A stretch of 12,688 nucleotides of DNA from positions 1-12,688 of the forward strand of contig JBGQMY010000026.1 of the NCBI GenBank assembly GCA_041500865.1, read 5' to 3'. The stretch is from Candidatus Micrarchaeia archaeon. GTDB taxonomy: Archaea; Micrarchaeota; Micrarchaeia; Anstonellales; J096. The number at the start of each line of letters is the position of its first letter. Within the stretch, counting starts at the first letter, position 1. The notes under the pieces are model-generated. The model saw only the letters and a list, made by a program, of their open reading frames with translations, was not told the origin of the DNA and searched no databases. Position numbers and translations under genes: made by a program. Positions 1 through 12,688 of this stretch are shown one piece after another.

Positions 1-1
1 G

Positions 2-604
2 GTTGTCCTTTGCCTCGATGTTTGCGCCTTTTTCAAGCAATAAAGCGCAGGTTGGGGTATGCCCGCGCACTGCGGCCCACATGAGCGCAGTCCAGCCGTT
101 ATTATTCTTTACCTCGATGCTTGCGCCTTTTTCAAGCAATAAAGCGCAGGTTGGGGTGCGTCCGTACCATGCGGCATACATGAGCGCTGTCCTGCCGAGG
201 TTGTCCTTTGCCTCGATATTTGCGCCTTTTTCAAGCAGTAAAGCGCAGGTTGGGATGCGTCCGTTCCATGCGGCATGCATGAGCGCGGTCATGCCGGCGT
301 TGTCCTTTGCATCGATATTTGCGCCTTTTTCGAGCAGTAAAGCGCAGGTTGGGGTGCGTCCGTTCGCTGCGGCATACATGAGCGCAGTCCTACCGTCGTT
401 GTCCTTTGCCTCGATGCTTGCGCCAACCTTCAGCAGTCTCTCCGCTCTTTTTGTTTTGCCTGTTTTGGCAGCATCCAATAGCATATCATTGAGCCTCTTC
501 TGTTCTTCTTCGGATAATATCCTCTTTCCGCTCTTTATAATATCAGCTTTGAGATTAGCTGGTTTGGTTGCCGGCACATTGCCCTGAATTTTCCTTTCCT
601 GCAT
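2..604 (-). CDS. Ankyrin repeat protein (ANK-1), 3' end truncated by window edge
   Basis: Not in the ORF track because it runs off the edge. Manual minus-strand translation from ATG at 604: MQERKIQGNVPATKPANLKADIIKSGKRILSEEEQKRLNDMLLDAAKTGKTKRAERLLKVGASIEAKDNDGRTALMYAAANGRTPTCALLLEKGANIDAKDNAGMTALMHAAWNGRIPTCALLLEKGA..., an N-cap plus at least 4 canonical 33-aa repeats, open to position 2. Confidence 0.95.
   Translation of the reverse strand, partial: MQERKIQGNVPATKPANLKADIIKSGKRILSEEEQKRLNDMLLDAAKTGKTKRAERLLKVGASIEAKDNDGRTALMYAAANGRTPTCALLLEKGANIDAKDNAGMTALMHAAWNGRIPTCALLLEKGANIEAKDNLGRTALMYAAWYGRTPTCALLLEKGASIEVKNNNGWTALMWAAVRGHTPTCALLLEKGANIEAKDN
8..403 (-). repeat. Four tandem 99-bp ankyrin-coding repeats (403-305, 304-206, 205-107, 106-8); a fifth begins at 7
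   Basis: The block 'tgcgcctttttcRagcaRtaaagcgcaggttggg' recurs at an exact 99-nt period. Confidence 0.95.
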
Positions 605-633
605 GGCTTTATTGTGAATAAAAGGGGTTAAAA
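605..633 (-). promoter_or_regulatory. Putative TATA box plus CACAAT element for ANK-1 (leaderless-type spacing)
   Basis: Minus strand reads TTTTAA(633-628)-N11-CACAAT(616-611)-N6-ATG(604), the same spacing as upstream of four other ankyrin genes. Confidence 0.65.
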
Positions 634-658
634 GCACAACCATTCACATATGTGGATC

Positions 659-892
659 ATGGCCAAGGAAAAAATGAAGGTGTGCATTTTCGTAACGGCC
701 TCAACGCTAAAAGACCAGACATCCAGCCTGCCCGAAGCATGCAGGAAAAAGGGGTGCCTGGGCATCTTCAAGATTGACGAAGACCCCAAATGCAGGCTTT
801 TCATGGACAAGAAAGAGCTCAAGATAAGGCATGCCAGGGCAATGCGCAAGATACGGCAGCGGGATAAAGCTGCAAAAAAAGATAACGTTTAA
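659..892 (+). CDS. Small basic hypothetical protein with four Cys
   Basis: ORF fills the gap between two ankyrin genes. ATG 659 lies about 25 nt after TTAAAA (628-633); an alternative ATG is at 650. Pattern C-x18-C-x4-C-x11-C with a K/R-rich tail; no family recognised. Confidence 0.55.
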   Translation: MAKEKMKVCIFVTASTLKDQTSSLPEACRKKGCLGIFKIDEDPKCRLFMDKKELKIRHARAMRKIRQRDKAAKKDNV

Positions 893-916
893 ATCAGTTC
901 CTTATATGGCAGTTTC

Positions 917-1375
917 ATGGCAGGCAAAACACCGGCAAAAATGAAAATGGGCAAAGAAAAGCAGATGGAGCTGGACGAGGCCCTTTTGGCGGCAGCCAGC
1001 GAAGGCAGAACTGCGGATGCCAAAAAACTGATTGGCTCAGGCGCGGATGCCAATGCCAAAGATGGCGAAAAGTGGAGCGCGCTCATGTACGCTGCGTCAA
1101 ACGGGCATACCGATACGTGTGCTCTGCTGATTGAAAAAGGCGCGGATGTTGAAGCAAAGAACGAAACCGGCAAGACTGCCTTGATGTATGCAGCGGCAGA
1201 AGGCCATACAAAGACATGCGAATTATTGGTGGAAAATGGCACAAAAACAGGGGAAAGGAGCATCTGCGACATGACCGCGCTCATGTTTGCGGAATCAGGC
1301 AACAAGGCGGAAACTGCGGCATTCCTGAGGTCAGTGGAGGCCGGAACAGGACCAAGCAAAAAACGCAAAAAGTAG
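917..1375 (+). CDS. Ankyrin repeat protein (ANK-2)
   Basis: SALMYAASNGHTDTCALLIEKGADVEAK and GKTALMYAAAEGHTKTCELLVENG repeats. TTTAAA at 888-893 lies 23 nt before the ATG. Ends GPSKKRKK. Confidence 0.93.
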   Translation: MAGKTPAKMKMGKEKQMELDEALLAAASEGRTADAKKLIGSGADANAKDGEKWSALMYAASNGHTDTCALLIEKGADVEAKNETGKTALMYAAAEGHTKTCELLVENGTKTGERSICDMTALMFAESGNKAETAAFLRSVEAGTGPSKKRKK

Positions 1376-1422
1376 CGCAGGCAACGGCAACATTATTAAA
1401 GCATAAGAGGGAACTATCCAGC

Positions 1423-2283
1423 ATGAGGCTTAAGGAAATCGTGTTCATAGGCGTCGGCGGGGGAAGGACCGCAGTTATAAGGCAGTATAAGGACTTCGGG
1501 ACCGGCGGGTTCAGGATAAACGGGGATTTGAACATCTACGTGGACCCTGGCCCTGGCGCCGCAGTTTACTCCTCGCAGCTTGGCCAAAGCCTGGAAAACA
1601 TAGACATCCTGATAATCAGCCACAACCACCTTGACCACATGGGCGACGCGGAAGTGCTTGCAGAGGCCATGAACGGGTTCGGTTTTGAGAAGAAGGGCAT
1701 GCTGATAGCGTCTGACGCCTGCATAAACGGGCCGAAGGGGGACAGGGCGGACAGGGCGATGGACTCATACCACATGAAGATGTTCAAGGAAATAATGATA
1801 GGCAAGCCCGGGGAAAAGAAAAAAATAACAAAGAACGGGAAGTCCTTCGAGATTGAGTTCACTCCTACGAAGCACGAGGACCCGAGCGGCTTCGGGTTCG
1901 TCATCAGGGCGGAAAACGCGTCGATAGGCTACACGTCCGACACAGAATACATGAAGGGCCTGGAATCGCATTTCATGGGCGTGGACGTGCTTATACTCAA
2001 CGCAATAAAGATGCGCCACAAGGACAGCCTATACAAAGGCCACATGGCGGTCTTCCCGGACGCGGAAAATATCATAAAGGCAATAAGGCCGGACATTTCC
2101 GTATTAAACCACCTTGGCCACGAGATAATAAAGGAAGGCAGGATGGATGAGCTCAGGTTTGAGATGAACTCGAAAACCGGCGAACAGGTCATGATACCGC
2201 GGCAGGGCTACAAGGTAAACCTGTCCAACCCGCTGATGTTCCCAAAGAAATTCAAATTGCTGAAAGGGAGGAAAGGCCAATAG
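1423..2283 (+). CDS. MBL-fold metallo-hydrolase (archaeal PhnP/RNase Z-like group)
   Basis: Motifs FIGVGGGR, YVDPGPG, SHNHLDH (HxHxDH), TKHED, GYTSDT, GH and NH. Start moved from 1216 to ATG 1423, which follows TTATTAAA (1393-1400) and avoids overlap with ANK-2. Confidence 0.88.
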   Translation: MRLKEIVFIGVGGGRTAVIRQYKDFGTGGFRINGDLNIYVDPGPGAAVYSSQLGQSLENIDILIISHNHLDHMGDAEVLAEAMNGFGFEKKGMLIASDACINGPKGDRADRAMDSYHMKMFKEIMIGKPGEKKKITKNGKSFEIEFTPTKHEDPSGFGFVIRAENASIGYTSDTEYMKGLESHFMGVDVLILNAIKMRHKDSLYKGHMAVFPDAENIIKAIRPDISVLNHLGHEIIKEGRMDELRFEMNSKTGEQVMIPRQGYKVNLSNPLMFPKKFKLLKGRKGQ

Positions 2284-2285
2284 CT

Positions 2286-2314
2286 TTTTAGCACCTTTTG
2301 CGCATAATAGACGC
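2286..2314 (+). promoter_or_regulatory. Putative TATA box plus CATAAT element for ANK-3
   Basis: TTTTAG(2286-2291)-N11-CATAAT(2303-2308)-N6-ATG(2315). Confidence 0.55.
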
Positions 2315-3040
2315 ATGGCTCTGAAAGCGGGGGAATCAAAACTCTCCAAAGGCATGCGCAGGATAAGGGAGTTATTCCACAAGCCCAAATCCGAAAAGGC
2401 AAAGAGGATAAGCGGCTTGGAGCAGGCCAAGCTCAATATCAGCCTTTATTATGCAGTGCGAGGCAACGAACCAGATGAAATCCGCAGGCTGATTAAGGCA
2501 GGCGCGGATGTTGGCGCAACCTGGGAATCGGAGGTGCCGCTGCTGGCACATGCGGCATTCCTTGGCAATGCCGAATCCTGCAAAGCGCTCATAGAGGGCG
2601 GGGCTGACGCCAATGCAAAGGATAAGGTCGGCAGAACCATGCTGATGTATGCAGTACAAAAGGAAAGTTTCGGAATCTGCGCGTTGCTGGTTGAAAAAGG
2701 GGCGGATGTCAATATAAGGGACAAGGAAGGCATTAGCGCATTGCAGGAGGCGGCCGTCAGGAACGAACCAGATATATGCAAGCTGCTTATACTACATGGG
2801 GCAGACGCCAGTTCCGTCATTAAGGCATTAGATAACTTATACTATAACTGGCATTCCATGAAGGGGAATGGGGTGTGGGTTGGCCGTGCGGAACAAACCA
2901 AGAAATTTCTCGTAACTGCGCTTGATTTGGCAGGTTTTTTCGTTGGCGGCGTGGATTCGTTGCGCCACAGCCCGCGCAAGGCAGACAAGGGATACTCGCT
3001 TTTCATGGAAAGCTTTAATCTATGCATCTCGGGAAAATGA
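2315..3040 (+). CDS. Ankyrin repeat protein (ANK-3)
   Basis: About 4 repeats (LIKAGADV, LIEGGADANAKDKVGRTMLMYA, LVEKGADVNIRDKEGISALQEAA, LILHGAD), a basic N-terminal leader, and C-terminus FMESFNLCISGK. Confidence 0.92.
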   Translation: MALKAGESKLSKGMRRIRELFHKPKSEKAKRISGLEQAKLNISLYYAVRGNEPDEIRRLIKAGADVGATWESEVPLLAHAAFLGNAESCKALIEGGADANAKDKVGRTMLMYAVQKESFGICALLVEKGADVNIRDKEGISALQEAAVRNEPDICKLLILHGADASSVIKALDNLYYNWHSMKGNGVWVGRAEQTKKFLVTALDLAGFFVGGVDSLRHSPRKADKGYSLFMESFNLCISGK

Positions 3041-3045
3041 AAAAA

Positions 3046-3882
3046 TCAGGGCGCATCCTTGATTAGGTAAAGCAGCACGTATGCCGAGGCGAAGTTTATG
3101 GCGAAGCCGCCGACCATCGCGAGCAGCGTCATGATGTATCCTATGCATGGAATCAGGCTCAATACCATCACCGCAACCATGAAGGCGGCGGAGATGACGA
3201 ACATCACCAGCATGTAAGCCAGTATGTCCCATATCTTTGACCGCGCAAACGCGATGGAATAGAACAGGCTGCCGACCAGTCCCCTGTCAAGCCTCTGCCT
3301 TGAGAATACGTACGGGATGTATAGCATTGTCAGAAGCGAAACCGCAACCATGACAGCAAAGAAAACGACTATTGCAACCAATGCCATGATTGCAAACAAG
3401 ATGGATGAAAGGGCCTTGCCTGCAAGCAGGTAGATGGCATAGCCGATGCCGCCCAGCACCAGGCATAGCAGGACCAGTATAAGGAGCGAAACCACCCCAA
3501 CGAGGATGTTCGCAAGGAACAAACGCACGTATTTGTCCTTGACAGAGGCTATATAATCGCCTAAGCCGACCTCCCTGCCCTCCAGGGATGCCTTTGCATA
3601 CAGCATGTTGGCGACCGTCTGGAGCGGGGCTGAAAACACAGCGACCAGTATTATGAAGCCGTACATCAACGCCATCGCGCCAACCATGCCTGAAAGGTTT
3701 CCGCCTGTGGCCGCGCCTGCGGCAGCGAAAGAGGCAAAGAAGAACGCAAAATAGCACGCCATGAATATTGCCAGGAACGCGATGGAAATCGCAAAGTTCC
3801 ATAGCGCGCTGTATATGAAGTTGCGGGGCCTCTCCCTTATGGTCATAAACGCCTGCCGTATGACCTGAATCATGTCTGCCAT
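3046..3882 (-). CDS. Polytopic membrane protein of unknown function (about 6 TM helices)
   Basis: Long hydrophobic segments throughout, including a C-terminal 'LSLIPCIGYI' hairpin common in uncharacterised integral membrane proteins. Start placed at ATG 3882 (AGGAG upstream; about 23 nt from the TATA at 3905-3912); alternatives are 3897 and 3873. Confidence 0.8.
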   Translation of the reverse strand: MADMIQVIRQAFMTIRERPRNFIYSALWNFAISIAFLAIFMACYFAFFFASFAAAGAATGGNLSGMVGAMALMYGFIILVAVFSAPLQTVANMLYAKASLEGREVGLGDYIASVKDKYVRLFLANILVGVVSLLILVLLCLVLGGIGYAIYLLAGKALSSILFAIMALVAIVVFFAVMVAVSLLTMLYIPYVFSRQRLDRGLVGSLFYSIAFARSKIWDILAYMLVMFVISAAFMVAVMVLSLIPCIGYIMTLLAMVGGFAINFASAYVLLYLIKDAP

Positions 3883-3903
3883 GCGCTCCTGTTGCATGCG
3901 ACG

Positions 3904-3913
3904 GTTTTAAAAC
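3904..3913. promoter_or_regulatory. Palindromic TATA box GTTTTAAAAC between divergent genes
   Basis: Perfect 10-bp palindrome centred between ATG 3882 (-) and ATG 3936 (+), each about 22-23 nt from the TTTTAAAA core. Confidence 0.6.
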
Positions 3914-3935
3914 GTTCTGTGACAATTGCGGTCAT

Positions 3936-5459
3936 ATGAAACCAGGATACCACCATTGGGCGTACAGGCTTGCGAACGAGGTCGTTGAGCGGAACCCGGG
4001 CAAGCCGGAATATATTATACTTTCGGGCGCCACTACTTCCGGAACCCCGCATCTGGGCACTGTCTGCGAGTTCCTTTTCCCATATGCGGTGAAGAAGGCG
4101 CTGGATGACGTGGGAAAAAAGGCAAAGATGTATTTTGTCTTGGATATCCTTGATGCCTTTGACAAAATCCCGTCTTCCGTAAGGCAGTACGAAAAGGAGC
4201 TGGCGCCGCACCTTGGCAAGCCGCTGGAAAGCACGCCTGACCCGACCGGCACGGCCCCAAGCCTCGGGGAATACTTTTACCTGCAGATGAAGGATATCAT
4301 GGACAGGATGGGCGTTGAGGCGGAAGTCGTCAAGGCGTCTGGCCTGTACAAAAAAGGCCTTCCAACCCCATATGCGAAGATGGCGCTGGACAGGATTGAG
4401 CTGCTCAAGCAGATAGTCCAGGAGACAAGCGGAAGGGAGCTGAAAAAGGGCTGGACCCCGATAATGCCGATATGCGAACTGTGCGGCAAGGTTGCGACGA
4501 CAAGAGTGACATCCTTTGACAAGGATTATAATTGCGAATATGCCTGCGACGCAAAGCTGGACTACACTGAAGGCTGCGGAAACATTGGAAAGTTCAATTT
4601 GAACGAGCCTACGAAATACAAGATGGTATGGAGGCTGGATTGGCCTGCGCGCCAGGCATACATGGACGCTGACATAGAGGGCGGCGGGGTTGACCACTTC
4701 ACAAAAGGCGGAAGCTGGGACACCGCAGTCGCAATCCACAAAAAAATGTTCCAAAGGGAGCCTCCGGTAGGATTCAAATACGGCTTTGTGCTGCTTGAAG
4801 GGAAAAAGTTCAGCAAAAGCAAGGGCAACGGCATGTCCATGCCGGAAATGATAAGGCTCATACCGCCCAAGGTGATTGCATACCATCTGCTGAAGTTTGA
4901 CCTTGAGGAGAACATCAACTTCGACCCGCAGAAGGAAAGCATACTCGCGATAATAGAGGATTACGAGGCAGCAAGCAAAATAAGCGGAAATCCGGAAGAT
5001 ATGGGCAAGGCCGAAGTAAAAAAATATTTCGCGTATAAATTGGCGGGAAAGCGGGAGTGGGACTGCCTGTTCAGGGATGCGCTGATGTATTACCAGATAT
5101 CGAAGGACTGGAAAACTGTCGTTTCGCACTACGGCATAAGCGAAAGCGACGCAAGGGCGATTGCCCCATATGTTGAGGAATGGATAGCAAAGGGGTTCGT
5201 GCCTGACGATTACGACTTCAGCTATAAACCAACAAAGGCAGAAGGCGCCGCAAGGGAGTTCTTTGAAGCGCTGGACGCGTCCAAGGACGCTGAGGGCATC
5301 CACAACGCCATATACGACTTTGCCAAGTCAAGGGGCATGCCAGGCGGCGAGCTTTTCAGGGCGCTATACAAGGCCATGCTCGGCAAGGAAAGGGGCCCAA
5401 GGCTTGGAAAACTGGTTTACGCGATAGGCGCGGAAAAGGTGAAGGGGGATGTCCTTTGA
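3936..5459 (+). CDS. lysS: Lysine--tRNA ligase, class I
   Basis: HIGH-like SGTPHLGT, KMSKS-like KFSKSKG, Zn-knuckle PICELCGK...C...CG, WRLDWPARQ, EGGGVDH, and C-terminal anticodon domain LGKERGPRLG; 507 aa. Confidence 0.97.
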   Translation: MKPGYHHWAYRLANEVVERNPGKPEYIILSGATTSGTPHLGTVCEFLFPYAVKKALDDVGKKAKMYFVLDILDAFDKIPSSVRQYEKELAPHLGKPLESTPDPTGTAPSLGEYFYLQMKDIMDRMGVEAEVVKASGLYKKGLPTPYAKMALDRIELLKQIVQETSGRELKKGWTPIMPICELCGKVATTRVTSFDKDYNCEYACDAKLDYTEGCGNIGKFNLNEPTKYKMVWRLDWPARQAYMDADIEGGGVDHFTKGGSWDTAVAIHKKMFQREPPVGFKYGFVLLEGKKFSKSKGNGMSMPEMIRLIPPKVIAYHLLKFDLEENINFDPQKESILAIIEDYEAASKISGNPEDMGKAEVKKYFAYKLAGKREWDCLFRDALMYYQISKDWKTVVSHYGISESDARAIAPYVEEWIAKGFVPDDYDFSYKPTKAEGAAREFFEALDASKDAEGIHNAIYDFAKSRGMPGGELFRALYKAMLGKERGPRLGKLVYAIGAEKVKGDVL

Positions 5460-6049
5460 CAAAGATAGTGAAGATTGCCGAGAACTGGGACATTGCGTTT
5501 GACGAATGCGTGAAGGCCGTAAAGGCAGGGAAGCTGATTGTCTATCCAACCGACACCGTTTACGGCATAGGCGGAAACGCGCTTGACAAGGATGTTTTTG
5601 ACAATGTATGCGCGGCCAAGAGGCGCCCTGCATTTAATGCCGTTTCAGTAATGATACCTAACCTTGAGATGCTGCTGAAATATTTTGATGCCGGAGACGA
5701 AGAGCTGGATTACATAACAGCCAGCCTGCCTGGGCCGTTCACGTTCATCCTCAAGGCCAAGGCGCCGATGCCTGTCCAAAGCGCAAACGGAACCGTTGGC
5801 GTGAGGATACCGAACCACATCTTCATGAGGAAGGTGTGCTACGAGTCAAACGTTCCTATAATAACGACGTCAGCCAATCTCCACGGCCAGCCTGCGCCCG
5901 TACGCTTTTCAGACATACCGAAGGAGATGCTGGATGCGGCAGAAGTCGCAGTTGACGGCGGCGAGACCATGCTGAAGGGGCCGTCAACAGTCGTCAACAT
6001 AAGGGAAAGGAAGATTGAGAGAAAGGGCGTTGCGGACTTCTTGTTTTGA
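5456..6049 (+). CDS. tsaC: L-threonylcarbamoyladenylate synthase (TsaC/YrdC, Sua5/YciO/YrdC family, single domain)
   Basis: YPTDTVYGIG, KRRP, LPGPFTFIL, VGVRIP, TTSANLHG and PSTVV motifs. The TTG start overlaps the lysS stop (TTGA). Confidence 0.93.
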   Translation: MTKIVKIAENWDIAFDECVKAVKAGKLIVYPTDTVYGIGGNALDKDVFDNVCAAKRRPAFNAVSVMIPNLEMLLKYFDAGDEELDYITASLPGPFTFILKAKAPMPVQSANGTVGVRIPNHIFMRKVCYESNVPIITTSANLHGQPAPVRFSDIPKEMLDAAEVAVDGGETMLKGPSTVVNIRERKIERKGVADFLF

Positions 6050-6052
6050 GCG

Positions 6053-6496
6053 TCAAAGGTTGCGCCTTATCAGCCCGGATATTGAAATCAATTCCTTCTG
6101 CGGCGTAGGCTCCCTGCTTCCGGGCCTGTAAAGGAATTTTCTTGGCTCGTATCTTGTTATGCCCGCATCCCCCTTTTTCCTCGGAATCATGTGGATATGC
6201 AGGTGCCTCACGTTCTGGCCTGCGGATTTTCCCTCGTTCCATGCGTAGTTGAATCCGGTTGCGCCGAGCGATTTCCTCATTGCCGGTTCCAGCCTTTCCA
6301 TTATGCCAAGCATCGCCTCAAGCTCGTCCTTCCTAAGGCCCCATATTGTCGAGACCTTTCTTTTTGGGCAGATGAGGATGTGGCCCGGCACTATCGGGAT
6401 GTTGCTGGGAAATGCGAAAGCAAGGCCATTGTCCATTATGAGCCTTTCCCTTATCTCCTTCCTCCTTGCGCTGAAATACAGGGTTTGCCTTTTCAT
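6053..6496 (-). CDS. HIT family hydrolase
   Basis: PIVPGHILICPKR, GFNYAWNEGKSAGQNV and histidine triad HLHIHMIPR. ATGA overlap with the upstream signal peptidase stop. Confidence 0.93.
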   Translation of the reverse strand: MKRQTLYFSARRKEIRERLIMDNGLAFAFPSNIPIVPGHILICPKRKVSTIWGLRKDELEAMLGIMERLEPAMRKSLGATGFNYAWNEGKSAGQNVRHLHIHMIPRKKGDAGITRYEPRKFLYRPGSREPTPQKELISISGLIRRNL

Positions 6497-7470
6497 TTTA
6501 TCAGCTTTGTCCCGCAGATTGCGTCTTCCGTCACATACCCGACCAGGAAGAGCTTGTAGTATCCGAGATACGGAATCCTGAAAAGGACCCTTCCCCTTAC
6601 CTGGTCCGGGCTGGTGGGTGTGTTGAACATGCCGCCGATTGCGTTCGAATAGAACTGGATGTCAAAAATTTCGTTGTTGTCGCCTTTTGTAAGCAGGTAA
6701 GTGGCGTTTCCTGCGATGACCTTCACGACCGACCTGTGGACGATGTCGCCGGAAAGCGAAAACAGGTCATTTTGCTTCGGCGCATAGACGACGGTGTCGC
6801 TTGACCTGTCGCCCTGGACGCTGACTGTCTGGTTTTTGTATGACACCGAAACAGTGCAAGGCTCTGTGAAAAGCACGTCAGAGCTTGACGTGCTTGCCCT
6901 GTAGCATCTGCCGTAGGTGAAGGCAAACGGCCCCCTGCGCTCAATGAACAGTTCCGGATTATTGTAAAACAGGCTGCATGTTGGCGTGTCGTTCACGTTC
7001 TGGCAATAGCTGAACATGGAGCCATTGACCTCCATCGCCTTGTTGCTGAACGCCACGATGGGATTGCGGAACAGCGCCTGCGCGTCAGCCGGGCTTGCGG
7101 TTATCTCGTTTCCTATGTAGTTAGTCTCGCCTTTCACTATTATCATGTCGCCCCTGTTCAGCTCAGGGACCATTGAGCATGAAACGACTGCGCTTATGGG
7201 CGTTGGGGTTGAAAGCACGGCCTGCAATGCGAACCATGCGACAAGCGCGGCTATCACCGTGACTGCTATGTCCCACAGCTCGCTCTTCCACCCGTTGTTC
7301 CTTATGCCTTCTGAAAGCTCCAGCAGCACCATGGCCACAATTGCCAGCGCGGTCAGCAGCCCGAAAAACGGGCTCTTGGTGATTAGATAAAGCAAAAGCA
7401 GCGCAACTGCCACGCCTAACTGGAAATAGGAGTTCTGCAGGAGCAGCCTCTGTCTCTCATCCAGGAACAT
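6493..7470 (-). CDS. Signal peptidase I, archaeal/ER type (S26B, Sec11-like), with large internal insertion
   Basis: N-terminal TM helices; box B VVSCSMVPELNRGD, box D DIVHR, box E LTKGDNN; C-terminal GRVLFRIPYLGY. Confidence 0.9.
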   Translation of the reverse strand: MFLDERQRLLLQNSYFQLGVAVALLLLYLITKSPFFGLLTALAIVAMVLLELSEGIRNNGWKSELWDIAVTVIAALVAWFALQAVLSTPTPISAVVSCSMVPELNRGDMIIVKGETNYIGNEITASPADAQALFRNPIVAFSNKAMEVNGSMFSYCQNVNDTPTCSLFYNNPELFIERRGPFAFTYGRCYRASTSSSDVLFTEPCTVSVSYKNQTVSVQGDRSSDTVVYAPKQNDLFSLSGDIVHRSVVKVIAGNATYLLTKGDNNEIFDIQFYSNAIGGMFNTPTSPDQVRGRVLFRIPYLGYYKLFLVGYVTEDAICGTKLIK

Positions 7471-7471
7471 C

Positions 7472-7750
7472 TCATTCAGCTTTCTTCACTGCTTCCTTGA
7501 GCGAGCCGATGTCCTTCCTTATGTCGTCTATCGCATCCAGGAGCGCGGCCATCGCCTTGTGCTCCCCGGACGTCCTCAACACGACCTTGGGATAGCTCGC
7601 AAGCGGATGCTCCCAGTTGTACCCGGCGAACTCCACGTCGTCCCTCTGGTTGAGGTAATGGACCAGCATCTCCGGAACCGTGGGGTCTTTCCTCTTTATG
7701 AGCAGTTCAATCTCGTTCTTAGTGCTGCTGACGATACTTATCTCCATCAT
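7472..7750 (-). CDS. rpoL: DNA-directed RNA polymerase subunit L (Rpo11)
   Basis: About 92 aa, MEISIVSSTKNEIEL...DDVEFAGYNWEHPL...KVVLRT followed by a C-terminal helix. SD-like AAGGTGG directly upstream of ATG 7750 (alternative ATG 7747). Confidence 0.9.
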   Translation of the reverse strand: MMEISIVSSTKNEIELLIKRKDPTVPEMLVHYLNQRDDVEFAGYNWEHPLASYPKVVLRTSGEHKAMAALLDAIDDIRKDIGSLKEAVKKAE

Positions 7751-7783
7751 TTCCACCTTTCCAGATTGGAGTGATATGGAAGT

Positions 7784-7793
7784 GTTTATAAAC
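7784..7793. promoter_or_regulatory. Palindromic TATA box GTTTATAAAC between divergent rpoL and DUF373 genes
   Basis: TTTATAAA at 7785-7792 lies within TGTTTATAAACA, 22 nt before GTG 7815 (+) and 34 nt from the rpoL ATG (-). Confidence 0.65.
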
Positions 7794-7814
7794 ATTTTAG
7801 GTCAAAACCGGATT

Positions 7815-9068
7815 GTGAAGAAGTTAATCATCGTAATAGACATAGATGACGACCTTGGCAAGAAGGGAAAGGTGGCCGGGCCCGTCATAGGCAGGGAGGA
7901 GAACCTCAACTCCGCAATCAGCCTTGCCATAGCAGACCCGGAGGACCCGGATTCCAACGTCATATTCAAGGCGATTTCCGTATACGACAGGATGAAAAAG
8001 GATAACGAGGACGTTGAGATTGTAACCCTTACGGGGGACCAAAAGCTGGGAATAACGGCAACATCCAAGATATCCAGGCAGCTGGACAGGGTGCTTGCCG
8101 ACCTTCCGGCCTCGTCGTGCTTTCTCATAACGGATGGCGCCAGCGACGAGAGCGTGCTTCCGGTCATCCAGTCAAGGCTGAAGGTTGACGGCATACACAA
8201 CATCTACATAAAGCAGGCCAGGGAGCTGGAGAAGACGTATTTCGTGATAATAGAGAAGCTGAGGGACCCGACCTACGCAAAGATACTGCTCGGCGGCCCT
8301 GCGCTGATTCTCCTGGCCATATCATTGATGTACCTGCTGAACCTGCCGTGGCAGCTGATGGGGGCCCTGCTGGGAATGGTTCTTTTGATATACGGCTTCG
8401 GGCTCCACCATTACATGGACAAGATAGCCCGCTCCATAGAGATAAAGAAGAACAGGTCGTTGAACAATGTGGTATGGATAATACTGTCCATATTGATCAT
8501 AATAGGCATAATGGCGGCCAGCGCAGCGGTCACACAGGCGCAGGGCCTCGGGTTCAGGGGCATAGAGGTCTGGGCCTATGTCGGGGACGTTGTTCTGAAC
8601 ATACTGCTGTTCATGGCGCTGATGGTGTCCCTTGCCAAGTTTGTTGACGCATACTTCAGGAAAAGCGGCATAAACCAGATAGCGGCAGTCAACTTCATCG
8701 TGAAATTCATTGCCGTATTCCTCGTTGCGAAGATAGGCGCGCAATGGATAATGAACAGCCCTTCGGGAATCCTGGGCCTCCAGTATGTCTCGTTCGGCAA
8801 CTTCATAGAGACTAGCCTTGCGATAATGGTGGCGTCGTACATAATAACGAAGTACCTTGACAGCATAAAGACCGACATGCTGATAACGTCCATAGAAAGC
8901 GGGGGCAACGTGATGTCGGAGGACGGGAGCATGATGGGCTCAACGGTCGGGGTCGACCCGAAGGAGCAGGTCATAAAGGTCAAGACCCAGCTCAACAGGA
9001 TAACCAAGATTCCCATAGACAAGGTAATATCCATTTCGCCCAACAACGACATTATAGTGGAAGATTAG
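7815..9068 (+). CDS. DUF373 family archaeal membrane protein with extra C-terminal beta-rich domain
   Basis: KKLIIVIDIDDDLGKK...GPVIGRE...LAIADPEDPDSN...ITDGASDESVLPVIQSR...KQARELEKTY followed by about 6 TM helices. Start reassigned to GTG 7815 on family N-terminus and TATA spacing. Confidence 0.9.
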   Translation: MKKLIIVIDIDDDLGKKGKVAGPVIGREENLNSAISLAIADPEDPDSNVIFKAISVYDRMKKDNEDVEIVTLTGDQKLGITATSKISRQLDRVLADLPASSCFLITDGASDESVLPVIQSRLKVDGIHNIYIKQARELEKTYFVIIEKLRDPTYAKILLGGPALILLAISLMYLLNLPWQLMGALLGMVLLIYGFGLHHYMDKIARSIEIKKNRSLNNVVWIILSILIIIGIMAASAAVTQAQGLGFRGIEVWAYVGDVVLNILLFMALMVSLAKFVDAYFRKSGINQIAAVNFIVKFIAVFLVAKIGAQWIMNSPSGILGLQYVSFGNFIETSLAIMVASYIITKYLDSIKTDMLITSIESGGNVMSEDGSMMGSTVGVDPKEQVIKVKTQLNRITKIPIDKVISISPNNDIIVED

Positions 9069-9081
9069 GCAGCCAATAGCG

Positions 9082-9110
9082 TTTTAATCTGTTTGCCGCA
9101 CAATAAAGGC
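9082..9110 (+). promoter_or_regulatory. Putative TATA box plus CACAAT element for ANK-4
   Basis: TTTTAA(9082-9087)-N11-CACAAT(9099-9104)-N6-ATG(9111). Confidence 0.65.
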
Positions 9111-9926
9111 ATGGAAGAGCGCAGGACGTTCCGCGAAAGGGCAAAGGGTGCTGCAAAGGCATCAGCCAAATTTCTGAAAAAGCTTAGCCCAGAGCGCGCC
9201 ATGTCCAGACTAAGGCTGAACATGGAACTTGACAAAGCCCTGTCTGCTATAGATAAAAACACGAACACAAACTGGCTCAAGAATATAATGGAGCTTGTCC
9301 AGAAAGGCGCAAACCCAAACCTGCAGACCATGGACGGATATACTCCATTGTTCTCGGCTGTAAAGGAGGGCAATGCCGAGGCATGCGCATTTCTCATTGG
9401 AAAGGGAGCGGATGTCAGCGCAGCGAACAAGCACGGCAGGACAGCATTGCACGCTGCTGCACGCTGGGGACGCACTGAAATCTGTGTCTTGATTATAAGG
9501 GAATATGCAAAGGCAGGCCGGAACGTAACTAACCTTATCGCCGCAAAGGACGGAATCAACGAGACACCTCTGCACGATGCCGCAAGCAAAGGGAATGCCG
9601 AAACCTGCGCGCTGCTGATAAAAGAATATTCAAAGGCAGGCGGAGACGCGGATAAACTCGTCGCCGCAAAGAACGATTACAAAAATATGGCCCTGCACCT
9701 TGCCGCATCCAATGGGCATACTAAAACCTGCGCGCTGCTGATAGAAAAAGGCTCCGATATCGCCGCAAAGGGCGATAAAGGCAGGACAGCCGAGGATTTT
9801 GCCTTTTTTGCCGAAGGCAAAACCACCATGCATTTCCTCATTTTAATCAAAAAGCTTAGCGCAGCCATGGGAAAAGAGGCGTTCAGCTCGTTCATGAAAT
9901 CATTCGGCGACTGCGTTGCAGGATGA
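9111..9926 (+). CDS. Ankyrin repeat protein (ANK-4)
   Basis: GYTPLFSAV, GRTALHAAARWG, ETPLHDAASKG and MALHLAASNGH repeats, two of them 41 aa long. Ends FMKSFGDCVAG. Start set to ATG 9111 from the shared upstream motif. Confidence 0.94.
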   Translation: MEERRTFRERAKGAAKASAKFLKKLSPERAMSRLRLNMELDKALSAIDKNTNTNWLKNIMELVQKGANPNLQTMDGYTPLFSAVKEGNAEACAFLIGKGADVSAANKHGRTALHAAARWGRTEICVLIIREYAKAGRNVTNLIAAKDGINETPLHDAASKGNAETCALLIKEYSKAGGDADKLVAAKNDYKNMALHLAASNGHTKTCALLIEKGSDIAAKGDKGRTAEDFAFFAEGKTTMHFLILIKKLSAAMGKEAFSSFMKSFGDCVAG

Positions 9927-9931
9927 TGACT

Positions 9932-9960
9932 TTTTAATCTCTTTTATGCACAATGGAGCC
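9932..9960 (+). promoter_or_regulatory. Putative TATA box plus CACAAT element for ANK-5
   Basis: TTTTAA(9932-9937)-N11-CACAAT(9949-9954)-N6-ATG(9961). Confidence 0.65.
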
Positions 9961-10416
9961 ATGCAGAAAAGGGAGCTTCAAAAGAATGCGCAGGCAAAGG
10001 CGCCAGCTAAGCTAAACGCGGGCGCAATGCCAAGCGAAAAGCCACCGCTATCAGAAGAAAAGCAGAAACAGCTCAATGGCATGCTGTTGGATGCCGCTGA
10101 AAACGGCAAAACAAAAAGAGCGGAAAGATTGTTAAAAGTTGGCGCAAGCATCGAGGCAAAGGACAATGACGGCTGGACCCCGCTCATGTGGGCCGCATGG
10201 AACGGACGCACCCCAACCTGCGCCTTGCTGCTTTCAAAAGGCGCAGATGTGAACGCGAAGGCTGGAAAAGGGGATTGGAAGGGCATGACTGCGTCCTCAA
10301 TCGCCGAAAAGGGCAACAAAAAGAAAACGGCTGCATTCCTCAAGACCATGGAATGGCTTGCCGGTATAACTGGAAATGCGTTTATGAAACCGTTCGCGGA
10401 ATGCATTGCAGGATGA
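9961..10416 (+). CDS. Ankyrin repeat protein (ANK-5), short paralog of ANK-1
   Basis: MQKRELQ...MLLDAAENGKTKRAERLLKVGASIEAKDNDGWTPLMWAAWNGRTPTCALLLSKGADVNAK...FMKPFAECIAG. Start ATG 9961 aligns with the ANK-1 start. Confidence 0.94.
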   Translation: MQKRELQKNAQAKAPAKLNAGAMPSEKPPLSEEKQKQLNGMLLDAAENGKTKRAERLLKVGASIEAKDNDGWTPLMWAAWNGRTPTCALLLSKGADVNAKAGKGDWKGMTASSIAEKGNKKKTAAFLKTMEWLAGITGNAFMKPFAECIAG

Positions 10417-10417
10417 T

Positions 10418-10446
10418 TTTTAACACCTTCGCCGCACAATAAGGGC
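10418..10446 (+). promoter_or_regulatory. Putative TATA box plus CACAAT element for ANK-6
   Basis: TTTTAA(10418-10423)-N11-CACAAT(10435-10440)-N6-ATG(10447). Confidence 0.65.
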
Positions 10447-10476
10447 ATGTAGGAAAGGAAGCCGCTCCTAAGGCGG

Positions 10477-11097
10477 ATGATGGAAAAGAGAAGAGTAAGG
10501 ATACGTGAGGCATTCGCCAAGGCAAGGAGAATTCTATTCCACAAAATGGATTCGGAGAAGCTGGCATTATCCTCAGAAGAGCAGAAGCGGCTCAACGATG
10601 CGCTCCTCAATGCAGCATGGCATGGCAACAACGCGGAATTAGTGAGGCTCATCAAGGCCGGTGCGGATATTTCCGCAAAGAACAGCGAAGGTTGGGGGGA
10701 TGCATTGACGGTCTTATGGGAAGCCATAGACAGAGGATACAACCAAACCTGCGCCCTGATTATAGAGGAATATGCAAAGGCCGGCGGAAACATAAAGAGA
10801 TTCATCAGCGTAAAGAGCTATGAGAACTGGACAGTCCTGCACCTTGCCGCATCCAATGGACGCACCCAGACCTGCATCCTGCTCATAGAGGAATATGTAA
10901 AATCAGGCGGGAACGCAAATAAACTAATTTCCGCAAAGAACAATGACGGCAAGACCGCGACAATGATTGCCGAAGCAAAACACAAAAAAGAGACAGCTGC
11001 ATTCCTCACGTTCGCGCCTTTTGCGCCAAGGATTTTCGCGGACAGGGAACTGTCCAGTTCATTCTATTCAAGCTTCAATGAATGCATCAGCCAATAG
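10477..11097 (+). CDS. Ankyrin repeat protein (ANK-6); ancestral start probably ATG 10447, now followed by in-frame TAG (possible recent pseudogene)
   Basis: LLNAAWHGNNAELVRLIKAGADISAK, WTVLHLAASNGRTQTC and GKTATMIA repeats; ends FYSSFNECISQ. In-frame ATG-TAG at 10447-10452. Confidence 0.88.
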   Translation: MMEKRRVRIREAFAKARRILFHKMDSEKLALSSEEQKRLNDALLNAAWHGNNAELVRLIKAGADISAKNSEGWGDALTVLWEAIDRGYNQTCALIIEEYAKAGGNIKRFISVKSYENWTVLHLAASNGRTQTCILLIEEYVKSGGNANKLISAKNNDGKTATMIAEAKHKKETAAFLTFAPFAPRIFADRELSSSFYSSFNECISQ

Positions 11098-11115
11098 CAA
11101 AATAGGGGTGGAAAC

Positions 11116-11319
11116 ATGGAAAGGCCTGATATCGGAAAGCCGGCTTTGGGGCCGGGGACGCAGATGCGGCTCGTCGCAAGGACGCAAAGCATAGAAGAAG
11201 CGAACCGCATAGCCGAGCAGTATGAATCAGAGGGCTATGAAACCCAGGTAATGAAGAAGAGGCAGGGCATCCTCGCCATATATGAGGTATGGGCAGGCAA
11301 AAGCGAAACCAGGGCCTGA
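11116..11319 (+). CDS. Small hypothetical protein, possibly SPOR-like/ferredoxin-like fold
   Basis: Strong SD GGGGTGG upstream and ORF fills the intergenic gap. Pattern SIEEANRIAEQYESEGYETQV...YEVWAG recalls the SPOR beta-alpha-beta-beta pattern (weak). Confidence 0.7.
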   Translation: MERPDIGKPALGPGTQMRLVARTQSIEEANRIAEQYESEGYETQVMKKRQGILAIYEVWAGKSETRA

Positions 11320-11335
11320 AGGAGCTGAAAAAACA

Positions 11336-11342
11336 TTTATAA
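11336..11342 (+). promoter_or_regulatory. Putative TATA box for cupredoxin gene pair
   Basis: TTTATAA 22 nt before ATG 11365, preceded by an A-rich BRE-like stretch. Confidence 0.55.
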
Positions 11343-11364
11343 TACTTCGGTTTCATACACATTC

Positions 11365-11718
11365 ATGAAAGAGGTCATCGTACTGCTTGTTCTTGGAATC
11401 CTGCTTGCCGGATGCGCGCAGCAGTCTGCAAACGCCCCTTCGCCGAATATATCAAACCAAACCTTGGTTAGTGCGGCAAACGCAACAGTCCACATAAAGG
11501 GCTTCGCGTTCAACCCTGCGGAGATAACAATCAACAAGGGGGACACAGTCCTGTGGGTGAATGACGACGGCGCGCCGCACCTTGTGAAGTTCGCGGACTT
11601 CCAGTCAGGGACGCTCAGCACAGGCGATTCCTATGGGCACACGTTCAGCGCGGCCGGGGAATATGCATATTCCTGCGGCATCCACCCGTCAATGAAGGGC
11701 AAGGTGACTGTAAAGTGA
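11365..11718 (+). CDS. Cupredoxin (plastocyanin/azurin/halocyanin-like) type 1 copper lipoprotein
   Basis: Lipobox LLAGC; FAFNPAEITINKGDTVLWVN; ligands His (APH) and C-x2-H-x2-M (YSCGIHPSMKG). Confidence 0.93.
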   Translation: MKEVIVLLVLGILLAGCAQQSANAPSPNISNQTLVSAANATVHIKGFAFNPAEITINKGDTVLWVNDDGAPHLVKFADFQSGTLSTGDSYGHTFSAAGEYAYSCGIHPSMKGKVTVK

Positions 11719-11948
11719 CTGTAAGGGACTTCGCATATGGCCTTTTGCTGGGAAAACCGATAGTTGTCTGGCTAGGAATACTGGCGCTCATGCTATTGCT
11801 CAGCGCCGCAGCCGTCATGTTCCTGACATTGCATGCAAGGAAGAAAATACCGTTCGGATGGCACAAGCGGTTCGCGGTTGCTGGGATAATAGTTGCGCTT
11901 ATACACATGGTGCTGGCGCTCTCGGCATACGTGGAACTGGGAATATGA
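11715..11948 (+). CDS. Small two-TM membrane protein with H-x13-H helix (possible heme b-binding)
   Basis: GTGA overlap with the cupredoxin stop; two hydrophobic helices; WHKRFAVAGIIVALIHM. Confidence 0.75.
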   Translation: MTVRDFAYGLLLGKPIVVWLGILALMLLLSAAAVMFLTLHARKKIPFGWHKRFAVAGIIVALIHMVLALSAYVELGI

Positions 11949-12007
11949 CGGGCGTTTCAGCAAGCGCAAAAGCAGGTTTTTAAATTCTCTATTGCAATCA
12001 AACGGGC

Positions 12008-12520
12008 ATGGACGAGAAGGGCAGCGTGATGAAGCGCATAGACGAAATCGTGGAAAAGGGCGGCATCGTTGCTGACGTGTTCACGCATTTCCACGAGAAC
12101 GACCCCGAAAAGCTCAAGAATGCCGCGGTGGCCTTCGCGGCGGCCGTGAAGCAGGAGGACGGCGTCGTATTCTCGCTGAGCGAGATAGCCTCGCCTGAAA
12201 GGCAGGACGACGAGTACACGACCTACGTTGAGACCAGGATAGTGGTCAACGACGTCAAGGCGCTTGCCAGCATCATGATGAAGTACACGCCAGTCGGCCT
12301 GGAGATAGTGAGGCCGGATGTCATCAAGATTAGCGCAATGAACATAAGGGACGTCATGATGAACGTCGCCAACAATATTTTCGACTTGAGGAACTACGTC
12401 TTCAGGAAGGTCATGACGGACGAGGAAAGGGCGAGGATAGCAAAGTACGTCAGCGGCAAGATGAAGGAAGCGGAAAGGCTGAGGAAGGAGGGTGGAAACA
12501 ATGGCACCGCAAAAGGTTAA
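12008..12520 (+). CDS. Uncharacterised archaeal protein
   Basis: 170-aa ORF with housekeeping-like codon usage and TTTTTAAA (11977-11984) upstream. YTTYVE...MMKYTPVGLEIVRP resembles an uncharacterised archaeal family that I cannot name with confidence. Confidence 0.85.
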   Translation: MDEKGSVMKRIDEIVEKGGIVADVFTHFHENDPEKLKNAAVAFAAAVKQEDGVVFSLSEIASPERQDDEYTTYVETRIVVNDVKALASIMMKYTPVGLEIVRPDVIKISAMNIRDVMMNVANNIFDLRNYVFRKVMTDEERARIAKYVSGKMKEAERLRKEGGNNGTAKG

Positions 12521-12688
12521 GACAGGCATGGATGAGCTGGACAGCCAGCTCGGCGGAGGGCTTCCAAAAGGCTCAATAACCACGGTAAGCGGCTCGACAG
12601 GAAGCGGCAAGAGCATATTCGCGATGCAGTTCCTGGTGAATGGCATAAGAAGCTCAGGCGAGCCGGGGCTGTACATAGCGATAGAGGA
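12501..12688 (+). CDS. KaiC/RAD55-like RecA-superfamily ATPase, 3' end truncated by window edge
   Basis: Manual translation: MAPQKVKTGMDELDSQLGGGLPKGSITTVSGSTGSGKSIFAMQFLVNGIRSSGEPGLYIAIE. Contains Walker A GSTGSGKS and GEPGLY motifs; SD GGAGGGTGG upstream. Confidence 0.92.
   Translation, partial: MAPQKVKTGMDELDSQLGGGLPKGSITTVSGSTGSGKSIFAMQFLVNGIRSSGEPGLYIAIE

Follow-up and report, generated by a model that had tools for sequence, protein, structure and literature searches.

A dispersed and diversified ankyrin repertoire in a Micrarchaeota genome

Known ankyrin repertoires and the analysed locus

Large ankyrin repertoires are known from host-associated bacteria. In the available excerpt of one survey, the ankyrin load of bacteria tracks host association, while among archaea an ankyrin protein occurs in 15 of 133 strains, with four species having two or more (PMC3932732). 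The bacterial record as of 2015 belongs to Babela massiliensis, for which the excerpted genome description gives 126 ankyrin proteins, 79 of the 126 with a signal (PMC4378268). The family described here resembles those of Babela, Wolbachia, Orientia, Legionella, and Coxiella in its very high count, the small genome, and short repeat proteins with little else. In contrast, it is archaeal, has a genus-specific promoter, leader, and Cys helix, and has no signal-like start in 116 of 120 ORFs (a simple hydropathy screen found a hydrophobic one in only 4); moreover, no eukaryotic host is known. No published description of such an archaeal ankyrin repertoire was found in literature searches.

The window (the whole stretch of DNA analysed, 12,688 nt) was originally predicted to hold six ankyrin genes at four sites. 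A profile search of the window proteins agrees, with all six ORFs above the Pfam ankyrin cut-offs (PF00023/PF12796). The features are the following:

2..604, minus strand: ANK1, with leader, N-cap, and near-identical repeats; truncated by the contig end
605..633, minus strand: ANK1 cassette promoter, TATA-like TTTTAA ... CACAAT
917..1375, plus strand: ANK2, with a short leader and neither CACAAT promoter nor Cys tail
2286..2314, plus strand: ANK3 cassette promoter, immediately 3' of the MBL stop codon
2315..3040, plus strand: ANK3, C-terminus ...FNLCISGK; the site is empty in G001 and G002
9070..9080, plus strand: 11-bp repeat of the ANK6 3' end, second copy at 11088-11098, read directly in the sequence
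9082..9110, plus strand: ANK4 cassette promoter, by pattern match
9111..9926, plus strand: ANK4, C-terminus ...FGDCVAG
9932..9960, plus strand: ANK5 cassette promoter, by pattern match
9961..10416, plus strand: ANK5, C-terminus ...FAECIAG
10418..10446, plus strand: ANK6 cassette promoter; the ATG behind it (10447) is directly followed by a stop codon
10477..11097, plus strand: ANK6, counted from the next in-frame ATG, C-terminus ...FNECISQ

The promoter pattern TTTTA-N8-12-CAYAAT-N5-7-ATG, which was derived from these same window genes, matches the window five times, at five of the six ANK starts; shuffled windows gave a mean of 0.01 matches and none of 200 shuffles reached five. The single architecture proposed for all six genes therefore holds for the cassette head in five of them but fails for ANK2. 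Similarly, the Cys tail expected in most copies is present at the ends of ANK3 to ANK6 and absent from ANK2, while that of ANK1 is not visible because the contig ends there. The N-cap is clearest in ANK1, ANK5, and ANK6, as had been described. Because ANK2 has neither CACAAT promoter nor Cys tail, and because a 48% identical ankyrin occupies the same position in the congener G002, it is probably an older resident copy. ANK6 is a shortened allele or a young pseudogene, and the 11-bp repeat at 9070-9080 may be left over from a donor neighbour or mark a crossover at the flanks of the ANK4-6 block.

In run X1, which is possibly the source sample, single contigs cover 410-5833 and 7579-10087 with zero differences, and contigs of run X2, from another study, bridge the MBL-ANK3, ANK3-DUF7544, and ANK6-cupredoxin junctions. 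The window ANK genes are therefore no binning artefact. The excess depth of ANK1 in run X1 (93 against about 8) is attributed to look-alike copies. No clean loss of a window cassette was found among the read joints of four runs, and the joints seen fit paralogous junctions. The three main read sets holding window sequence are sediment metagenomes, one of them possibly the source, and the listed holders include no RNA data sets.

Genome-wide extent and relatives of the family

The expansion goes far beyond the six window genes, as had been predicted. At least 120 ankyrin ORFs with 480 repeats were counted at 77 loci of the 1.04-Mb genome (G000), corresponding to about 11.5% of its genes (about one in nine) and 7% of its length; several contigs stop within look-alike copies. 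This is on par with the 2015 bacterial record, and the family looks like a natural library of binders, previously described only for intracellular bacteria. The typical member is a self-contained unit with a promoter about 30 nt before the ATG, a basic, disordered leader, a few repeats, and an amphipathic Cys helix, and most copies have their own TATA/CACAAT promoter. The suggested DPANN-like affiliation is supported by LysS, whose nearest relatives belong to Micrarchaeota/Anstonellales. A symbiotic life is suggested by the phylum only; some orders of Micrarchaeota are reported as fairly self-sufficient in the portion available of one study (PMC12892359).

Comparison with G002 revealed 29 empty, 13 filled, and 35 unresolved sites among the 77 loci, so that 29 of the 42 resolvable sites lack the cassette in the sister genome, in line with the synteny prediction. 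A reciprocal best hit was found at only 3 of the 13 filled loci. Between the two genomes, housekeeping genes gave 665 reciprocal hits with a median identity of 79%, against 19 hits and 48% for ankyrins, and 84 of the 120 ankyrin ORFs are nearer to a paralogue within their own genome. Together these data show gain or loss of single units at intergenic sites spread across the genome.

The family had been called lineage-specific and derived from one ancestor. The tail bears out the first claim, as its profile matches only this genus (2 of 301 phylum genomes); ankyrin expansion as such does not. Separate expansions with their own constant tags are found in G008, G083, G124, G388, and G131, and the ankyrins of G352 and G353 have signal-like starts; judging by these sequences, expansion recurs separately across the class Micrarchaeia. 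An AU test run on a subsample did not reject common ancestry of the tailed class (p 0.61), but not all copies form one class, given ANK2 and the 4 of 120 ORFs with signal-like starts. A tree of 242 short ankyrin segments contained a pure genus clade (129 of 197, support 0.78), with poor resolution elsewhere.

Diversification and spread of the copies

Among the features of the repeats, the binding face stands out. At five binding-face sites, namely repeat positions 2, 4, 9, 12, and 13, codon positions 1+2 differ at 0.49, compared with 0.14 at held-out four-fold sites and 0.08 in the held-out framework. The binding face was thus faster than held-out synonymous sites (3.5x) in all 200 resamplings, each of about 10 repeat pairs and not independent of one another, as expected from the proposed binder-like diversification. 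Among 136 ungapped repeats 134 distinct binding-face strings were found, rich in W, R, and Y, while the predicted non-canonical Cys occupies repeat position 19 in 82%. The framework (pN 0.033 against pS 0.087) is under purifying selection. That the family is a repertoire under selection is likely.

The varied positions are those randomised in DARPin libraries, plus one helix-1 site. DARPins share the layout of a cap, a few consensus-like repeats, and a cap, and they are the top Foldseek hits of an ANK5 model; the present family differs in being natural, diversified by recombination and selection, and equipped with extra constant tags. Leader and tail share a nearest neighbour in none of the 10 genes having a close relative, and by this comparison leaders, repeats, and tails are shown to be shuffled between genes. 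The same binding-face pattern could also arise from short conversion tracts whose donors are more distant. A DGR was rejected as the diversifier, since all bases and also third positions vary in 18 close repeats and no ankyrin gene lies next to the DGR-type RT.

As for the spread of the copies, tyrosine recombinase (PF00589) was found in none of five genomes (77-94% complete), with 14 of 14 controls positive, and a transposase search (PF01797) returned only one contig-end fragment in G000. Eighteen filled/empty junction pairs, read by eye against a diverged congener, gave no uniform att, inverted-end, or target-duplication signal. Integron- or transposon-like spread was set aside, given no tyrosine recombinase in the five genomes and no uniform junction among these pairs. 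Of 51 ankyrin-to-other-gene junctions, 10 have a TATA-like word within 5 nt of the stop, compared with 21 among 268 control gaps; insertion aimed at TATA boxes was discarded, the enrichment being only modest and a clear orientation bias lacking. A palindromic GGCGCTGC-type element with 27 fuzzy hits in all adjoins some cassettes, but it is no cassette end because it is present away from cassettes too. We infer spread at the DNA level because the untranscribed TATA box and relics of donor neighbours travel along with the copy; it would have proceeded by ectopic recombination and gene conversion and needed no enzyme of its own.

A rival explanation is selfish or neutral proliferation, in which a promoter-bearing repeat gene spreads through easy repeat recombination and most copies are useless. 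The scattered gains and losses, the low orthology, the relics and frameshifted copies, and the weak orientation bias of the ankyrin genes (25 same, 16 opposite, 3 mixed) all fit this explanation. However, it is quite improbable in view of the purifying selection on the framework, a binding face that outpaces synonymous sites, a tail motif that 86 of the 120 ORFs encode by varied codons, the absence of tyrosine recombinase from five genomes, the 7% share of a small genome, and separate origins with different layouts.

The constant ends and their possible use

Leaders have a net charge of +5 against 0 in other genes (98 against 790 genes). The tail is an amphipathic F-x3-F-x2-C segment that hardly occurs outside ankyrin proteins, where one case is clear. 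In 119 tails chosen on the F-F-C motif, each F uses both Phe codons and serine-rich positions use both Ser codon families. No known family for the tail was found in Pfam or the ESM Atlas, and 38 tails share no family. The tail of G008 was rejected as a homologue, its hhalign score of 7.4 lying within the range of 30 column shuffles. The ANK5 model (pLDDT 88) has a stacked helix-turn-helix fold with an rmsd of about 1 Å to DARPins. Its leader (residues 1-31) is without secondary structure and precedes the ankyrin core, which is prolonged beyond the last repeat by a long helix (121-137) and the tail helix (142-150).

A near-C-terminal Cys on an ankyrin protein recalls Legionella AnkB, which combines an F-box, ankyrins, and a CaaX box (PMC2916131). 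By analogy, the proteins could serve as effectors directed at a eukaryotic (protist) host and carry a prenyl group at a CaaX box. Cys at -4 occurs in 57 of 117 complete ankyrin ORFs; among other called genes the figure is 13 of 932, and several of those are themselves miscalled ends of ankyrins. The ankyrin count is similar to that of the amoeba parasite Babela. But the Cys floats from -3 to -6, with 36 further ORFs having it at -3, -5, or -6, and among the 57 the a2 position is Ala/Gly/Ser in 49 and Ile/Val/Leu/Met in 1; a2 is buried in farnesyltransferase according to the available part of PMC3188499. Moreover, the tail residues fit a helix face, no F-box was found in the six window proteins or the 38 tails, and other ankyrin expansions lack a terminal Cys. 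Judged on these residues, CaaX prenylation fits poorly, and the explanation as a whole is very unlikely. Prenyltransferase (PF00432) and ATP/ADP translocase (PF03219) gave no match, but control searches were equally silent.

A second alternative keeps the proteins at home, as binders in the cytoplasm that on their own disarm toxins or viral proteins coming in, the tail being a capping helix or membrane anchor. The lack of a signal-like stretch in 116 of 120, the individual promoters, the diversified binding face, and the helical continuation of the last repeat in the ANK5 model are all consistent with this. The family would resemble a dispersed version of Imm-Ank polyimmunity with its variable sets of cytoplasmic ankyrin genes; in the accessible text, ankyrins are listed among immunity proteins and polyimmunity loci vary by strain (PMC3482391). 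In contrast to the published loci, which are mostly single clusters, a single family here occupies 77 dispersed sites, and no toxin genes stand beside the window copies; a Pfam search of the window detected neither a toxin nor another immunity family. Stand-alone defence also leaves the conserved basic leader and invariant Cys unexplained, and we consider it unlikely.

Alternatively, the proteins may be intracellular adaptors, the variable ankyrin picking the substrate and the Cys helix docking on a rare tandem-AAA+/HExxH-vWA machine that remodels or cuts it. F-box and SOCS-box adaptors offer an analogy. The candidate is a NorQ/NorD-like cassette (G000 C1:67642-74524) that comprises an upstream AAA gene and a giant protein whose vWA domain has NorD as its best fold hit (E 6.6e-5). 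The DxSGS (MIDAS) motif is the same in all 13 aligned sequences. Among 41 relatives, 9 have the giant, namely all 6 with at least 25 PF12796 matches plus 3 of the remaining 35. Within the order, 9 of 176 genomes carry it clearly, and 6 of these belong to the nine genomes richest in ankyrins. This co-occurrence was, however, tested post hoc on related genomes, and all 9 clear carriers fall in two families. An ankyrin gene directly follows the giant in G000, G020, and G030, but the G000 one has no counterpart at this position in G002. Tailed ankyrins coincide with a distant HExxH-vWA protein in G083, whereas G352 and G353, with untailed signal-like ankyrins, have no match. Conversely, G011, G014, and G016 carry the machine with 9, 3, and 0 PF12796 matches, and none of five ankyrin-rich genomes of other orders gave a match (no positive control among the five), one of them being the single-contig genome G124, whose ankyrins have a constant tail. 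Tails of G008 and of this genus show no significant alignment. NorQ/NorD chaperones and MoxR-vWA conflict systems share the AAA+ ATPase and MIDAS vWA of this co-occurring cassette, which differs in its long ATPase with two AAA regions, its HExxH domain, and a giant without Pfam match; the available portion of the source gives no link of these systems to ankyrins (PMC8195603). The adaptor reading is doubtful.

The explanation preferred here, tentatively and somewhat short of even confidence, is that the genus has its own repertoire of natural DARPin-like binders for use in conflict, host delivery included. The constant ends would be a routing tag read by one shared machine. In the weakest step of the proposal, this machine would deliver the binders Sec-independently to or into a prokaryotic host cell, where they would block or redirect host proteins. 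Candidate machines would be a VirB4-like ATPase with VirB2-like pilins, or type IV pilus systems. G000 has a VirB4/HerA-like ATPase and TrbC/VirB2-like pilins, the latter below the Pfam cut-off. All five genomes tested, each of them ankyrin-rich, have the VirB4-like ATPase; its G002 copy is 96% identical, and nothing links it to ankyrin cargo. The near confinement of the tail to ankyrins is contrary to what a general export signal would predict. The scarcity of signal-like stretches and the broken copies (the ANK6 start, frameshifts, promoter-tail relics) also count against this explanation.

If the adaptor reading were true, an archaeon would possess a reprogrammable means of seizing and destroying or remodelling proteins of viral, toxin, or host origin, as F-box/SOCS-box adaptors do, yet without ubiquitin. 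Micrarchaeia would then have repeatedly evolved an immune-like receptor library, with more than 100 shuffled binders here plugging via one Cys helix into a single AAA+/zinc-protease/vWA machine, to which we give only a modest chance. The family offers direct handles on how DPANN archaea affect their hosts or protect themselves: the tag may serve to pull out the machine reading it, and the binders to pull out their targets, which could name the host. The family looks like a natural DARPin library with an unusual framework.

The window genes and the ankyrin unit

The six ankyrin ORFs of the window (ANK1 to ANK6) pass the Pfam ankyrin cut-offs and are interspersed with genes for a metallo-beta-lactamase-fold protein, class I LysS, Sua5, HIT, RpoL, DUF373, cupredoxin, and a KaiC-like ATPase. 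The titles of all four LysS relatives returned (46-75% identity) name Micrarchaeota or Anstonellales. The source assembly (G000; 1,043,478 bases, 36 contigs), in which the window is contig C26, has a completeness of 92% and 0.17% contamination, and ankyrin and housekeeping genes were found joined on single contigs of public sequencing runs without differences. Reads from look-alike copies accumulate over ANK1 and ANK5, which lifts the depth from about 8 to 93 and 61, respectively.

A repeat profile, seeded on the window repeats and then iterated over all G000 stop-to-stop ORFs, revealed 120 ankyrin ORFs with 480 repeats, with additional fragments at contig ends. The expanded family of the original prediction is real and much larger than the window. 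Set beside 925 non-ankyrin genes, it makes up about 11.5% of genes, a share whose denominator is approximate because the codon-model gene caller is rough, and 7% of the DNA. The same profile found 60 ankyrin ORFs in the congener G002 (878 kb, 48 of about 60 contigs), and the congener G001 has at least 93 PF12796 matches among 96 candidates scored. In two earlier reports, any ankyrin protein occurred in 15 of 133 archaeal strains, with more than one in four species (PMC3932732), and Babela held the bacterial record of that time with 126 (PMC4378268).

A promoter-like element had been ascribed to all six window genes. The pattern TTTTA-N8-12-CAYAAT-N5-7-ATG, which was derived from the same genes it was scored on, stands at five of the six starts (5 matches against 0.01 expected), ANK2 being the sole gene without it; in ANK6 the ATG belonging to the promoter is followed at once by a stop codon. 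Across G000, a strict expression is present at 54 of 115 called ankyrin starts. Ankyrin starts account for 56 of its 68 matches; of the remaining 12, roughly half are relics or copies at contig ends. The first 30 residues carry a median net charge of +5 in 98 ankyrin genes versus 0 in 790 others, and 86 of the 120 ORFs end in an F-x2-4-F-x-x-C tail. In the predicted model of ANK5, whose best structural matches are DARPins, the ankyrin core is confident, the leader has no secondary structure, a long helix spans residues 121-137, and the tail helix (142-150) is short and predicted with less certainty. Hydrophobic tail positions lie on one helix face. Among 119 tails chosen for carrying the motif, Phe is encoded by both of its codons and Ser by both codon families. 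A 38-tail profile matched only G000 and G002 among 301 phylum genomes, a sample that does not list G001. It gave 213 matches among 1.84 billion representatives, and 120 of the 150 matches listed end in the tail (116 ankyrins, 4 short fragments). A minor class comprises four ankyrins with hydrophobic starts, two of them lipoprotein-like.

If the tail were read as a CaaX box, the ankyrins would be prenylated effectors for a eukaryote. This is very improbable, as the last Cys floats (-4 in 57, -3 in 20, -5 in 12, and -6 in 4 of 117 ORFs with a stop) and the a2 residue is small in 49 of 57, a position described as buried in farnesyltransferase (PMC3188499).

Parts of the unit also occur on non-ankyrin proteins of G000 (C12:25008, C13:22664-23533, C13:15921-16919). 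A methyltransferase has the promoter and a leader-like start, a different domain bears the leader, and a 333-aa protein lacking any Pfam match carries the Cys tail. A separate tandem family of ~525-aa paralogues (seven plus one or two; C11:21395-32391 and C35), most ending in DIYNIGCA[KAR], had no Pfam match in two tested and no match in the part of G002 covered (878 kb).

Spread and diversification of the family

The 120 ORFs lie in 77 loci, of which 50 hold a single gene. Scored against G002, 29 G000 loci were empty and 13 filled, with 35 unresolved; in the reverse direction the counts were 6, 12, and 18. Within the window, the ANK3 site proved empty in both congeners and the ANK4-6 site in G001; G002 has two other ankyrins at the latter site, and ANK2 has a syntenic counterpart at 48% identity. 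Reciprocal best hits numbered 19 for ankyrins (median 48%) versus 665 for housekeeping genes (median 79%). Inserts carry the TATA box and, in some cases, a remnant of the tail of the donor's neighbour, which argues that the family was copied at the DNA level. Purely selfish spread of these genes is a quite improbable account. A search of 5 genomes detected no tyrosine recombinase.

Descent from one ancestor, as originally proposed, is permitted rather than established. With 45 of 127 tailed segments and 30 of 45 outgroup segments sampled, a tree constrained to tailed-class monophyly outscored the free search by 9.2 log-likelihood units (p-AU 0.61), so monophyly is not rejected and a clade is not proven. 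Leader and tail shared their nearest neighbour in none of the 10 genes that have a close relative, and each of the 10 closest repeat pairs is split between different genes.

The window's intergenic sites accept other genes besides ankyrins. The DUF7544 (3046-3897) and HIT (6053-6496) genes are absent from the corresponding sites in G002, as are the small genes and cupredoxin behind ANK6 (11116-11948) in G001. A basic ORF of 77-80 aa with four Cys and no Pfam match (650-892) is divergent from ANK1. Dispersed REP/MITE-like modular palindromes occur in intergenic DNA of G000 (for example C10:22639-22800, C29:1421-1530) and G002 (L016:3690-3790), often adjoining ankyrin promoters and also elsewhere. 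A 2.4-kb contig (G000:C36, L035) carries a group II intron-type reverse transcriptase.

Closest repeat pairs differ in the framework by pN 0.033 and pS 0.087. When one half of the framework codons served to pick pairs and differences were measured on the other half, codon positions 1+2 of the binding face gave 0.49, four-fold sites 0.14, and the framework 0.08; the binding face exceeded both in every one of 200 resamplings, each with about 10 pairs. Its repeat sites (2, 4, 9, 12, 13) were chosen as the most variable, and they largely coincide with positions randomised in DARPin libraries. Short conversion tracts could produce the same pattern as selection. A diversity-generating retroelement (DGR) was ruled out as the source, since the changes are not adenine-specific. 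DGR-type reverse transcriptases are present in G000 (C3:18397-20778, L037) and G002 (C18, L036), not linked to ankyrins; a neighbour gene resembles a typical DGR target.

Ankyrin expansions in other lineages

Across the order (176 genomes), candidate counts from a first look, which roughly stand in for ankyrin number, were G000 218, G001 110, G002 107, G008 79, G352 72, G083 69, G353 55, G020 48, and G030 31; 76 genomes had no match. Genomes of other orders passing a strict E-value gave 226 (G388, as many as G000), 116 (G124), and 70 (G131). Sampled G008 loci have a different leader and Cys-containing helix, G352 and G353 ankyrins have signal-like starts, and G083 loci (L203-L207) share a constant basic C-tail. 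Constant N-terminal tags were found in G388 (L223, L225, L226) and G131 (L232-L234). In G124, a single-contig genome, at least 35 ankyrin genes run head-to-tail (C1:690000-720000; L229, L230), most of which close with the same constant tail (LRTGQEYNAA[KR]HGVSY). The G124, G388, G131, and G083 expansions are separate in origin, each with its own constant terminal part. That expansions arose separately and differ in layout speaks for selection acting on the repertoire.

Ankyrin expansion as such is known; here it is archaeal, with its own tags and repeated separate origins. No description of it in Micrarchaeota was found in the literature searched, which misses most subscription journals. The word 'ankyrin' is absent from the main text of PMC12892359, whose annotation tables could list these genes, and Undinarchaeota are reported to be without ankyrins (PMC7414124). 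Related literature includes PMC4304861, PMC8195603, PMC3482391, PMC13734099, PMC2916131, and PMC8561730.

Possible function of the repertoire

One ankyrin gene is coupled to a candidate machine:

G000:C1:67642-75117, AAA+/vWA cassette: long AAA+ ATPase, HExxH/MIDAS giant, two small genes, coupled ankyrin

The giant (1,125 residues) is rare, with 7 matches among 8,000 scored candidates; NorD is the best match of its vWA domain, and the whole predicted model has a pLDDT of 64. It is present in all 6 sampled relatives with at least 25 ankyrin matches versus 3 of the other 35 (41 relatives), which would suit ankyrins acting as adaptors predicted to bind this machine. That role is nevertheless unlikely: the 9 clear carriers among 176 genomes of the order (4 weak distant matches besides) all fall within two families, no match was found in the ankyrin-rich G352 and G353 or in any of five ankyrin-rich genomes from other orders, and the coupled ankyrin is missing at the corresponding site in G002. 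G000 also has VirB4/HerA-like ATPases, together with TrbC/VirB2-like pilins that form a small family (C1:83633-85216, C5:1-1399, C6:6537-7230, C29:5974-6804).

Stand-alone immunity is rather unlikely as the function of the ankyrins. We tentatively favour a conflict repertoire, a possible though far from assured reading in which the constant ends would act as routing signals into one shared machine, which would most likely send the binders to a prokaryotic host.

Follow-up and report, generated by a model that had tools for sequence, protein, structure and literature searches.

Some adaptor proteins combine ankyrin (ANK) repeats with a C-terminal box, as in the poxvirus ANK-PRANC/F-box and ASB SOCS-box proteins. 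In the PEP-CTERM/PGF-CTERM sorting signals, a motif precedes a transmembrane helix and a basic cluster. Another C-terminal signal is found in the Legionella ankyrin protein AnkB, which carries a CaaX prenylation motif (PMC2916131, PMC5506055, PMC13524398). A Cys can also be presented by a docking helix: the MISS/ITS signal of Mia40 is given the consensus X[Ar]XX[Hy][Hy]XXC (PMC2806287). MoxR-type AAA+ proteins paired with VWA proteins are described for NorQ–NorD, Rea1/midasin, RavA–ViaA and ternary systems with zincin peptide-processing modules; peptide capture by the VWA protein followed by remodelling by MoxR is presented as their common mechanism, and HExxH-type peptidases are described as acting on precursors that share a conserved C-terminal peptide (PMC7159879).

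The locus compared with these systems lies in a 12,688-nt stretch of a Candidatus Micrarchaeia archaeon (contig JBGQMY010000026.1), called the window here. Four of its ORFs, which are ankyrin proteins by Pfam, end in a shared tail (Table 1), and all four tail peptides listed by an earlier note on this DNA were recovered on the + strand at the same positions, each followed by a stop. The first 10 codons of these tails have 13–23 of 30 nt and 4–7 of 10 aa in common. The tail-less gene of the window is a natural control, and thus the ANK family also includes members without a tail. TAG comes directly after the ATG that the family promoter offers at 10447, so the gene at 10477–11097 has probably been damaged or else starts anew at 10477. 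No published description of the tail or of the ANK expansion was found in open-access full text. The preferred reading, tentative and given a probability of about 40%, is that the tail would form an amphipathic helix for docking, its Cys being functional, and that a four-gene tandem-AAA+/HExxH-VWA cassette would read it. Partner docking, one of several roles offered by the earlier note, is therefore also favored here, as a prediction.

Table 1. Tails, ANK genes and promoter-like elements of the window.
Feature	Position	Strand	Remarks
Tail FMESFNLCISGK*, F-x3-F-x2-C-I	3002..3040	+	Cys codon 3023-3025 (-5); ends ANK protein 2315-3040
Tail FMKSFGDCVAG*, F-x3-F-x-D-C-V	9891..9926	+	Cys codon 9912-9914 (-4); ends ANK protein 9111-9926
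Tail FMKPFAECIAG*, F-x3-F-x-E-C-I	10381..10416	+	Cys codon 10402-10404 (-4); ends ANK protein 9961-10416
Tail FYSSFNECISQ*, F-x3-F-x-E-C-I	11062..11097	+	Cys codon 11083-11085 (-4); ends ANK protein 10477-11097
Complete post-repeat module	10327..10416	+	Lengthened second C-cap helix (model residues 85-101), Gly turn, tail helix (predicted)
ANK gene, 271 aa from promoter-defined ATG	9111..9926	+	Basic leader, ANK repeats, tail
ANK gene, 151 aa	9961..10416	+	Basic leader, N-cap, one repeat, C-cap, tail
ANK ORF, 206 aa	10477..11097	+	Pfam ankyrin; tail present
ANK gene, 241 aa	2315..3040	+	Linker ahead of tail longer, divergent
ANK gene without tail	917..1375	+	Stops shortly past its C-cap
ANK gene truncated by contig end	2..604	-	Tail end outside contig
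ANK-family promoter-like element, TTTTAA..CACAAT..ATG	9078..9113	+	Common to ANK genes
Other copies of promoter-like element	9928-9963, 10414-10449, 2282-2317	+	
Other copy of promoter-like element	637-602	-	

Genome-wide, 92 of 113 complete (closed) ANK ORFs have the C-terminus F-x3-F-x-[ED]-C-[IV]-small and 21 lack the pattern; the recurrence of the tail is therefore not due to chance. When Cys was not required, 95 of 118 closed ANK ORFs were matched, 93 with Cys, one with Arg and one falsely. The sole Arg tail belongs to a split gene, and thus Cys is kept in 93 of 94 true tails. In 108 selected paralogs, the two Phe and the Cys are conserved at 97, 96 and 100%, compared with 10–40% for the binding-surface columns. 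The position of Cys counted from the C-terminus is less constant: among the 92 tails, it is -3 in 21, -4 in 54, -5 in 10 and -6 in 4, with single outliers at -10, -11 and -16. Cys stands at -4 in 21 of 39 tails in the examined parts of genomes G001 and G002 and in 30 of 51 library matches. Thus, the placement of Cys at -4 in three proteins and -5 in one, as reported earlier, is correct for the window tails but does not extend to the genome, and across paralogs the Cys is kept whereas its distance from the end varies.

The tail was detected in this genus only, in 2 of 251 phylum genomes, and nearly all carriers are paralogous ANKs. Four of the 899 other closed genes of the genome have F...F..C near the C-terminus: two are ANKs that are degenerate or cut off, one match is apparently fortuitous and one gene is a candidate non-ANK carrier. 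This 330-aa protein and its three homologs have the C-terminus TFFxEFADC[VI]L; its tail scores only 8.3 bits, with about 0.2 such matches expected by chance, and the family has further invariant stretches besides the tail. Neither G001 nor G002 yielded the carrier, and an ESM Atlas search with it gave no usable match. The signal proposed by the earlier note, to be sought on non-ankyrin proteins, looks portable in that one non-ANK family carries a similar end. Five "non-ANK" matches of the tail HMM were rejected as degenerate or cut-off ANKs. A tail profile compared with Pfam (70 tails, E up to 1) gave six single-member matches (E 0.03–0.25), all unrelated; the single match among PDB sequences, DAD1 (E 0.5), was judged a chance one, and NCBIfam gave no box match. 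Matches to the Dot/Icm Ank effector models of NCBIfam stayed far under cut-off and come from generic repeats.

In the structural model, which covers 10069–10413 of the 9961–10416 gene, the first ~91 residues match entire DARPins, C-cap included (rmsd 1.1–1.5 A). The ANK cap is complete by about residue 91–93 in this prediction and the tail comes after it, which agrees with the earlier placement of the tail outside the repeats. The tail helix (residues 106–114, pLDDT 67–74) is the least confident part of the model (74/67 versus 95–98). It does not qualify as the ankyrin C-capping repeat, the last helix pair of the solenoid, and tail-less paralogs exist. Numbered from the Cys, the predicted helix has a hydrophobic face made of F(-7), phi(-6), F(-3), C and phi(+1), and position -1 is acidic, so that the amphipathic F..F..C helix suggested earlier is present in the prediction; the helix ahead of the tail has alternating hydrophobic positions. 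Conservation, position and hydrophobic face together suggest that the tail likely functions as a handle and not as an element of the fold, because the cap is complete before it, its helix is modelled with low confidence, paralogs without it exist and F/F/C are conserved.

The MISS/ITS signal may serve as a model of how such a helix could steer a Cys to its partner, no homology being claimed. In the consensus cited above, as in the tail, one face of an amphipathic helix carries the docking Cys together with an aromatic side chain at -7 and a hydrophobic one at -3; F occupies -7 in 91 and -3 in 88 of the 92 tails, a set selected on the hydrophobic pattern there. Unlike MISS/ITS, the tail is not hydrophobic at -4, where Ser predominates (S44 D11 A9 P8 of 92), and it is C-terminal, has one Cys and not a CXnC pair, and is not mitochondrial. 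The tail ANKs share with the box adaptors a variable ANK binder joined to a short constant C-terminal module, but the tail matches no F-box, PRANC or SOCS-box profile (Pfam, 70 tails, E up to 1; NCBIfam), and its Cys spacing differs from the LxxxC of the BC-box. In contrast to the CTERM signals, a transmembrane helix occurs in 1 of 92 tail ANKs (KD > 1.6), and no basic cluster lies past the motif.

The candidate reader is a rare cassette of four genes: a tandem-AAA+ gene, a gene for one HExxH-VWA protein of 1100–1330 aa and two small genes. In this genome the HExxH-VWA gene lies at C1:71147-74524, and the small genes encode proteins of 178 and 124 aa. The giant HExxH-VWA gene is present in 9 of 31 relatives, among them all six with at least 25 Ank_2 matches; over the phylum, 5 of 301 genomes have it at full length. 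Both HExxH and DxSxS, the VWA MIDAS motif, are invariant in the nine sequences, and the adjoining gene has AAA Pfam matches, which places a VWA domain with its MIDAS beside an AAA+ gene. The best fold matches are the NorD VWA domains of NorQD complexes; no zincin fold was among the matches listed. The cassette thus resembles the MoxR/VWA pairs in its AAA+ gene beside a DxSxS VWA gene and in its NorD top matches. It departs from them in the tandem AAA+, in the joining of HExxH and VWA in one protein of such length, in the two added small genes, and in the proposed clients, ANK or HEAT paralogs that number in the dozens and lie scattered.

Among the compared genomes, which are kin and incomplete, the cassette co-occurs with Cys-tailed repeat families in three genera, and two sister genera have differing families. 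For instance, 13–14 of the 28 ANKs of cassette-bearing G008 end L-x3-L-x2-C-[ND]-K.., and HEAT proteins of G016 and G011 end ..LAM..LC[SLV]. The Cys-tailed HEAT genes flank the cassette in all 6 of 6 cases in G016 and in 3 of 11 in G011. Cassette-negative G007, a congener of a cassette-bearing genome, showed neither a C-terminal Cys excess nor a shared-tail family in the 716 kb read, and none of 19 ANKs taken from cassette-negative genomes had such a tail. G020 and G030 belong to another family; both carry the cassette, its VWA gene being followed immediately by an ANK gene, and 17 of their 18 ANKs are without any such tail (one loose match). In cassette-bearing G014, no tail family was seen within 130 of about 600 kb read. 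HEAT_2 has one match in G014. The three tail types (this genus, G008 ANK, G016/G011 HEAT) gave no alignment with one another in HHalign and show no detectable homology, and their Cys-to-end distances are 2, 3–6 or 13–18 residues. Profiling over three genomes was set aside as a pointer to the cassette: presence in G008 with absence from G007 is common to 83 of 892 genes of this genome. In this genome a tail ANK lies next to 104 of 922 non-ANK genes in any case, and in the close relatives G002 and L239 the VWA gene is not immediately followed by an ANK. The cassette was not found in viral contigs; metagenome contigs gave three loci, all genus-like.

Judged by its sequence, the tail is not a canonical CaaX box, the label under which it was first noted. 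Like AnkB, the tail proteins have a Cys near an ankyrin C-terminus, mostly at -4, followed by an aliphatic residue; unlike AnkB, they combine a variable Cys-to-end distance, a small a2, two upstream Phe, no PPTA or Rce1 match and an archaeal carrier. Variation in distance, which the earlier note itself had named as evidence against its proposal, was found. CaaX-type lipidation, either by host FTase after delivery to a eukaryotic cell, as for Legionella AnkB, or by a putative archaeal enzyme, is very improbable, although -4 is the commonest Cys position and the last residue is A/G/Q/S in 72 of 89 tails and rarely charged. Host prenylation is compatible with the sequence because yeast FTase is reported to accept most CXXX sequences (PMC10320760), and prenylation is described as possible on forms shorter and longer than CaaX (PMC10541624). 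However, 38 of 92 tails have Cys off -4, and nearly identical tails differ in length (CIAG versus CIG at 96% tail identity). In the 54 tails with Cys at -4, a1 is I/V/L in 46 and a2 is A/G/S in 47, but a2 is V/I/L/M in just one. The two Phe, for which CaaX has no need, are conserved like the Cys, and the analysis gave no sign of a eukaryotic host. The search for co-occurring prenylation genes proposed earlier yielded a single ICMT-family gene (PF04140), a family also matched in 5 of 14 control prokaryotes; profile searches of the 92%-complete genome gave no match to PPTA (PF01239) or to Rce1 (PF02517, positive in 11 of the 14 controls), and none to PF00432, a profile that also matched no control.

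A somewhat unlikely alternative is that the tail docks another shared partner, such as a general secretion ATPase or some other machine of the host or of the cell itself, much as an F-box/PRANC or SOCS box works behind ankyrin repeats, and that its link with the cassette is fortuitous. Variable binders with one constant module would fit this equally, and the cassette link has its exceptions (G020, G030, G014) and is not unique given the 83-gene profile. Tail ANKs also have basic leaders (median net charge +5 versus +1 in other genes) and a membrane helix in only 1 of 92; the leader is independent of the tail, as tail-less ANKs stand at +4.5 (n = 8). Yet no Pfam, NCBIfam or PDB sequence ties the tail to any box, and the G016 HEAT genes around the cassette are left unexplained. 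Neither that linkage nor the parallel Cys tails on HEAT proteins would be predicted if helix-turn-helix tails packed against each other through F/F/I, with a Cys disulfide or a shared metal, to form ANK homo- or heterodimers. Such self-association, which is unlikely, is consistent with the exposed hydrophobic face, the low confidence of the monomer model, the single conserved Cys and the alternating hydrophobics of the preceding helix. The same helical prediction directly after the cap helix, and the near restriction to paralogous ANKs, would suit a merely structural C-terminal cap, its Cys buried against the extended last helix and inherited through duplication. This is quite unlikely: the solenoid is already capped ahead of the tail, 21 of 113 ANK ORFs do without it, Cys is not swapped for Ala, Ser or Val in 93 of 94 tails, and a non-ANK family has the same ending. 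Finally, in arrays the tail codons adjoin the TATA-like element of the next gene, and the peptide could be a by-product of a promoter element or recombination site conserved as DNA. Codon choice largely refutes this hardly credible idea, since it tracks genome usage (Cys TGC/TGT 86/6 versus 2714/302 in the genome; Gly GGC/GGA/GGG 20/18/10; Glu GAA/GAG 27/26), and many tail genes are not followed by an ANK gene. The earlier view that conservation acts on the protein is thereby borne out.

In the preferred reading, the tail would give binder proteins that otherwise vary a constant handle for docking, and the cassette would capture, remodel or cleave the tagged ANKs. More speculatively, the acidic residue at -1 could complete the metal site of the VWA MIDAS, the partner of the tail Cys could be the zinc of HExxH or else the first small cassette protein, through its N-terminal Cys, and the tagged proteins might be exported towards a host. 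The tail ANKs may bear on the ways in which DPANN symbionts affect their hosts. ANK proteins take up ~11% of this 1-Mb genome, and their number exceeds the 23–60 ANK genes given for Wolbachia (PMC3563639). Whatever its identity, a reader of the tail module would control ~90 binder proteins together. Even if the cassette is the wrong reader, the tail and its HEAT parallels offer a usable marker for candidate effector-like families. If correct, a Cys-helix tag with its reader would add a new route of protein targeting in DPANN archaea. In its widest form, this proposal is rather doubtful: a Micrarchaeia family would have its own C-terminal "Cys-helix" tagging system, with one tag-reader pair per genus, in which a tandem-AAA+/zincin-VWA machine recognises and then cleaves or covalently engages the Cys helix and loads or exports repeat binders hostward. 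The repeat binders of such a system would be ankyrin proteins in two genera and HEAT proteins in a third.

The window is the entire contig C26 of genome G000 (1.04 Mb, 92% complete). Alongside genes of archaeal housekeeping (class I LysRS, RpoL and DUF373) it has six ankyrin (ANK) ORFs, and an HMM built from its repeats identifies 116 ANK ORFs in G000, ~11% of the 1037 genes in a crude gene call. This family is fast-turning, with a common promoter, basic leaders and many broken copies, and it bears a constant C-terminal module. The four C-terminal peptides of the earlier note have exactly the sequences and positions it gave, and the pattern phi-x3-phi-x2-C ends 92 of the 113 G000 ANK ORFs having a stop codon. 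Counted from the Cys, Phe occupies -7 in 91/92 and -3 in 88/92; E or D stands at -1 (68/92), I or V at +1 (70/92) and G at -14 (48/92). Because this pattern demanded Cys, matches were recounted without it: 118 closed G000 ANK ORFs gave 95 matches (93 with Cys, one with Arg in a split gene and one false), and Cys was present in 37/38 matches in the fetched parts of the relatives G001 and G002. Codon choice at key tail positions follows genome usage; constraint therefore acts on the protein rather than the DNA, as had been claimed. The pattern is absent from 21/113 closed ANK ORFs, 19 of which have no tail whatever.

As the earlier note had proposed, the genome and its relatives were scanned with a tail HMM (32 positions), which is abundant in one genus (93 matches in G000, 26 in G001 and 36 in G002), matches once weakly in G018 and is without matches in the remaining 37 of 41 relatives; matches occur in 2/251 phylum genomes. 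Among 1.84 billion representative proteins, 51 matches were found, all C-terminal (48 ANK proteins and three short fragments), and in 13 the aligned part is identical to that of a G000 protein; Pfam and PDB gave none. No paper on the Cys tail or on the ANK expansion was found in open-access full text, and the sole ankyrin passage in the excerpts of PMC7414124 describes Undinarchaeota as being without such genes.

In an AlphaFold2 model from 108 paralog ends, pLDDT is 95-98 through residue 100, a long helix spans 85-101 and the tail is predicted as a separate helix at 106-114 (pLDDT 74 and 67). The first ~91 residues align by Foldseek to whole DARPins including the cap (1.1-1.5 Å), which places the motif outside the repeats as first described. 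Since that match already includes the cap, the tail helix is separate and tail-less paralogs exist, the model indicates that the tail is not the ankyrin C-cap. Tail hydrophobicity alternates in a manner that fits the proposed amphipathic F..F..C helix, and the ANK tail proteins lack a membrane helix (all but 1/92). The tail resembles the Mia40 docking signal in its aromatic -7, hydrophobic -3 and Cys on the same face but differs at -4 (PMC2806287, in part), a likeness to be read as analogy.

Since capping does not require the tail, and the tail is better conserved than the binding surface, we infer that it is a handle, and we put the probability that it serves a shared partner, all readers taken together, at about 0.6. 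The notion of an expanded family whose C-terminal tag is recognised by a dedicated enzyme is not itself new.

The CaaX-like label proposed earlier is not supported by the larger sample, in which the distance from Cys to the C-terminus varies. CaaX denotes Cys-aliphatic-aliphatic-X (PMC13524398, in part); Cys lies at -3 in 21 of the 92 tails, at -4 in 54, at -5 in 10, at -6 in four and further out in three, and a2 in the 54 is A, G or S in 47 and V, I, L or M in one. Tails 96% identical nevertheless end in CIAG or CIG, and several -5 and -6 positions arise because upstream tails in gapless head-to-tail ANK genes end GGG, GGA or GGV. Searches for processing genes gave one ICMT-family gene and no PPTA or Rce1 match in the 92%-complete G000 (control genomes did respond to Rce1; a Prenyltrans search gave 0 matches, with no control responding either). 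Judged from its sequence, the tail is not a canonical CaaX box. The yeast FTase takes most CXXX ends as substrates (PMC10320760, in part) and the final residue is mostly A, G, Q or S (72/89), which leaves a small probability for prenylation inside a eukaryotic host, against which stand the 38/92 tails without Cys at -4 and the small a2.

The handle may also be portable, as the earlier note had envisaged for non-ANK proteins. One 330-aa non-ANK protein with a basic leader ends in the tail pattern, and three homologs (56-62% identical) retain TFFxEFADC[VI]L; it has no match in Pfam, NCBIfam or Atlas, and searches of G001 and G002 did not recover it. Its end alone scores 8.3 bits against the tail profile. 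Of the 258,025 windows inside proteins, 10 score as high, from which we calculate that ~0.2 protein ends would do so by chance; this is suggestive of portability, not proof. Five other apparent carriers were rejected as degenerate ANKs. A second family with a near-terminal Cys and a 403-aa repeat protein were also observed (Table).

A candidate reader is a four-gene cassette on G000 contig C1, consisting of a 178-aa gene, a tandem AAA+ gene, a 124-aa gene and a 1125-aa HExxH-VWA gene. It occurs in 9/31 relatives (G000, G001, G002, G008, G011, G014, G016, G020 and G030), including the six genomes richest in Ank_2 matches (113, 95, 93, 73, 42 and 25, counting matches and not genes), and is full-length in 5/301 phylum genomes, with three weak partial matches besides. 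HExxH and DxSxS are invariant in 9/9 HExxH-VWA proteins; the model (pLDDT 67) finds its best fold matches in NorD VWA domains, with no zincin fold among the matches listed. The first small protein has an N-terminal Cys in 5/5 of a weak alignment. In MoxR-VWA pairs the VWA domain takes hold of a client peptide, and remodelling by the MoxR ring follows (PMC7159879, section 8); zincin peptidases for conserved C-terminal peptides accompany some MoxR-VWA systems (PMC7159879, section 24). The cassette's VWA domain would similarly capture the tail, and a MoxR-type ring would remodel the client; more speculatively, the acidic tail residue might be supplied to the VWA MIDAS and the thiol offered to zinc or to the Cys of the small protein.

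Parallel tails occur in other cassette genomes. In G008, 13-14 of 28 ANK genes (655 kb read) have a different tail, with Cys 13-18 residues from the end, none adjoining the cassette. HEAT-repeat genes that have charged leaders and end NPF..L..LAM..LC[SLV] flank the cassette in G016 and G011. All six G016 matches to this family and 3/11 G011 matches lie at the cassette, with a single further match in 41 genomes (E 0.008). Terminal Cys in G000 number 38 at -3 (six from another family) and 53 at -4 vs 12.3 expected; cassette-negative G007, congeneric with a cassette-bearing relative, has flat Cys counts across the last 20 positions of 701 genes and no shared-tail family was seen there (716 kb read). 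Such tails end 0/19 ANKs of cassette-negative G007, G010, G018 and G023, in a comparison of related, incomplete genomes whose counts ignore kinship. Against the link, an ANK gene directly follows the cassette in both G020 and G030, yet 17/18 of their ANKs are without such a tail (the remaining one is a loose match), as are the two ANKs each of G011 and G014, and no tail family was seen in 130 of ~600 kb of G014. The three tail types fail to align with each other, and 83/892 G000 genes share the G008-present/G007-absent pattern. Tail-ANKs flank the cassette on both sides at locus L241 and follow it at L240, but not directly at L239 or in G002, and adjacency is cheap in this ANK-rich genus (104/922 genes have a tail-ANK neighbour). 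Reading of the handle by the cassette, itself a speculative reader, is the favoured but tentative proposal, somewhat short of even odds, and a new DPANN targeting system made of tail and reader is unlikely. A methyltransferase-like gene (GAGAG motif, our reading) lies under an ANK-type promoter on G000 contig C1 and has an apparent homolog ~6 kb from the G008 cassette; it was not found in G007.

Features of the window, of the genome carrying it (G000; C, contigs) and of relatives (other G-numbers; L, loci)
Feature	Location	Remark
ANK tails	window 3002-3040, 9891-9926, 10381-10416, 11062-11097	+ strand
ANK ORF without tail	window 917-1375	
Shared promoter-like element	window 9078-9113, 9928-9963, 10414-10449, 2282-2317, 637-602	36 nt
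Cupredoxin	window 11365-11718	N-terminal LLAGC lipobox-like motif; ordinary
Deletion remnant	G000:C11:280-333	full family promoter, then 18-aa ORF that is the tail alone
Deletion remnant	G000:C17:1033-1121	leader fused out of frame to tail
Gapless head-to-tail ANK genes	G000:C1:52261-54726, C15:5900-7255, C2:54053-55468	
330-aa non-ANK protein	G000:C13:15918-16910	
Seven Cys-rich ~535-aa paralogs, six tandem	G000:C11:21395-30884, C35:195-1796	end [WL]-[DS]-I-Y-N-I-[GA]-C-x(2-3); second family with near-terminal Cys
403-aa repeat protein	G000:C8:7298-8506	tandem ~35-aa repeats (ILKxPQFAxLDHARVxREA); ANK-type promoter
Methyltransferase-like gene	G000:C1:24038-25195	
Its apparent homolog	L113:4796-5920	
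Second ANK expansion	L022, L023, L028-L031 (G008)	own L-x3-L-x2-C-[ND]-K tail plus further helix
Undescribed HEAT-repeat family	L118 (G016:C23:40966-59999), L117 (G011:C7)	flanks cassette

The family promoter has 89 sites of at least 20 bits genome-wide. Of these, 60 could be attributed to ANK genes, and several of the remaining sites (29) also mark ANK starts or remnants. At window 10447-10452 the promoter's ATG is followed immediately by TAG, where paralogs read M-Q-E-R-K, and the gene at 10477-11097 is probably damaged or restarts downstream.
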